Assembly: GCA_001275005.1 (NCBI GenBank)
Contig: JWZX01003090.1
Location: 1-64,000 of the forward strand
DNA: 64,000 nt
Direction: 5' to 3'
Source of the DNA: Chrysochromulina tobinii
Lineage: Eukaryota
Every line of letters starts with the position of its first letter. Positions within the stretch are counted from its first letter, which is position 1. The translations under genes and the position numbers were made by a program. Positions 1-64,000 of this stretch are shown here, piece by piece. The notes under the pieces were generated by a model. The model saw only the letters and a list, made by a program, of their open reading frames with translations, made no database searches and was not told the origin of the DNA.

Positions 1-129
1 GGCACTTCCACCTGCGATCTCCCCATTATGCTGCCGTAAGCGACGAAACGGATCCGGTGAGTAGCCTACGTACGTCCGGCGCGTATGGACGCTTCGCAGC
101 AGGTCAACGTTGTGAGCCGAAGGCTCGAG

Positions 130-545
130 TCAGAGGTCGTCGTCCTCGTCGCTCGGAGCGAGCGCCGAATTACGACGTAGTGTCTGGAGCTCGCAGTAGG
201 AGACCGTGGTGGGCCGAAAGCTCGAGCGTTGCATGAAACGCAGCATTGGCGCGCGGGCGTCCGCAGCGGCGGCCGGTTGCGCGCGTACGCACTCAGCGCC
301 GAGTTTAACACGATCGCGTTGGCGCGCACGTTGGCTGAGCGTATCGCCTGCACCTGCCACATCGCGTGTGTCGCTGTCGCTTGGCGCTGCACGCGCATGT
401 CGCGCGGCAGCTAGCGCGCGGGCTTCCACAGCGTTAGCCGGTTGCGCACGTACGCACTCAGCGCCGAGTTGAAGATGATCGCGTCGGCGCGCACGTTGGT
501 TGGACGCATCGCCTGTACCAGACGCAGCGTGCGTGTCGCTTGGAA
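130..545 (-). pseudogene. Degenerate pentatricopeptide-repeat (PPR) gene relic
   Basis: Two ~80-nt diverged repeats (about 270-353 and 438-520) translate on the minus strand as VQAMRPTNVRADAIIFNSALSAYVRNR and VQAIRSANVRANAIVLNSALSAYARNR. A third PPR-like piece (MLRFMQRSSFRPTTVSY) lies in another frame. An in-frame TAG separates the first two. Confidence 0.5.
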
Positions 546-1056
546 CCCCTCACAGCACGCGGCGACTGCGGAGTAGGTCCGACGGCCGAGTGTCGTTGAC
601 GTCTAGGACGGCGATTGGTACGTCGGATGTAGCATCATTCGAATCGTCGCCCTTTGATCTATCGGACTCCTGCACGCCATGAGCATGCTCGATGAAGATG
701 AAGAGTATGAAGACGAAGTGCTGTACGAGCGCCGCGGCACGCCTGTTTTGCGCAGCGCGCGCCCCGAGCTCGTCGTGCCCACACCCCGGACGAGTCGGCT
801 CTGGCCTGGAGCCCCAAATTCGAGGTTATGGCCTCGAGCATGCGCTGCGACGGGGTTGCGCGCCTCGATGAGGCAGAGCCGCGTCCCGGGTTTTCCGGCC
901 GCTGTCTTGGGTGGTTACGGGGTGTGAAATTCGGGAAATGGATTTCACTCCCGGCGCAAACGCACACCCCATCCTGACACATCCAGCCTCGACACACTCT
1001 CTCGCAAACAAGTTTCTCCCCCGTAACGGTCGCCGCCAAGTCACCTCCAACGGCAT

Positions 1057-2039
1057 ATGGTGCGTTCTGGAGCTCGCGCGCCGCCCTCCCGCCCGCTGCC
1101 TCGCCCTCGCGGCTGAGCATCCATCGTCGCTCACGATGCGCGCCTCGCCATCACCCCGCGCAGGTGCTACTTCACATCAAGCGCTCAGAGAAGGATTCCT
1201 TCCTCTACGAGGCTCCCGCAGCAACGGAGGTCGACGTCGTGGTCAACGATGTTGTCAAGGTGCAGAACCTACGCGGCAAGGTGAGCCGGCTCGCGGAGGC
1301 GGCCGGGCAGCTTGCATTGTACGGCGTGATGAAGCTGCCCGAGCAGCAAGGCCTCGACGACAGCACGCCGCTCCTCGAGGACTACGACACGACCACGGGC
1401 AACATCGCGCCGCGGCAGCCGCCCAAGCATGGCGCCAACTACCGACAGGACCCGACGGAGAAGCGCACAGGCGACGCGGCGTCGGATGAGCTGGCTGCCG
1501 TCATCAATCGATGCTGCGCCGACGCAATTGCGCTCATCAAAGAGGAGCGCGTGCAGCGCAAGCAGGCGACGACGGCGGCGGAGCTCGAGGAGGCGATCAA
1601 CAACATCCGCGGTGCGGTGATGATTGTTTACCCGATGGGCCTGCCCGACTACGACATGGTGCGCTGCATCCTCGAGGAGCGAGAGGCGCTCGAGGGTGCG
1701 CAGGCGATGGAGCTCCTCGACCCGGAGAAGACGTCCATGTGGTGCTTCAACAAGGAGCTGCAGCGCGACAAGCTGCTCTCCGAATACACAGGCAAGAACG
1801 ACAAGTCGAAGGTGGTGGTCAAGCTGCAGAAGAAGGGCGCGGGCGCGCCCGCGCGCGAGCCCGTCGTCTCCGAGGCCGAGCAGAAGGCCATGGTCGCCTT
1901 TTACCACAAAAAGGAGCAAGAGATGCAAAAGCTCGCGCTCGAGGACGAGGACGCGTATCAGAACTCGCAGTGGGCTAACCCCAAGGGGCTCAAGTCGGCG
2001 ATGACCGGCGTAGGCGAGGTCAAGTGGCGTGGGCGGTAG
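1057..2039 (+). CDS. CFAP298: Cilia- and flagella-associated protein 298 (C21orf59/FBB18). Exons 1057-1059 and 1164-2039
   Basis: Spliced start MVLLHIKRSEKDSFLYE. Family motifs RGAVMIVYPMGLP.YD, Y.GKNDKSKVVVKLQKKG.GAPAREP and SQWANPK.LK. Intron GTGCGT...CGCAG at 1060-1163. Confidence 0.92.
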
Positions 2040-2854
2040 GGCGAGCCAAGCCGACGACCCGCCGCGGCGCACTCTGCACGCGCTTAGGACCGAGAGGGAC
2101 GGTGAGCGATCTAGCTGAGTTCGGATGTTATGCGGATGTCTAGAGAGTGACGGCGATGGAGTCTCAGTGCCTCAGCGCTGAGCGCAGGTGGCCGCACGAC
2201 GAGCGGGCGGTGCCCTACCGATTGTACGGGCAACCCCGAGCGCCGAGTGTTATGCTTCTATTGATTTGAAAAGCCCGTCGTGACGGATAAACTCATCGTA
2301 CCCGCTCCCCCGGCCTCCGGAACCCGCGCCTTAGCGTAGAGTTCTCCGTACTAGTGGCCCGAAAGGGGAAGCCGCGGTTCGCAACCGGGGGGAAGAATCC
2401 GCGTGGTAGAATCCATTTTCCGAAACGCGAACTCGACCGTCGTTGCAGCAGTCGTGTGCGCTCACGCTAATCCAACGTATCAATCTTCTACGTAATCTCA
2501 TACGAAACCAACCGAGAACAAGGAGCAACCGATTCGAGAATGCAGTATCGAGCTATCGACCGGCGAGCGCAAGGGACCCCCCGCGGAAGCGTCGAATGAT
2601 CCCTGCGTGCAGTGGGCCGCCGGTTCGGCCGCCCCACATGCCCGCTAGGCCGCGCCGCGCCCGGAGAGGCCGCATCGGGTCCCCCCTCTGGCGAGCCGGG
2701 AGGCCCGCAGCTGTGGTGATGCGCCCAGCACGACGCGCACGGCCGTTCCTAGCCGCGGGTCCCCCTGGCGAGCGCAGGGTCAGGCCCGGCCTCCACGAAG
2801 ACTACAACAACAAAGGGAGGCACGCGCAGGCCCATCTCAAGAGGTCGCACGGGC

Positions 2855-5594
2855 TCACTTGGAGCTGCCTTTCTCCTCCATGGACCCACGGGGCTTGGGC
2901 TGTCGATATTCGGCCGATATTCGTTGCTCGGGCTTCGCCAGTGCGAGCTCGACTGAGGCGACCTCCTCCGAGAGCTGCTGCTGGATGACTTGATGGCGTC
3001 GGCGCGTCTCCTGAACTTCCCACAGCCGGCGTGCGAGCGCCTCTTCGGACTGCAACAGCTCCGCCTCCTGCTGCGCGACGCGCTCTAGCTCGAGACGGCG
3101 CGCCGAGAGCTCCTGCAGCATGGCGACGCGATGTCGCTCCGCTACGGGCTCGTGCTCCACCTTCGCGCTGAAGGCGACCAGGCTGAGGAAGTTTGTGTTG
3201 CGCAGCTCGAGGGCGTACACGCCACTGCCGGGCACGGCCAGCTCGATGGTCTCGGCGGGCGCGTCCGCGAGGACACACGGCAGCGGCACGGGCGGTAGCA
3301 CCGGCCCGCCTTCGCCCGCCTCGGCAAGGAGGGTGAGCAGAAGCCCGGTCGTGGACGGCCGGATATCGACAGTGGCGACCGAGGGGGAGGCCAGCACGAG
3401 AGGCAGGTGGATGAACGCGCGAGGCGCAAGCGTGACCGCATTCGAGCTCCACAAGCCCCGTCGGCGGCGGCGGGGTGGGCGCTTGAAGTGGGCCTCCGAT
3501 GGGGACGCCAAACGTAAAATTCGCCTGGCGCTTGGGATCGACGGGGGGCGCCCGCCCGTCATGCGCGGCGGCACCACCGGCCGGCTTGGAGGCAGCGGCG
3601 GCGCGTTGGGCGAGGAGATGGGACCACGAGCCCTCCGAGCCGTCGGCGACCTTTTGCAGCTCCCCGTCGCGGATGGCGTAATGGCCGGGGGTGGTGATGG
3701 CGACGCACCTGCAGCCGCGCTTGCGCAGCGTGTAGCCGCGCATGCGGAGCACGTCGGGGCATTCCTTGGCGCTGATCACTGTCGGAGCGAGCTCATCGAA
3801 CTGCCAGCCCTCGTTGACGATGGCGAGCGAGTGTACCACGAGCGTGGCAGCGTCGCAAACAGAGATGTCGAGTGCGCCGTCGAGCTGCAGCGCGAGGATG
3901 GCGACCCGACGTCCGCTCAGGAGGAGGGTGGAGCGGTCGCTCACTCGGATGAGCTCGGGCGATGGGAGCCGGGCGCGTAGCTCTGAGAAGCAAGGCGCGA
4001 CGCTAGGATGAAGCACAACGGCGGGGCCCAGCGGCGCGAGCACTCCCTGGAAGGAGCGGTCGACGGGCAGCGGCACCGTAGCACCGAAGGCTCGAAGCGT
4101 CGCCGCATGGGCATTGTAGATCGCGAACTCGGCCGTGGCGGCCGCGTAGGGTGGAACTCCCTTGGCAGAGAGCGCCGCCGCGGTGGCGAGGTCATTCTTG
4201 GCGGGGAAATAACCGTACGTGGGCGGGTAGATGACATAGCCGATCGGCGCCGCCGCGGGGTACATCCACGCCACGTTTTGCATCAGGCACTCGAGACGCG
4301 TCGAGCTCTTGAACACGGTCCGGCTGTGATCGGTATACTTGGGGTTCACAAACTCGTCCACCTGCCCACGCGTCGCCTTGAGCACCTCCAGATACGGCGC
4401 CATAGCGAGCAAGATGCCGTTCGTGTTGCCCGGGTACGCTGAGTATCCGTTGGGCTGGTTGACATCGCCGTTGGCGGCGCCGCCTTTGGCGCCCGCCGCG
4501 GAGCTCTTCGCAAGCAGCGGCTCGATCTCATTGTACTCGACCGGTACGATCGGGCGGGTGGTGCCGCTCTCGTGCACCATGGTCGCAAGCATGCCCAGCG
4601 CCATCTTGGCCTTGCGCGGCGTCGCCACGAAGGTCACCTCGAGCCCACGGCTCGCTCCGACCCCGAGCGACGCGATGTAGTGTGAAAAGTACAGGGTGGA
4701 CGAGTCCTGAAGGAAAAAGAGCCAGCTCACGCCCTCGCGCGCCCAGCGCGCGGCGAGGCCCGTGGCATGCAGCAGCGCGTGCACGTCGCCGTGGCCATGC
4801 GGTTTCGTCTGCACCCGGTACGGCGAGCCTGGCTCCAGAGCGAGCTTTGCGGACGCGTCAGCGAGCGCCGCCACGTTCTTCTGCAGCAGCAACGTCACTT
4901 GCGACGGCGCGAGGCCGAAGTAGTGGTTTGCCTGCAGCATCTGCTGCGTGCGTGCGTGTGTCTCGTGGGATGTCATGATCGCAAGCGGCAGTCGCACCGC
5001 GCGCCCGAGCCGCTCCGTGAGCAGCGACTGCAGCGACACGATGTGTGCGCAGTAGTGCTGCAGCACAGGAATGCCGCTCACGATCTCGCACGGCAGCGAG
5101 AGCTTAATGCCCGAGTAGCCGAGCCGCTCGCCAACACCGCCAGCCACGACCACGAAACCCAGGCGCACCGCCTCCTCGAGGCCGCGCGCCTCCATCGCGA
5201 ACGACTCGGCCGACGTCGGGTCTAGTGAAGTTCCTGCGTCCGCAGGCGGCAGTGCAGGCGTCCAGCCCTGAAGCGGGTTGTCGCCCTTGGCGCTTGCCGC
5301 GAGCAGCCGCCGAGCGGTGACGACGTACGCGGACAGTCCGCCCGGGTAGGCTGCGTCGAGCGAGGCCAACTGGTCGAAGAACACGTGCTTCTCGGCGTCG
5401 TCAGTGCCCGGCTCCGCCCACTTCTCGAAGAGGTGGGCCTGTCCACACCCGAGCAGCGCGTTGGCGAGGCTGAGCTCGGCCACGTCTAAGAGGCCTGCAT
5501 TGGCCACGAGCGCGGGAGGCGCAGCCGCGTCGAGCAAAGTGCGGGACGCCGCGCTACAAGTATCGGCAGGACGCTCGGGCTCGGATGTGTCCAT
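2855..5594 (-). CDS. USP: UDP-sugar pyrophosphorylase with a C-terminal beta-rich and coiled-coil extension (frameshift near 3440)
   Basis: Motifs VVVAGGVGERLGYSGIK, IMTS, TKPHGHGDVH, FVNPKY and TRLEC.MQ. Coding-like sequence continues in a second frame (ORF 2855..3577). Confidence 0.88.
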
Positions 5595-6192
5595 CGCTGG
5601 CGTCCGGTCTTCACGCGACGTCGACTGTGAAAAGGGTCGTCTTGGGCCGACTTAAACATGGCTGTGAAAACTATTGGCTGTGAAAATGGGGGAATCGTCC
5701 TGCGCATAGGGAAACAGTCAGCAGCGAGACATTGTACCCGGTCCAACAGCAAGAGTCACAGTCACTGTAACAGCTACATCTTCATGTCACATCAGCAGGA
5801 GCCGGTGCGTAGCTACAGTACACCGGCGTCAGAAACGCGGTTCGGGTATCGGGAGGTTCGGTTCAATTGCTACGTATAACGGAGAGTCAGTGAGATACAT
5901 TTTGTGCGACATACCCGGGTATCATACCGCGTGAGGATATCATACCATGCGGATTCCGATACGCCTTATTGTTCATAGCTTCATACCCGGATACTGTACT
6001 CGATCGGGGTTCACTAGCGCAAGGGTGTCAAGTTGCCTGACTACGGCACAAATGGAGTTTGAGTGAATTTCATCAAGTCGTGTCTCTCAAACGTCAATCA
6101 GCGCGCAGGGTTTCAAGCCCAGGTGCTGATACAGATTCGGCATTCGCGCACGTGCGCGCGGCTCATCGTTTCCCGTCTGACCAGCGTCTGAC

Positions 6193-6939
6193 CTAGTACG
6201 GTGGCCGATTTAGCTTTGGTCGATTGAGTTTCGCCTGCTTCCGATTGAGCCATGCTGCTGCTGGACCAACTGCACTATGGTCCAAGAAGGAATCCTTGCT
6301 CGTCGAGCGCCGGATATCGTGGATGCCTGCTGTGGGCGTCCACGGCGGCGGCCCTAGCGGAGGCGGCTTGCAAGGCTGACGCCGCTCTGCAGTATGGCGC
6401 GGGAAGGCGTCGCGGCTCGTCGAGCGACTATAGTCTAGCCATCCATACGCATCTTCGCTCGACCAGAGTGGGTTGGGGTTGGTGTGCGGCGGGCAAGGCG
6501 TTCGTCTCGGCATGCGAACGCCCTGAAATGCGTCCGTGCTGGTACTGGTGGGCGCGGGTACCCTCTCGCCAGGCCATCCGTACGGAGCGGTATCGCGAAT
6601 CGCAGGCTTGCAAGCCTCCTGCTGGCGCACATGGTGATAGGTGAAGTGGCTGGCGCTGGTGCTCCGCGGCAGTGGCACGTTGGCAACTTCGGTCTGCCAG
6701 ATCGGCTGCACCTCACTCACTTTGTGCTGTGCCGGCTTGAACTGTCCCCTTGGCCATTGCCCGCTAGCCGCTCCCAACGGCGGTTGTGTGTAGTGCGCCC
6801 TGCTTGTGGAGAGCCGATCCGGAGTGTCGACCACCATCGTCCACGGCGGTCGTACTTCACTGCTAAAGTCACGCAACTTAGGTTGGCTATATTCACGCAG
6901 AGTAGGGTGAGCGGAGATTGGTCGAGCGGCCATCATCAT
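6193..6939 (-). CDS. SAXO/MAP6-like protein with Mn-type motifs (putative microtubule inner protein)
   Basis: Regularly spaced motifs STSRAHY, STSASHF, STSTDAF, STSRDAF, STSKDSF, each followed by Pro/Arg/Cys-rich linkers. ATG at 6939. Confidence 0.55.
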   Translation of the reverse strand: MMMAARPISAHPTLREYSQPKLRDFSSEVRPPWTMVVDTPDRLSTSRAHYTQPPLGAASGQWPRGQFKPAQHKVSEVQPIWQTEVANVPLPRSTSASHFTYHHVRQQEACKPAIRDTAPYGWPGERVPAPTSTSTDAFQGVRMPRRTPCPPHTNPNPLWSSEDAYGWLDYSRSTSRDAFPRHTAERRQPCKPPPLGPPPWTPTAGIHDIRRSTSKDSFLDHSAVGPAAAWLNRKQAKLNRPKLNRPPY

Positions 6940-7923
6940 GGCGGGGTCGCCCGACCACCGGGAGTGATGAGCGCCAGGGGCAGACCCGCTCAAAGGAAAC
7001 CTTGGTTGGACGTCGGTGTAGCTGTGGGCGGTCGGGAGGGAGTTTGTCCGGCTGACGAAAGCACGAAACGTTTCGACAATCGTTTTCCACAGCGCGGCGT
7101 CGCAATTGGAACACCCACAAAATTTTCAACGTCACCACATCCTAAGGGGGAGAGTGCGGCGGCCCCGCCCTACGAGGGCTGGCCCCGACGACCCGCGTAC
7201 ACGGTCACGGAAATAAGCGCTCGCAAAATGCACCCCCTGAGGGGCTGGTAAGCTGGTGGGTGTGACGAAGACTTTGGGGGCTGATGGGTCTTGGGGGTAC
7301 TCATTCTGCAAATGCCGGCCCGGCGGTATTGCTTTTCTTCGTAGGCCGTCGCGCGGGGGCGGGGCGCCGGCAAGGCCAAGGGGGCGCCGGCCGCTCGCGA
7401 GGCCGAGCTCAAGCCTCAACGCTCAAGGCTAGTCCACTGTCCACAAGGCGCGCGTGGGCCCGCGGGCGGGCGTGGGCCGGCAGGGCGGGGAGAGACCGGA
7501 CCGCGACAACGGCGCACATCGAGCGGCGAACGCCGACACCATGTCACGTCGACAGCAAACACGAAGAACCCGCTTCCGATGTCGCGCCCCTAAACGCGCC
7601 CCCGCCCCCGGCGCGGCGCGGACCCCGACCGGCGCCACCGCCAGCGCCGCCGGGACGCGGGACCGCGGAGCGAGTTCTCGTTAACGCTCAGAGAAGCCGG
7701 TCGATGGTCGCTGCTGCGCGTTAGGTACGGCCCGATGTAACTTGAAATAACTTCTGTGATCATGCTCACTGTGACGTGGAGACATCGCACTTACATGACA
7801 CACGCAGCGGGGGACTCTGGAAGAGCTCGGCCAAGGGAAAATGTCGAGATCTGACCGTGCGGGGCTTCAGCACCCTGTGCAGCACATTTTGTTGACAACG
7901 GGCAGGCTCTGCAACTTCGACTA

Positions 7924-8125
7924 TCATCGGTCCTGAAGGAACGACGTGAGTACATCTGGAGGGCAGGTGCCCAAGATGAAGATAACGAGGAGCAAGATAA
8001 TCAGGAGCGTGGGCTGGCCTCCGTCGGCACCCTTCGGCGGATGCTTAAGTGCCACCTTCGGCCTCGGCGGCGGTGGTGAAGGCGGCGGTGGCGGCGGCGA
8101 GGGTGGAGACGGCGAGGGTGGAGGC

Positions 8126-8166
<41 letters not shown>

Positions 8167-8319
8167 ACCTGAGAGCTCAGGAGAGAGCTCCATGGCAGCG
8201 GGCTCCAGTTCCTGTCGCGGTCGCGCGCGCTCGCTGCTGTAGAAGACCAGAGCGACTAGCAGCAGTGCAATGCCGCCGGTCCGGAGGACCGCTGGTCCGG
8301 AGGACGACCTCGTCAGCAT
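7924..8319 (-). CDS. Small membrane protein with a polyproline linker between two hydrophobic helices (3' end may be spliced)
   Basis: GGIALLLVALVFY, then a long poly-Pro/SP tract, then LLIILLLVIFILG. Confidence 0.55.
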
Positions 8320-8639
8320 GCCGCAGAATTCACCGGCGGTGCGAAGGTCCTCACGAAATCGGTGATCGCCAGCCGATTTAGCGAATGCAAAAGTTAGAAG
8401 TTTGTCTTTGAAGTTTGTATTTCAAACTTGGGCCGGCGTCAACATGCCATCGGGGAGGTGGAGCATTCCGCGCGCAGCGCATTCACACGTCGCACACACA
8501 ATTGCACCAATCATAAAAAAAGGCTCGTCGTGTCAGCGTAACAGGAATCGAGAGTGGAGGCCGGCCCCCTTCCGGGTGCACGCGCCAGAACCCAAACGCG
8601 AGCGCAAGCACAGGACATCTAACCACCGCGTAAGCCGTC

Positions 8640-10026
8640 TCAGAAAAGGTCATCCAGGTTGTTGATCGAGGCCTTGATGTTCTTGATATGCTTGTGTCCG
8701 AGGAACTCCTTGTCCAGGGACTCAACGCCCATCGCGTCGATAGCCTGCAGGCCACGCTTGCCCATCGCTGCATCCGCGACCGTGTCGCGCGCGAGCACGT
8801 CGACAAACTCCTCGTAGCTGATGCTGCCGTTTCCGTCCTTGTCGCACGCGTCGATGATGGACTGGAATCGCCCCCTGTCCATTTGGAGGTTGAACCGATC
8901 AAAGGCGTGATAGAGCTCCTTGGGCGAAAGCGTTCCCGAAGCGTCCAGGTCGAGGTCTTGGAAGGCCTTGCGCATATTGGAGAACTTAGCGTTGATCGCA
9001 TCGCGTGCCTGATTCAGCGCGGCCTTTTTCTGCGCCTCCGTCTGGACGGGCGCATTGGCGGAGGCGGCCATCATGGTCTCGTAGTCTTTGTTGATGGTGG
9101 CCTTGTCATTCTTGTAAAAGCGATTGCCCTCATTCTTGAGGAACTCCTTGCTCAGGGATTCGACACCCATCGCTTCGAGAGCCTGCATATCGCGCTTGCC
9201 CCATCGCCGCAATTGTCACCGTGTCGCGCGCGAGAACATCTACGAACTCCTTATAGTCGATGGAGCCGTCGCCGTCCGCATCGCACGCGGCGATAATCTC
9301 CTTCAGCTTCTTCTTGTCGAGCGGTACGTTGAACATGTCGAGCGCTTGCGCAAGCTCCTTCTCATTCAGCGTACCCGAGTGGTCGAGGTCGATGTATTGG
9401 AAGGCCTTGAACATGTCCTTGAACTTGTTGTTGATTGCATCCTGCGCTTGCATGACCATCGAGCTCTTCTTGAGCGCCTCCATCTTCTTCTTCTTTGCTG
9501 CCTTCTCCGCCATCGCAGCGGCGTTCAAGGCTCCCCCCGCTCGAGCAGCCTCGGCAGCGGCAGCGGCATCGGCGGCGGCGGCGGCGGCTTGACGCGCCTC
9601 CCGCCGGAGCCGCGCGCGCTCCTTGCGCTCGAGCGCTTGGGCGTAGAGCTCCGACGCGAGCACCGCGGGTCGGTCGTGCTTGGGGAACGGAGGCGGCGTC
9701 ATGCGCGACTGCTTTTCGGCATCCGCCTTCATGAGCGCCAGCTTGGAGTACTTATCGAGGGAACGAATTGCAGGTAGCTTTGGTTTGGGGCTCGCGGAGG
9801 GATCAAAAGCAGAAGCCCCCGGGATGTCTATCGCTGGGAACGAGACTGAAGTTTTCAATTTTGGCATGCCAAGATTAGGGTCCGTGCGCACGCGGCGCAT
9901 AATCGCAGTGCCTGCGAAAGGGTTGCGCTCGTGGACACCCTGTACATACTGCTTCCAGAAGTCACCCTCTGGCCGTCTGCCAGTCTCATCGAACCTGCTG
10001 ATCAGTGTCGACGCGGAGCGACGCAT
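8640..10026 (-). CDS. EF-hand calcium-binding protein with a duplicated EF-hand-pair module (+1 frameshift at 9199-9202)
   Basis: EF loops DLDHSGTLNEKE, DADGDGSIDYKE, DLDASGTLSPKE, DKDGNGSISYEE. The two modules share FVDVLARDTV..AAMGKR..QA..AMGVESL.KEFL once one G is removed. Confidence 0.85.
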
Positions 10027-10198
10027 CGCGCCCAGTCGGTCTCGGTGCGCAACCACACGAGATGAAACCGACAGGCAAGTTTGTCACCAATGCTTCGGGT
10101 CCGTTTCAACAAGGGGCCCCTTGGTTTCAAATACACCGTGCGGAGTTTCACCCGTTACTACGAATGGAGAGATGATTGCCCGGGCAGAGCGCATCCCA

Positions 10199-10222
10199 GC
10201 CTCGAGGCCTCGAGGCCTCGAG
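10199..10222. repeat. (GCCTCGAG)x3 self-complementary tandem repeat
   Basis: Read directly from the sequence. Confidence 0.85.
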
Positions 10223-10300
10223 GGGGCCTCTTCAGCCTGGGATCAAGGGCCTGTGATGCGCTCTGCCCGGGCTATCATCTGATACCGGTCCTCTGACTAA

Positions 10301-10377
10301 GTTGAGTTGAGTACTTGAGTTGAGTTGAGTTGAATACTCGGGTACTCATGTGTACTTGATTTGAGTGACTTGAGTTT
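10301..10377. repeat. Degenerate (TTGAG)n microsatellite next to the retroelement's left end
   Basis: gttgagttgagtacttgagttgagttgagttgaa...ttgatttgagtgacttgagt. Confidence 0.85.
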
Positions 10378-10398
10378 CGTGAGCATGTCGCTAATTAG

Positions 10399-11030
10399 TC
10401 AGCGCGTCGCTAAAAGTCGCTAAACCGACCAGGGTAAACCGGTAACCGCAACGGCTACACGGACCGAGGTCTCTAGGCAAGCTTGCGATCCGTTTCTCCC
10501 TTGTCCGTCTAAGTCCAAGGGCGTACTTGGATTGTGGGTCCTTTCGTTTGTGTGTGGCGCTTTGTTTGTTTGTGTGTGTGGGTGCGCCGCCCTCTGCGCC
10601 CTCCACGTTGGGTCTCCACGGGACCGGTGGTCGTGCGTCTTGCCGAGATGGCAATCTAACGTGAACTTGGTGACCGTTGCGGCGCTTCAACTTTCCCCTT
10701 TCGGAAGAAGTTCGCTCGACGAACTCGTCGCGGCGTGTTCGTATAGGCGGTGAGCACTGCGTTTGTATATTAAACATACGATTGGCGTTACACTTAGGGC
10801 GACACGTGGATGAGCATTGGTCCCTTGGGGCCCCTCGGTAACTACCTTAAGAGTTGGTTGTTACCATTGGGCTAGGGAGTAGCTACGGTTCCCTCGCGGG
10901 GATATTATGCTGCGCATAATATGCTACCGCGAGCGCTTAAATCCGCTCTAGTGGCTACTCCTATCGAGGCTGGACAGGCCAGGGAACCCGACCATAGGGG
11001 ATGGTCGGATCGGCTGGTGTGTCACTCGAT
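10399..11030 (+). ncRNA. Putative structured RNA domain of the retroelement
   Basis: Many nested stems: 10876-86/10951-61, 10893-99/10927-33, 10902-10/10914-22, 10988-95/11001-08, 10446-54/10674-82, 10512-19/10526-33, 10604-11/10656-63. The non-Watson-Crick pairs are G-U on the plus strand. Confidence 0.6.
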
Positions 11031-11048
11031 TATTTATTGTACTAACTG

Positions 11049-13733
11049 TTACTGCTGTTGTGTTTGTGTGTTTGGCGCGGTTGCTGGCGCTGCTCCACTT
11101 ACCCGCATGAGTGTTGCTCTCCACGCTGCCAGTGCCATTCCGTTCCCGTCTAGGGGTGTGAAGAGCAGTGAGGGTGGGAGTCGCATCTCCACTTCAACTG
11201 CCTCTGGCGGGATGAGGTGGAACTTATCGGCCCTCGTGGGCCAGTCCGCTGGGTTGTCGTCGGTCGGCACCCAGTCGAAGTAGACGAGTACGTTGAACCA
11301 AAGGAGAGCTAGGTGCAGCATGCACACAAGCCGCATGCAGCCGGGGAAGTTACCGCTTCCGCCGACGGCTGCTGAGAGGGCAACCGTGTTGTCGCACCAG
11401 TGCATGACTGCCCGCCCCTTGAGGCGATCGCCAAACGTATAGTATGCCGACACCATGGCTAGCATCTCGGCTTGCGCGATGTGCTGTTTCTTGTTCACAT
11501 CGAATAGGAGATAGCACCACCGCGGGACGTCCTGCTTGGCGTACACCAGCGCTGGTTGCCCGGCCGGGGGTTCTAGGTCGACGAGCCATATTCCGAGCTT
11601 GCCGTCGCCTGGTCCGAAGCTCCTGGGGTGTCGCACGTAGGATGCGTCGGTGTACAAGTACACCGGCCTTCGCCTGTCTCTTCTCATGTAGACGAGGAGT
11701 GGCGGGAGCGCTGGGAGTACGACGAGGAGGAAGGCTAAGACCTCGCTAAGTTCGGGTGTCCAGGCGTCGCTGGTCCCGCGCGCGTGCCTGCTCAGGACGC
11801 CAACGACCGCCCTGCCGACCCGTATGGCGGCGGTTTGCAGCGTGAAGCCGAGCTTCCCTACCACCTCTTCGGCGGCTCCTGGGTCGAGGCGGCGTTTTTC
11901 CTTGCCCTCCTGAAGTTCCCGGAGGATGTTCTTGATCCTGCTTTCGGTGGCCGAGAACTCCGCGTATCCCTCTGGGAGGTGAACGTTGGCGAGGTTAGCT
12001 TGTACGCCGAGTAGCTTGTTGGCCGGTCTCAGCGGCTGGTGCTTATCTGCTTTTATTTGGAATCCGGCGCACTCGTGGGTGCAGCCGATGCCATCGGCGG
12101 CCCTACTTTTGGCCTCGATGATGTCCACCGTGAAGTGGTCGTCAACGTAGTGGTCTGTGAGGAGCCCGAAGTGCACTCTGGTGGTCCATGATAGGAGGTG
12201 CGCAACTCTTGCGAAGTTGAGGACGCTCGCCGAGGAGCCAAACGTGTGTCCCCAGACTACGCTAAATCTGACTCCGGCTTCGCCGAGTCTGTTGCCGTCG
12301 TCTAGGCCGCTGTAGTAGAAGGCTACTATGAACCAGTGCGCGTCGGCGTTTGGTACTTGCCTGAAGGCTCCAGCCATGTCGTCGACTGTGAGTCCGCACG
12401 CCGGCATCGTTATGCCCTGGGCGTCGTACGCCTCTCTGAGAATGCGACATGCTGTGGCGGGCGTCTCGAAGCACGGGTTGAACGTCGTCTCGCAGTGCGA
12501 GACTGCCCCGTTCTGCCCCCCGGTTTTGGCATTGTCAATTCTTCGCCAGGCGATGGACCCGTCGGCCTTTTCGCCCTGATTGCGCGCGAAGGCGGTGATG
12601 ACTCGAATGCCTTTGAGGCCGCCATGCTGAGCGGCCCAAGTTCGAAGTTCTTTCTGCGACATGGGCTTGCCCATGGTCGGCTGCGGTACACTGCTGCCAT
12701 CTGCCGCCGTTCTGGTGAGGCGTGATTCTTTGAGTACCGAGGCCTCGATCGCTCGCAGGGCCCCGGCGCGGTCCCCTCCTTCGGCGAGTGCTTCTGTGGC
12801 TTCTCGTTTCGTCTTCCTGATGACGTCCCCAAGCCAGTCTACGTTGCTTGGGTGGTATTGTTGTGGCGATGCTTTGCTGTCTTGACCCTGGGGTTGCGGG
12901 CGCCTAGCCCGTCCTCCGCCGAGCTCGTCGAGTGTGTAGGCTGCAGGTCGGCAGACTGGTCGGAAGAGCCCGCTGTCGGCGAGGGTTCCGAACGATGGGA
13001 AGCCCGCGGTCAGGTGCTTCCCGAGGTTTATGTCTGGCCAGTCGTAGGCTTCGATCCATGCGCACATTAGCGGTACGTTCACCTGGCTGCAGATGACTCG
13101 CGCCTCCAGGGTCATGATGTGATCCACTACCCAGTCGGCGAAAGGGCGCAGTGCACTCGCCGCCGCCTCCATGAGTTGCCTGCGGGCCAGTCCGTTTGCC
13201 ACGAGGCCGGTCCCGGCCGCGACCATGTAGTCGGCGATGTCCCGAATGGTGTCGTGCGAGTGCATGCGTACGTTGTGCGAGACGTGCGGTAGTGTTGTTA
13301 TGTGGGTTATTGCGTACATGACGTGGGCCCAGGGGTTGCCCGGCTCGAGGGGCACCAGCCTGTCGCAGACTGGTCTGACCCACTTGTTCCCGATGTCGTC
13401 GGCCGCGTGGCCTCCTGCCCATCGTTGCGGCAGCTCCGCCGGGGGGCGTGCGTACGATCTTGTCGACACTCTGGCGCCCCTGAGGGCGACGACCACCGCG
13501 TCGAAGGCGGTAAGGTAGTCGCGCGGGACTCTATGTGGGCTGCAGAAGCGAAGTGAGTCTCGCGGCTCCCAAAGGGCGCTGCCGGTGATGGTTGCGAGGA
13601 GCAGGGGGGTGAGTGCGCTCATCCTCCTAGCTGCTGGGATTGCCATTTCGCCGAGCGTCCTTTCGTAACGTTGTCCTGCTAACGGTCGGGGTTTGGGGAT
13701 GCATGCGTCGAGTCGCGTTCGGTCCCTGCCCAT
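11049..13733 (-). CDS. Reverse transcriptase-RNase H polyprotein, DIRS/Ngaro (YR-retroelement)-type, 894 aa
   Basis: RT motifs WRRIDN, TVDDMAGAFRQVP, GHTFGSSASV..F, HYVDDHF, KLLGV. RNase H motifs LYTDAS, IAQAEMLA, WCDN, WVPTDDNPADWPTR, with all four acidic residues present. No stops or introns. Confidence 0.92.
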   Translation of the reverse strand: MGRDRTRLDACIPKPRPLAGQRYERTLGEMAIPAARRMSALTPLLLATITGSALWEPRDSLRFCSPHRVPRDYLTAFDAVVVALRGARVSTRSYARPPAELPQRWAGGHAADDIGNKWVRPVCDRLVPLEPGNPWAHVMYAITHITTLPHVSHNVRMHSHDTIRDIADYMVAAGTGLVANGLARRQLMEAAASALRPFADWVVDHIMTLEARVICSQVNVPLMCAWIEAYDWPDINLGKHLTAGFPSFGTLADSGLFRPVCRPAAYTLDELGGGRARRPQPQGQDSKASPQQYHPSNVDWLGDVIRKTKREATEALAEGGDRAGALRAIEASVLKESRLTRTAADGSSVPQPTMGKPMSQKELRTWAAQHGGLKGIRVITAFARNQGEKADGSIAWRRIDNAKTGGQNGAVSHCETTFNPCFETPATACRILREAYDAQGITMPACGLTVDDMAGAFRQVPNADAHWFIVAFYYSGLDDGNRLGEAGVRFSVVWGHTFGSSASVLNFARVAHLLSWTTRVHFGLLTDHYVDDHFTVDIIEAKSRAADGIGCTHECAGFQIKADKHQPLRPANKLLGVQANLANVHLPEGYAEFSATESRIKNILRELQEGKEKRRLDPGAAEEVVGKLGFTLQTAAIRVGRAVVGVLSRHARGTSDAWTPELSEVLAFLLVVLPALPPLLVYMRRDRRRPVYLYTDASYVRHPRSFGPGDGKLGIWLVDLEPPAGQPALVYAKQDVPRWCYLLFDVNKKQHIAQAEMLAMVSAYYTFGDRLKGRAVMHWCDNTVALSAAVGGSGNFPGCMRLVCMLHLALLWFNVLVYFDWVPTDDNPADWPTRADKFHLIPPEAVEVEMRLPPSLLFTPLDGNGMALAAWRATLMRVSGAAPATAPNTQTQQQ

Positions 13734-13840
13734 CGTTGACTGCTCTGTGTCCGATTCGGACGTTTGCCTCCTAACTTTGTGAGTTTGTGTGACGACGCGC
13801 GCGCGCGCGCTCGCTTTTACCGGCGAGGTGTTACGTCGTC

Positions 13841-14962
13841 ATGTCGTCGGCCCTCGCTTCCCCGACAGCGTACGCGATCCTTTGCACGGAGGGGCTGCAG
13901 GAAATGCTACCGACACTTCGTGCTGATGCGAGCGTCGAGGTGGGTGCGGTGTTCGACACTCTTGCCCTGGCGATGATCGAGGGTCATAACGACGCCCGGA
14001 CCCTTACGCGCACTGCCAAACGGCTGTGGCGGGCGACCCTTGGTGAGGATCCTGCTGCGGATCCTGATGATGAGACTACGCCGGGCTGGGAGAGCCTGCG
14101 CTCCAAATTGGACCGTTGCGTTGCCCGCGCGAAGGACTCGCTTGCTCGTAGCCTGGCGGGTCATCAGGCCCGCGCGACCGATGATGCTGGTTCTGCTGGT
14201 GTCGCCACCTCCGGCCGCTCGATGTCGGCTGCAGAGGAGACCGATATGGACGCTCGGTGGCAGGCAAGTGGTCGTCGCGTCCCGGGTGAGATCTTCATGC
14301 CTTCTTCGTCGTTTCTTGCGACGATGCGGAAGTACCTCTGGCCGGTGGGCCACGTCGACACGTCGGAGGGTATGGTGGTGCGGCCGAGTTCGATGGAGTG
14401 GCCAGCGAAGGAGCAGGCCCCAATCGAGGTCGTTGCTACCCGGAAGGGGGTGCACTTCCGCCCGGCTGGCAGGGTAGGTGTTGCTCCTACGACTGCCTAC
14501 GGCATGGTCGAGCGCTTCGAGGCGAAGCTTTTGGCTGCTGAGATGTGCCTGGTCGGGCGCGAGGCGCCGTCGGGTTACACGTGCGAGGACGGTGTCGGGA
14601 GGGTGCCCCTTTCGGAGCGTGCCGTCTCGCTCACCTGCGAACTCCTGCGCACGCTGCTGAGCACCGCGGCGCATCACCCGGATGCCCGCGCCATCATGCT
14701 GTCGGCAGTGAATCGCCTGGACGAGGACGTCCGTGATTACGTGCGGCAGAAGATGTCTCCTGGGGCTGCGCTGGTGGCGGCCTGGCCGACCTTGCGCGCC
14801 CAGATCGTCCAGGTGGATCGCGAGGGCCACCATGGGGCGCCCGATGCTGCGGCCGCTTCTAGTTCCTACGAGCGACTCGCTCATTCCTTTGGCCAGCCTC
14901 TTTTGTCGAGGGTGGCGTCTAGTTCTTGGTGGGTCACGGGATCCCACGCCATCCTGGGATGA
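13841..14962 (+). CDS. Retroelement ORF2, 373 aa, helical, possibly gag/capsid-like
   Basis: Intronless ORF starting 107 nt from the RT ATG in divergent orientation. T-ending codons are unlike host genes. AATAAA at 15015. No R...HxxR...Y recombinase signature seen. Confidence 0.65.
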   Translation: MSSALASPTAYAILCTEGLQEMLPTLRADASVEVGAVFDTLALAMIEGHNDARTLTRTAKRLWRATLGEDPAADPDDETTPGWESLRSKLDRCVARAKDSLARSLAGHQARATDDAGSAGVATSGRSMSAAEETDMDARWQASGRRVPGEIFMPSSSFLATMRKYLWPVGHVDTSEGMVVRPSSMEWPAKEQAPIEVVATRKGVHFRPAGRVGVAPTTAYGMVERFEAKLLAAEMCLVGREAPSGYTCEDGVGRVPLSERAVSLTCELLRTLLSTAAHHPDARAIMLSAVNRLDEDVRDYVRQKMSPGAALVAAWPTLRAQIVQVDREGHHGAPDAAAASSSYERLAHSFGQPLLSRVASSSWWVTGSHAILG

Positions 14963-15077
14963 CGTGGTTAAGGGAGGTGTCACCCTAATTAGGGTACCGT
15001 CAATGCGTCTGTGTAATAAAGCCCTGAGGCCACACCCCCCAATCCAGTCAGGGCCGCATTTTCCACCACGTAACACG

Positions 15078-17813
15078 ATGTGGTGGTGCCACGAATGCGC
15101 CGGTCACTTCGAGACGCTCGACTTTACGTCCGACGTGCCCCCGTGCACCATGTGCGGGGGCGCTTTCGTCGAGTTCATGCCGCATGCGGTGACATGGCAG
15201 GGTGATGAAGAGGAGGACGAGTACGATGAGTACGATGAGGAGAATGATGAGGAGTACGACGACGACGACGTGTACCACGAAGATGGTGTCAACACGGACG
15301 CGAGTGGCTCGCCCGATTCGGGCGGTGGGACGCTGTCGCCCCAGGCGGCCGGTGGTGCCTCTGAGGAGATTCTCGATTCACTGCCTGCTATGTTCATGAC
15401 GGCCAAAGACGTGGAGGCCGAGCCCGAGTGCGCCATCTGTAACGAGGACTTCAATGCCGGCGAATGCGTGCTCGAGCTAGGCTGCAAGCATCACTACCAT
15501 CGCCACTGTGCGGTGGATTGGCTCGCGCGCCAGTCCTCTTGCCCGGTCTGTCGATGGGAGCTTCCGAGGGTGCCACCATCTGTGCGATCATTGCCCACGA
15601 CGACGTCTTCGCAGCCCGCGTTCACCGCGGCCGCAGTCGCCTCGGCCGCTGCCGCCGCTGCCGCCTCGGTCGCCGTCACCGGGCCGCCGCGTCATACGGG
15701 CAGCGTCGTGCCAGGCGCCTCGTCCTCGAGCGCCTCCTTGACGTTGCAGCCGCCGCCACCACCGCCGACAGTGCTCGTCGCAGGACCTCAAGACGCCTAT
15801 CGCCCTGCCGCACCGCAGCCGCCTAGCGCGCTGGCCCTCGGTGCGGTCTCGCCACGCCTCCACAGCCCGAGGTGCTCTTCGGGGAGCGCCGCCTCGGGCG
15901 CCACTGGGCCCTCGCCCCCAGCCCAGGCGCTCTTCTCGTGTCTGGGGCGAGGCAGTGGGCGCGCCGACGCCGGCGGTGGCGGCAGCAGCAGTGGTGGCGT
16001 GAGCGGCAGGAGCGGTGGCCGGAGCCTAGAGGCGAAGGCAGCCATCCTGCGGAACGAGCTCGACCTCCGAGGTGCGCCCGTAGAGGTGGCCAAGCTAGCG
16101 GCTCCGATGCTCGGTGTGCACGTCGATGAGTATGCAGGCATCTCGACCCACGCCCTCCTGGACCGCTGCCTGGACGCGTTGGCCACGCCACGCTCCGGCG
16201 GCGCCTTCTCATCTGCGGCGAGCCTTGCGAGAACGGGAGCGATTCAGCACCTGTTCCTCTCGGCGACCTCCAACCCGTCCCTCCACCCCGTTGCCCGGAA
16301 CCCTCCGCCAGCGCAAGGGGACCCGGGTCCAATGCCGCGTGTGGTCGACGCTTCGAACGCGGCGGCGAGCTCGCCGCATACGGCACGCCTCTCGCAACCC
16401 CGCCGCACCGCCTCCGCGAGTGCGCCGTTCAAGGCCGGCGCCTCCGACGCTGCAACTGCCTCGGCGCTGCAACCGCCTCGGCGCGCGCTCTCGCTCTCTT
16501 CCGTGCTCGGCTCGCCTCGCCGCCACAATCTGTTTGGCCTTTCAAGTCCGCAACTGCACAGCTCTTCTGCAGCGGGCGCGCTAGGCGCGCCGGGCAGCAG
16601 CGGCGCCACCGCCGCCGACGACGACGACAAGGAGGATGGCGCCCCAGGCCGCACCGGCCTCTTCTCCCGCCTGTTTCGTCAATCGATCGGGGGTAGTCGG
16701 CGAGTGAGCGGCGGTGCGCGGCTGCAGAGGTCCTCCCAAGCCGAGGTCGGCGCCGACGCGGACGGCCATGCCGCCGCGTGCGGATTGCATCAGATTATGC
16801 TCGAGCCGACACAGGTGCTCACACTGCCCGGTGGCGCCCGCGGCTTTTACGCGTACGCGGAACCGTCGCCGCTGCCGCCGCCTCCCGCACCGCCGCCTCC
16901 CGCGCCGTCGCCGTCCGCATCCACAGTGCAGCCTCCTGCGCCCGCGTCGCCGTCCGCAAGCACCCGCGCCCTCGGCACATCCACGTCCTCCTCGGCGTCT
17001 TCTTCGCCCGCGTCCGCGGCGATGCCCATGCCCAACACGACGCTCACGCCAAGGCCTCATTCGGAAGCCGCGCTCGCAACGGCGCTCGCGTCCGAAGCTG
17101 TGAGCGGCGCGGGCGGCGCGGGCGCCGCCGACGGCCGCGCGGCCGTCAGCCGAGCGGGTCGTGGGGTCGAAACGACCGAGTCCCGCGCCGTGATGGGCGC
17201 GCGAGGCGAGGGTCTCGAACTCATTTGGATCCCAGCAGCCGCCGTCACGCCGACGCACCTGTCGCGCAAGGTTTTGGTAGCCTACCGGGCGGAGCGCTCT
17301 GCTGGGCGCGTCCTCTACTCACGGGACGTGCCGATCAATCAGGAGGCGGCGGCGCGTGCCTACCGCGGCCTCGTGCTCGCTGCCAAGAAAAGCTTCATAC
17401 GTCAGCACCAAGGGCAGCCGGGGCATGGGCAAGCGGGCCAGCCGAGTAGAGATCGAGATCGAGATCGAGATCGAGATGTGATTCGGCTGCGTGCCCTCGA
17501 ACGCTCGTGCTCGCTTCTCGACACCGACTCCTACACCGGCGCGGCAGCGACCGGCACCGGCGGCAGCCGCCCCCCCGACCGCCCGAGCCCCCGCCAACCC
17601 GCCCGGCGGCAGCGCCACCCCGCCCGCCCATGCAGCGAGAGGCGCATGCAGATGCGCAACGAACATCGCCTCCTTCAGGCAGTCGGGCATTCCCTCGCAC
17701 AGCCCTGTGGGCGGGCCCTCGGCCAGTCGTGGAGGGAGGGGCGCTGCCGCCGCTGCTGCCGCAGGATGGATGACCGAAGATGGATCCGTCGAGCTGTAGT
17801 ACTGTGCATCTGA
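15078..17813 (+). CDS. RING-H2 E3 ubiquitin ligase with N-terminal zinc ribbon (RNF126/RNF115-like) and long low-complexity tail
   Basis: MWWCHEC...CTMCGGAFVE, then CAICNEDF...LGCKHHYHRHCAVDWL...SCPVCRWEL. The final ~80 codons are uncertain (alternative frame ends at 17799). Confidence 0.85.
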   Translation: MWWCHECAGHFETLDFTSDVPPCTMCGGAFVEFMPHAVTWQGDEEEDEYDEYDEENDEEYDDDDVYHEDGVNTDASGSPDSGGGTLSPQAAGGASEEILDSLPAMFMTAKDVEAEPECAICNEDFNAGECVLELGCKHHYHRHCAVDWLARQSSCPVCRWELPRVPPSVRSLPTTTSSQPAFTAAAVASAAAAAAASVAVTGPPRHTGSVVPGASSSSASLTLQPPPPPPTVLVAGPQDAYRPAAPQPPSALALGAVSPRLHSPRCSSGSAASGATGPSPPAQALFSCLGRGSGRADAGGGGSSSGGVSGRSGGRSLEAKAAILRNELDLRGAPVEVAKLAAPMLGVHVDEYAGISTHALLDRCLDALATPRSGGAFSSAASLARTGAIQHLFLSATSNPSLHPVARNPPPAQGDPGPMPRVVDASNAAASSPHTARLSQPRRTASASAPFKAGASDAATASALQPPRRALSLSSVLGSPRRHNLFGLSSPQLHSSSAAGALGAPGSSGATAADDDDKEDGAPGRTGLFSRLFRQSIGGSRRVSGGARLQRSSQAEVGADADGHAAACGLHQIMLEPTQVLTLPGGARGFYAYAEPSPLPPPPAPPPPAPSPSASTVQPPAPASPSASTRALGTSTSSSASSSPASAAMPMPNTTLTPRPHSEAALATALASEAVSGAGGAGAADGRAAVSRAGRGVETTESRAVMGARGEGLELIWIPAAAVTPTHLSRKVLVAYRAERSAGRVLYSRDVPINQEAAARAYRGLVLAAKKSFIRQHQGQPGHGQAGQPSRDRDRDRDRDVIRLRALERSCSLLDTDSYTGAAATGTGGSRPPDRPSPRQPARRQRHPARPCSERRMQMRNEHRLLQAVGHSLAQPCGRALGQSWREGRCRRCCRRMDDRRWIRRAVVLCI
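17449..17477 (+). repeat. (AGATCG)n repeat encoding RDRDRDRD
   Basis: Read directly from the sequence. Confidence 0.8.
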
Positions 17814-18508
17814 GCGCCGTGGGTCCATACGCAGAGGGCGAAAGGAGAGGGGACGTCGACGGTCTTAAAATGGATGACATGTACGATGCAGCGTGGACAC
17901 GCGTGAGACGAGCTTCGACGTTCCGGCATGAGGCCGGAGCGTGTGGCTGCGCTGTGCGCGTCGGTGGCTGTGCTGTGCACGGGGCCGTTAACGGGGCGGC
18001 GGGGGCGGGGGGGCGTCATTGCGAGGGGGGCCTCTCCGCGTGGCTCGCGGCGCGGGCCGCGGGGTCAGCCGCCGGCGAGTGTTGGTCGGGCGTGGAATCC
18101 GATCGCGCGTACGTACTCGACCCTAGCAAAAATAATACACACAGTGAGATCACAGTTACACTCATACGATAGACTCACGTCATTCCGTATACGGCTTGTA
18201 TGTGGGAAGCACCCCACCATGGCATTACGGCGATCTGTAAGTCCGGACCGCGCAGTTTGTTGATCGGATGATGCCTCGGTTGAGCCACGACGCACGAGCG
18301 CGCCTCGCGCTGAAACCGAACCTCGAACCTCGCAAAGCTCGCCCTGCAGAAAGCCGTGTTGACGGTACTCGCGACTGTCACTGTGGCGGCCCGGCTCCGG
18401 ACTCGGCGATTAACTCGCCGATTCGCTCGTCGCCGCGACGTCACGGTCGTCGCACAGGACAGAGCTTACGCAGCGGTCACATTCACATTCACATTCACAG
18501 GACAGGGC

Positions 18509-19792
18509 TTACGCAGCGGTGTGCCAATCATACGCGTGACCAACATCTGTACTTTCCGGTGCGTCGGCCTTCTCTTCGAGCGCCGCCAGGCATGCCTCGT
18601 ACACGTGATCGATGTTATCCGCTTGCTGCGCAGCGGTCACCTCCGTCCACAGTCCACGCAGCGCCTGAGCCATATCCGCCGTGCTGCTGCGGTCCACAGT
18701 GTGCTCCACAGTGTGCTCTCTAGCCTGGGCCGAAGAGACGCTATCTCGGGCAATATCTCGGGACGAAGCGATGCTGTCCACCAGCGCCGCGCAGCCATCG
18801 CGCAGCAGGGCGCGCTTCATCTCGGGCACACGCGCGTACGCAGCCTGCTGCCACGGCAAGGAGCCAGCCGCCAGGAACGCCAGCATGTACACGAGCGACT
18901 CGAGATCGTCGACTGGTCGAGTAGGGAAACCATCGTGTGCCGCGACGCTCGCAAACAGAGGCGAACCCACACGTGCGTCGATCGAGCCGCGAGCCGCCTT
19001 TGGCGAAGAGGGCGCGCCAGCTGCCGCGGCCGCATTGGCAGTCGTCGCCAAGCCAAAATCGATCAAATGCATCTCATCTGCCGCTGCTGACGACGCCGCT
19101 CCGAGGAGGACGTTGGGCGGCTTGAGGTCGTTGTGCACGTACCCGGCGCGATGGAGTGCGCGCAGGCAGCGCAGCGTGCCACGGCCAATGTGCCGAACCG
19201 TCGGTGAGGAGAAGTGCGTGCGTCGTGAGGCCCGTTCCCAAAGGGTCTGCACGGAGTCACCGAGTAACTCCATGACGAGAAGCTCGCTGGCACGCTCTTC
19301 ACTCGGAGGTCGATGTGCCAGCAGGCGAGGGAAACCCGCGCTGCCAGCGACGGCGCGAAGGCAAGCGGCCTCTGTGGCGAGCTGAGACGTCCGCCGCAGA
19401 GCCACCTTGATCGCCACTGAACTGCCATCATCTGCCTTGCCAAGCAACACATCTCCGAAGCGGCCTTCGCCAAGGCGCCCGTCCACGCGCACTTTCATTC
19501 CATTGTCGAGGATGATAGGCGGCGCGCCCGATGCGAGCAGCTCCTCGGCGCCTGCGAGCCGACCTCCGGGGTCACTTGCCATCCACCGTGTGCCTCCCAT
19601 GCGAGGAGCCCATCGTCCCAAGCTGCCACGTGCATTTCGGAAGGCAATGTAAGGATCGTCGTCTTCGAGGTCTGGATCATCGAGGTCGTCTGAGCTCATG
19701 GACGGCCAGCTGCGCACCGGCCTGACGAAATGTGCATGCACAAGAAATGGGGGCGCGACAGTCAGCCTCGGCGGCATTGTCTGCGCGAACAT
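18509..19792 (-). CDS. Casein kinase 1-like Ser/Thr kinase
   Basis: LGEGRFGDV, VAIK, LVMELLG.S, HNDLKPPN, LIDFGLA, VGSPLFAS (no APE), DDLESLVYML. Confidence 0.85.
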   Translation of the reverse strand: MFAQTMPPRLTVAPPFLVHAHFVRPVRSWPSMSSDDLDDPDLEDDDPYIAFRNARGSLGRWAPRMGGTRWMASDPGGRLAGAEELLASGAPPIILDNGMKVRVDGRLGEGRFGDVLLGKADDGSSVAIKVALRRTSQLATEAACLRAVAGSAGFPRLLAHRPPSEERASELLVMELLGDSVQTLWERASRRTHFSSPTVRHIGRGTLRCLRALHRAGYVHNDLKPPNVLLGAASSAAADEMHLIDFGLATTANAAAAAGAPSSPKAARGSIDARVGSPLFASVAAHDGFPTRPVDDLESLVYMLAFLAAGSLPWQQAAYARVPEMKRALLRDGCAALVDSIASSRDIARDSVSSAQAREHTVEHTVDRSSTADMAQALRGLWTEVTAAQQADNIDHVYEACLAALEEKADAPESTDVGHAYDWHTAA

Positions 19793-19945
19793 CTTCTGTC
19801 TGTGAACGACTTAACCAGCGCCTGTGAACGACGAACACGACCCCGACCCCATAGTTCAAAGAGGAAGGTTGGTGCGTTTGGGTGTGGAGTGGACATTCGA
19901 GGCTGCTACAGTAAAACCTCGACTTCTCCACGCCCGGCGTCAATT

Positions 19946-21445
19946 TCACGGTACCTCGTCCTGCTGCACCCACAGCGTGACGTTGATGAGGTCGAGCTCC
20001 TCGAGCGTCTCCTCCGTAGGTAGTAGCCCGCCCTCGAGGGGTGGCTCGCCCACGGGCAGCGCGAGCGACCACGCGGGCAGCGCCGCGAGTGCCTCGAGCG
20101 CCGCAAGCCACGCAAAGAGGGCCGCCGCCGTATCGGTGCGCCGGAAGCGCCGGACCACAGCCTGCCCATTTGGCAGGCGCACTTTGAGCGTCGTAAGCAG
20201 CGCGCCCTCGGCCGCCGCTGGCTCGGGCTGCAGGGCCTCAGCCGCGCGCTGTAGAGCCGCGCGGCGGGCCTCCGTCAGCTCACGCTGCCGTTGCTCCTCT
20301 CGCCTGGCCGCCTCGGCCGCCGCCTCAGCCGCCTCCGCTTCCACTTTGGCCTTCGCCTTCGCCTCCGCCTTGGCCCGTGCCTCTTGTGCCCGCTTCGCCT
20401 CCTCCGCCGCCTCTGCCTCCTGATCCGCCCGCAACGACGCCTCGTATGCGGCCTCCTGCTCCGCCAGCAGCATGCGCTCTCGCTGCTGCTGCTGCCAACG
20501 CGCGAGCTCGCCTGAGCGCTCGTGCGCGGACGTGTGCAAGTCAAATGTGGCAAGGCTGATGAGGCGGCCACACACCTCGCACTCTATGCCCTCGTCGTGG
20601 CCGCCGCCGCCGCCGCCGAGTACGTTGCCGCCGCCGCTGAAGCCGCTACTGCTGCCGCCGCCGAAGCCGCCGCCGCCGCCGCCGCTGCTGCCACCGCCGC
20701 CGTTGCTGCCGACGCGCTGCCCGCCGCCGCCAAAGGCAGTGAAGCCGCTGCCGCCGCCGGCGGGCGGCTCATCGGTGGGATGCGAGTACTCCGCGCAGTG
20801 CTGGTGCTCGTGTTGGTACGGGCAGGCCGCACCCTTGTCGCACTTCTTCTTCCGGCCTCCCTTGCCGCCGCCGCCCTTGCCACCCCTTGCGCCACCGCCG
20901 TGAGGAGCTGATGGCGCTCCTCCGCCGCCGCCACCTCCGCCACCTCCGCCACGTCCTCGTCCGCCGCCGCCTCCGCGTCCTCTCGCACCAGCGCCGCGTG
21001 CGCTGCTGCCGCCCAGCTCCTCGTCGTCGAGGTCGATGGCGTTGTCGAACAACCCGTCGTGCGCACCATTCGGCTTTGGGCGCTTTGCAGGCTGGTCAAG
21101 CTCCGCGTCCGTGTTCGGGTTCGCACATGCACCGCGCTCGCCCGCCCATTGGAAGAAATCGCAATCCTGGCACTTGAAGAAGCGTCGGCCCTGATTGCCG
21201 CCCTCCTTCTTCACGGCGAGAGAGGTGCCCCGTTTCGGCTCGGCGCAGTTGCACAGCGGCGCCTCACCGGGACGGCCTGCGCACGCGCAGCTCTCTGAGC
21301 AGCCCTGCCCGTTCTTGTGGCAAGAGCATCGCATGGATGCGCAGCATCGGCCCGAGGCCAGATCGGGCTTGCAGCTGCAGCCCTCGCGTGGCGGGCGCGC
21401 CGTCACCGTGCGCGTGCCTCCGCCCTGAACACGGGTCGCCGACAT
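19946..21445 (-). CDS. UBX-domain protein with CXC-like, GRF, PBZ and UBZ-like zinc fingers
   Basis: CSC...CASMRCSC.K.GQGCSESCAC; PLCNC...VKKEGGNQGRRFFKC.DCDFFQW; CDKGAACPYQHEHQHCAEYSH; CEVCG...FDLHTSAH; coiled coil; C-terminal LKVRLPNG...RRF...TLEELDL. Confidence 0.8.
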   Translation of the reverse strand: MSATRVQGGGTRTVTARPPREGCSCKPDLASGRCCASMRCSCHKNGQGCSESCACAGRPGEAPLCNCAEPKRGTSLAVKKEGGNQGRRFFKCQDCDFFQWAGERGACANPNTDAELDQPAKRPKPNGAHDGLFDNAIDLDDEELGGSSARGAGARGRGGGGGRGRGGGGGGGGGGGAPSAPHGGGARGGKGGGGKGGRKKKCDKGAACPYQHEHQHCAEYSHPTDEPPAGGGSGFTAFGGGGQRVGSNGGGGSSGGGGGGFGGGSSSGFSGGGNVLGGGGGGHDEGIECEVCGRLISLATFDLHTSAHERSGELARWQQQQRERMLLAEQEAAYEASLRADQEAEAAEEAKRAQEARAKAEAKAKAKVEAEAAEAAAEAARREEQRQRELTEARRAALQRAAEALQPEPAAAEGALLTTLKVRLPNGQAVVRRFRRTDTAAALFAWLAALEALAALPAWSLALPVGEPPLEGGLLPTEETLEELDLINVTLWVQQDEVP

Positions 21446-21793
21446 GTTGTCGAGTGGAACAAAAACGCGCGCCTTTCCGTCAAGCACAGGCACGACCTTT
21501 TCAACTGTGAGTTGGTGCCTTCTCGGGAGCACGCTCCGGCTCGCAGCCGTTTCACACAGAGCTGCCCGGTTCTCCCGCCGCTGTCTTGGGTGGTTAGCGA
21601 TCGTGGTATTCATACAGTACGGTACAGTACCAAAAGGCGTCGGAGAAAGGGATTCTCCGTTCCCCCTCCTCCCTCCCCACCCCGTGCTCTCACACGAAGG
21701 TGTCCGCGCCCGACAAAGGGTGAGCGTCGGCACCTTCCGCAGAATCTGCGAAGCTTCAGGAATCCAATTTCCACAGACCAGCCCTGTCTGAGA

Positions 21794-22225
21794 ATGATGT
21801 CGACTGTCATACTGCTTTTTTTCTCTTCTTTGCTGGGCTGCGAGGCGCTTTTAATGCCGTCCAGAACGGCCTTGCGGCACGGTGCGCTTCAGATGAATGT
21901 CAAGGATCGGGTTGCGCCAGTGGGACTGGACCTCGACTACCAGGACTTCCGCTACGGTGTTGGCAGCCGTGGTGACCGACGCCAGCTGGGTGGGTTGGGC
22001 GAGACCGCTTTCACTGGTTCAGCCGCTATGGGAGGCCACCCTATCAAACCCGTTGCCTCCCGGCCGATGGAGCCAACCCGAGATGCTAGTCCCAGCGCTC
22101 GTGCGGCTCCGGGCTCCAAGCCGTGCTTTGCCGAGCCCTACGATCCGGACGTCATCCGCCAGCGTCGCGTTGATACGAGCGGATACTATGGTCGTTCAGC
22201 AGTCGGTCCGCTCGATCGTCCCTGA
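21794..22225 (+). CDS. Small hypothetical protein with signal peptide and transit-like leader (putatively plastid-targeted)
   Basis: MMSTVILLFFSSLLGCEA followed by LLMPSRTALRHGALQM. Confidence 0.5.
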   Translation: MMSTVILLFFSSLLGCEALLMPSRTALRHGALQMNVKDRVAPVGLDLDYQDFRYGVGSRGDRRQLGGLGETAFTGSAAMGGHPIKPVASRPMEPTRDASPSARAAPGSKPCFAEPYDPDVIRQRRVDTSGYYGRSAVGPLDRP

Positions 22226-22660
22226 GTCATGACCGCGTGTCTGTATCGTGGCCGCCCCTCTTGCAAGTCCTTTTATGATGTCGATGAAGCACGACAGCGA
22301 CTTTCAGCTGCGCGTGGGCGTTCCGTCGAGCGTGGCCCACTCTGAGTGTGGAGTGAGTGGTCATATGTTTATCGAGGAGACAATAACCTGATATCCAATT
22401 ATACACGCCCGCGCGATGAAAAGGACGAAAACGCGCGCCGGCCTTCGAGCCGGCTAGCCCGGGGAGTCTCAGGGGGCAACCGTTAGGCGACCGCGTCCGC
22501 GTGGACCCGGCCGGCGTGCCGCGCGGCGGCGACCGCCCGGCCGACCTCCGACCTCGTGCGACCCGAGGCGGGCCCGCCGAGAGCGAGGAGCGCGCGCGCG
22601 CGCGCGCACACACACCGCCGGCCGATAAACGCAAGCACCTAGACCACCTGCAGCTCTCAC

Positions 22661-24154
22661 TTACGGTTCAGCGAGCCATGCGAGCACCTGCTTGTTGATC
22701 GCCTGCTTGGCGGCGACGACGCTCGGCTGATCGCTCGGCTGGGCCGGGTGGGTCCAGGCGTGATGCGAGGCACCCTCGACCATCAGAGTGGGCAGCAAGG
22801 GCGAGGGCGACTTGAGGATCGAGAGGCCTGACCAAGGATCGACGTTGCCATTGACGTATAGGATTCGCGTCGCGTTGCGCGCGAGGTCGGGCCGGTCGGC
22901 GCCGTAAAAGGCATTGGTCGCGTCGATGGACTTTTTGATCATCGCCGGCGTAATCTGCCAGGCCTGGCACGTTGCTGTGAACTCGGGGAGGAGGACGAGG
23001 CCCTGCGTGAACATGCAGGCGGTCCCCACCTCACACGTCTGGTAGAAGCCAAACTCAGTGCACGTCTGGTAGCCCCAGTAATCGAGCTCCCGGTGCAGCT
23101 TGGAGACAGTGGCGGCATCAGAGGACAGTTGCTCGACCATCGACAGCGCTCGCGTCTGCACGGGCACGGGCGCCCCAGGGCCGCCGGCCAGCGTCGAGAG
23201 GCGTTCGAGCGGCGTCTTGGACGATGGCCCATCACGCACCGTCGCGCAGATCTTGTCGATGTTGCAGTTGGACGAGGTGCAAGTCGGGTCGTTACCCTGA
23301 GCTGGGAAGTCGATGATCCCATTGCCCGCAAAGGCGCGCTGGCCGCTCGTCGTGTTGAGCGAAGCCGGGCTGCTCACCTGCCGCGGAAAGAGGTGCGCAA
23401 GCTGCGCGTTGCCCGTGGCGGTGCCCATCAGCTCGCCGATCATCGCATGGCCGGTCTTGATGTCGGTGTAACACTCGTCCGAACCGCCAACAGAGGGGAG
23501 TGAGTACGCCTTCGAGCCCACGTCCCAGTATTCGTTCATGTCGAGCTTGGCAACGACCGGCGCGGAGGAGGAGACGGAGGCGTGCACCAGCTCCGGGTAG
23601 AGCACGCGGAACCAGCCCGCCAACATGCCAGGATAGGACCCGCCAAACGACACCCATTTGTTGGCGGAAGTGAGCGAGAACTCTCTGGTGGCAAACGAGT
23701 GGAAGGTGGCGAGGTCGGCGAGCGCCTGACGCGACGAGAGGAACCTGAGAGGCTCGGAATCATGCGACGAGTACGGGCACGCCGAGGTGTTATGGCACCC
23801 GTAGTAACGATGTTCGACTGCGAGCATGAGCGCATTGACGCGTGGCATGAGCTCGACCGCATCGTTGCAGTGCACTGACGAGACGACCGCACTGCCGTCG
23901 AGTGCGGGACCCTCGCCGCCAACGCACACGAAGACCGGGCCACTGCCGTCGAAGAAGGTGTCATTGACAAAGTACGCTTGCTGCCACGTTTTCGTGTTGC
24001 CAGGGTCCAAGTGATCTTGCAGGGTGGTGAAGTAGCGCGCGGCCGGGAAGGCCGAACGCGGAGGCAGGCGTAGCTCGTGCTGCGGCGTGCCCGTCATGGT
24101 GTGAAGCGTGCCATTCATAGTGGCGGCCACCGTCGTGGCCATCGTCGTGAGCAT
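22661..24154 (-). CDS. Serine carboxypeptidase family S28 (PRSS16/PRCP-like)
   Basis: QDHLD, VGGEG, EHRYYG, LSSRQALADLA, FGGSYPGML, YQTCTEFG, NG.VDPW. Confidence 0.92.
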   Translation of the reverse strand: MLTTMATTVAATMNGTLHTMTGTPQHELRLPPRSAFPAARYFTTLQDHLDPGNTKTWQQAYFVNDTFFDGSGPVFVCVGGEGPALDGSAVVSSVHCNDAVELMPRVNALMLAVEHRYYGCHNTSACPYSSHDSEPLRFLSSRQALADLATFHSFATREFSLTSANKWVSFGGSYPGMLAGWFRVLYPELVHASVSSSAPVVAKLDMNEYWDVGSKAYSLPSVGGSDECYTDIKTGHAMIGELMGTATGNAQLAHLFPRQVSSPASLNTTSGQRAFAGNGIIDFPAQGNDPTCTSSNCNIDKICATVRDGPSSKTPLERLSTLAGGPGAPVPVQTRALSMVEQLSSDAATVSKLHRELDYWGYQTCTEFGFYQTCEVGTACMFTQGLVLLPEFTATCQAWQITPAMIKKSIDATNAFYGADRPDLARNATRILYVNGNVDPWSGLSILKSPSPLLPTLMVEGASHHAWTHPAQPSDQPSVVAAKQAINKQVLAWLAEP

Positions 24155-24427
24155 GGTCAATTAGCTGGATGTTATAATCAGTAAGAAGCGTAGCAAGACT
24201 TGTCCCCTACGCCGTGCCCGGAGTGGCCGTCGTGCCCATTCTGAGGAAATCTTGAAAACTTCGGAGAACCCGTTACAGTACTTAAATGCAGCCCATCATG
24301 TGTTCGTCCTCGGTGGGCGTCCGTGAAGTCTGGCGCTTGGCGACTGCGGCACGTCGATTAAGACTGCAATTACGAAGGGTCCCCATGTTGGGACCGAGCG
24401 CTCGGCCCCGCGCGCGCGCGTGGCAAG

Positions 24428-25012
24428 ATGACCACGCTTTCGCCACATGTCAAATTGGTGGGCTTCGGATACCTGGAGCCGCTGGCGCGCCCCATAGTCG
24501 ACAAGATTGGAAATAGCCCGACATCTTCGAAGCCGCGGGGCGTTCCGCCACTGACACAAAAGGCTGCCCTTATCACGGAGCGCCTTGCTGCCAAATCACA
24601 TTGGATCGGAGTGAGGAGCCCGAGATCCGAAATTAGCTTTCCTTCCGTCACCTCGCTGTCCACGTCGCCACACAGCGTAATCTTCCCCACCCCGTTTGAC
24701 AGTGGTCCCGTTGACGTGCTCACCACCCAGTACTCACGTTTTGGGACGTGGGAGAGCCCGTCGCCACCAATGTCCCCGGTGCCATCTCGCCATCGCGACC
24801 CCCCATCAATTGGCAGGCGCATGCTGGAAACGCCGCGTGATCGCCGAGCCTTCGAGACCACACCCGCATGGCATGAGCTAGCGCCTCCAAGGGCTCAGGT
24901 GGAAGCTGAGGCGGAGCGCCGGCAGCATGAGCTCGAGGAACGGGCGAGACTCGAGTCATATAAGATGCCGTGGCGCTTTCGCCAGCCAATGAGCCTGGCA
25001 AAGGTCGCTTAA
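24428..25012 (+). CDS. Hypothetical Ser/Pro-rich protein
   Basis: 194-aa ATG-initiated ORF filling the gap between genes, with a short coiled-coil C-terminus. No recognised domain. Confidence 0.45.
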   Translation: MTTLSPHVKLVGFGYLEPLARPIVDKIGNSPTSSKPRGVPPLTQKAALITERLAAKSHWIGVRSPRSEISFPSVTSLSTSPHSVIFPTPFDSGPVDVLTTQYSRFGTWESPSPPMSPVPSRHRDPPSIGRRMLETPRDRRAFETTPAWHELAPPRAQVEAEAERRQHELEERARLESYKMPWRFRQPMSLAKVA

Positions 25013-25341
25013 AGCAACCAGCGTGGCGCGTTCCTCCATGAATTCGGAAAAGTCATCCGAGTGCATCCGATTAACATCCGATATCACTGTTCGTGTTCCC
25101 AGATCTCTCTGGTTAGGTTAGAGCTGTCGCCCTCATACCAGAGTCTTTCGAGCATTCTCCGCGGACCATCCCGGACTTACGGGACTCAAGTTCAGAAAAG
25201 CACGTAAAAACTGCATGCACGCCAACGGTTTCGTTCAATTAATTTTTCGACGTCGTGATCGCCAGGAGGGGCCGTGCCCTTGACTCGCCGGTGGTATTCG
25301 TCTCCACATTGTGGTTCCAGACACAATTTGTACAACTGTGG

Positions 25342-26541
25342 ATGCCGCGCCTGCAGCTGCTAGTTACCCTCCTGCCCGCGCTCGCACTCTCGGGAATGAG
25401 GCGGGCGGATAGAGCCGCACTAGTTTCGTTCTACAATCTACTCGGCGGGCCCCACTGGCTCAACAGCGACGGTTGGCACGTCGACGACCCCACCTCAGAT
25501 CCATGCGATCCACAAACACGGTGGCGCGGCGTCGGGTGTATAGATCCATGCGATAGCTGGATCGATGGTCCCGACTGCGCATTCGGCCGAGTCACCGCGT
25601 TGAACCTGCGCTCGAACAACTTGACCGGTTCCATCACGAACTGGACGGGAATTGGCGACCTGCATAACCTGACGTGGCTCGATCTTTCGTTTAATTCCAT
25701 CTCCGGCTCTTTGCCGGCAGAGATCGGCGAGATACAGAACATCGCCGCCATCAGTCTTAAGAACAACCACCTCGAGGGACAGATCCCCGATGCCATTGGC
25801 AACATCAATTCGAACGGGAATGAAAAGCTCTCAGAGCTGAACATGGAACGCAACTCACTTCAGGGCACGCTGCCATCCAGTCTCGGCCGCCACGACGGGC
25901 TGCTCGTGCTGCAGCTCGGTTTCAATCGCATCTCCGGTACGATCCCAGCGCAGCTCACAAACCTCACCGTGGTCCAAGTACTCCATCTCCAAACCAACCG
26001 CCTCGAAGGCACGATCCCTGAGGACTTGGGGCAGATGATCGCCATGCGGTACCTCAACTTGACGACGAACAACATTTCGGGCACGCTGCCGCCGTCCATC
26101 GGTAACATGCAGGACCTCGCCGACCTCTCGCTGTCCGAAAATAGGCTCACGGGCTCGGTGCCGCTCGAGATCGGCTCGCTCTCGACCTTGCGCCATTTAC
26201 GCATGCACAACAACGCGCTCAATGGCAACTTGACGGCCCTGTCGACGCTTGGCGGGCTCCGCAGCCTCCTCACATTCGATCTGTACGCGAATCACATGCA
26301 CGGTGACGTACCACCGTCAATTCAGGATTTGGTCTCGCTGCAGTATCTGTACCTTGACAACCAGCACTACGGACCGCTGCGCCAGTACTACTGTGGTCAG
26401 AGGATTCCGAATAATGGCAAGTACAACTACAGGATCGTTCGCGACGAGTACCTGACGATGACATCCACCCCTTGCGACAACATGTACGACACCAACTTCG
26501 CGTTCAGCTCGCTGCAGGAGTCGGGGGTGTACGCCCTGTAA
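25342..26541 (+). CDS. Secreted plant-type leucine-rich repeat protein
   Basis: Signal peptide, LRRNT cap (DRAAL...W...W.GVGC), about 10 LxxLxLxxNxLxGxIP repeats. No transmembrane or kinase domain. Confidence 0.9.
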   Translation: MPRLQLLVTLLPALALSGMRRADRAALVSFYNLLGGPHWLNSDGWHVDDPTSDPCDPQTRWRGVGCIDPCDSWIDGPDCAFGRVTALNLRSNNLTGSITNWTGIGDLHNLTWLDLSFNSISGSLPAEIGEIQNIAAISLKNNHLEGQIPDAIGNINSNGNEKLSELNMERNSLQGTLPSSLGRHDGLLVLQLGFNRISGTIPAQLTNLTVVQVLHLQTNRLEGTIPEDLGQMIAMRYLNLTTNNISGTLPPSIGNMQDLADLSLSENRLTGSVPLEIGSLSTLRHLRMHNNALNGNLTALSTLGGLRSLLTFDLYANHMHGDVPPSIQDLVSLQYLYLDNQHYGPLRQYYCGQRIPNNGKYNYRIVRDEYLTMTSTPCDNMYDTNFAFSSLQESGVYAL

Positions 26542-27006
26542 CGCTGTAAGTGCGAGGCATTCTCAGCGCACGCAGTTTCGGTGCTGGTAATTCTGGTCTC
26601 TCACACTCACTCTCCGAGACACCGGGTGGGAGTCTCGACTCTGTCTCGACCGCTCGTCGCAATTGGTCTCACACGTGGTCGCTGGTCGGTCTGTTTGATC
26701 GGAGAACAATCGTCTCCACCGGTGTCCGGACCGCGCGGCAAAAACGGCGATCCGCACCACCACCAGCCATGCACCACCCATCGCTCACACGCGTTCGAGG
26801 ATGCCGTGCGATAGCCGTGTGTAACGCCACGCGACTGAGGACTGTCTCGCAGAGCTGTGACCGGACCGAGGCATAAAATCAAAACGTTAGAAAACGAAGC
26901 GTAAAAGCGGCGTGATGACCGCCGCCGTGACAAAAGCGAAAGCGAAGCGTACAGTGTGCGCCTTCTCGCGTAATCCTAGCATACTCCGTATTAACGGTAC
27001 TCGGCT

Positions 27007-28176
27007 TCAAGCGTGATTGCTGCTTGACGCACTGACGTTAGACTGTCTCCTATACACGCAGATGATCCTGCGCTCACCACTCGACTCCTCGACGATGTCG
27101 TAGGCAAGCGGCTGTCTCCCCGCCCATGCCGCGATCTTGTCGCGTGTGATGCGATTCTGCTTGTGGTGGCACCCGTCGTTGCACTTCTCCCAGCGGTAGG
27201 GCACGCTGAGCACCACCAAATCTCCAATGGCAAGCAGCTTGCGCACAAATTCGCGAGGCGTGGCGATGTGCTCAATCACCTCGCTGCAAAGAACTAGGTC
27301 AAAGACTGGTGGAACCGTCTTGGGCGCGGCTGCGTGGGCGAGCGTGAACGGCGCTTGCGCGACCTCCCAGCCCGGTGGCTGCCACTCGAGAAAGTCTGCT
27401 TGAACCGCGGTGACATTAAACTTGGTTCGGATGCGCTCTATGCTGAAGAGATCCCCGCCGCCCTTGGCAACATTGCCTGCGAAGCGAGGGCCAAGGATGG
27501 TGCGCTGTTGGATCCAGGTCAGCGCGTTGACAAAGGGTGGCAGCGCCGAGCCCACGTCCAAGACGGAGGCCGCCCGCGGCGCGTAGCGCATCAGGATACA
27601 AAACTGGTGACGGTAGATGAGGTAGCTGCGACGCTCGCGCCAGTACTCTGAGGAGGGTAGCCTGCTGCCGAGGATCGCGGCAGAGCCGTTCACGCAGCTG
27701 TCAAGCCATCGCTTTGCGCTTTTGTGCAGCGCCAAGCCCGACGACTCGGCGGTGCCGGTGGTGCCAGTGACAGCACCAGCGGCTGCAGCCAGCAGTGTGC
27801 CAATGGATGCGACCTTTGCGGTGGCATGCGTCACTTGAGGTGACATGGAAGGCACATTCGTCTTGGGTGCTTGCCGCGTATGAAATACGCTGCCTATTGC
27901 TTGTGGAGATTCGGGTAACTTTGACCGCAACTCGATTGCCCTAGGGTGAGCTCGCGGTCGCCCCTCCACGATGCCGGCCAGTGGCCCTTGCGCGTCAGTA
28001 AAGGTGGACAAAGCGCTCGGGGGGGATGTAGACAGAGAAGGTGGTGGCCAGTCGTGCTGAAGCATCGGCAGAGGTGCGAGCTTCCATACATAAGAAGAGT
28101 GATGGATTGTGGTGGATATGATGAGGAGAGCTATTGCGAATGTGCAGGCGAGCAGCGGCACAAAACGGGACTGCAT
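27007..28176 (-). CDS. Type II membrane class I SAM-dependent methyltransferase
   Basis: N-terminal hydrophobic anchor, then SVLDVGSA, VQADFLEW, FDLVLCSEVIEH, LVVLSVP. Confidence 0.75.
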   Translation of the reverse strand: MQSRFVPLLACTFAIALLIISTTIHHSSYVWKLAPLPMLQHDWPPPSLSTSPPSALSTFTDAQGPLAGIVEGRPRAHPRAIELRSKLPESPQAIGSVFHTRQAPKTNVPSMSPQVTHATAKVASIGTLLAAAAGAVTGTTGTAESSGLALHKSAKRWLDSCVNGSAAILGSRLPSSEYWRERRSYLIYRHQFCILMRYAPRAASVLDVGSALPPFVNALTWIQQRTILGPRFAGNVAKGGGDLFSIERIRTKFNVTAVQADFLEWQPPGWEVAQAPFTLAHAAAPKTVPPVFDLVLCSEVIEHIATPREFVRKLLAIGDLVVLSVPYRWEKCNDGCHHKQNRITRDKIAAWAGRQPLAYDIVEESSGERRIICVYRRQSNVSASSSNHA

Positions 28177-28600
28177 CGCGCATCGAGAATGATGAACCTT
28201 GTGAATACCGAGGTGTGACTGTGAAGCCAGCCTTCCCGCGTGACGGCGAAGCGAAGAATGAGAGAGCGCGTACTAATAAGGGCATCCAGGCGGATGCAGG
28301 GGGCAGGGGGACCCCCGGGGGCGAAGCTAAGAACTGTTTGTTCTCGCGCAACAGCGCCACCGGTACTTCTCTGGGCCGTTAGGCTGTCCGGAGACTCGGA
28401 GCCATACCGTATTTTGACCTTCGCGACAAATCTGGTCTGCGCATCTCGGTCTGCGCCGGTCGAGCCCTCTTGCTCATCCATGCGCGCCGGTCTCCGACAT
28501 GAGCCGCCCGCCGTGGGAGTACGGATGCCCGCGGTCCCTCCGGCTCCGCATCACTCGGTGGGCATTGGCTAAGCTGCTCCTGAGAGGCTCGCGGCGATGA

Positions 28601-28657
28601 CGTCAACGGTCCCCAGGTTCGTCAACGGTCCCCAGGTTCGTCAACGGTCCCCAGGTT
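28601..28657. repeat. Perfect 19-bp tandem triplication (CGTCAACGGTCCCCAGGTT)x3
   Basis: Copies start at 28601, 28620 and 28639 and overlap the PPP4R1 stop codon. Confidence 0.95.
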
Positions 28658-30853
28658 CAGCTCGCCCATCTCGTTGGCCACGGCCTCGGCCAAGTCTGCC
28701 GCGCTACCATCGCTCGGCAGCCCGCCGGCGAAGCTATCGTCCACGTCATCGTCCACGTCAGCAGCAGCCGCGTCGGTGGCCTCGTGGGTCGCGGCGGCGC
28801 GCGTGGCGATGCTCGGGGACAGGCTGGCGCGATCGGACCGCATGGGACAGCGGTACGGGTAGCGCGGAGGCTCGTAGCCCTCGACGTCCGCATGTGCCTG
28901 CCTGAGCACGTCCCGATCCGTGTCCTCGCGCAGCGCCGCGAGCATCTGCTGCGTCATCGGGTGAGAGACAAAGGGGCTGCTCTCAGCGAGAAGCCGCCCG
29001 CGCACGAGCGTTGCTAGAGCGAGACGCACGTTCGCCACACGGTCGGTGACGATGGGCAGCAGCGCGGGCAGCACCTTCTCGAGGCTGATCGGTGGCGGCA
29101 ACCCCTCGAGCAGCGAGGCGCAGATCTGCACGCAGTTGGCGCGCTTGTGGCACGAAGGCGCGCGCGCCATCGACACAATCGTGTCCACAAACTCTCCGAG
29201 GATGCTAAACGTCTCCTCAGCTTCCTTGTAAGCCTCGCTCTCGGGAGAGAGCGGATGCTCCTCGGACGGCGGCGGCACTGCCGCCGCCGCGAGCGCGAGC
29301 GGCTGCAGCAGCTTGCCCACCTGGCCGATGGCTGTCTGGCGCACCTCGGCGACCGAGTCCGTACACAGGCTGAACGCGAGCGGCAGCAGTGTGTCGAGAG
29401 TCGCCGCCCGATCGTACGCAGCGCCAAACTCCGCGAGCTGCGAGGCAAGCAGTTGGCGGAAGCGCCAGTTATCGGTCTCGGCGCGCACCTCACCCAGGAT
29501 CGGCAGGTACTGCAGGCGCGTCTCGGGCAGCAGGCAGCCCACGAAGGCTGCCAGGTGCTGGATGACTCCAACCTTGACCTCGTCGAGGTCCTTAATGAAG
29601 AGGTCAAACGTGGGCAAGAGTGCACTCTCCGAGAGCTCGGGGCCGAGGATGGCAGCGATGTCGTGCAGGGAGCATGAGAGGGTGCGGCGCACCTTCCACT
29701 GGATGTTGCTCGCGAGCGTGCCGAAGGCTTCGGCCAGGTCAGCCCAGCGCTCGCGCCCCACGGCCTGCGCCACGCCCGGAAAGTTGTACGCGCAGCTGTA
29801 CGCGACGTCTGAGTCCGCGGCCGTCGGGTTGGAGGGATTTGCGAGCTGCGTGAACTGTTCGAGGAGCGCGCTCGAGATGGCATCGGCTGGCAGCGTGGCG
29901 ATAAAGGGGCCGAGCGCCTGGCATGCGGAGATGCGTACCCAACGTGACGAGTCCACGTGGAACTCATGCATCAGCTTCTCGAGCTGCCCGGTGCGCACCT
30001 CGAGGGGCATCACTGCCGACACCTCCGCAAGGCTCTCGACACTCGCCTTGCGCACGCCCCAGATCTCGTCGCGCGCGAGCACCTCGAAGATGGGGAGCAG
30101 CCGGCCAACTGTTAGCTCGGGCCCCACCACCGTCGAAACCGCGCCCACGCGCAGCGCCGCCGCCTTGCGCACCCGGAAGGCGGGGTCGTCGGCGAGGCAC
30201 ACGAGCTCGGGCAGCACGTACTGGCAGCACAGGTCGTAGCCGAGCACGGGGGCGAGCGAGCCGAGCAGCTGCGTGGCGACCACGCGGTGCTCCTCGACCT
30301 CGTTGTCGTGCGCCAGGCACAGCACCTCGCGCAGCACCGTGTCGCCCACGTCTCCTGCGTCGATGAGCGCCGCTAGCTCGAGCAGCGCCTCGGCCGCAGC
30401 CTCGGAGAGGCCGGGCGAGTTGCCGCTCGCATCCTGCGAGCCGCTGCTCAGTAGCGATGTGAGAAGCGGCACAAGCTCCCTCAGCACGCATTCCTTGGCG
30501 GTCGCCTCAGAGCCATTGGCAGCAGCCGTGCCATCCTTACGACCTGCCTGTACATCAGGCTCAGACAGGAGGACCCTGGCAAGCGGCACAATCTGCTCGA
30601 CGAGCGTCTCGCGCACGGCCACATCGGGGTCAATGGAGATCATCTTCAGCAGCGGCACGATGCGCGAGAGCGCATCTGTGGCGCCCACCTCCTCTGCGCA
30701 GGCTGCAATCTCTCGCACGTGCACCAGCCGCTGGACCGACGCGCCTGAGGTGCTGAAGCGCTCGACGCGCTCGAGGAGGGTGAGGGTCTCATCAATTTCG
30801 AGACCGGCGCCCTGAGGCGGCACAGGCAGCCCTTCACCATCCTCCATCGGCAT
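28622..30853 (-). CDS. PPP4R1: Protein phosphatase 4 regulatory subunit 1-like HEAT-repeat protein
   Basis: HEAT repeats with FRVRKAAA, WGVRKA, SRWVRISA.QALGPFIAT, CAYNFPGV...GRERW, QWKVRRTL..SLHDIA.ILG. Confidence 0.8.
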   Translation of the reverse strand: MPMEDGEGLPVPPQGAGLEIDETLTLLERVERFSTSGASVQRLVHVREIAACAEEVGATDALSRIVPLLKMISIDPDVAVRETLVEQIVPLARVLLSEPDVQAGRKDGTAAANGSEATAKECVLRELVPLLTSLLSSGSQDASGNSPGLSEAAAEALLELAALIDAGDVGDTVLREVLCLAHDNEVEEHRVVATQLLGSLAPVLGYDLCCQYVLPELVCLADDPAFRVRKAAALRVGAVSTVVGPELTVGRLLPIFEVLARDEIWGVRKASVESLAEVSAVMPLEVRTGQLEKLMHEFHVDSSRWVRISACQALGPFIATLPADAISSALLEQFTQLANPSNPTAADSDVAYSCAYNFPGVAQAVGRERWADLAEAFGTLASNIQWKVRRTLSCSLHDIAAILGPELSESALLPTFDLFIKDLDEVKVGVIQHLAAFVGCLLPETRLQYLPILGEVRAETDNWRFRQLLASQLAEFGAAYDRAATLDTLLPLAFSLCTDSVAEVRQTAIGQVGKLLQPLALAAAAVPPPSEEHPLSPESEAYKEAEETFSILGEFVDTIVSMARAPSCHKRANCVQICASLLEGLPPPISLEKVLPALLPIVTDRVANVRLALATLVRGRLLAESSPFVSHPMTQQMLAALREDTDRDVLRQAHADVEGYEPPRYPYRCPMRSDRASLSPSIATRAAATHEATDAAAADVDDDVDDSFAGGLPSDGSAADLAEAVANEMGELNLGTVDEPGDR

Positions 30854-31111
30854 TGAGGGCCGTCGGGCGGTGTGAACGTTAACACGGATAGAACCGGGGC
30901 TTTTCGCTTATATGTACAACTTGAATCCTGTTCGTGAGCTCCTTCGTAGGGACCCACTAGCTATACACTAGCTTGGGACCTTTAATCGCCGCCCTATTTT
31001 CTCGACTATCTTGTCCCACTCGCGCATCCTTCTCCTATAAGTGACTTTAATGTCGCTCCAACTCACGCGCCGACTCACGTCGGAGCACTAAGTATACAGA
31101 TCCCCTCTGAC

Positions 31112-34100
31112 TCAAACGGGCAAGCCGAGCTCCTTCAACTTCCACTTGGGCACGCCGATGCTCTTCAGCTCCTCGAGGTCGAAGCCGGCCTCCTTGAGCT
31201 CCTTGGCTGAGAGGCCTGCGTCCCCAAGCTGCTTGATGGTGAAGCCGGCGTGCTTGAGCTCGTCGGCTGGGAAACTGCAATTGACTAGGTGCAACGCAGA
31301 ATATCCACCGGCCTTGAGCTCCGCGGCGGTGAAGCCCACGTCCTCGAGGTCGTTCGCGGAGAAGAACGCCTCCCTGAGCGCCTGGACACCAAAGTCCACC
31401 CCCTTGAGCTCCTTTGCGCTGAACCCGCCGATCTTGAGTTCGTACGCCGAGTAGCCGACCTTGCGCAGCTCGTCGACGCTGAAACCAGCGAGGCGCAAAT
31501 CATGGCACGTGTAGGCTGGGCAGGCTTTGAGTTCGGCGGCGCTGAATCCGACATCGCGCAGCGTCTTGGGCTTGAAGCCGCACTCGCGCATCTCGTCCAC
31601 CGAGCAGCCCGTGTCCCTAAGCTCTTTCGGCGGCAGGCCGCCGCGCTTCAGATCCATCATCGTGAAGCCGACGGCCTTGAGCTCGGTAGCCGAATAGTCC
31701 ACGGCGCGCAGCTCGGACACGGTGAACCCACCGGTGCGCATCTCGGATAGCGTGAAGCCAACGGGCTTCAAATCGGCGGCCAAGTAACCTCCGGCCCTTA
31801 GCTCGGACGCGGGGAAACCCGCAACCCTGAGCTCGGCCGCGCTGACTCCGCCCTGCTTGAACTGAGACAACGTGTAGCCGCCCGCCTTCATCTCGTTGGG
31901 TGTGAAACCGCCTGCTTTCAGCTCGACGACGCTGAAGCCACCCTCGAGCAACTCCGGCACTGGGAAGCCGTTCTGCTTGAGCTCCTTGGCGGTGCACCCG
32001 CCCAGTCGCAGCTCGACCGTCGTGAAGCGCACCAGCTTGAGCTCCTTTGCGTTGAAGCCCGCGCCGCGCAGCTCGGCCACATTGTACCCGATGGCCTTGA
32101 GCTCCTTGGCGGTGCACCCCTCATCTTTGAGTTCCTTGGCCGGATACCCCTCCTTCCTGAGCTCGTCCAGCGTAAAGGCCGTCGACGCCTTGAAGCCCGC
32201 GGCCTTGATTTCCTTTGCAGAGAAGCCCCCCTGCTTCAGGGCATGCGCCCCAATCCCCGCAAGACGAAGCTCCTGCCCGGTGAACCCGGCGTCCTTGAGC
32301 TCGCTGAGGGTGAATACCGATGCGGCCCGGAAGCCCGCGTCTTCGACGTCCTTGGCTGAGTAGCCGGCCTCCTTGAGCTGCGATGCTGAAAACCCAGCGA
32401 TGCCGAGCTGTCGCGAGTTGTAACCCGCCTTCTTCAACTCCTTACCTTTGAAACCAGCCACTTTGAGCTGATCAGCGCTAAAGCTTGCCGCCTTGAGTTC
32501 CGTTCCAGTGTATCCACCGTTCTTAAGGTCCTTTGCGGTACACCCGACTGCCTTCAGGTCCGTCGCGGAATAACCACCATCCCTCATCTCGGAAGGCGTG
32601 AAGCCAGCCTGCACGAGCTCTTGCGACTGGAAAATTTTCTTGAGATCGGTCGGAAGAAAACCGCCTGCCTTGAGCTCGGCCGCTGTAAAGCCGTACTCTT
32701 CGAGCTCTGAAGCGGTGAACCCCGCCGGACGCAGCTGGTTCGCTTTGTACCCGGCGTCAATGAGCTCGGCGAGCGGGTACTGTGCTTCCACGAGCTGTTC
32801 AACATTCAGGCCGGCAGTACGCATCTGCTTCGCCGTGAATCCGACGCCATTCATTTCGATAGCCGCGAAGCCTTGGCCTTCCGCGTACAGATCTTTGGCG
32901 GCAAAGCCAACGTCCTTCAGCTGCTGCGCGTTAAAGCCCGCGTCACGCATGGCGCGCGCCGCGTAGCCGGCAGTCTTGAGCTCGCCTACACTCAGGCCAG
33001 CCCCCTTGAGCTCAATCGCCGAGAATCCACCCTCCATGAGCGTCTGAGGCAGAAAGCCACCCGAGATGAGATCGTGAGCGGTGAAGCCGCCTCTCTTGAG
33101 CTCCCGCGCCGCAAAGCCACCATCCTTGAGCTCATGCACCATGCAACCCGCCTCGCGCAGCTCTTGGGCCGATGAATACCCGCCCTCCTTGAGCTCCTTG
33201 GCGGTGAAGCCCACGGACGTGAGCTCGTGCGCTGCAAATCCCACCTCGTGCAGCTCCGAAGGGGTGAAGCCCGCCCCCTTGAGCTCTTTGACGGAGTATC
33301 CCACCGCCTTCATCTCAGACAGTGCGATGCCTTCCAACTTCAATCCGGTTGCTGAGATGCCGGCCGCCTTGAGATCCGCCACTGAGGCGCCTGCGCCAGT
33401 GAGCTCTGCCAGAGAGGCACCGGCGGCACGCAGTTCCTCGGCGCCGTAGCCAACGTCCTGGAGCTCCTGGGCGGAGAAACCCGCATACCGAAGGTCCGAG
33501 AGCACAAAACCCACCTCTTTGAGCTCCCTGATCGTGCAGTTGGCGTCTCGGAGGTCCCGTGCGGAGCACCCGGCGTTCTTGCAGATCTCGACGGTCCACC
33601 CTGCGTCGAGCAGCTCGAGGGCACTGTAGCCAGCGCCACGTACCTTCTTGGCATTGAACCCGGCCTCCTTCATCTCGCTCGACTTGTAACCCACGGATCG
33701 CATCAGGGTCGGGTCGTAACCTGCGACCTTGAGTTCTTGCGCCTTGAAGCCCGCTGCCTTCATCTCGCTAGCATAATATCCTGCCGCCTTGAGGTCGGTG
33801 GCCGTGAAACCGCCTACCTTGAGTTCAGTGAGATCGAACAGCTCCTTGAGCTCCGCGGCCATGAAGCCGGCTAACCGCATCTCCAGCGGTGTGTACTTGA
33901 GTGGATGGAGCTCCTTCGCAGTGAACGTGCCTTCCCTGAGCTCGGTTACGCTGAACCCGTTCGCCTTGAGTTCTTCCGCAGTAAAGCCGACCGCCTTAAG
34001 TTGCCGTGCAGGAAAACCGCCCAACCGCAGGTCCGCGGCTGTGTAGCCTGCCAATTTGAGCTGTGCTGCTGAGAATCCGCCCTTCCTTAACTCCCCGGCG

Positions 34101-37100
34101 GTGTAGCCGCCCGCCATCAGCTGCGAAGCCTTGAGCTTCGCGGCTTTCATCTCTGCCCCCGTGTACCCGCCCTTACGAAGGTCAGGCAACAGGAAGCCGG
34201 TGCACAGCAGATCCTCCGCCTTGAAGCCAACCGAGCGCAAGGACTCGGCGCTGATGAGGACGAGCAAGTGCCCTTGTCTGATTGAACCGCTGACGATCAA
34301 TCTTACAAGCTGTGAACAATAGTCTTCACGCTTGACCTTGCCTCGGCGCATGTCCATGAGCAGCCTGGAAACATTCTCGCCAGCCACCTGCTCGTGCGGC
34401 TCGACCACCCCAACATTAAGGTTCCGTCGTCGGAGCTCGGTCATGAAGATCAACTCTGCACGCCACGGCCCCCCTGGCCGAAAAATGGGTGCGTCTCGGA
34501 GCGCGGCCGCCCCACCGTCCCTGCCCCGCAGCTGCTTGATTGGCATGCCGTAGCCAGATTCGGCCGAGATGGTGAGCACTTCGAGCTCCGACAGCACGGC
34601 GCCATTCTTGTTCATTTGCTCCACCAGCATCGCGCCGCCGGAGCCAGGCTTTGTGAAGTCGATCCCACTGATGGACAGGTCCAGAGTCACGAGGCTCGCA
34701 TTCTTCGACAGCGCGTCCACCAGAGGAGTGATTTCGGAGTCCTCCAGCTCGTATGGACACGTAAAGGTGAGGATCGTCCCCTTCTTGAGTGCATCGAGCG
34801 GCAGACCAGCGCCAACATGCCAGAGCTGCACTGCCTTCGCCACGACCGTCAAGCCCGCTTGCCGCGCGGCAAACACGAGCTCGATCCAAGTCTTCAGAAT
34901 TGCCACGACCGAAATCGTGATGGACTTGGGTAGCAGGGTAACGAACTCGAAGAGGGCGAGCTCGGAGGGCGTCGCAGTGCCGGCCTGCACGTGCTTGATC
35001 ACGGCCACGTACACAAAGCCTTGCAGCACGCACTGCGGGAAGCTCTCGATGAGCACCTCGGCGATGATGCGCGTCGCCTTGTAGGCAGGCACGAACTGGC
35101 GTAGCCAGTCGGGAAAGGGGAGGACCGCCAGCAGGCCAAAGGGCTCGAGAAACATGAGGAAATCGAGCAGCAGCAGACCCATCGGGAAGCCGGTCCAAAT
35201 GAATGAGATTGTAATGGCGCTGTCCGCACCGAAGGTTGCTCTCAGGTACGGGATGACGCGGACGTATACGACCAGGAACTGTGCGATGAGCAGGATGAAG
35301 GATGCCGAAGCATAAATATAGCTGCCGGAGTTGTAAAAGAGCATGAGCACGCTGACGTCCGAGATTATGTCGGCAAAGTAGATGCTGATGGCCATGATGC
35401 CGGAGATGCTGCGAAGGATGCCCTTGAAGATGGATCCCTTGAGGAACTGAGCGAGCAGTGGAACCTCTTTCACGTGATCCTCGGCCGCTTCCGCCATGGG
35501 GCTATCCTTTGCAGGCAGCTTCTTCGATGCTGGCTGTTGGGCCATCACGTTGAGCTCCTTGCGCAGCTCCTCCCGTCGCGTTTGCAGCTGCTTGAGCTCG
35601 TGCCGCTCCTCGTGCACCTTCTCCGTCGCTGACTTGGGCAGCAGCTGCACTCGAAGCTCCTTCATCTCGCACTCCGCCATCACGACTCGGAGCTCATTGA
35701 CCATATCCGAAGCCGTCACCGGCCGCTTCTCTGGCTCTGCGCCGTCCGCCTCCTCTAGCCGGGCATAACTTCCGCCCCCTTGTCGTCGCTCCTTCTCTCG
35801 TAGGGCCATCCTGCGCTCCGCCGTTGTGCGCTCCATCCAGTCGGTGATATCCTTGAGGAAGAGAACGAAAGTGGCACAGGAGAAGAAGGCACCGAAGAGG
35901 CTCATAAGGTAATAGACGGGGTGCCGTTCGGCGTAATCCCACGTGGCGTCCTGCGCCCTTACATAGAAGGGGGGCTGCATCGGCGGCGGAGGCGGCGCAT
36001 TTGGAAGCACCGGTTGATCGGTGAAAGCATCCATGAGCCATTGTATTCCCCACCATATGGGGATCACTAGCAGGGCCAAGTACTGGAGTAGGCCCATTTC
36101 GATGAGCTCTGCTGCACACATGGTGATAGCGCTCCAGATCATCGGAAAGAAGGTGAAGATGCTCTGCCAGAGGTTCTGCACCTCCTCGGACTCTTCTTCT
36201 TCTTCCTCCTCGTCTTCCACCACCAACGCTTCGCTCGTTGAAGCGTTGCGTACCATTGCCGGTCCCGATGCCGCTGCAGCCGCAGCAAGTCCAGCTGTTG
36301 GAAGGATGACCTGCACCGGCAGAGTGTTCTCCGGTCTGTCTGCATCCTCGCGGTCAGGGGACTTCATGCGGCTCGCTGTCGACGAGTCGGCTGCTGCTTG
36401 CCTGCGCGTCGCGACGCTGCCGTGACCGCCACCTAAGCCCGACCCGCCGTCGCCTCTAGAAGGGCCGGTGGTCGCAGGGCTCACCGTACGCTTGCTGGTG
36501 CTCGTTGTCTGGGTGCTGGCGAGCTCGGCCACTGCGCCGCGCTTGCTGAAGAACGTGTCAGAGGCCGAGAACATACGCGAGCTCATGTCAGAAGCCTTCT
36601 GCACGACCTTCTGCGCTCGGCTCTGCGGGCGTTCGTCGGAAGGTTTTGTGATTGCGTGCTCCTCGTCGTTAGACGACAGACCAGATTCTTCGGAGGCGAA
36701 TTCGGTAGGAGCCTCTGGCGCAGCAGCCTCTGCATGTGCTGCTGGAGCTGCTTGCGCGGATGGAGCTGCTCGCGCGGATGGCGCGGCTCGCGCGGATGGC
36801 GCGGCTCGCGCGGATGGCGCGGCGAACGTCTGCGCTACTTCTGATTCTTCGCCTGCGCCGGAGCTTGCCGTATCAGCATTTCCGACCTTCGCGGATCCTT
36901 GAGCACCCACCATCTTCCGAGAGCTTCCCATCAGCATCCGAAAACTCTCTTGAATCGCGAGGGCTTTTGAAGCGGCGGTCACTCGTAAAGAGGGTAGTCT
37001 GTTCAGGGCTGGCTTGCTCATCTGTGGCTGCGATGATCCTGGTAAGCTGCTGCAAACACCCGCCGCTCCATTAGGCTCCGATGAGCAGGCCTGTGGTAAT

Positions 37101-37300
37101 CGGTGTTGTGCTGAGTTGCTGATCAGTGGCTGCGACGATTCTGATGAGCGGCTGCAAGGACGACCAGCCATTCGGCTAGGCTCTGAGCGCTGCTTTGTGG
37201 ATGAGCTGGCCTGAAAAGCAGGCGTGCGTTGCGGCTGGATCGGCTTCCGACCACCAGGTCGATGAGCCGCCTCGCCGCTCGAGAGCACCGTACTCGACAT
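31112..37300 (-). CDS. Large membrane protein: XK-related TM domain, short LRR, and ~100 decapeptide G(F/Y)xAxELKxx repeats
   Basis: XK-like motifs YFADIISDV and EVLIESFPQ.VLQ. LRR-like LVDALSKNASLVTLDLS. About 1040 aa of 10-aa repeats from ~34250 to the stop. Start codon uncertain. Confidence 0.8.
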   Translation of the reverse strand: MSSTVLSSGEAAHRPGGRKPIQPQRTPAFQASSSTKQRSEPSRMAGRPCSRSSESSQPLISNSAQHRLPQACSSEPNGAAGVCSSLPGSSQPQMSKPALNRLPSLRVTAASKALAIQESFRMLMGSSRKMVGAQGSAKVGNADTASSGAGEESEVAQTFAAPSARAAPSARAAPSARAAPSAQAAPAAHAEAAAPEAPTEFASEESGLSSNDEEHAITKPSDERPQSRAQKVVQKASDMSSRMFSASDTFFSKRGAVAELASTQTTSTSKRTVSPATTGPSRGDGGSGLGGGHGSVATRRQAAADSSTASRMKSPDREDADRPENTLPVQVILPTAGLAAAAAASGPAMVRNASTSEALVVEDEEEEEEESEEVQNLWQSIFTFFPMIWSAITMCAAELIEMGLLQYLALLVIPIWWGIQWLMDAFTDQPVLPNAPPPPPMQPPFYVRAQDATWDYAERHPVYYLMSLFGAFFSCATFVLFLKDITDWMERTTAERRMALREKERRQGGGSYARLEEADGAEPEKRPVTASDMVNELRVVMAECEMKELRVQLLPKSATEKVHEERHELKQLQTRREELRKELNVMAQQPASKKLPAKDSPMAEAAEDHVKEVPLLAQFLKGSIFKGILRSISGIMAISIYFADIISDVSVLMLFYNSGSYIYASASFILLIAQFLVVYVRVIPYLRATFGADSAITISFIWTGFPMGLLLLDFLMFLEPFGLLAVLPFPDWLRQFVPAYKATRIIAEVLIESFPQCVLQGFVYVAVIKHVQAGTATPSELALFEFVTLLPKSITISVVAILKTWIELVFAARQAGLTVVAKAVQLWHVGAGLPLDALKKGTILTFTCPYELEDSEITPLVDALSKNASLVTLDLSISGIDFTKPGSGGAMLVEQMNKNGAVLSELEVLTISAESGYGMPIKQLRGRDGGAAALRDAPIFRPGGPWRAELIFMTELRRRNLNVGVVEPHEQVAGENVSRLLMDMRRGKVKREDYCSQLVRLIVSGSIRQGHLLVLISAESLRSVGFKAEDLLCTGFLLPDLRKGGYTGAEMKAAKLKASQLMAGGYTAGELRKGGFSAAQLKLAGYTAADLRLGGFPARQLKAVGFTAEELKANGFSVTELREGTFTAKELHPLKYTPLEMRLAGFMAAELKELFDLTELKVGGFTATDLKAAGYYASEMKAAGFKAQELKVAGYDPTLMRSVGYKSSEMKEAGFNAKKVRGAGYSALELLDAGWTVEICKNAGCSARDLRDANCTIRELKEVGFVLSDLRYAGFSAQELQDVGYGAEELRAAGASLAELTGAGASVADLKAAGISATGLKLEGIALSEMKAVGYSVKELKGAGFTPSELHEVGFAAHELTSVGFTAKELKEGGYSSAQELREAGCMVHELKDGGFAARELKRGGFTAHDLISGGFLPQTLMEGGFSAIELKGAGLSVGELKTAGYAARAMRDAGFNAQQLKDVGFAAKDLYAEGQGFAAIEMNGVGFTAKQMRTAGLNVEQLVEAQYPLAELIDAGYKANQLRPAGFTASELEEYGFTAAELKAGGFLPTDLKKIFQSQELVQAGFTPSEMRDGGYSATDLKAVGCTAKDLKNGGYTGTELKAASFSADQLKVAGFKGKELKKAGYNSRQLGIAGFSASQLKEAGYSAKDVEDAGFRAASVFTLSELKDAGFTGQELRLAGIGAHALKQGGFSAKEIKAAGFKASTAFTLDELRKEGYPAKELKDEGCTAKELKAIGYNVAELRGAGFNAKELKLVRFTTVELRLGGCTAKELKQNGFPVPELLEGGFSVVELKAGGFTPNEMKAGGYTLSQFKQGGVSAAELRVAGFPASELRAGGYLAADLKPVGFTLSEMRTGGFTVSELRAVDYSATELKAVGFTMMDLKRGGLPPKELRDTGCSVDEMRECGFKPKTLRDVGFSAAELKACPAYTCHDLRLAGFSVDELRKVGYSAYELKIGGFSAKELKGVDFGVQALREAFFSANDLEDVGFTAAELKAGGYSALHLVNCSFPADELKHAGFTIKQLGDAGLSAKELKEAGFDLEELKSIGVPKWKLKELGLPV
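36754..36824 (-). repeat. 18-bp coding tandem repeat (APSARA), about 4 copies
   Basis: cgcggatggcgcggctcg units. Confidence 0.85.
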
Positions 37301-38417
37301 TGTGCTCACGGCAGTCCACGCGGCAGCTAGCCGCAAGCAGGTTGCCAGCCAGTCACCTGCCTTCAGCCGCCAGCGGCAGCCAGCCGATACAGTTAGGGAT
37401 TCTCTCGAAGGTGAGGACCTAGTCCTCGAGCTTTTTGGACTGCCCGCAAACACCTCGCACGCAGCCGAGCTCTGTTCAACACAACGCCCGAACCTAAGCA
37501 CACATGAGCACAGAGCCGCTATAACTTCGGACGGAGGTGTGACCATCTACGACAACACATCGTAACAGGACTACTAATCCCTGGCCAGTCAGGCTTCTCT
37601 CCACGAAGGAGGGGCGTCGGGAACCGCTGCAGACTGCCAGCACAGCGCCTCTAGGTTCTACTCCGCGAAGGTCCTTATACAATCATGTCCGCGGCGGCCG
37701 CGCGCCGCCGGGCGTGCGCGCGGCGGCGCCAGGCGAGGCCGCCCCTCGCGACCACGAGCTGTACAACTCGAAGCGACCTGTCCGCAGTGGTCGGACGAAA
37801 GCCGACATTAAACCGACAGTGGTGCGCAGATAGTCACGCACCTAGACCGAAGACCGACCGAAACAGAGCCCTTTGCATGCTTGCGGTAACTGCTATTCGC
37901 ACAATCGAACACAACTACACCGCGCAGCAACTGTGGCACCGCGCGCCCGGGTCCCAGACGGCCAAGCATCAAGAGCCCCAAGCCCGCGAAGCATCCATCC
38001 AGTACGTTCCACTCCACTTCTTTCTCCTGCGAACGCATCATCTCTCCTATAATTTCCGCTCACGCGTCGTCCTCGCTCTTCTGCGCAGTGGCCAGTGAGC
38101 ACAGCAGCCATAGTAAGCAGCCACACACGGGGTGTCCGCGGTGTACGGTGACCGAATGTGATCGAGCTATCACCCGACTCCACCCCGACAGCTCCGCCGC
38201 CGCGTGCGGTCGCGACATGCCACGGGCTCTGGACCACGCGCGCAGACTCTCGCATATAGTTCTTGCCACGCTCAGCAGAGCGCCGTGCGGTCGCCTTCAG
38301 CAGCTATGCGCGCTTGCAGACTTGGTGATGTTGTCACTTCGAGAGCCGCACCATAGACGATGGCGGAGGCACGTGATTGGATAACTGTTCAAAGCGACGG
38401 AGACACTCAGAGCGCTA

Positions 38418-40694
38418 TCACAGCGCCTGCACCTCGTTGTTGGCAGCCATTTGCTGAGCGCGCGGCGAGAGGTCAAACTCTGGCTCAAACTCTGGCGGTG
38501 GCGGCGGTCGCATGCCGCCCAGGCCGAGCGTGGGCACGCCGGGAGCGCCGAGCACCGGCAGGGCTCGCTGACCACCCACGCCGCCTCCCCCGCCACCCGA
38601 CGAAATGGATCGCTGGTGGGCTCCCGGCGGAGGTGGCCTGACGCTCGGTGGCGGCGGCGGTGAATGCATCGAGGGCGGCGGTGGCAGCATCGGGCGCGGA
38701 GGGCCCGCGCGCATGCCCATGCTCGGTGGCGGTGGCGGTTGGTGCTGCGGCGGAAAGCGCGGCGGCGGCTGCGCGCCCATGCCAGGCGGTAGCGGGCGCG
38801 CCCCCATAGCGGGCGGTGGCGGCCACGCGCCGTTGCCGGGCGGCGGCGAACGCGGCGGAGGCGACATCTGCGGCGAGCGCGGTTGCATCGGCGGCGGTAT
38901 TCCCATACCGGGCGGCGGCGGCCGCGCGCCGCTGCCGGGCGGCGCTGGTCGCTGTCCGGGCCCCATGCCCGGAGGCGGCGGGGGCGGGCGTGCCCCCATA
39001 CCGGGCGGTGGCGGCCGCGCGCCGTTGCCGGGCGGCGGCGGTCGCGGTCCGGGGCCCATGCCCGGAGGCGGCGCGACGCTCCTAGGCACTACGTGGTGAA
39101 GGGCGGCTGGTCGCCCCGGCACACCGGAATCGGAAGCTGCTGTGCCCAAGCCCCTTTCGGGCGGTGGCGGGCGCGCGCCAATGCCAGTTGGCGGTGGTCG
39201 CATGCCGAGCGTGACGTCCGCCGAGCTTCCAATGAGGGCTGGCGGAGGGGCTGAGGGGCGTGGGCGCGCGGAGCCCGCCTTGCCCGAATGCGGGAGACCG
39301 TTCTCGCGACAGTAGAGAGCGAAGCCGGCCGCATCGGGGTCGAAGCACGAGAGGAAGCTGGCGAGCGATGCCTGCTCGGGCAGGTGCGGCACCAGCGGCT
39401 CCTTCCCTTCCAGCCACTTGAGCAAATGCACGCGCGTGCACGCGATCAAAGCGAGAGGCAGCTCGAGGTGCTTGCCAGGCGATACGGTAGCGATGCCGTT
39501 CTCCACGAGGATCGTGTAGCTCGGATTCACTGTGGGCTGGTTCGAGTTGCTGCTGCTGCTGCCGCCGCCGCCGCCGCCGCCGCTGCTCAGGAGCAGAACC
39601 ACGCCATCCGATTCCCGCCCAAGCACCGCGGACCGCACTATGCACCGGCTCAGGTAGCTCAGGAACTTGAGCATCAGCGGGTCCTCCGCCGCCGCGGCGA
39701 CGGCGGCCTCGGCGGCAGCAGCCTGCTTGGCGGCGAGCGATTCGCGCTCGTTCGCGAGCACCCGCATGTGCTCGGCAATCCACGGGTGCTCGCGAAGCTC
39801 TGCCATCGGCATGCGGAGGTTTGGGTCAGTAGCGAGCAATTTGCTCACCACGCTCTTGGCCGGGCTGGAGATGTGCTTCCAGTCGGGCGATGACATGCCG
39901 AGGCGGCCACGGCATATTTCGCGCATGAGCATCTCGACGGGCTGCTCCTGGTCAAACGGCGCAGCGCCGCTCAGCATCACGTATAGCGCCACGCCCATCG
40001 ACCACAGGTCGACGCGCTCGTCGTAGCGTGGCGGTGGCGGACCTCTAGGGTCGGCAAAAAACCACGGCGTCACCTCGGGCGCGGCGTACAGAGGCGTGCC
40101 GCAGAGGTCGCCGAGCCCCGCCTCGGTTAGGAAGCCGGCCGCGCCCATGTCGATGATCTTGAGACGATTGCGCGATTTGTCTGTGAAGCAAACATTCTCG
40201 GGCTTCAGGTCACGGTGGACGATGCCCGCCTTGTGCAACTCTGAGATCGCGTCGGTCATCTGCGCGAAGAGGCGCATAGCTTTTTGCTCATTATACGCGC
40301 CGCGCTCCTCGATGGGCGAGAGCAGGTCGCCGCCCGCCACTAGCTCCATGGCCAGGTATACACACCCGGGCGTGCTGATGATCTCCTTCATCTGCACGAT
40401 GCCCGGGTGGTCTGGCACCGCACGCAGGATAGTCACCTCGTCGCGCAGTCCTTCGCACGACTGCTGCAGCCCTCCATCAAGCTTGAACGCCTTGAGCGCG
40501 TACGTCTTGCCATCAGCCAGACAGACGCCCTCATACACGGAAGCCGTCATCCCTTCGCCAAGCTTCCTCTTCACGAGGTAAACTTCATCAACAGAAGAGG
40601 CAACCACGACGTTGCGCAGGTTGAGCACCTCGGCGGCGTGTTCTTTGGGGGCTTTACCAACGAGGCGTTTGATTGCCGCGAACCAGGAGGGCAT
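38418..40694 (-). CDS. CAMK-family Ser/Thr kinase with a proline-rich repeat C-terminus
   Basis: LGEG..ASV, YALK, HRDLKPEN, IIDMG, CGTPLYAAPE, DLWSMGV, then repeated PPPPG(M/N)GARP. Confidence 0.9.
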   Translation of the reverse strand: MPSWFAAIKRLVGKAPKEHAAEVLNLRNVVVASSVDEVYLVKRKLGEGMTASVYEGVCLADGKTYALKAFKLDGGLQQSCEGLRDEVTILRAVPDHPGIVQMKEIISTPGCVYLAMELVAGGDLLSPIEERGAYNEQKAMRLFAQMTDAISELHKAGIVHRDLKPENVCFTDKSRNRLKIIDMGAAGFLTEAGLGDLCGTPLYAAPEVTPWFFADPRGPPPPRYDERVDLWSMGVALYVMLSGAAPFDQEQPVEMLMREICRGRLGMSSPDWKHISSPAKSVVSKLLATDPNLRMPMAELREHPWIAEHMRVLANERESLAAKQAAAAEAAVAAAAEDPLMLKFLSYLSRCIVRSAVLGRESDGVVLLLSSGGGGGGGSSSSNSNQPTVNPSYTILVENGIATVSPGKHLELPLALIACTRVHLLKWLEGKEPLVPHLPEQASLASFLSCFDPDAAGFALYCRENGLPHSGKAGSARPRPSAPPPALIGSSADVTLGMRPPPTGIGARPPPPERGLGTAASDSGVPGRPAALHHVVPRSVAPPPGMGPGPRPPPPGNGARPPPPGMGARPPPPPPGMGPGQRPAPPGSGARPPPPGMGIPPPMQPRSPQMSPPPRSPPPGNGAWPPPPAMGARPLPPGMGAQPPPRFPPQHQPPPPPSMGMRAGPPRPMLPPPPSMHSPPPPPSVRPPPPGAHQRSISSGGGGGGVGGQRALPVLGAPGVPTLGLGGMRPPPPPEFEPEFDLSPRAQQMAANNEVQAL

Positions 40695-40963
40695 GGGAAG
40701 TTGGGCCGTCGGCCGCAAGAGCGCCTCCGTGGGGTGCACCGCAACTCGCACTGTGCCAAATTCCGTCGCCGGAGCCGCCTAAAATTGTCATAAAGAGGCG
40801 GATTGGGGCGGCGCAGGGGCGGAGTAGGTGCCGGGGGTATCCGAATCAAACGACGTGTGTGTTTTTGACGCTTAGTGACGCGCTTCTTGTTGTCCCTCAT
40901 CGCGCTTCGATTCTCCGGCGCCGCTCTCCCTTGCGCATCTACCTTCTCTAACGACCGTACAAA

Positions 40964-42145
40964 ATGTGGGCTATCCTCAAGCAGGCCGCAACCGAGACGG
41001 GCATTCTCGACTCCCTGGAGGCTGTCGCGCAGGCTGCGCTCGCAGAGGCTCCGTCGTCGACGAGTGGCGGATCACAGTTCGCTGGCGTCGCCGCCGCCGC
41101 TATCGGGCAACTTAGCGGGATCTTGGAGCGTGGCGCACTGCGAGAGACGATGCCGGTAGTCAGCACGGCGGGAGAGCTGCAGCTGCCGCTGCTTGCAGCA
41201 AAACTCTCTATGCTCGCCTACACGGCCGATTCCGATGCTCTCAACCGCGAAGTGGCCGAGCTGGTGCCGGGTGCGCGGCTCCTTTCTTACCCGTCACATG
41301 AGCAGTGCTGGTTCCTCGCTCGGGGCCGGCCTGTGGGCAGCGATCGAGACGACGCCCTCATCCTTGTATTCCGCGGCACCTGCTCGACGCACGACCTTGA
41401 GTTGGACCTGCTCGTGGCCCCGGAAGCTGGACCGAAAGGGGGCCTTTTCCATGGTGGCTTCCTGAGGGCAGTCCGCGACGACACCACGCTGCACACCGCG
41501 CTTACTGAGAACGCGCGTGGCAGCGTGCCGCTCTACGTATTTGGGCACTCGCTTGGCGGCGCGCTCGCCATGACGCTACTGCATGCCGACCTGTTGCCGG
41601 CGGCGCACGTGGGGCAAGTCACCTGCGTGGCGCTCGGCTCGCCAAAGGTGTCTTGCGGTCCGCCGCCACAGCCTCCTCGCCCCATGCGGTTACTACTGCT
41701 CGTTAATGGCCAGGACGCTGTGCCGCGCCTGCTCGGCTCACCCATGCCCGTGCTGCAAGCCGCCACCCAAGCCCTGATCGCACGAGGCTCAACCGGACTG
41801 CCGAGCAAGGCGCTGCTGGAGCTGCTCGCCCAGTTCGCACATCCGGAGAGTCTCGAGATCCTCTTCCTGACGGGTCGGCGAGCTAAGCGGGTGCCCGCCG
41901 ACCGGGCCTCACGCGAGGCAGTGCTCCATCTGACCGATGGGCTTGCGCCTTGGTCCGTGAAGGACCACGCGATCTCGACCTACGTCGAGGCGCTTGAGAG
42001 CACCATCAAGCTGAGCACCATCAGCCCGTCCGCGCCCGCGCTCGGAAGCCAGCCGACAGGCTGGCAACGAGCGGTGTCGGACGACGGGCATGCATACTTC
42101 TACAACGAGCGTGGGGAGACGAGATGGACGAGGCCACAAGCCTGA
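40964..42145 (+). CDS. Class 3 lipase with a C-terminal WW domain
   Basis: LVFRGT, FHGGF, VFGHSLGG, GSP, D.VPRL, DH.I..Y. WW domain PTGW...GHAYFYN...ETRWTRP. Confidence 0.88.
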   Translation: MWAILKQAATETGILDSLEAVAQAALAEAPSSTSGGSQFAGVAAAAIGQLSGILERGALRETMPVVSTAGELQLPLLAAKLSMLAYTADSDALNREVAELVPGARLLSYPSHEQCWFLARGRPVGSDRDDALILVFRGTCSTHDLELDLLVAPEAGPKGGLFHGGFLRAVRDDTTLHTALTENARGSVPLYVFGHSLGGALAMTLLHADLLPAAHVGQVTCVALGSPKVSCGPPPQPPRPMRLLLLVNGQDAVPRLLGSPMPVLQAATQALIARGSTGLPSKALLELLAQFAHPESLEILFLTGRRAKRVPADRASREAVLHLTDGLAPWSVKDHAISTYVEALESTIKLSTISPSAPALGSQPTGWQRAVSDDGHAYFYNERGETRWTRPQA

Positions 42146-42459
42146 GACACACACACCTCTGAAATCGTGACGGATGCGACCTGAATGCTGAGAGCCTGCG
42201 AGTGAGTGAGGCACGCGAGAGCCTGTAGAGCGTGGCTGAGACTCTGACTCAGATCTCAGTGTCGCGCTCGGTCGTTTCGGCAGTGTGTATTTTGTGCTCA
42301 CGCACGGCTTTTGAGTTACTTGTACTATTGAGTTGAGTGCCTCCTCGCCTCGCCGTGGAGTGCTTTCTTTCATCTTTCTCTGCACCTCGCTCTTGCCGGA
42401 CTGAAATCGTTCCTGACCCAAAGGGGGACAAACTTGGGAGAGTGCGAGCCGCGTCCACG

Positions 42460-43519
42460 ATGGGTGCAACGCAGAGCCGAGAAGACGCGGCCGACTTCTT
42501 CCAGAACCCTGGTGGTCAACCAGTGCCCGGTGAGTGTACGCCTTCGCTGCCCGTCGATCATGAGGCCGCCTCCCGGTCATCATTCGTGGCCCCAAGGGTC
42601 CTTGAGGCTGGACACGATGATGAGCCTAAGTGATGCCACACTCTGTCGTCTGGCGCACCCCTGGCCCTGCGTGCGCGCGCGCCGCGGATTACTACTGACG
42701 GGCGCGCCTGGTTCACCTTCGCAGGTGCCGCGCCGGGCAGCAGCGACGCCGGCATGGACGCGACCGATCCGGGCGAGCGCCAGCCCGCACAGCCGGTGCC
42801 GACGGTGCTGCAATGGTCACTGGGAGGTGCTTCTGTTTATGTGACGGGCTCGTTCAACCAATGGGGTGAGCGCATCCCAATGCGGCGCAGCGGGGCGGAC
42901 CACGTCGTCTGCCTCAATCTATTGGCGGGCACATATCAGTATAAGTTCATCGTTGACAACGAGTGGCGGTATGCAGCCGACCAGCCTACAGTGCGCGACG
43001 AGATGGGCAACATCAACAACTGCCTGACCGTCGAGGACCAGACGCTGTACCTGCAGGAGGATCCTTGCTCGGGCTTCTTCGGCAACAACCCGGCCAACTT
43101 TTACACGCAGGCGCTGCCCGACGAGATCACGCTCGCCAAGGAGCCTCCGAGCGTGCCCGCGCACCTCGGCGTGCTCTCGCTCAACCAGACGACGGTGCGC
43201 GAGGCGCGCACTGCCTCGTGGACGCTGCGCGAGCCGCTCCCAGTCACGCTGACTCACATTTGCTCGCTGCGCCAAGCCAATACCACAACCCTATCGTGCA
43301 CCCATCGCTTCCGAAACAAGTACGTGACGCTCATCATCTACAAGCCGGAGTACAAGCAGCAGCTTGACGGCTGGCAGCAGCGGGAGGCGGCGGCGCAGCA
43401 GGCGGCGGCGCAGCAGCAGCAGGCGGCAGCGATGCTGCAGCAACAGGTACAGATGCAGCAGCAGCAGGAGCAGCAGCAGCAACAGGAGCAGCAGCAGGCG
43501 GCCGCACAGCAGCAGGTGC

Positions 43520-43552
<33 letters not shown>

Positions 43553-44181
43553 TGCTCTACTTGCAGCACCTGCAGCAGCAGCAGCAGCACCTACAGCAGC
43601 AGCAGCACCTACATCATCAGCAGCAGTTACTGCAGCACTTGCAGCAGCAGCAACAGTCGGTTGCAATGCCGCCGCCGCTCCCGCCGGGTGCACTGCCGTG
43701 GGTCATGGCTCATAATGCGTCCACCTCGCAGGCAGCGCATCAACGCGTCAGCTGGGCGCAGCCAGGTGCACCGCAGGGACTGCATCCGTACATGACGCCC
43801 CTCCCGCAGGCGCCAGCGCCTATGGGGCCGCCGAGCGCCCCGGTGCCCGGCAGCGCGCCGCCGCCACTCTTCAAGCTGCCGCCGACGCCGGGCGCCTTGC
43901 AACCGCCGCCATCGATGATGCTCGGAGCCGCGGCCGGTTCGGACTTGGGCATGGGCAACATGCCGCCGCCGCCGATGGTTCCTCCGGGCTATTGCGCGGC
44001 CGCGTTGGCCGCTGGTGCGCATGGGATGAGCACAGCAATTAGCACAGCCCAGTCCATGGAGATTAGCTCTCGGCACAACTCCCACGCAACCCTCATGGAC
44101 ACCGACCAGGTACTTCGCTTAACGTCCTGGACCGGCGCCACCGCGCCTCCGGAGTCGCGCACGGACGTAGTCATGAGGTGA
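42460..44181 (+). CDS. AMPK/SnRK1 beta subunit with polyQ and Pro-rich extension. Exons 42460-42529 and 42725-44181
   Basis: Myristoylation-type start MGATQS. CBM48 motifs VYVTGSFNQW and GTYQYKFIVDNEW. ASC-like end THRFRNKYVT.IIYKP. In-frame GTGAGT...CGCAG intron. Confidence 0.9.
43357..43656 (+). repeat. Interrupted CAG (polyglutamine) tract
   Basis: About 300 nt of CAG-rich coding sequence. Confidence 0.9.
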
Positions 44182-44439
44182 CCGGCGACGCTCATGAGCG
44201 CCCTAGGGGCGGTGTTCTGGCGCCGGTGCTGGCGCTGGCCCTGGCTGAGTGTGGAACCTGATTGCGGACCGTGATACAAGTACTACTCTTACTTGTAGAC
44301 GCAAGGGTGATACAATGTCGCGTCGTGCTGCGTCGTTGATGTTGCGACGCCCAATGTTGTCCAGTGTGTCTGTGAAGCCCGCCTATCAGCAGGTTCACGA
44401 GAACCGAATTTCGCCAACCATCCACATCGCAGAGTGGAC

Positions 44440-46770
44440 ATGCCGTCCAACACCGATCTCGAGGCCGAGAAAGCCAAGATGCGCCGGAACATGGAAGCAT
44501 TGTACGGTGCTCTTGGCAACGCACCCATCGTGGGCAGTGTTGTCAAGTCGCCGCCGCCTTCTGCGCTGCACTTGCCATCCGCGCCGCCTCGCACCATGGA
44601 CCGCAAGGAGCTGCCAAGGTCACCTCGCGCCCCCCTCCTGGCCACTGCGCGGATCGAACAGGAGTCGCCCCTTGGCACCGTCGCCCCGTCGTCCCAGCCG
44701 CCGTTGCTCATGGCAGTAACCTCAGCTGCGCCCACGATGCCGCCCATACCAAAACCACAAACAGCAACGCCAACCGAGCATGGTACAATCATCGCGCTCA
44801 ACGGCGAGCTTCAGGAGACGCGCGGTGCGCTCGAGGCTGAGCGACTTGCCTCGGCGCAGCTCAGCACGCAGTTGGCTGAGATGGGCGGCAAGGTGGCGCG
44901 CATGGTGACGGAGCGTGATACGGAGCGAGCGGAGCTGCAACGTGCCCGTACTGAACAGCGGCAAGCAGAGGACCAGGCGCGCGCCGTGCGTGTCTCGCAG
45001 GACGACGCGCTCCGTCGCTTGCACGCCATGCAACAGGAGGTGACGAGCGCCCGGTATGCCCACGAGCGAGCTCTGGCCGAGGCGCGGGCGGAGCGCGACG
45101 CGGCAGTCCAGGCGCTGCAGCGGAGCGAGGCTGAGACGCAGCGTGTCGCACTGGGGAGCGGCGGCGAGGCACAGGCCCTCCGCGCCGAGGCGGCGAGCCT
45201 GCGCGAGCAAGTTGGCCGGCTCCAAGCAGATCTGCGCCACGCCCAAGACAACGCACGACGCGGGCAGCACGCGCTAAAGCAGCAGTTGGAAGCAGAGCTG
45301 CACACCGCCCAAACAGAGTTGCGCACCGCCCAAGCAGAGTTGTGCAACGCCCAAGCAGAGCTGCGCAACGCCCAAGCAGAGCTGCGCAACGCCCAAGCAG
45401 AGCTGTGCGATGCCCAAGACAACGCGCTACGCGAGCGGCACGCGCTCGAGCAGCAGCTGGTGCAGGCGACGGCCAAGGCGGCCGAGGCGACGGCCAAGGC
45501 GGCAGCGCGTAGCTCGGCTGTCAGCTCTCGAGCAGATGCAACTCTCGCGCAGATGGCCGCGGATGGGGTCGCCGCAACCGAGTTTGTGCAGGCGGCCGTG
45601 GTTGACTTGGACGGCTTTGCCCGTGCCCTCGCCGTCGAAGCTAAGGCGCAGCGCTCGCCGCTGATGATGCCCGACGCGGTCGCAGGTAAAACATTTTCGT
45701 CCTCGTTCGCCCTTGCACCGCCGCTCATCGTGGCTGCCTCCGCTGTAGCGACGCCCGCTGCTGCGACACCGCCTCTGAGCGCGCTGCCAGGCTCGGCGGC
45801 GGCGGCGGCGGCGGTCGTGCGCGTGGCGGAGCTCGAGGCGACAGTCGCCGAGCTCGAGGCACGCCTGCAGATGCAGAGCGAGCGCGGTGCCGACGCGGTG
45901 CACACTCGACAGCACGAGTCCGCCGCACGTGCGGTCGCCGCGCGTGAGGCCGAGGTGCGGGCGGCCGAGGTGTGGGCGGCTGCACGCGCCGAGGGTCTCC
46001 TGGAGGGCGAGCAGCGCGCGCGCGACGAGCTCGCACATGCTGTGCGTGCGGCAGGGCAGCGTGTGGCCGAGCTCGAAGCAGCCACAGCCGCGGCGCATGA
46101 GGAGCGCGTGGCGGCGCTGGCGCTGGCGAAGCAGCACGAGGACGCTCGGGCCGAGCAAGAGAAGATGCTGTTGCAGCGCATCGAGGTCCTCGAGGAGCGC
46201 CGGCGCGAGACAACGCGCGAACAAGCCGAGGCGGAGGCAGCGCGGCGCGAGGCGGAGGCAGCGAACACTGCCAAGGCGACGGCCGAGTCACGGCTGGCCG
46301 AGCGTGAGCAGCAGCTGACAGCCTTCGAGGCCGAGCGTCGTGCATGGCGCGCCGACCTCGAGGCGAGTGGGCAGCGCGTGCGAGCCCTCGAGGCGGCGGT
46401 CGAGAAGCACGAGCAGCTGAAGAAAGCCTTCGAACGTGACATCGCCGACATGAAAGTGAACGCCGAGCGACGCGCGCGAGAAAAGCTTGCCGTGCGTGAA
46501 ATGTCGGACGAGGCGCGTGCAACCGCCGCCGCTCGCCCCTCCGTTGAGCTCCTCAAGGAGAATGAGCGGCTGCGGCGCGAGCTCAATGAGATGCACCGAG
46601 AGGGCGCGCGGCGCACCAACGAGGCCGTGGCGGCGATGGCCTCGCTCGCGGCCCGACAGGTGGGCCGCGGCCTCAACCCCTCAGACCATGAGGCTGCAAG
46701 CCCAGCCCGCGCCGCAAGCCCTCGCCGCGGCGGCGGTGGCAACGCGCCGCTCTTCAAAGATCTCGACTGA
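44440..46770 (+). CDS. Long coiled-coil protein of unknown function
   Basis: Ala/Glu/Arg-rich heptads. 21-bp repeat (AQAELRN) at ~45290-45420. Confidence 0.75.
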   Translation: MPSNTDLEAEKAKMRRNMEALYGALGNAPIVGSVVKSPPPSALHLPSAPPRTMDRKELPRSPRAPLLATARIEQESPLGTVAPSSQPPLLMAVTSAAPTMPPIPKPQTATPTEHGTIIALNGELQETRGALEAERLASAQLSTQLAEMGGKVARMVTERDTERAELQRARTEQRQAEDQARAVRVSQDDALRRLHAMQQEVTSARYAHERALAEARAERDAAVQALQRSEAETQRVALGSGGEAQALRAEAASLREQVGRLQADLRHAQDNARRGQHALKQQLEAELHTAQTELRTAQAELCNAQAELRNAQAELRNAQAELCDAQDNALRERHALEQQLVQATAKAAEATAKAAARSSAVSSRADATLAQMAADGVAATEFVQAAVVDLDGFARALAVEAKAQRSPLMMPDAVAGKTFSSSFALAPPLIVAASAVATPAAATPPLSALPGSAAAAAAVVRVAELEATVAELEARLQMQSERGADAVHTRQHESAARAVAAREAEVRAAEVWAAARAEGLLEGEQRARDELAHAVRAAGQRVAELEAATAAAHEERVAALALAKQHEDARAEQEKMLLQRIEVLEERRRETTREQAEAEAARREAEAANTAKATAESRLAEREQQLTAFEAERRAWRADLEASGQRVRALEAAVEKHEQLKKAFERDIADMKVNAERRAREKLAVREMSDEARATAAARPSVELLKENERLRRELNEMHREGARRTNEAVAAMASLAARQVGRGLNPSDHEAASPARAASPRRGGGGNAPLFKDLD

Positions 46771-46792
46771 TCTCGACTGATCTCGACTGATC
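46759..46792. repeat. (GATCTCGACT)x3 tandem repeat over the stop codon
   Basis: Read directly from the sequence. Confidence 0.9.
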
Positions 46793-47364
46793 AGAGCTCT
46801 TAGCTCTTTGAGCCTCGTTAGAGAGCGCTCTGCAGGTGCTTGCCGTCGCCAGCGTGAGAGGGGGAGAGCGACATCGAGCACGTCGGGTTCAAACCACAAC
46901 GCGAAACGAACCCACGGGCGCCGGTATGCGGTATTCGTGAGGCGCGCGGACGACGTGGAGCATCTTCGCCACAACTAAGCGATACGCTAGAAGGACGTCG
47001 CGGCGGGGATTGCGCGACGCCGTGCGAGCAGTCTGGTGCGCCGCTGCACGCGTATGGGTCGTGGCGCAGCCACCTAAGCCACGCGCTACGCTTGTGGTGC
47101 TTGACGGCCCGTGACGTTGAGCCGCTTGCACGATTCGACAGTCGTGCAGTCTGTGCAGATCTCGCTTCTCGGGACTCGGCGGGGACCGGCGACGCTTCGG
47201 CTTCGCGCGCGAACGGCCGGCTGCGGCCTCCCGATAGACCGGATCGGATGAAAAGATCGGATGAAAAAAACTCTACTACACGAATATGATATACCATCTC
47301 GGAGGATTTTAGATATAAGTTCCCTCGATAAGCGTAAGTTTTAGTTCCCGGGTCGACCCGGGAC

Positions 47365-48258
47365 TCACTCAGCCAGTCGGAAGCCAGAGTGTACTGCCAC
47401 CGTGCCAAACGTGAGGTTGGTGTACGTGACGGAGCGCATACCGGCCTCGCGCATCATGGTGGCGAACTGCTCCTGCTTGGGGAACTGGCGGATGGACTCG
47501 ACGAGGTACTGGTATGAGGCGCGATCCGAAGCCACCAGCTCGCCCATGCGCGGGATCACGTTGAACGAGTAGTGCTCATATGCCTTCGCCAGCATCGGGT
47601 TGGTCACGTGCGAAAACTCGAGGCACACAAAACGCCCGCCCGGCCGCAGCACACGATACGCCTCGCGCAGGGCCTCGTCCACACGCGTCACGTTGCGGAT
47701 GCAGAAGGCGATCGTGTACACGTCAAAGCTGCAGTCGTCAAAGGGGAGCCGCCGCGCGTCGGCTGTGAGCCACTCGAGGCGTGGCGCGGGAGGCGAGGCA
47801 AGCGAGGGCATCTGCTCTGCGCGGCGACGGCCCTCGGCGAGCATTGCTGGGTTGATGTCGGACACGACGATACGCGGCGCCTCTCTCTCATTGGGTGACG
47901 TGCCACCTGGAGCAGGCCTTGCACGTGCCATCTCGTGCGCAATGCGGAAGGCAATGTCGCCGGTGCCGCCGCCGACGTCCAGCACCTGCAGGTTGGCTGC
48001 GCCGGGGATCGAGCGGATCCCGAGCATCTCCACCATCGTGTCCTTCCACACGCGATGCACGCCAGCCGACATGACGTCATTCATCAGGTCGTACTTGGAG
48101 GCGACATTCTGAAAGACATGCCCGACGAGGCGCTCCTTATCGTCCTCGGCGACCGTCTGGAAACCAAAGTGTGTCGTACGAGTAGACGAGGCGCTGCCTG
48201 TAGAAGAGCAGAACGCGCGCCGCGCCACCGCTGCCAGTGCTGGCAGTCGCCTTCTCAT
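47365..48258 (-). CDS. COQ5: Mitochondrial ubiquinone biosynthesis C-methyltransferase (UbiE/COQ5)
   Basis: Transit-like N-terminus, THFGFQTV, YDLMNDVMS.G.HR.WKD, LDVGGGTGDIAF, SYQYLVESIR.FP.QE.F. Confidence 0.95.
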   Translation of the reverse strand: MRRRLPALAAVARRAFCSSTGSASSTRTTHFGFQTVAEDDKERLVGHVFQNVASKYDLMNDVMSAGVHRVWKDTMVEMLGIRSIPGAANLQVLDVGGGTGDIAFRIAHEMARARPAPGGTSPNEREAPRIVVSDINPAMLAEGRRRAEQMPSLASPPAPRLEWLTADARRLPFDDCSFDVYTIAFCIRNVTRVDEALREAYRVLRPGGRFVCLEFSHVTNPMLAKAYEHYSFNVIPRMGELVASDRASYQYLVESIRQFPKQEQFATMMREAGMRSVTYTNLTFGTVAVHSGFRLAE

Positions 48259-48453
48259 GCAAAATGTTCTTCAGAATTCACAGTCGTATAGTTCCTACCG
48301 GTACAAAAAGACCGGGGGGGAGCCGGACACAGTCGTTCCGGTAAAACCCACCCGCGAGAGGCCGGATTGCCCATTTCAATACGAAAACCCCCCCGTGTTT
48401 TCTCTGAGTACGATTCTGCATGTTCTCGATTGAGCACACTTTTACAAGCAGCC

Positions 48454-49434
48454 TCAGATGCGCCAAAACTCCTTCGGGAAAATCTCGCGCATGGTGAGAG
48501 CCTTGTCGTAGAGTGGTTCCGCGTCTTGGCGTCGCGAGACGGTGACGATCTCTTGCTTCTTCTTGCTTCGCTTGCCACCGTTGCCTTCTCCCTCGCCCAG
48601 CTCGTCGCTGCCCGCTGGTGCCGAGCCTGCGGCGGCGCCGCCGCTGGTACCGGCAACACCGGGTGCGCGAGGCTCCCGCTCGCGCTTTTGCGCGGCGGCG
48701 ATGGCAGCCACCCCGTAGGTGGGCTCGTTCGAGCTGTCTAGACCGGCTGCCGAGCTGCCGCTCCTCGCGCTGCCTTCTTTCTTTGGGGGCGCACCGAGGT
48801 AGGCGACGCTGCCACGCGCGGGCATCTTGTGCCGCCCGGCGCCCCGGTCGTCCTTCTGCTCCGCGCATCGAATGGTGCACTCGCGTCCATCAATTGACAC
48901 GCTTGGAGGGTCGCCACATTGCTGCAGGCAGTACCTCGCGCCCTTGGCGCTCACAAACGTGACGAAGCCGAAGCCGCGCCCCGGCACGGCGATGGCCTCC
49001 TGCACCTTGCCATACTTGGCAAAATACTTGATGAGCGCGTCGTCCGTCGTCGCGTGCGACAGCCCGCCCACGAAGAGCTTGTTGGAGACAGGCCTGCCGC
49101 TCAGACCGCTACTGCCGGGCCTAACCGTACCGCTCGAAGCATCGGCCGGTGGCTGCTCGATGCCAGAAGCCACGCGAAATGGATCGAGCTCAAGTGCGCC
49201 GGGAGCCGTCTGCAGGTCGAAGGCCTCCTCCGCACTGACGCCGCCAAAAGAGGCCTGCGCGTGCGGCACTTCGCTGTCCTCGTCGTCGTCCTCCGCGGCT
49301 GCAATCGGAGCGCCGGCAGGAGCCTGACGACCTTCCTCCTCGTCCTCGGAGACATCGTCGGTGGGGGCGAGTCCGAGCGTTGGGCGCGAGAGGCCAGCGA
49401 GCGCGTCGTTCTCGTCGTCCTCGTCGTCCGACAT
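48454..49434 (-). CDS. RRM RNA-binding protein with acidic N-terminus
   Basis: RNP2 KLFVGGLS and RNP1 RGFGFVTF. Confidence 0.85.
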   Translation of the reverse strand: MSDDEDDENDALAGLSRPTLGLAPTDDVSEDEEEGRQAPAGAPIAAAEDDDEDSEVPHAQASFGGVSAEEAFDLQTAPGALELDPFRVASGIEQPPADASSGTVRPGSSGLSGRPVSNKLFVGGLSHATTDDALIKYFAKYGKVQEAIAVPGRGFGFVTFVSAKGARYCLQQCGDPPSVSIDGRECTIRCAEQKDDRGAGRHKMPARGSVAYLGAPPKKEGSARSGSSAAGLDSSNEPTYGVAAIAAAQKREREPRAPGVAGTSGGAAAGSAPAGSDELGEGEGNGGKRSKKKQEIVTVSRRQDAEPLYDKALTMREIFPKEFWRI

Positions 49435-49667
49435 GAAGAAGTCTACGGTAAGTTTCAAGAGTGCAAAGCAAACGTTTAAAACTCGCACACACGGAGGAGA
49501 GTCACACCTCCGGAACCCTCGTCGTCACTTCAGCTTCAGGCGTAAAATCGCGTTGTCGCGGTGCGACTTGCGACTGTTGTGCTGACCTTCCACCAGGAGC
49601 ACGGCACGCTGCCGCTGGCGATTGCCGCAGGAGCGTGGCCCACTCCCCCGGCTTCGTTCCGTCAAGC

Positions 49668-52600
49668 ATGCCTACCTACGGAGCGCTCGTCGGCAAGCAT
49701 GTCGTGGTCGACATGACCGAAGCTAACTTTGAGTCGGTTGCGCCGTCCGTGCGGTACACGATGAAGGTGTCGGTGAAGAACGTGTCGATGCGTGGTCAGC
49801 GCGTGCGGCTGATTCCGCCAAAGAATCGCGAATTCACGCTGGTGGTGCAAAACGACGTGGAGCTGGCACCTGGCCTCGTCATGCAGGCAGAGCTTCAATT
49901 CTACAGCGACGTGCCTGAGGACATCGAGAACGAGATGGTCGTGCTCGTCGGCCGTGCCGACTCGGATGGTGAGCACCTCACCATTCCGGTGCGTTCGACC
50001 TTGCCCGCCGCCAAGCTCGTCCTCGACGCAGGCATCGACTTTGGCGTGGTGCTGCTCAACTCGGTGCCCACGCGCAAGCTTGTCGTGACCAACCAAGGTA
50101 CCCGGGATGGGAAAATCATGCTTGGCCCACTCGCTCTGAGCGAAATGTATTCCATCAAACCGCCGATCGAGGCGACCATCAAGCCGGGCGACTCGCACAC
50201 GTACACCATCGAGCTGAACGCAACCGAGGTGGGCAAGCAGGAGCTGATCGTGCCGGTGGCCATCAAGGGCCAGATGGCGTACTTCCCACTGCCGACTGAG
50301 CTGGCGCTGTCGGCGGATGTCCGCCACCAAAACGCGGAGCTTCGCGACGTGAAGGAGGCGCCGCTGGCCAAGAGCGAGCTTGGCCGGCTCTACTGCGGCC
50401 TCAAAACGACGCGCAAGGCCTTCATCCTCAACCACGGCCCCAAGCCGATCAACTTTGCCGTCTCCAAGACGTCGGGTGACGAGAGCGGCGGACCGCCGCC
50501 AGAGGAAGACCCGAGCGTGCCCTGCCCGCTCGTCGTCGAGCCGATGATGGGGCGCATCCCCGCAGGCGGTCGCCTCGAGCTCACGCTCGCGTTTTGCCCG
50601 GCGCGCCGCTCGCCCACGGCCCCTAAGGGCTTCTTTGCCTCGGGCGAGACGGAGGAGATCGTCACAGAGCTCACGCAGGCGTACGTGTTCGAGATCCTCG
50701 AGACGGGGCAGAAGCTGCCGCTGCGCCTTGAGGGCATCGCGCTTGCGCCGCGCGTCGCGCTCTCGCAGGGTGCCTTCACCTTCGGCAGCTGTGACATGTA
50801 CGATCACCGCGAGGCGTTCCTGACGCTGACCAACAAGCAGGAGCTGCCGTACAATTTCTCGTTCACGACGCCCGCGCACTTTGCGGCGAAGCCGCTCGAA
50901 GGCACGGTGCCGCCAATGGGCGAGATGCAGGTGTGCCTCTCTTTTGCGCCGCACCAGCTCGGCAAGCTCGTGGGCGCGCTGCAGCTGCTCGGCTTCGGCG
51001 GGCGCGTCGGCGTCCAGACGATCAAGCTGCACGGCGAGTGCACCGCACCCGCGACCCGCCCGCCCGCGGGCGGCACTGACAAGCTGCCGGAAGACTTTGA
51101 GGTCGAGCCCAATGTCGTGGAGCAGTGCTCGTTCCTTCCGCGCACCGTCAACGCCAAGTGGGTGCGCCCGCCCGCGTGGGAGATGTCCGAGGCCCTCCAG
51201 GGCGGCAAGGTGCAGACGACCGCCTCGTCGACTCTCACCCCAATCCACACGCTCACCAAGAAGCGCACCTACCGCGATCAGATGGCCAAGCAGCCCGTGC
51301 TCGACGCCATCGACCAGATGGACACGGGCCTCGAGCTGCCCGCCGCCGCGCTCAAGGCGCAGCACGAGCACCGCGAGTACTACGCCACGTTCCTCAAGAA
51401 CCAGCGCGCGCAGCGGGAGGCGCGCAACAAGGCGCAGCACCAAGCGGCGAACAAGATGCACTCAGACCCTGAGGCCTTCCAATTCGGATGCGACCTCGGG
51501 CTCGACCCGTACTCGGGCATCGCGCCCTTCGCGCCACCCTTGCCGCAGGACCTCTCGCCGCTCTTCCTCTTCCACCCGTACACAGACGGCGAGACAGCCA
51601 AGAGCGGCCCGCCGTCGGCGCTCTTCGACCCGTTTCGGCTCACGCCCAAGAAGCACAAGAGCAAGCCCGAGTCGCTCGATGAGGTGGCCGACTGTAAGGC
51701 GACGCTCTCGGCGGACGAGCTCAAGCAGATCACGGGCGGCCCAAAGACGGTCGACTTTGGCAACATCTCGGTCTACACGCAGGTCGCGCGCAACTTCACG
51801 GTTCTCAACGAGCTGCGCGTCAACATCCTCGTGGCCATCGAGCTCGGCGACGAGATCAAACAGTGCCCGCCACAAGTGATCCCGCCCGGCGGCACCGCCG
51901 GCTTCGACCTCTTTTTCTCGTCCGATGAGCCGACGCAGTACCAGCGCACGATCACCTACACGATCAACGGCGCGCACGCCTTCAGGTTCGTCGCGAAGGC
52001 GACCGTCGAGCCGATCGAGGTGAGCTTCTCGACTGAAGAGCTGCAGTTCCGATTCGCCGACGGCGTTCTCGAGCCCTCGATGTCTGCGAGCGTCGCGATC
52101 ACCAACCATGGCACCTACCCGGCACGCTTCCGCTGGGAGAATCCCGAGAGCATGCCTCCGGGGCGCAGGCCTGCCTTCGTGCCCGCATCGCTCACGGGCG
52201 AGATCCCACCCGAGAAGACGCTGCCCGTCGAGATCATCTTCACTCCCTACCTGGGCTGTGCGGCCGAGCACGTGCTCACGGCCATCGTCGAGGGAGGCTC
52301 GTCCAAGACGCTCTTCTGCAAGGGCGACGTGACGGAGGCGAAGGCGAGCCTCACCGTCAAGCGCGTCGAGTTCGGCGTGGTGCCCGCGGGCATCGTGAAG
52401 GAGAAGAACTTCCTCATCAAGAATCAAGGGCAGACGACAGCCGTGTTCACGTTCGACAACCCGCCCCCCGGGTTCTCGATCAAGCCGCAGGCGGGCGCCG
52501 TTCGCGTGGGCCAAACGATGGAGGTCTCGGTCGAGGTGCTCGCGATTCCACCGCGCGGCGAGCGTGTACTCGACCTGGCGGGTGTGCTCAAGTGCGACCT

Positions 52601-55600
52601 GCGCTGCGGCAAGCCCATCAAGCTGGCCGTGCACGTGGAGGCGCGCGCCCCCGATGTGATCGTCCTCGAAGATGAGCTCAACTTCGGGCGCGTCGTAGCG
52701 GGTGCGACCAAGTGGCACCCGCTCACGCTGAAGAATGCGTCCATCGTGCCTGCGCTGCTTCATCTCGACCTCACGGGCAGGCAGTTCGCGGACCTCGAGG
52801 TCAAGGTGCAGCTCGACCCGGTGGCGGAGGCGGAGGCAGAGGCGCGCGCGGCGGCCGACGACCGCGCGACGACCATCGTGCCCGACGACGAGCAGGAATC
52901 CCCTCTGCAGCTCATCTCACAGCCGTCCAACGCCTCGCCGCCGCCCACGGCGGGCACGTCGGCCGACGAGACGGGCGACGGCGACGGCGAAGTCGCTTCG
53001 CCGTCGCGGCCGAAATACAACGAAGCGGCTCATGAGGAACGCCGCCTGTACGCGATCACGGTGCAGCCGCAGACGACCCTCGCGCTCAAACTCGGGTACA
53101 CGCCCAAGGCCGCATCGGAGCTCCTTCTCGAGCTCCCACTCATGCCCGTCGGGCTCGCTCCCGAGCCCGCGCTGCGCAAGGTCGTCGTCGGCGAGGGACT
53201 CAAGGCGCGGCTCAAGCTCTCGACGAACGCGATCAAGTTTGGCGACTGCATCCTGCGCGCGGCGCAGTTTCCGTACACCAAGGAGATTACGATCACGAAC
53301 ACGGACGACAAGCCGGTCGAGTGGATGCTCGACGAGAACGTCATCCCTGACGAGTCCGGCTTCTCTCTCGACTGCCCGAGTGGGACGCTTCAGGTGGGCG
53401 AGAGCTTTACCATCACCTTTGGGTTCGCCGCGACCACGGTGGGCATTGCTGACGTCGTGCTGCCGCTTTGCCTCGACGGTGGGAATGTGCCGTACCTCAC
53501 GCCGCGCCTGATGGCGAACGCAGTCTTGCCGCGCCTCACCTTCGACAGGCCGGAGCTCATCCTGCCGACGGTGCCGCTCGGGCACACGGCCAAGGCGTCG
53601 CTGTACCTCATCAACGAGGGGTACGATAACCTACAGGTGCAGTACAAGCTGCCGCTCGACGACAAGCGCGCGCCTCTGACGCTTGAGTTCCCCGAGGGTC
53701 AGCTCGTGGGCGTCTCGAAGAAGAAGGTGCTCATCACTGTCTCGTTCGCCTCCGACAAGCCCACGTCCTTCACCGCCAACATCGACTTGATCGATACCGA
53801 TGGCAATCGCTTCTCGCTCCCCGTGACTGCCACCTCGGACAACTCAGTCCTGACCGTGCAGCCCTACCTCGACTCGGTGAAAGCCCAAGGAGGAGCCGGT
53901 TCGGAGGTCATTGCCAGGGAGGGCAAGGCGCCCTCGCTCGTCGTGCCCATCGCGCCGCCTGCGCCGCCGCCCGACGACATGTCCAAGGAGGCCAAGCAGA
54001 AGCGCATCGCGCTTGCGCAGGCGTGCTTCTTGCCGCCCAAACGAACCCACGAGCAGTTTGCCAAGGCGGCCTCCAGCATTGCGCGCGGTGCGTCCATCGT
54101 CCTCGCGTACGTCTCGTCGGCGCTGATGGCGATGCCCGCACCACCGGGCAGCGGTGCGAGCTTCCCGGCGATGCTCACCGCCAACAAGGGGGCAGTGGCG
54201 TACGAGCTGCTCGCGCTCGTGTCGGGCAAGTCCGTGCCGGTGCCCGAGCAGCCTGCGGACCGTAAGAACGAGAAGGCACTCCTCCGCCACCTGGTCCAGT
54301 CGTACGACCAGATGATCCAGTTCCTGCGCGCCCACGGGGCGATGTGCGCCTCGCTCAAGGCGGAGCAGCTCCTTCCTCTCGACGAGTACCTCAAGCTCGT
54401 GGGTGGCGGCGCGCCTCTCTCGCGCAAGGAGCGCAAGGCGGTGCGCGACGAGCACGCCGTCTTCCACAGCGAGTCGTGGCTCGAGCTCCTCTTCCAAGCG
54501 ATTCGGACGTTCGTGCTAGGTCGCGTGACGCTCAAGGCCTTCCGCGGGCTGCCCGGTATGGCCGAGGCCGCGGGCGCGATCTCGAAAGAGGTAGGCTCGA
54601 GCGCGTACAGGGCGCAGGCCGCGGTCGACGCTTGCAAAGCCATCCAGGACGCTAGGGACAAGAAGGAGACGAACAAGGACAAGAAGATCGTCGCCAAGAA
54701 AGATGAGGCCCCTCCGGTGCCCTTGCCCTCCTCACTCCTGTACTCGACCTCGGAGCTGCTGCTACTGCGCTGGCTCGAGTACCACAGCGCCGTCTGCCCC
54801 GAGCTGCCCTTTGGCGGCGGCAACCCGCTCGATGAGGTGGGTGGCGTTCTCGACGCCTTCGACAAAGAGCTCAAAGACGGCCACGTCTTCGCGCGCATCA
54901 TCATTTCGCACTGCCCCTTCCTCGCCACCATCAAAGCCGACAACCCGCCGCTCACCTCGTCCGGGGACGTCGAGATTGGCACCGCAATTGACAACCTCTA
55001 CCCGCGCCCGTGCTCGCCCGCACAGGCGGCGGCCAATCTGGGGATCGTGGTGCAGGCGCTCGCCGGGATTGGGCTGAGATTCGCCGCGTCGGCTGGCATG
55101 CCGCCGCTCGAGCCCTCCGAGCTCTATGCGGCCTCTCCGCGAGAGATGGCGCTGTTTGCGCTCTTCCTCTACCAGCACATGCCGCACTACGTGCCCAAGG
55201 CAGTGGTTGGCTTCACGGGCGGCATTCACCAGCCGCTTGCGCGCACCATCGAGCTTGCCAATCCGGCCAAGAAGCCCATCATTTACGAGGTGCGCCTCGA
55301 GGGACCGCCCGCCCCTCGCCAGTGCTTCAAGGTGGGCGCCAGGGAGGTGCGCATTGAGGGCAAGTCAACGCTGCCGTTCCCCGTGAACGTGCTCAGCTAC
55401 TTCATCGGGCAGCACACGGGCCGCTTAATCTTCCTTTCCAAGGGCAACGGCGTGGACACCGCCAACGCGTCCACACTCGTCTTCGACCTGTTGGCCACCA
55501 TCGACATCGGCCTGCCCCTCGAGAACTTCAGCACCGCCTCGAAGCTCTACCAGCCGCAGATGCTCACAGTCAAGCTCACCAATCCCTTCGACGTGCCCGC

Positions 55601-58600
55601 CGCCTTCAAGCTCTCCTTCACGGAGACTCGCCCCGAGATTGCACTGCCAAAGCTCGGCGGCGGCGGTGGCGGCGACAAGGGCGGAAAGCCACCCGCGGCC
55701 GCACCGGCGGCCCGCTCGGCCAAGATTGCGGGCATCGAAGGCTCGCTCAAGGGCGGCGCGGCGAGCGCGGTCGACTCCATGACGAAGAAGCTGCCGAACA
55801 GCTTCTTTTGCGCCGCGTCGACGGTGTCTGTCGACGCGCGCGGCACGGCGAGTATGCAGGTACAGTTCCTGCCCTTCCAGCTGGGCGAATACACAGCGAC
55901 CGTCCTCTTCTCGGACGAGAACGTGGGCGAGCTATCGTACCAACTCAAGGGGACAGTCTCGCTCCCCTTGCCGCTCGAGACGCTCACTTTCGCCTCAGAG
56001 GCCGACTCGACTGCAGGTCGCGAGGTCCAGCTGCCCTTCCGGAACCCACAGGTGGAGAAGGCGCGCCAGATGGTGCTCGATCGTTCGCAGCGCGAAAAGG
56101 AGCGCATGGGCCAGATTTGGGGCAAGGAGCCGATGCTCCGTGGGCCTGTGCAGCTGCAGCTCGCCTACGGTTCCGCCGCCTTCTCGGGCCAGGCGACGAT
56201 CGAACTCGTCGACAACGAGAAGCGGCGCGGCGGCGGCAACAAGTCCACGGCCGGCTCGGTGGCCGGCTCGGGCGCGGCCACGCCGAAGGGCAAGGATTCC
56301 GGTGCGCCACCAGCGACTGCGTCCGCTGACGCCAACAAGCTGCCGCTGCGCTTCGTGCCCAAGGAGCCCGGTCAGTACACGTCGGAGCTGCTGCTCATCT
56401 CGCCACTCGACGTGCGCCTGTACGATCTGGCGGGGGCGTGCGCGGCGCCCGGCGTCAAGGCGGCGCTTGAGTTCGTCACGCCGGCGCGCATGCCGCTTCG
56501 GCAGGAGCTGCCGGTCATCAACGGCACCCAAGACGACTGGACGATCTCGGCGGCCATCAAGGGCGAGGGCTTCCACGGACCTGCGAGCGTCAAGATCCCG
56601 GCGGGCCAGTCGGGCTCCTATCCGCTCGACTTCACCCCCGACTGGATCACCGAGGCCACCGGCGAGTGCATTCTCACCAACCAGTCAACGGGCGACAAGT
56701 ACGTGTTCACGCTCAAGGGCATCGGAGAGGAGCCGCTCGCCGAGGGCAACGTGGTCATCGAGTGCGCGGCGCGCAAGCCCAAGCAAGTGCCCTTCACCGT
56801 GTACAACGTCATGGGCAGCGGCGAGCCGTGCACGCTCAAAATCGAGACGGACCTGCTGCATGTGCAGGGCCCGTCCAGCGTGTCCGTGCCAAAACGCGCC
56901 AAGGGGAGCGACCCGACCAAGGACGGCATCACGTACATGCTCACGGTGAACTCGCAGATGGGCGGCGAGCTGCGCGGATCCATCACCTTCACGACGCCGG
57001 ACGGGCGCTACCTGTGGTACACGGTCGAGATGCACTCGGACCCGCCGCCGTGCGAGAAGCATCTGCGCATCTCCGCGCCGCTGCGCAAGGTCATCGCGGT
57101 CGAGATCCCGATTGCGAACCCGACGAACACCGAGCTCGAGTTCCAGGTGATCATCACGGGCGAGGGCCTGCTCGGCGACGATTCGGTGCGTGTGGCTGGC
57201 GACTCCGAGGTGCGCTACGAGCTCCTCTTCTCGCCGCTCATCGCGGGCACGAGCACCGGCCAGATCTCGTTCGTCAACCCGCATGCGGGCGAGTTCTGGT
57301 ACGAGCTCACGCTCACGGGCGAGCCAACCGAGCCCGTCGACCTGCCCAAGCTGCGCGCGGCTGTGGGTGCGTCGGCCACGCACGAGGTGACCGTCTCGAA
57401 CCCCGTCGGCGAGGAGCTGCCGCTGCAGCTTCGGGTCGAGGGGCGCAACCCCAAAGCCTTCACACTCCAAGGGCCGAAGACCGGGCCTGGTGGCGCCGGG
57501 GCGCTGCTGCTGCCGCCTTACGGCGAGCTCACCTGTACGCTCACGTACACGCCCTCGGCGCTCGACGAGGAGCAGAGCGCGATGCTCGCTCTCACGCACC
57601 CGAAGCTGGGCGAGTGGCTCTACAGGGCCAAGGGCATGGGCCACGCGCCTTCCGACATGCCCGTGACGCGCCCGTCGGCGCCCCTCGGGCACACGACGTC
57701 GGGTTCGATCGCCCTGCGAAACCCATTCGACCAGCCGCTCGTCATCGACCTTGCGCTCGAGCAGTCGATGAACGCGTATGACGACCCGGGCGCCACGCAG
57801 CCCTTCGAGTTGCTGGCGCGGCGCACCTCGGGCGTGACGATCGCGCCGGGCACGTCGGTGCAGTTCCCCTTCTCGTTTGTGGCCCGCGACATGTCGGAGT
57901 CGCACGCGGCCATCGTGTTGCATGGCGACTACAAGGGAAGGCACCTCACCTGGCGCTACCCGCTCGTGGGCGAGGCCATTTCGCGCCCGCTGCACAAGCC
58001 GATCGCGTTGCACGTGGCCGCGCGCCAGCCGCTCACTCGCGAGCTCGCGCTCCCGCTGCCCGGGCTGCAAGACACGGGCGTGGACGAGCCGTTCACGTAC
58101 GAGCTCGATCTGGATGCCCAGTCGGCTGGGCTCATCGAGTCGTCGCTCACTCTCACGCCGCTCCAGCGCACTCTCTCGGGCTCGACCCTCACGATGGCCG
58201 TCGACTGGCGCCCGCTGCGCCCGGTGCGCACCTCAGCGGCGCTCGTGGTGCGCAAGAACTCGGGCGGGCGCTGGCGGTACGACCTGACCTTCGAGGCGGG
58301 TGAACCGGCGCCGGATGACGTCATCTACCTGGAGGCGCCCATCCACAAGACGGCTCAGGTGCAGTTCAAGCTGTGCAACGCCTTCGACGACGACGCGGCG
58401 TACACAGCGTACTTTTCCGCCGACTCGGCCTCCGTCTTCTCTGTCAACCCGATGCAGGGCGTGCTGCCGCGCGCGGGCACCGCGGGCGCGCTCTTCACGG
58501 TCGCGTACACCCCCGCCGAGTACGGCAAGCCGGTGCGCGGCACGCTCATCATCCTGACCGAGGAGATGCAGTGGTCGTACGAGGTGCGCGGAGGGCACCC

Positions 58601-58727
58601 GCCGTACGAAATTCCGCGTGTCGCGCACTCGACGATCGACCACGTGCTCGACCCCTCTATCTCGATGAGGCTGGGCAAGGTGCCCACGACTAATTTCATG
58701 AAGAAGAACATGCAGCAGCAGCATTGA
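49668..58727 (+). CDS. CFAP47: Cilia- and flagella-associated protein 47 (ASH/Ig-like repeats plus CH domain), ~3020 aa, intronless
   Basis: Repeated ASH-type motifs (DFG.V, L.N). CH domain ELLLLRWLEYH...ELKDGHVFA..I.SHCPFL. C-terminus YGK...G.LII.TEEMQWSYEV.G. Confidence 0.85.
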   Translation: MPTYGALVGKHVVVDMTEANFESVAPSVRYTMKVSVKNVSMRGQRVRLIPPKNREFTLVVQNDVELAPGLVMQAELQFYSDVPEDIENEMVVLVGRADSDGEHLTIPVRSTLPAAKLVLDAGIDFGVVLLNSVPTRKLVVTNQGTRDGKIMLGPLALSEMYSIKPPIEATIKPGDSHTYTIELNATEVGKQELIVPVAIKGQMAYFPLPTELALSADVRHQNAELRDVKEAPLAKSELGRLYCGLKTTRKAFILNHGPKPINFAVSKTSGDESGGPPPEEDPSVPCPLVVEPMMGRIPAGGRLELTLAFCPARRSPTAPKGFFASGETEEIVTELTQAYVFEILETGQKLPLRLEGIALAPRVALSQGAFTFGSCDMYDHREAFLTLTNKQELPYNFSFTTPAHFAAKPLEGTVPPMGEMQVCLSFAPHQLGKLVGALQLLGFGGRVGVQTIKLHGECTAPATRPPAGGTDKLPEDFEVEPNVVEQCSFLPRTVNAKWVRPPAWEMSEALQGGKVQTTASSTLTPIHTLTKKRTYRDQMAKQPVLDAIDQMDTGLELPAAALKAQHEHREYYATFLKNQRAQREARNKAQHQAANKMHSDPEAFQFGCDLGLDPYSGIAPFAPPLPQDLSPLFLFHPYTDGETAKSGPPSALFDPFRLTPKKHKSKPESLDEVADCKATLSADELKQITGGPKTVDFGNISVYTQVARNFTVLNELRVNILVAIELGDEIKQCPPQVIPPGGTAGFDLFFSSDEPTQYQRTITYTINGAHAFRFVAKATVEPIEVSFSTEELQFRFADGVLEPSMSASVAITNHGTYPARFRWENPESMPPGRRPAFVPASLTGEIPPEKTLPVEIIFTPYLGCAAEHVLTAIVEGGSSKTLFCKGDVTEAKASLTVKRVEFGVVPAGIVKEKNFLIKNQGQTTAVFTFDNPPPGFSIKPQAGAVRVGQTMEVSVEVLAIPPRGERVLDLAGVLKCDLRCGKPIKLAVHVEARAPDVIVLEDELNFGRVVAGATKWHPLTLKNASIVPALLHLDLTGRQFADLEVKVQLDPVAEAEAEARAAADDRATTIVPDDEQESPLQLISQPSNASPPPTAGTSADETGDGDGEVASPSRPKYNEAAHEERRLYAITVQPQTTLALKLGYTPKAASELLLELPLMPVGLAPEPALRKVVVGEGLKARLKLSTNAIKFGDCILRAAQFPYTKEITITNTDDKPVEWMLDENVIPDESGFSLDCPSGTLQVGESFTITFGFAATTVGIADVVLPLCLDGGNVPYLTPRLMANAVLPRLTFDRPELILPTVPLGHTAKASLYLINEGYDNLQVQYKLPLDDKRAPLTLEFPEGQLVGVSKKKVLITVSFASDKPTSFTANIDLIDTDGNRFSLPVTATSDNSVLTVQPYLDSVKAQGGAGSEVIAREGKAPSLVVPIAPPAPPPDDMSKEAKQKRIALAQACFLPPKRTHEQFAKAASSIARGASIVLAYVSSALMAMPAPPGSGASFPAMLTANKGAVAYELLALVSGKSVPVPEQPADRKNEKALLRHLVQSYDQMIQFLRAHGAMCASLKAEQLLPLDEYLKLVGGGAPLSRKERKAVRDEHAVFHSESWLELLFQAIRTFVLGRVTLKAFRGLPGMAEAAGAISKEVGSSAYRAQAAVDACKAIQDARDKKETNKDKKIVAKKDEAPPVPLPSSLLYSTSELLLLRWLEYHSAVCPELPFGGGNPLDEVGGVLDAFDKELKDGHVFARIIISHCPFLATIKADNPPLTSSGDVEIGTAIDNLYPRPCSPAQAAANLGIVVQALAGIGLRFAASAGMPPLEPSELYAASPREMALFALFLYQHMPHYVPKAVVGFTGGIHQPLARTIELANPAKKPIIYEVRLEGPPAPRQCFKVGAREVRIEGKSTLPFPVNVLSYFIGQHTGRLIFLSKGNGVDTANASTLVFDLLATIDIGLPLENFSTASKLYQPQMLTVKLTNPFDVPAAFKLSFTETRPEIALPKLGGGGGGDKGGKPPAAAPAARSAKIAGIEGSLKGGAASAVDSMTKKLPNSFFCAASTVSVDARGTASMQVQFLPFQLGEYTATVLFSDENVGELSYQLKGTVSLPLPLETLTFASEADSTAGREVQLPFRNPQVEKARQMVLDRSQREKERMGQIWGKEPMLRGPVQLQLAYGSAAFSGQATIELVDNEKRRGGGNKSTAGSVAGSGAATPKGKDSGAPPATASADANKLPLRFVPKEPGQYTSELLLISPLDVRLYDLAGACAAPGVKAALEFVTPARMPLRQELPVINGTQDDWTISAAIKGEGFHGPASVKIPAGQSGSYPLDFTPDWITEATGECILTNQSTGDKYVFTLKGIGEEPLAEGNVVIECAARKPKQVPFTVYNVMGSGEPCTLKIETDLLHVQGPSSVSVPKRAKGSDPTKDGITYMLTVNSQMGGELRGSITFTTPDGRYLWYTVEMHSDPPPCEKHLRISAPLRKVIAVEIPIANPTNTELEFQVIITGEGLLGDDSVRVAGDSEVRYELLFSPLIAGTSTGQISFVNPHAGEFWYELTLTGEPTEPVDLPKLRAAVGASATHEVTVSNPVGEELPLQLRVEGRNPKAFTLQGPKTGPGGAGALLLPPYGELTCTLTYTPSALDEEQSAMLALTHPKLGEWLYRAKGMGHAPSDMPVTRPSAPLGHTTSGSIALRNPFDQPLVIDLALEQSMNAYDDPGATQPFELLARRTSGVTIAPGTSVQFPFSFVARDMSESHAAIVLHGDYKGRHLTWRYPLVGEAISRPLHKPIALHVAARQPLTRELALPLPGLQDTGVDEPFTYELDLDAQSAGLIESSLTLTPLQRTLSGSTLTMAVDWRPLRPVRTSAALVVRKNSGGRWRYDLTFEAGEPAPDDVIYLEAPIHKTAQVQFKLCNAFDDDAAYTAYFSADSASVFSVNPMQGVLPRAGTAGALFTVAYTPAEYGKPVRGTLIILTEEMQWSYEVRGGHPPYEIPRVAHSTIDHVLDPSISMRLGKVPTTNFMKKNMQQQH

Positions 58728-59033
58728 GGCGACCGACGAGGCCGCGCGACGACGCGAGCGAGCCGAGGATTCCCGAGGATTGGGTGTCTGGGCGGGTAGG
58801 CGCATGTGTCTCGAGCGGTGGGCGAGCAGCGCGCGAGTACTTTTATCTTTGTGCCATTGTGAAGTGTTTCCGTGCGAAGCGTCAAACTTTGAGAAAGGGT
58901 CAGTTGAATCGACACACAAGGTACCGACCAGCCACTACCACGCGAAACCTGCCACGCAGTGGTCGCGTCGCTCGGTGGACTAACACACCGGCGAGGATTG
59001 TCAAACTTTGCCTTGTTCACACTCGCGGCAAAA

Positions 59034-59675
59034 ATGGCGTCAAGGACTTCATCATACAAAGTCGTGCTCCTGGGCGAGGGTCGCGTCGGGAAGACGAGCC
59101 TGGTTCTGCGCTTCTGCCGTGACACCTTCGTCGATGGGCAGCCGCCTACCATTCAGGCATCCTGCCTCGAGCGAGCGCTGCGACTGGGCGACAAAACGGT
59201 CAACTTGGTCATCTGGGACACTGCTGGCCAGGAGCGCTTCCACGCCCTCGGGCCCATCTACTACCGTGACGCCGACGCGGCGCTGCTCGTGTATGACATC
59301 ACCGACACCGACTCCTTCAAGAGGATACAGGTCTGGGTGCGTGAGTTGCGCAAGATGGTAGGAGACAGCATCCAGCTCTCGATCGCAGGCAACAAAAGCG
59401 ACCTGGAGCGGCAGCGTGTGGTGAGCCGGCAGGAGGCCGCAGAGTACGCCGACTCGGTCGGCGCGCACTATGCTGAGACTTCGGCGAAGCAGAACCGCGG
59501 CCTCGACGAGCTGTTCTCGTCCATGGGCAAGCGGCTGCTGGCATCGCGTGAGGAGAAACTGGGCTCGCCTGCGCTGGGCAGTGGGCCCGCGTCGACGCGC
59601 AGGTCACGCGGCGCGGCGATGGTGCTGATAGACGACGAGCCGCCAGCCAGCAGCAGTAGCAGCAGGTGCTGTTAG
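59034..59675 (+). CDS. RAB21: Rab21 small GTPase
   Basis: KVVLLGEGRVGKTSL, TIQAS, WDTAGQERFHALGPIYYR, GNKSD, ETSAK, C-terminal CC. Confidence 0.93.
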   Translation: MASRTSSYKVVLLGEGRVGKTSLVLRFCRDTFVDGQPPTIQASCLERALRLGDKTVNLVIWDTAGQERFHALGPIYYRDADAALLVYDITDTDSFKRIQVWVRELRKMVGDSIQLSIAGNKSDLERQRVVSRQEAAEYADSVGAHYAETSAKQNRGLDELFSSMGKRLLASREEKLGSPALGSGPASTRRSRGAAMVLIDDEPPASSSSSRCC

Positions 59676-60774
59676 ATAGAACGCGGGTGGCCCATTGACG
59701 AACTCCATTGACGATCTCTACTGACGAAGTCAAGTGCGACCCGCTGCAAGAGGCGGAGGACTCCTCGCGCCCCGCCCCGCTCGCGCATCGGGTCTTCGGT
59801 GCAGCCTCGAGCCAGAAGCGAGGGCCGGCATGCGCGGGCCCCTGGAGCCCTGATTCGTGGCGCGTACTCCACGGCACAGGGCACGCCTTTTCGCGCGCGG
59901 CCGCCGCACGCGCGGTCGGCGGTGTTCTCGCCCCCGCTCCGACGCTGCGTCCGTCCGCGAGACCGTTCACAGTAGCCACAGATGTTTCGCGTGTCGACAG
60001 CGTGCGTGCAACGGAGGTACACATTGTTTTACGACGCGAGAGAGATTACAGACTCTCGAGATATACAGATTTTCGTTTTTTATACGAATCGCGTATAGCG
60101 TTGCTTATTGCTTCGTGTACTTCGTCGGCTGTTTCGAAGGCTTTCGTTGGTTTTCGACCGTTTCCGAGCGGTCCTCGAGCGCGTACTCGAGCGGGGACGG
60201 GCTGGCGGCCCCGGGTCGGCCCCGGGGCTTTCCTCGAGGGCTTCGCCGGGCCGGGCCTCGGCGGGCCGCGGGCGCGGTCGCCGGACGCCGGTCCCGTAGT
60301 CTCCGTAAGCGCAAAGCGGTTAGTCCGCTTGGCCCCAGCATCCAACGATCCGTCAATAGAACTGTCTCGTCCACGGAGCGACGACACCGACCGACCGAGC
60401 GACGGCGGGTGCGTCGGACGAACCGCGTCGCCGCGCGCGCGGGTCGTACACGCCCGGGTGCGCCGCGCGCGTCTGCCGTCTCCCCGCCCGGGCAACGCGG
60501 AGCGGTGGTCTCGACGGTGGTCAGCTCAGAGAAGAGTATCTACAATAGAAATTCAAGCCGGAGCCTTGCCGCCAGGTATGCGGAGAGAATACATACACCC
60601 GCGCGCGCGCATAATGGGTTTGTACGCAGTGTCTTTGAACGTAAACTGACCGATGGACGGTCGGGTCTGACTGCGCGCTCCACGGCACGACGGGCGTGGG
60701 GCGTAGCCCAGAGCGGCGAGCTCTCTAGAGCGGCTGTCCGCGGGGACGAATGGACACGCATTCGCCGGTTACCT

Positions 60775-61288
60775 CTACTGTGATGGCGCCGCCGACGTCG
60801 CTGCTGCCGCGCCCTCCAGCTTTTTCACCTTCAGGTGAAGCTGCGACTTCTTGCGCGCCGCTGTGTTCTTGTGTAGAATGCCACGCTTAACGTTCTTGTC
60901 AAGGATAGCAAACGCCTTGGAGAGCAGCGAGCTTGAGCTGGCATAGTCGCCCACCTCGAGGGATTCCTGCACCTGCGAGCGGCAGCGGAGGGAAGTCAGG
61001 AGCGTTAGCTGAAGAGATTCGCGCCAGGCATTCAGTGACGCCAGAAGCCGCGCTGGCCCTTGAAGCAGCGCTCACCCGCTTCACGCGCGTGCGCATCTCG
61101 CTTTTGTGTGCCTTGTTGGCGATGCGGTTGCGCTCGTTGACCTTCATCGGCTTGGTGGGCGCGGCCATTACGATCTGCTGCGTGGCCACCCGGCTCTGCT
61201 GGAGCTGCGAAGCGCTGACAAGCGGTGTCGCGACGAAGCCAGCCGCCACGCTCAGGCACGCGAGCAAGCAGAGTAGGCGGGCCAGCAT
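60775..61288 (-). CDS. rps20: Nucleus-encoded plastid ribosomal protein S20. Exons 61288-61076 and 60972-60775
   Basis: Bipartite leader (signal peptide then AAG-FVATP). NERNRIANKAHKSEMRTRVKR and LDKNVKRGILHKNTAARKKS. Phase-0 GT-AG intron. Confidence 0.92.
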
Positions 61289-61456
61289 TAGGACGGGAGT
61301 GAGACGTCGAGCCAAGAAAGAGACGCAAGCTCGCTGAGGGAGGTGAAGAAGTGAAACCACCACCCTGTCCTGGTGGTTTCACACCTCGGATCGACAGCTT
61401 TTTTTCATCGTCATAAAAACTATTTTCAGGCCCAACAAAATTACTTAAGTCACCCG

Positions 61457-62086
61457 TCACTCATCTGCGACGCCCAGCCTGCGCAGCTCGAGTCTAAATG
61501 GTCCCGGGGGAATCGCCATCTTGGCCCCGCCGCCGCCCTCCGCCTCATATCGCGAGAGCATGAGACCCACGCCGCGCACGTCGGCCGCCCGAAGCGGTGG
61601 CGCCTCGGGCATCGGTCGGCCGCGAAACGTTGGACGGAACGCGTCGAGAGGCAGTCGACAATCCTCAACGCGCCCGGGCGTGGTGAGCGGCAGCGCGACT
61701 TGATACGAGACACCCTGGGGCCCTGCAGCGCTTTGGAGGGTGAGCTTGTAGCCCAGCCGGCCGTCGCTTTTCGCCCGCAAGCTGAGCGCGACCGCGTCGT
61801 GCGGCAAAGAAAGCGGTCGCATGCAGCGCACGCTTGCAAAGCCGCCGCCTTGCACAACAAGATCCCCCTCAAAGAACGTTGAGCCGTCGCGAAAGACGAC
61901 TTGCGAGAGGGAAGTTCCGCCCATGACACGATCGTCTCGCGCTTGCCAGTCACTCGCGCTCAGGGGCGATGTGAAGTCAATTAGTGTGCTTGGGACCGTG
62001 CACTGAGCAGCACTCGCCACGCGGGCTGATTCGATAGCGGCGACCGCGGCCAACAGGCCGCGCACGCGTTGGTAGGAGTAAAACAT
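61457..62086 (-). CDS. CIA30 (complex I intermediate-associated protein 30) family protein
   Basis: W...DDRVMGG.S, GGGFASVR, F.PTFRGR, G.F.LE. Confidence 0.85.
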   Translation of the reverse strand: MFYSYQRVRGLLAAVAAIESARVASAAQCTVPSTLIDFTSPLSASDWQARDDRVMGGTSLSQVVFRDGSTFFEGDLVVQGGGFASVRCMRPLSLPHDAVALSLRAKSDGRLGYKLTLQSAAGPQGVSYQVALPLTTPGRVEDCRLPLDAFRPTFRGRPMPEAPPLRAADVRGVGLMLSRYEAEGGGGAKMAIPPGPFRLELRRLGVADE

Positions 62087-62278
62087 CGTCCACCCTTCGT
62101 ATTCCAGGCCCTCCACAGTCACGTGGCTACGGACACTAAGGAAGGACCGTGTCCTGCGACAGGACAGGAGGCGTGAAACAGCTGTTATTACTCGGCCCCC
62201 TTCTTGAACATGGTAGGGCCGTCGCTGGAATGTGTGAGGAGGGACGAGGAGGGACAGTTTCTGATTTCGGCTGTGAAA

Positions 62279-64000
62279 ATGGGGCCTCATCCTTCTGCCG
62301 ACGTCTTTGTGCTGCTGGTCGCGCTGGCCTGCGTGATATTATCATTAACAAACTCTGGGGGCGTGATGCTGCGTCCCTCCTTCATCGCCGCCTCATCGGA
62401 TGACCCCTCAAGCGCCCGTGCTGCTTTCGCGGACGCCCATATTTCCATGTCGCCACCAGTGGTGGCCGATCTTGACGGCGATGGCACACCCGAAGTGGTC
62501 ATGGCCACGACTGACGGTCGCCTTTTGCTGCTTTCGGCAGTCGAGGGCGCGGCACGACCCGAAGCTGTTGGCGACGGTGTGCTCGGGCTCGCCTCTTGGC
62601 GCCGCCTACCGGTGGTGCGCTCGGTGAGCCTTCGCACCCATACAGGCTTGGCCGCCGGTCGCCGGTCGATGGCGCTGTGCACGGGCGTGCTGCGCTCTAG
62701 CGCAGACGCGAGTGGCCGGCGACGCCAGATCGTGGTCGCGGTCACCGAGGATAGGACTGTCCTCGCGTTTGACCACGAGCTGCGACCACTGTGGGAACAC
62801 TCCATCGGGCGCACTAGCGCTGGCGCAGCGGCCGCCTCGGCGGGCGAGGTTACTGTTGCCGTGGTGCCGCATCCCATATACACGGGGGATGTAGGGGCTG
62901 TGCTCGTAGCCGGGCACGCGCAGCCGCGCGTGCAGCCGCGCAGCCGCGCCGACGATGAGCCGCCGCAGCACGTTCCTACTGCACCCAGTAGCGCGCCCGT
63001 GCCAGCTGCGGGCACAGCCGAGTGGGTGCACCACTTTGATTACTTGGCGCTTGAGGGCGGCAGCGGCGCGCTGCGCTGGCAGCACACGGCGCGCGACTTC
63101 CACAACGAGCTGCACGGTGACGAGGCGCTGACGCCCCAGATGGACTATCGGCTCGACTTGGACGCCATCGGCGGCGGTGGCGGCGGCATCGACGGCCGGC
63201 ATGATGGCGAGCGGCCGTGGCGCGTCTTCAGCGACTCGGTGCTCGCACAGCTGCCGCACAGGTGGCGTCATCCGCATGATACGGCGCTCCACCTCGCTAG
63301 CTTCCAGCGCGCGCGCCGGCTTGGACACGAGGCGCGCCGAGAACGAGCGAAGTCGAGTGCTGCGAAGGCGGCCTCGGGGGCGGCGGAGCTCACCTCCTCA
63401 CGCATCGCGCGTGGTGTGAGCAGCAGTGGCAGAGACGGTCTAGATGGCGCCTCCCGCTTCGGCAGCGTTGGCGAGGCCGCCGTCGTCCCCAACGTGGTCA
63501 TTGCGCGCCGTCGGCATGGGCTCGAAGTGCTGCACTTGTACACGGGGCGAACCCTCACGCAACTGCCCCTTTACTCGAGTGCGGGCCCCTCAGTGCACGC
63601 CGACGTGAATGGCGACGGTTCGATTGATCACATCACTGCGCTCGCATCGCGTGCACCAACCTCCTTTTCCTCGACCTACTCCCTCGAGGAGGCCTCACCC
63701 CACGAGAGGCTGGTGCGCACCGGAGCCCACGCAGCGGGACTCGCCACCTCGGGGCTTCCGGTGCGTGAGGCGCTCTGGAACGTCTCCATCGGACAGGCCG
63801 TGAGGGTACCTAGAGGGCGGCGCCACCAGCAGCCTGCGCACGGCGTGCCCACAATCGGAGTGAGCGCGCCGTTGCTGGTGCCAAGAGCCGGCCCCGAGGG
63901 CCGTTCCTCCATCCTCGACGTCGTCTTCCTGACGTCCGACGGCCGGGTAGCCTCGGTTCATGCAGATGGGCGCGAAAGTTGGACGGTGCGAACGGACGCG
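62279..64000 (+). CDS. FG-GAP repeat membrane/secreted protein, truncated by the window end
   Basis: Open frame from ATG 62279 with a hydrophobic N-terminus, PPVVADLDGDGTPEVV and HADVNGDGSIDHI. Missing from the ORF track because it has no stop in the window. Confidence 0.8.
   Translation, partial: MGPHPSADVFVLLVALACVILSLTNSGGVMLRPSFIAASSDDPSSARAAFADAHISMSPPVVADLDGDGTPEVVMATTDGRLLLLSAVEGAARPEAVGDGVLGLASWRRLPVVRSVSLRTHTGLAAGRRSMALCTGVLRSSADASGRRRQIVVAVTEDRTVLAFDHELRPLWEHSIGRTSAGAAAASAGEVTVAVVPHPIYTGDVGAVLVAGHAQPRVQPRSRADDEPPQHVPTAPSSAPVPAAGTAEWVHHFDYLALEGGSGALRWQHTARDFHNELHGDEALTPQMDYRLDLDAIGGGGGGIDGRHDGERPWRVFSDSVLAQLPHRWRHPHDTALHLASFQRARRLGHEARRERAKSSAAKAASGAAELTSSRIARGVSSSGRDGLDGASRFGSVGEAAVVPNVVIARRRHGLEVLHLYTGRTLTQLPLYSSAGPSVHADVNGDGSIDHITALASRAPTSFSSTYSLEEASPHERLVRTGAHAAGLATSGLPVREALWNVSIGQAVRVPRGRRHQQPAHGVPTIGVSAPLLVPRAGPEGRSSILDVVFLTSDGRVASVHADGRESWTVRTDA

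Follow-up and report, generated by a model that had tools for sequence, protein, structure and literature searches.

The repeat order A1-B1-A2-B2 is described for SymbioDIRS, PAT, Ngaro and VIPER in the available parts of PMC4157794, PMC9210276 and PMC5890265, and the first two of these sources give it as the defining repeat order of PAT, Ngaro and VIPER. Ngaro-like elements, as presented in the accessible sections of the reports on the Ngaros of Cafeteria burkhardae (PMC8547959) and on Xenopus DIRS-53_XT (PMC9210276), combine this order with an RT-RNase H, a tyrosine recombinase and an extra ORF, and have no adenine methyltransferase domain. In the part of PMC4157794 available to us, kangaroo and the nematode form of PAT have split direct repeats with the inner pair between the recombinase and gag-pol, one inverted ORF and, in Pat1, a zinc finger in gag; in kangaroo and the Daphnia form it is the recombinase that is inverted, gag and pol being co-oriented, and PAT carries a methyltransferase domain. 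SymbioDIRS and SymbioDIRS-Dnmt3 of Symbiodinium have A-B-A-B repeats, a separate recombinase ORF and a shuffled ORF order (PMC5890265, available sections), and DIRS1-like elements have terminal repeats that are inverted, together with an internal complementary region. Split-repeat classifications, in their accessible portions, let the orientation of the recombinase vary and draw gag and pol co-oriented. Layout homoplasy is frequent in the DIRS order, and one unclassified Emiliania sequence is mentioned (available portions of sources that include PMC6681497, PMC3266345, PMC12220804, PMC12477816, PMC3783388, PMC12480563 and 10.64898/2026.05.21.726589).

We analysed a window of 64,000 nucleotides (positions 1-64,000 of contig JWZX01003090.1, Chrysochromulina tobinii), in which the stretch 10391..15071 had been taken, in a sequence-only reading, for an integrase-less class of RT system. 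This class is not upheld, as full copies in related assemblies carry a recombinase-like ORF and split direct repeats. We found that the element is a split-repeat retrotransposon at the level of the DIRS order, and that 10768-15056 is very likely a partial copy, probably mis-assembled in places, of a retrotransposon of 8.3 kb with split direct repeats; full copies of it have a likely tyrosine recombinase and a gag-like gene facing away from pol.

The family shares all the Ngaro-like features listed above, but its gag is opposite in strand to pol and recombinase, and its inner repeats sit in the middle of the element, with gag on one side and the recombinase block on the other, whereas those of Ngaro lie downstream of the recombinase. 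The likeness to kangaroo and PAT extends to the placement of the inner pair, the single inverted ORF and the finger in gag; in the window family, however, the inverted ORF is gag, and no methyltransferase domain was seen, which also distinguishes it from SymbioDIRS-Dnmt3, with which it has the repeats, separate recombinase ORF and shuffled order in common. Unlike in DIRS1, the repeats of the full copies are direct. Because the features of PAT (methyltransferase), Ngaro (orientation, repeat placement) and DIRS1 (inverted repeats) fail, we assign the element to no named superfamily; the family is set apart from Ngaro by layout descriptions, our RT tree holding no Ngaro, DIRS1, PAT, kangaroo or VIPER references. 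The available portions of the DIRS-order literature searched contain inversions of the recombinase only and none of gag, which curated repeat collections may already contain.

The element and its genes

The element lies between an EF-hand host gene starting at 10026 (-) and a RING-finger host gene starting at 15078 (+), and both starts agree with those read earlier. On comparison with the ends of related copies, however, the limits 10391..15071 are corrected to 10768-15056 (4289 nt), with the insertion point 21 nt upstream of the RING start codon. Near-identical proteins are on record from C. tobinii and C. parva, and the host is a Chrysochromulina-type haptophyte. The features of the element are as follows:

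10768..10944, no strand: terminal copy of split direct repeat A, the left end (TATTAAAC...); 0/177 mismatches to the A copies of both L006 and L007
10865..11025, no strand: predicted hairpins in repeat A and the 3' non-coding stretch of pol; 5/58 predicted pairs compensatory
11049..13733, (-) strand: pol, 894 aa (P0001), with an N-terminal conserved region (role not assigned), RT (YVDD) and RNase H; likely start 13646
11630..12351, no strand: RT segment with YVDD, probably borrowed from a paralogous copy; missing from the locus in L006 and L007
13647..13840, no strand: spacer between the divergent pol and gag starts, a predicted bidirectional promoter; spanned by contigs in 3/3 DNA runs
13841..14962, (+) strand: gag-like ORF, 373 aa (P0002), cut at about codon 342 (14867), its last 31 codons read from repeat B
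14867..14884, (-) strand: first six codons (MSESLV) of the recombinase-like ORF inside repeat B; start common to P0020 and P0021-P0024
14868..15056, no strand: last 189 nt (3') of split direct repeat B, the right end (...CAGGGCCG); 0/189 mismatches to B1 of L006/L007
15015..15020, (+) strand: AATAAA in repeat B, a possible gag polyadenylation signal; retained in both B copies of L001 and L003
15057..15060, (+) strand: CATT, probably target-derived bases at the integration crossover, from end-sequence comparison

A and B are not recognisable as repeats within the window because their partners are missing, and the earlier observation of no recombinase ORF and no long repeat is true inside 10391..15071, the full copies being different. 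A 398-aa antisense frame at 13907-15103 was considered as a gene and rejected, as it has no family match and the corresponding frame of L003 is not open at that length. Pfam gave no match for the pol ORF, the gag-like ORF or three antisense/flank ORFs of the window. RNA runs X15 and X16 contain scattered pieces only of the element, at depth <10, and do not indicate a strand.

The pol ORF has the motifs HYVDD (D531/D532) and RNase H D696-E756-D781-D830, so that the ORF, YVDD and D-E-D-D of the sequence-only reading are confirmed, but its intactness is doubtful, the ORF looking like an assembly mosaic of two damaged copies. A profile from six close RTs recovered 6546 proteins at E <=0.001 among 1.84 billion representatives. 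The RT-RNase H core (residues 332-868), modelled with 107 relatives as alignment, reached pLDDT 92.5 and matched the RTs of MLV, HIV-1 and CaMV at Foldseek E ~1e-13, and the catalytic Asp/Glu residues are invariant in 108 sequences. A PDB sequence search found nothing for P0001, and with the RT alignment only CaMV RT at E 0.017. Judged from the model, the RT-RNase H is of the LTR/retroviral type, a feature of the DIRS order; its earlier assignment to the DIRS/Ngaro/PAT kind is upheld. Pol evolves under purifying selection (dN/dS 0.12 against L003) and ends about 60 residues past the last RNase H Asp; no methyltransferase domain follows the RNase H, and no ORF of the L001 and L003 elements has a Pfam match. 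The conserved start of pol is probably Met30 (13646), because the ATG at 13733 is mutated in L001 and P0015 begins at Met30, and the pol-gag spacer is therefore about 194 nt and not 107.

Relatives of the gag-like ORF (eight full-length among 12 matches) have 475-490 aa and a C-terminal zf-CCCH finger. The window ORF tracks them to about residue 342, after which a 708-nt deletion with short microhomology fuses it to repeat B. Thus the 373-aa ORF lying head-to-head with RT stands as to its presence and orientation, but it is truncated, and the distance of 107 nt does not hold. The gag-like ORF is under purifying selection (dN/dS 0.20 between two families), and its best ESM Atlas score of 0.88 is a lead only; its finger, size and position suggest that it is a gag. 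The gap between the first ATGs of pol and gag is 100-324 nt in 13/15 relatives measured and about 0 in the other 2/15. A misassembly at 13734-13840 had been proposed as a refutation, and none was found: single contigs span the junction (13597-13888) in 3/3 DNA runs, with two sequence variants in X1.

The structured RNA termini that had been reported are not confirmed. The stretch 10391-10767 was rejected as a terminus, since it is situated beyond repeat A, has another sequence in other insertions and gives folds no better than those of shuffled controls; 1/10 strand/segment folds of single sequences reaches z < -2 (minus strand of B, z -2.5). The hairpin covariation in 5/58 pairs comes from two independent families only, and the single-sequence z of -1.6/-1.7 is not significant. 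Nine more distant loci have, in the equivalent repeat, 3/20 pairs with double changes, against a control that does not correct for relatedness. G-U pairs lean to the RT strand in the distant marine group and are split in the window's own group, and a search of Rfam returned a single match at E 1.4. The hairpins are compatible with ending or priming signals in the repeat, and are not evidence for a ribozyme or retron.

A missing block and a composite RT

Two other assemblies of the window locus, L006 and L007, have a left flank 99.9% identical over 6.6 kb and the truncated gag too, and they proceed from B to an inner A (0/177 mismatches to window A1), the Cys-rich ORF and the recombinase. The window copy is without this 3552-nt block, which runs from inner A to outer B and contains, on the RT strand, a 728-aa ORF (P0020) together with one of about 145 aa that is Cys-rich. 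Contigs of the inner-A/recombinase block have a depth of 41-69 in 2/2 DNA runs, in two variants and similar to RT; the unique flanks of the window locus have a depth of 41-50.

L006 and L007 also join 11629 directly to 12352. The window equals L001 at all positions 10853-13142, and equals L006/L007 on either side. Because of this identity and of the absence of 11630-12351 from L006/L007, the "intact" RT was probably pieced together from two damaged copies. The contig 11595-12381 has a single-copy depth of 51/34/42, compared to 76/59/66 for 10915-11624, about 1.5x.

With paralogs mixed at this locus, the missing block is most simply explained by a jump from B1 to an outer B, and we consider it likely that the assembler made this jump. 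The less likely alternative is that the source DNA itself has undergone a B-by-B deletion. In L002, L006 and L007 a 20-35-fold repeat that has a palindromic joint cuts the recombinase off close to its 5' end, and beyond this repeat these contigs enter a different host gene and not the RING gene, and L002 and L006 are themselves chimeric in places; it is because of this cut and this chimerism that a real deletion or rearrangement in the source DNA keeps its smaller share of probability. None of the contigs examined connects the left flank, by way of the complete element, with the RING flank. The integrase-less appearance is thus due to a window copy that is incomplete and partly composite, a warning for assemblies in that collapsed repeats can mimic a recombinase-less element with an intact RT.

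Full copies, recombinase-like ORF and divergent gag

A single scan of metagenome contigs gave 69 RT-related loci. Over 3.7 kb, L001 matches the window at 97.7% identity; L003, L004 and L005 are a single locus seen in three assemblies and match it at 72%. The full elements have 8285 nt (L001) and 8546 nt (L003). Both families have two direct-repeat pairs in the order A1…B1A2…B2, with an A pair of 176 nt (99.4% identical) and a B pair of 290 nt (99.7%) in L001, and an A pair of about 200 nt (98.5%) and a B pair of about 350 nt (98.9%) in L003. On the pol strand the full copies read B, recombinase-like ORF, Cys-rich ORF, A|B junction, gag (opposite strand), RT-RNase H and A. The sequence-only reading had named a recombinase ORF and a co-oriented gag in other copies as signs of a rearranged DIRS copy: the recombinase-like ORF is present in them, but gag is not co-oriented. 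Since the full copies also have this gag orientation, the window copy is not a rearranged ordinary one. Each of the flanked copies examined is damaged in at least one gene, but for every protein an intact version has been recorded (P0003, P0015, P0021).

The left-end sequence of the window copy is also found in L001 and L003, and the window B has 6 mismatches over 189 nt to both B copies of L001. No terminal inverted repeat was found in the window stretch, and the repeats of the full copies are direct. The AATAAA of B sits 40 nt before the B end on the gag strand, and 15 more distant loci scanned have none at a comparable place; the signal would fit gag termination or, alternatively, a genomic RNA on the gag strand. 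Inner junctions read GGGCCG-TATT-AAAC in L001, L003, L006 and L007, left ends read flank-TATT-AAAC, and outer right ends read GGGCCG-CATT-flank in the window and L001 and GGGCCG-AATT-flank in L003. The ends at the three insertions fit one crossover, in which a circle junction would recombine with a target that has an NATT core, with no target duplication. For DIRS integration, the available part of PMC7192593 describes trinucleotide cores, comparable to the NATT core here. The terminal overlaps of contigs L008, L019, L025, L043 and L053 were not taken as evidence of circles.

Next we examined the 728-aa ORF. Its alignment comprises seven close homologs and three distant ORFs adjoining RT in L019, L022 and L024 (20-23% identity), and the pattern R..K..[HQ]xxRH..GxW..PxxY is present in 11/11 aligned rows of the family, in an order (R, K, [HQ]xxRH, GxW, PxxY) that we take to be the motif order of tyrosine recombinases. 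The first motif His is Gln in P0020 and His in the distant L019, L022 and L024. Written post hoc from the alignment, the pattern matches 15/1679 six-frame ORFs and 0 reversed ORFs; every match belongs to an RT-bearing locus and has the strand of its RT. In the ESM Atlas, residues 170-610 of P0020 score 0.95-0.96 to unnamed clusters, and 0.95 to clusters of Phage_integrase (34% of members), ALOG/Phage_integrase (93%/86%) and NDC10_II (91%), a score of 0.95 being reached by shuffled proteins once in 100. Searches of Pfam, PHROG and PDB sequences returned no recombinase match for 9/9 aligned family members; the predicted fold of P0020 is unusable (pLDDT 38), and a VIA search with it gave generic helices only (best Z 5.2). 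Profile-profile comparison did not link the recombinase-like ORF to dinoflagellate-like recombinase ORFs (probability 0.7%). The ORF is under purifying selection (dN/dS 0.19-0.31 between two families). Taken together, motif order and Atlas neighbours make it highly probable that in the full copies a tyrosine recombinase replaces a DDE integrase.

The peculiarity that survives is the orientation of gag, which is divergent from RT-RNase H: gag lies on one strand, recombinase and RT on the opposite one. A divergent ORF of >400 aa ending in a finger lies just upstream of RT in 12/69 loci, 10 of them distinct (L003, L004, L005, L008, L012, L017, L018, L019, L021, L023, L026, L037), and homology without a pattern match adds L015, L016, L020, L025 and L043. 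In L001, L002 and L044 the opposite-strand finger falls within a frameshifted piece. A co-oriented finger ORF was found in 3/69 loci (L050, L051, L066); the rest have too short an upstream or no match, besides four short chance-like matches. L019 is a contig of 7.3 kb, circularly permuted, whose RT is about 31% identical to that of the window; it has recombinase, gag and RT in a like order and on like strands. The divergent layout was rightly read as unusual at first, and the junction contigs speak against its being a local misassembly.

In the RT-RNase H tree, the divergent loci all group in a single clade (support 0.82), apart from the co-oriented loci. The tree is midpoint-rooted and has 54 rows, with no named references and with L002, L004, L005, L011 and loci not covering the core set aside; the divergent labels of L009, L027 and L030 in it rest on a long opposite-strand ORF only. 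Profile-profile comparison of the upstream ORFs across groups did not establish homology (best probabilities 63%, 20% and 19%, others <2%), and for this reason the name "gag" rests, across groups, on position and the terminal Cys/His finger. A clade in which gag and pol remain back to back, although its RTs share only about 30% identity, must have another mode of expression and packaging. Because Pfam does not recognise it, it is probably under-annotated in haptophyte genomes.

Replication and rival explanations

In retrotransposons, gag and pol are both normally made from the RNA that is copied. Here, pol lies >5 kb into the putative genomic RNA, behind an antisense gag, and for this reason we infer that gag and pol would come from two divergent shorter RNAs, both initiated in the 194-nt spacer. 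The full-length RNA would begin in outer B, where the recombinase start codon is located, and end in outer A. That the genomic RNA is on the pol/recombinase strand is somewhat favoured, because the recombinase start lies in B and because of the lean of the G-U pairs. RT would copy the full-length RNA, with the inner B|A junction as the template that restores both ends; the product would be a circle with the junction GGGCCG-TATT-AAAC, which the recombinase would insert at NATT-core sites without target duplication. The details of this putative end restoration, circle formation and recombinase insertion follow the general split-repeat model, which the available part of PMC6681497 mentions. A small alga in culture that has two or three young copies would make the strand, ends and circle junction of this model directly testable.

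We weighed this reading against three others. The recombinase-less A-pol-gag-B unit might be a real non-autonomous derivative that multiplies with trans help from full copies, and the B|RING junction found in unique contigs of 3/3 DNA runs fits this, as do the many related contigs with gag and RT only (among them L008, with a 95-nt terminal overlap) and the isolated repeat recombination products reported for Ngaro in the accessible part of PMC8547959. However, such a copy was seen a single time, at a locus where 2/2 other assemblies have the inner junction, without which end restoration would be impossible under the split-repeat model; moreover, gag-RT contigs of 4.3-4.9 kb are expected from short-read assemblers where A and B break or loop the graph. 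We regard a real derivative as very unlikely. It is also very unlikely that the element is a split-repeat retrotransposon whose 728-aa ORF is not a tyrosine recombinase and which integrates by other chemistry: this would agree with the lack of a profile or structure match and with the Q in place of the first H of HxxR, but the catalytic motif is ordered and has H in the distant L019, L022 and L024, three recombinase-fold families are among the Atlas neighbours at 0.95, and the end sequences fit a shared core without target duplication.

The remaining reading, an endogenised pararetrovirus- or hepadnavirus-like agent or a structured-RNA retron-like unit, draws on the predicted viral structures of hepadnavirus P, which are among the best matches to the RT-RNase H model (TMq 0.47-0.50, and rmsd ~7, among the lowest) compared to TMq 0.34-0.43 for most retroviral and caulimoviral rows, and on some hairpin covariation. 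We consider it extremely unlikely, as IMG/VR contigs gave no relative (0/49 pattern matches confirmed), Rfam gave no match of weight, and the full copies L001 and L003 have precise ends, split repeats and the recombinase-like ORF; that DIRS-order RNase H resembles hepadnaviruses has already been noted in the available part of PMC6681497. The virus-like or retron-like unit of the sequence-only reading thus finds no support.

Returning to the split-repeat retrotransposon with a tyrosine recombinase, we propose only tentatively, and consider it rather less likely than its contrary, that the clade is a recombinase-retrotransposon lineage of superfamily rank not described so far, which would be ambisense and widespread among aquatic microalgae, with gag and pol made from divergent RNAs apart from the genomic RNA and with exchangeable gag-pol and recombinase halves. 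Under this hypothesis, the polymerase would have to locate its template in trans, and a two-way promoter, not frameshift or readthrough, would set the Gag:Pol ratio. The gag-pol half, lying between the A repeats, and the recombinase half, lying between the B repeats, would be modules open to exchange, and damaged copies like the present ones would complement one another.

Minus-strand ORFs downstream of RT in L034, L037, L048 and L061 were considered as inverted recombinases and rejected; 3/4 resemble C5 methyltransferases. Five loci that we label as putative SymbioDIRS-type (L050, L051, L053, L055, L066) differ from the window family in having gag co-oriented with RT and form a separate branch of the RT tree. 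Finally, distant RT relatives of the window pol have C5 methyltransferase domains (P0134, P0174), which suggests a kinship with SymbioDIRS.

Coding sequence accompanying the reverse transcriptase

Upstream of the RT domain in the RT-RNase H ORF, about 300 residues (window 12741-13646, minus strand) are kept in distant relatives with the pattern WPD...GF...G...DSG, and this region matches no known family. Full copies of two families, L001 and L003, both keep a small Cys-rich ORF between the tyrosine recombinase-like ORF and inner A, the mid-element copy of one split direct repeat, for which a Pfam search of both ORFs returned no match.

Small Cys-rich ORF, CxxCGE...CxxC...CxxC...CxxC
L001 5274-5891
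L003 4988-5644

Four related metagenome loci carry a convergent ORF directly 3′ of the RT.

Convergent ORFs 3′ of the RT, minus strand
L034 2069-3535
L037 4028-4915
L048 791-2311
L061 2346-3917

Three of these four ORFs weakly resemble C5 DNA methyltransferases; their matches (E 1e-4 to 7e-4) narrowly miss the Pfam cut-off. They perhaps represent a further capture of a cytosine methyltransferase by elements related to that of the window. A related RT-RNase H protein, P0106, has a fused SET domain (E 1e-10).

Repeats at the recombinase ORF and the repeat junction

A 20-35-fold repeat with CAAAACACAAAA sub-repeats splits the recombinase ORF in the window's locus as found in other assemblies (L006, at 2200-3530, and L007), and also in the related locus L002. 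In all three the joint of this repeat with the ORF is a palindrome of recombinase sequence, which we take to resemble the trace of hairpin-forming transposases.

In the more distant marine group, the repeat junction carries TAACTTC and GAAGTTA as inverted arms separated by about 30 nt; these are candidate recombinase binding arms.

Inverted arms at the repeat junction
L019 2523
L022 3008
L024 3189
L025 1766
L043 1419

Left flank of the element

Short repeats and EF-hand coding segments precede the element.

Features of the left flank (window positions)
8700-9043 and 9138-9485, a tandem pair of EF-hand coding segments (region 8078-9485), mutual identity ~70%
10170-10280, MITE-like inverted repeat, 30-nt arms (93%) enclosing CCTCGAGG repeats
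10300-10375, TTGAG-rich tract following the inverted repeat
10593-10666, 75-nt motif

The 75-nt motif occurs once in the window; because its summed contig depth reaches ~30,000, versus 50 in unique DNA, and its flanks vary among contigs, we conclude that it is a very frequent short repeat. In the related locus L027, 40 nt of the motif are matched at 85%, ~400 nt 3′ of the RT and in the same orientation. The EF-hand segments are either a duplicated gene or the internal repeat of a single gene.

What the first reader, a model, noticed from the sequence alone, without database searches (positions are those of the whole stretch)
10794..11030. Compact multi-stem RNA domain with possible pseudoknot just past the RT stop codon
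Seen stems: GACAC 10801-05/GTGTC 11019-23 (closing); GGTAAC/GTTACC hairpin; GGAGTAGCTAC 10876-86/GTGGCTACTCC 10951-61, enclosing CTCGCGG/CCGCGAG and ATATTATGC/GCATAATAT; CCGACCAT/ATGGTCGG. A crossing 8-bp pairing, GGTTCCCT 10887-94/AGGGAACC 10981-88, suggests a pseudoknot or switch. By eye this stem density is much higher than in other intergenic DNA here. Inference: an RT-binding, priming or packaging signal, or an unrecognised ribozyme.
Basis: partly seen in the sequence, partly recalled or inferred. Interest (0 to 1): 0.82.

Follow-up and report, generated by a model that had tools for sequence, protein, structure and literature searches.

The report
Conserved fold at retrotransposon end
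The stems are a real, conserved fold at the very end of a jumping gene that copies itself through RNA and likely inserts with a tyrosine recombinase; the fold likely marks where copying of the RNA begins, a step still unexplained for this class of elements.

Summary
The stems are real (z -4.4 and -5.5; 0 of 200 shuffles as stable) but are not a free-standing RNA. 10768-10944 is a terminal split direct repeat (A) of a retrotransposon with RT-RNase H, a divergent Gag-like gene and, in fuller copies, a likely tyrosine recombinase (motifs only). 10945-11030 is the unique sequence between A and the RT stop. A second subfamily (37% identical at four-fold RT sites) keeps 55 of 61 hand-aligned pairs, 5 by compensatory change. 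The central 11-bp helix is rebuilt at the internal copy of A from an unrelated partner strand in both subfamilies. The proposed GACAC/GTGTC closing stem is not supported. The 8-bp crossing pairing survives as 7 of 8 pairs without compensation and competes with neighbouring helices, so it is a possible switch rather than a shown pseudoknot. No Rfam match and no ribozyme motif. Best reading: a cis-acting signal at the 3' end of the RT-sense RNA that recruits RT and sets priming (inferred, about 50%). The folding strand is unresolved. The gene and repeat layout fits none of Ngaro, PAT/Kangaroo or DIRS1 exactly: a new variant of a known kind.

The parts
10768..10944 (.). Repeat A (177 bp), left terminus of the element; a second copy lies inside fuller copies, joined to repeat B
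   Evidence: Present twice in L001, L002, L006, L007 (176-177 bp) and L003 (about 200 bp); four different neighbours at its ends in Logan contigs
10768..10771 (+). Left junction core TATT; the internal B|A junction is an imperfect palindrome around the same core
   Evidence: Three unrelated flanks stop exactly here (window, L001, L003)
10830..10872 (.). Irregular hairpin in A: GCCC/GGGC plus GGTAAC/GTTACC
   Evidence: 11 of 11 hand-aligned pairs kept in L003; MAFFT misregisters part of it
10876..10961 (.). Central helix 10876-86/10951-61 closing a junction with helices 10893-99/10927-33 and 10902-10/10914-22; one strand in A, the other just outside A
   Evidence: formed in terminal and internal contexts of both subfamilies; compensatory C-G/A-U and G-C/C-G changes; 8-bp inner hairpin invariant
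10887..10988 (.). Crossing 8-bp pairing 10887-94/10981-88; possible only at the terminal copy; competes with three nested helices (possible switch)
   Evidence: 7 of 8 pairs kept in L003, two as G-U on the RT-sense strand, no compensatory change; L003 also has a 10-bp alternative partner
10963..11030 (.). Long irregular hairpin in the unique segment X between A and the RT stop; present only at the terminal copy
   Evidence: z -4.9 and -5.4 alone; 3 compensatory pairs on the unedited MAFFT alignment
11049..13733 (-). RT-RNase H ORF (894 aa; homologues start about 30 codons later), no room for a methyltransferase domain
   Evidence: ESM Atlas neighbours at 0.95-0.97 include RVT_1 and RVT_3 clusters; YVDD at 529, YTDAS 694, WCDN 779, 68 residues after DNPAD; no Pfam hit
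13841..14962 (+). Gag-like ORF, divergent from RT; in this copy a deletion of about 700 bp removes the C-terminal CCCH finger
   Evidence: 69% identical to the 494-aa L003 ORF, which ends in zf-CCCH, E 2.7e-7; deletion against L001
14868..15060 (.). Repeat B (193 of about 290 bp left), right terminus in this assembly, core CATT at 15057-60; on the RT-sense strand B holds the start of the recombinase-like ORF
   Evidence: L001 1-136 equals L001 3553-3688; internal B encodes the first 38 residues of P0062 (and of P0068 in the L003 family)

Best explanation
The region is the conserved, folded end of a retrotransposon with split direct repeats, and it likely acts as the signal at the 3' end of the RT-sense RNA that recruits the element's own RT-RNase H and sets where cDNA synthesis starts. 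Shown: the full element reads, on the RT-sense strand, B - recombinase-like ORF - Cys-rich ORF - A|B - Gag-like (antisense) - RT-RNase H - X - A; the fold covers X and A and is conserved by compensatory change. Inferred: a promoter in terminal B (B holds the recombinase-like start codon) gives a full-length RNA that ends in terminal A. The central helix forms at both copies of A, but the X hairpin and the crossing pairing exist only at the terminal copy and would let RT tell the true end from the internal copy. After priming, RT would jump from the RNA 5' end to internal B|A to rebuild both ends, the DNA would circularise, and the recombinase would integrate it at the TATT core without a target duplication.
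For: Repeat anatomy and junctions. 55 of 61 hand-aligned pairs kept between subfamilies, 5 compensatory, against 45-49 expected if the same 21 changes fell at random (P 0.009 or lower for pairs kept, below 0.001 for compensatory pairs); on the unedited MAFFT alignment 92.9% of cells paired, 4 compensatory pairs, 4 of 500 shuffles as high, slid controls 34-46%. Four-fold RT sites only 124 of 333 identical against 101 of 122 stem bases. Central helix rebuilt at internal A with 10 of 11 and 11 of 11 pairs from upstream DNA that shows only weak local similarity to X (shuffle P 0.0002 or lower). RT-sense strand favoured by two invariant G-U pairs, three between-subfamily wobble changes, a contig variant at 11008, a variant in L001's internal copy and the two G-U pairs of the crossing pairing. 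In DIRS-1 no primer is known and a 3' hairpin has been proposed as primer (PMC7192593, passages).
Against: No functional data; only two subfamilies, so covariation rests on one comparison and helices were chosen by hand from the RT-sense fold. Three positions favour the + strand instead (C-A on RT-sense), the consensus energy is lower on + (-80.0 against -74.6) and L003's z-score is stronger on + (-4.3 against -3.6). An AATAAA lies at 11032-37 on the RT-sense strand just before the fold, so RT mRNA could end before it. In L003's terminal context the central helix has only 6 of 11 ungapped matches by the shuffle test (7 Watson-Crick pairs in the 8-bp core). The recombinase identity rests on motifs only (no hit).
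Confidence: 0.5

Rival explanations
1. The fold is a 3'-end processing, termination or stability element shared by the two RT-sense mRNAs (recombinase and RT), both of which run into a copy of A; it would not be needed for priming.
For: Both RT-sense ORF groups are followed by A and the central helix is kept at both; AT-rich AATAAA/ATTAAA precedes X in both subfamilies.
Against: Does not explain why the X hairpin and crossing pairing are conserved only at the terminal copy.
Confidence: 0.2
2. The fold works on the other (+, Gag-sense) strand: either the 5' leader of a Gag-sense genomic RNA (packaging or priming signal, as Kangaroo-like orientation would suggest) or a structure of the single-stranded cDNA used in end repair and recombination.
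For: Comparable or better folding on + and with DNA parameters (z -6.2 and -4.0); three G-U pairs on +; TATTAAA at the start of A and a conserved AATAAA about 45 nt before the end of B on +; DIRS-1 accumulates single-stranded cDNA (PMC7192593, passages).
Against: More wobble changes fit the RT-sense strand; a + strand full-length RNA needs an extra promoter in A with no ORF to serve.
Confidence: 0.17
3. The fold is a self-cleaving ribozyme of an undescribed class that cuts the element's RNA at its end.
For: Size, multi-helix junction, possible crossing pairing, an 18-nt invariant run (10867-10884); other retroelements carry ribozymes (recalled).
Against: No Rfam match; no hammerhead, HDV-like, twister or hairpin core seen by eye (motifs recalled); unpaired positions only 50 of 81 identical; search for DIRS plus ribozyme gave 8 papers, none on this by title or abstract start.
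Confidence: 0.08
4. The stems are by-products (ancient duplications or protein-binding palindromes) with no role as a fold.
For: Only one informative comparison; 6 of 61 pairs broken; one helix is invariant and so uninformative.
Against: Compensatory changes, wobble changes and the rebuilt central helix.
Confidence: 0.05

Closest known systems
Kangaroo (PAT group, DIRS order; Volvox carteri), as described in PMC4157794 (passages)
   Same: Split direct repeats; internal repeats lie upstream of the recombinase; recombinase inverted relative to Gag.
   Different: Here RT is also inverted and divergent from Gag, there is no methyltransferase domain, Gag has a CCCH finger, and an extra Cys-rich ORF follows the recombinase-like ORF.
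Ngaro and VIPER/TATE retrotransposons (PMC8547959, PMC6681497, PMC9210276; passages)
   Same: Split direct repeats of similar size (VIPER A 173, B 219 bp), Gag-like, RT/RH and YR, no methyltransferase.
   Different: Those are A1-ORFs-B1A2B2 with the internal repeats after all ORFs; here 3.2 kb with the recombinase-like ORF separates the internal junction from terminal B, and genes are on both strands.
DIRS-1 of Dictyostelium (PMC7192593, PMC3266345; passages)
   Same: RT/RH plus YR, NTT/ATT ends without target duplication, unknown primer, a 3' hairpin proposed as primer.
   Different: DIRS-1 has inverted terminal repeats and an ICR; its proposed hairpin is 14 nt, against a roughly 200-nt multi-helix domain with compensatory changes here.
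Hepadnavirus epsilon and retroviral psi signals (recalled, not tested)
   Same: Structured RNA at an end of the RT template, lying in a terminal redundancy, used for RT binding or packaging.
   Different: No sequence or Rfam similarity; no evidence of protein priming here.

Membership tests
DIRS order (YR retrotransposons) | RT and RNase H | tested here: met
   ESM Atlas 0.95-0.97 with RVT_1 (52% of one cluster) and RVT_3 clusters; motifs; no Pfam or PDB sequence hit
DIRS order (YR retrotransposons) | Tyrosine recombinase | tested here: inconclusive
   728-aa ORF conserved in 8 protein clusters with invariant R, K, Q-x-x-R-H, W and Y in recombinase order (pattern recalled; the His of His-x-x-Arg is Gln). 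No profile, atlas or fold hit; model pLDDT 38.5. Absent from the window's assembly.
DIRS order (YR retrotransposons) | Gag-like ORF | tested here: met
   CCCH finger at the C-terminus in L003; Gag role inferred
DIRS order (YR retrotransposons) | Ends at a short shared core, no target-site duplication | tested here: met
   TATT at three left ends and at the B|A junction, CATT at the one right end seen; no empty site seen
DIRS order (YR retrotransposons) | Split direct repeats or ITR plus ICR | tested here: met
   A twice in 4 of 4 subfamily-1 loci and in L003; B twice in L001 (only 136 bp of terminal B visible), supported by protein starts
Ngaro | No methyltransferase domain | tested here: met
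   68 residues after the last RNase H motif
Ngaro | A1-ORFs-B1A2B2, internal repeats downstream of YR, ORFs co-directional | tested here: not met
PAT/Kangaroo | Methyltransferase domain | tested here: not met
PAT/Kangaroo | YR inverted, internal repeats upstream of YR | tested here: met
   Relative to Gag, given the ORF is a YR
PAT/Kangaroo | No zinc finger in Gag (Kangaroo) | tested here: not met
DIRS1-like | Inverted terminal repeats and ICR | tested here: not met
   No such repeats
Any DIRS superfamily | Placement in RT/RH phylogeny | not tested
   No reference sequences or distant homologues obtained; the representatives search was busy 8 times
Known self-cleaving ribozymes | Match to an Rfam model | tested here: not met
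Known self-cleaving ribozymes | Self-cleavage | not testable with these tools
   Needs an in vitro assay

The most novel reading that the evidence does not exclude
A new lineage of tyrosine-recombinase retrotransposons, built as two halves joined by AB repeats with Gag opposite to RT and recombinase, uses a 200-nt switchable RNA domain at its 3' end as the missing primer signal: the central helix marks both copies of A, and the terminal-only hairpin and crossing pairing license RT initiation (self- or protein-primed) at the true end.
Probability: 0.3. Interest if true: 0.8.

Novelty: new variant of a known kind. Interest (0 to 1): 0.5.

Why it matters
How DIRS-order retrotransposons prime reverse transcription is stated as unknown (PMC7192593). 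A compact end domain with compensatory changes, present in two contexts within one intact-looking element, gives a concrete substrate for mapping cDNA starts and for break-and-rescue mutants. The gene and repeat layout also adds a form not among those listed in the papers I could read.

Tried and rejected
Rfam: 0 matches at gathering score in 64 kb; 5 weak matches in 10100-11100 at E <= 10, none in the finding. No second copy of the element in the window. No host genome held. More homologous DNA was not found: viral contigs 0 loci in 4 scans, prokaryote genomes 0 in 2 scans; the one metagenome scan gave 8 loci, of which 7 are two subfamilies (L003-5 identical) and L008 a distant fragment that I did not use. 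DNA for the P0002 and P0004 families could not be fetched. AlphaFold models were unusable (pLDDT 31.8 and 38.5); fold search gave no match at E <= 0.001. The representatives search never ran. One search's helix count included a mis-indexed helix and was redone; helix TCCCT/AGGGA was dropped from the count because it competes with the central helix, and the 3-bp inner stem of the 10830-72 hairpin because its register differs. Penelope-like partial tandem (considered) was rejected once repeat B and the recombinase-like ORF were seen. A spliced recombinase mRNA across RT (idea from an earlier finding): internal B is not followed by GT. RNA runs X15/X16 hold only scattered contigs (share 0.10) and show neither strand nor ends. 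A 10-bp complement between the end of A and RT codons occurs in both subfamilies but is within chance. tRNA primer-binding sites were not tested.

Full report
Observation. All 14 stem arms are at the stated places. The region folds better than all 200 shuffles on both strands (z -4.35 and -5.52); 1 of 123 random tiles elsewhere in the window reached z <= -4. The closing stem GACAC/GTGTC is in neither fold. Rfam has nothing.

Context. The window is from a GC-rich eukaryote (EF-hand, kinase, UBX, RING and UDP-sugar pyrophosphorylase genes), held by mixed-culture DNA runs and in small share by freshwater RNA runs. The ORF 11049-13733 (-) is RT-RNase H (atlas neighbours with RVT_1 and RVT_3; motifs), with four close protein clusters (81-98% over residues 330-894) and one distant one. 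A Gag-like ORF diverges from it (13841-14962, +).

Element anatomy. One metagenome scan gave 8 loci: four of the window's subfamily, three identical ones of a second subfamily (L003; 72% nucleotide identity over RT) and one distant fragment. In all seven, window 10768-10944 (repeat A) occurs twice: at the end after RT, and internally, joined to repeat B (window 14868-15060 and beyond). L001 shows a second B at the far end, and B encodes the first 38 residues of a 728-aa ORF in both subfamilies. That ORF has invariant R, K, QxxRH, W and Y in the order of tyrosine recombinases (pattern recalled), but no tool confirmed it. The element thus reads B - recombinase-like - Cys-rich ORF (40% identical between subfamilies) - A|B - Gag-like (antisense) - RT - X - A. 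Three unrelated flanks stop at TATT at the end of A, the B|A junction has the same core, and the window's right end has CATT, in line with the NTT/ATT ends reported for DIRS1-like elements (PMC3266345, passages). The window lacks the recombinase half. L006/L007 share its left flank and Gag deletion yet continue into A and the recombinase-like ORF, and contig depths (A 159, X 75.5, internal context 64.3, flanks 46.5 and 48.6 in run X1) hint at two copies each with an internal A; depth is only a weak guide, so collapse of the assembly is likely, not shown.

Conservation of the fold. Four-fold sites in RT are 124 of 333 identical between subfamilies. Of 61 hand-aligned pairs, 47 are unchanged, 3 kept by wobble, 5 kept by change on both sides and 6 broken, mostly at helix ends; random placement of the same 21 changes keeps 45-49 pairs and gives under one compensatory pair (helices chosen by hand, so P values are optimistic). 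On the unedited MAFFT alignment of three rows, 92.9% of cells pair with 4 compensatory pairs, against 34-46% for slid partners; two helices are misregistered there. The central helix has one strand outside the repeat; at the internal copy, different upstream DNA supplies 10 of 11 (L001, L006) and 11 of 11 (L003) pairs, including a matching compensatory change. The repeat boundary lies 0-6 nt inside that strand at the terminal copy. The crossing pairing keeps 7 of 8 pairs in L003, two as G-U on the RT-sense strand, none compensatory; it overlaps three nested helices, L003 offers an alternative 10-bp partner, and a perfect 8-bp helix arises in 24% of shuffles. It is a possible switch. The closing stem loses 4 of 5 pairs.

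Strand. Two invariant G-U pairs, three between-subfamily wobbles, two within-subfamily variants and the crossing pairing fit RT-sense; three positions, the consensus energy and L003's z-score fit +. Unresolved; I lean to RT-sense (about 60%), also because B must already hold an RT-sense promoter and A an RT-sense end signal (inference).

Mechanism. Most likely a cis-acting 3'-end signal for the element's RT (0.5); rivals are an mRNA end or stability element (0.2), a + strand leader or single-stranded cDNA structure (0.17), a new ribozyme (0.08) and no role (0.05). Anatomy and conservation are shown; every functional step is inferred. For DIRS-1 the primer is unknown and a 14-nt 3' hairpin was proposed (PMC7192593, passages).

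Comparison. It works like a DIRS-order element with split direct repeats, but fails defining features of Ngaro (repeat and gene order), Kangaroo/PAT (no methyltransferase, Gag finger, RT strand) and DIRS1 (no ITR/ICR) as given in PMC4157794, PMC8547959, PMC6681497 and PMC9210276 (passages only; PMC3783388 passages, added nothing). Eight literature searches showed no description of this layout or of a conserved terminal RNA fold; none of the 15 listed of 42 papers contained 'RNA secondary structure'. The primary Kangaroo paper was not held, and I did not see the Poulter and Goodwin reviews, Repbase or any supplements, which may bear on novelty. Earlier scan notes list 72 findings on split-repeat elements in at least 19 genomes, none matching this RT by sequence.

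Verdict. Real, conserved, and explained as to place; new variant of a known kind; interest 0.5.

Noticed in passing
window 10593-10666: A 74-bp motif in the flank with several hundred times the background contig depth, in about 60 contigs with varied flanks. By eye it resembles an HDV-like ribozyme (GTC/GAC stem with loop TCCACGG, possible first helix 10586-91/10626-31, hairpin 10640-54; motif recalled), but folding is not better than shuffles, Rfam has no match, and it is absent beside L001 and L003.
   Followed up: partly
window 10170-10280: 30-bp inverted repeat, 93% complementary, z -7.25, followed by GAGTT/GAGTA short repeats at 10296-10380; perhaps a small DNA element.
   Followed up: partly
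window 9199: Contigs of two runs lack one base here; the window's extra base may be an assembly error that splits an EF-hand gene into ORFs 9130-10056 and 8640-9212.
   Followed up: no
L002 228-257, L006 1894-1925, L007 54-85: In one copy the recombinase-like ORF is cut near its start at a 32-bp palindrome that joins other sequence.
   Followed up: partly
L003 about 1040-1240: The recombinase-like ORF of this copy is split by a frameshift.
   Followed up: no
L001 2517-3068; L003 2356-2904: Small Cys-rich ORF of about 183 aa after the recombinase-like gene, 40% identical between subfamilies, no Pfam hit.
   Followed up: partly
L001 3130-3226; L003 2900-2970: The motif ATTCAGGACA occurs twice just upstream of internal A in both subfamilies, on either side of the strand that closes the central helix.
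   Followed up: no
L003 5076-5127: A 52-bp perfect palindrome between the divergent Gag-like and RT genes.
   Followed up: no
window 39817-40527: Two neighbouring tiles with strong folding (z -3.8 and -5.2).
   Followed up: no
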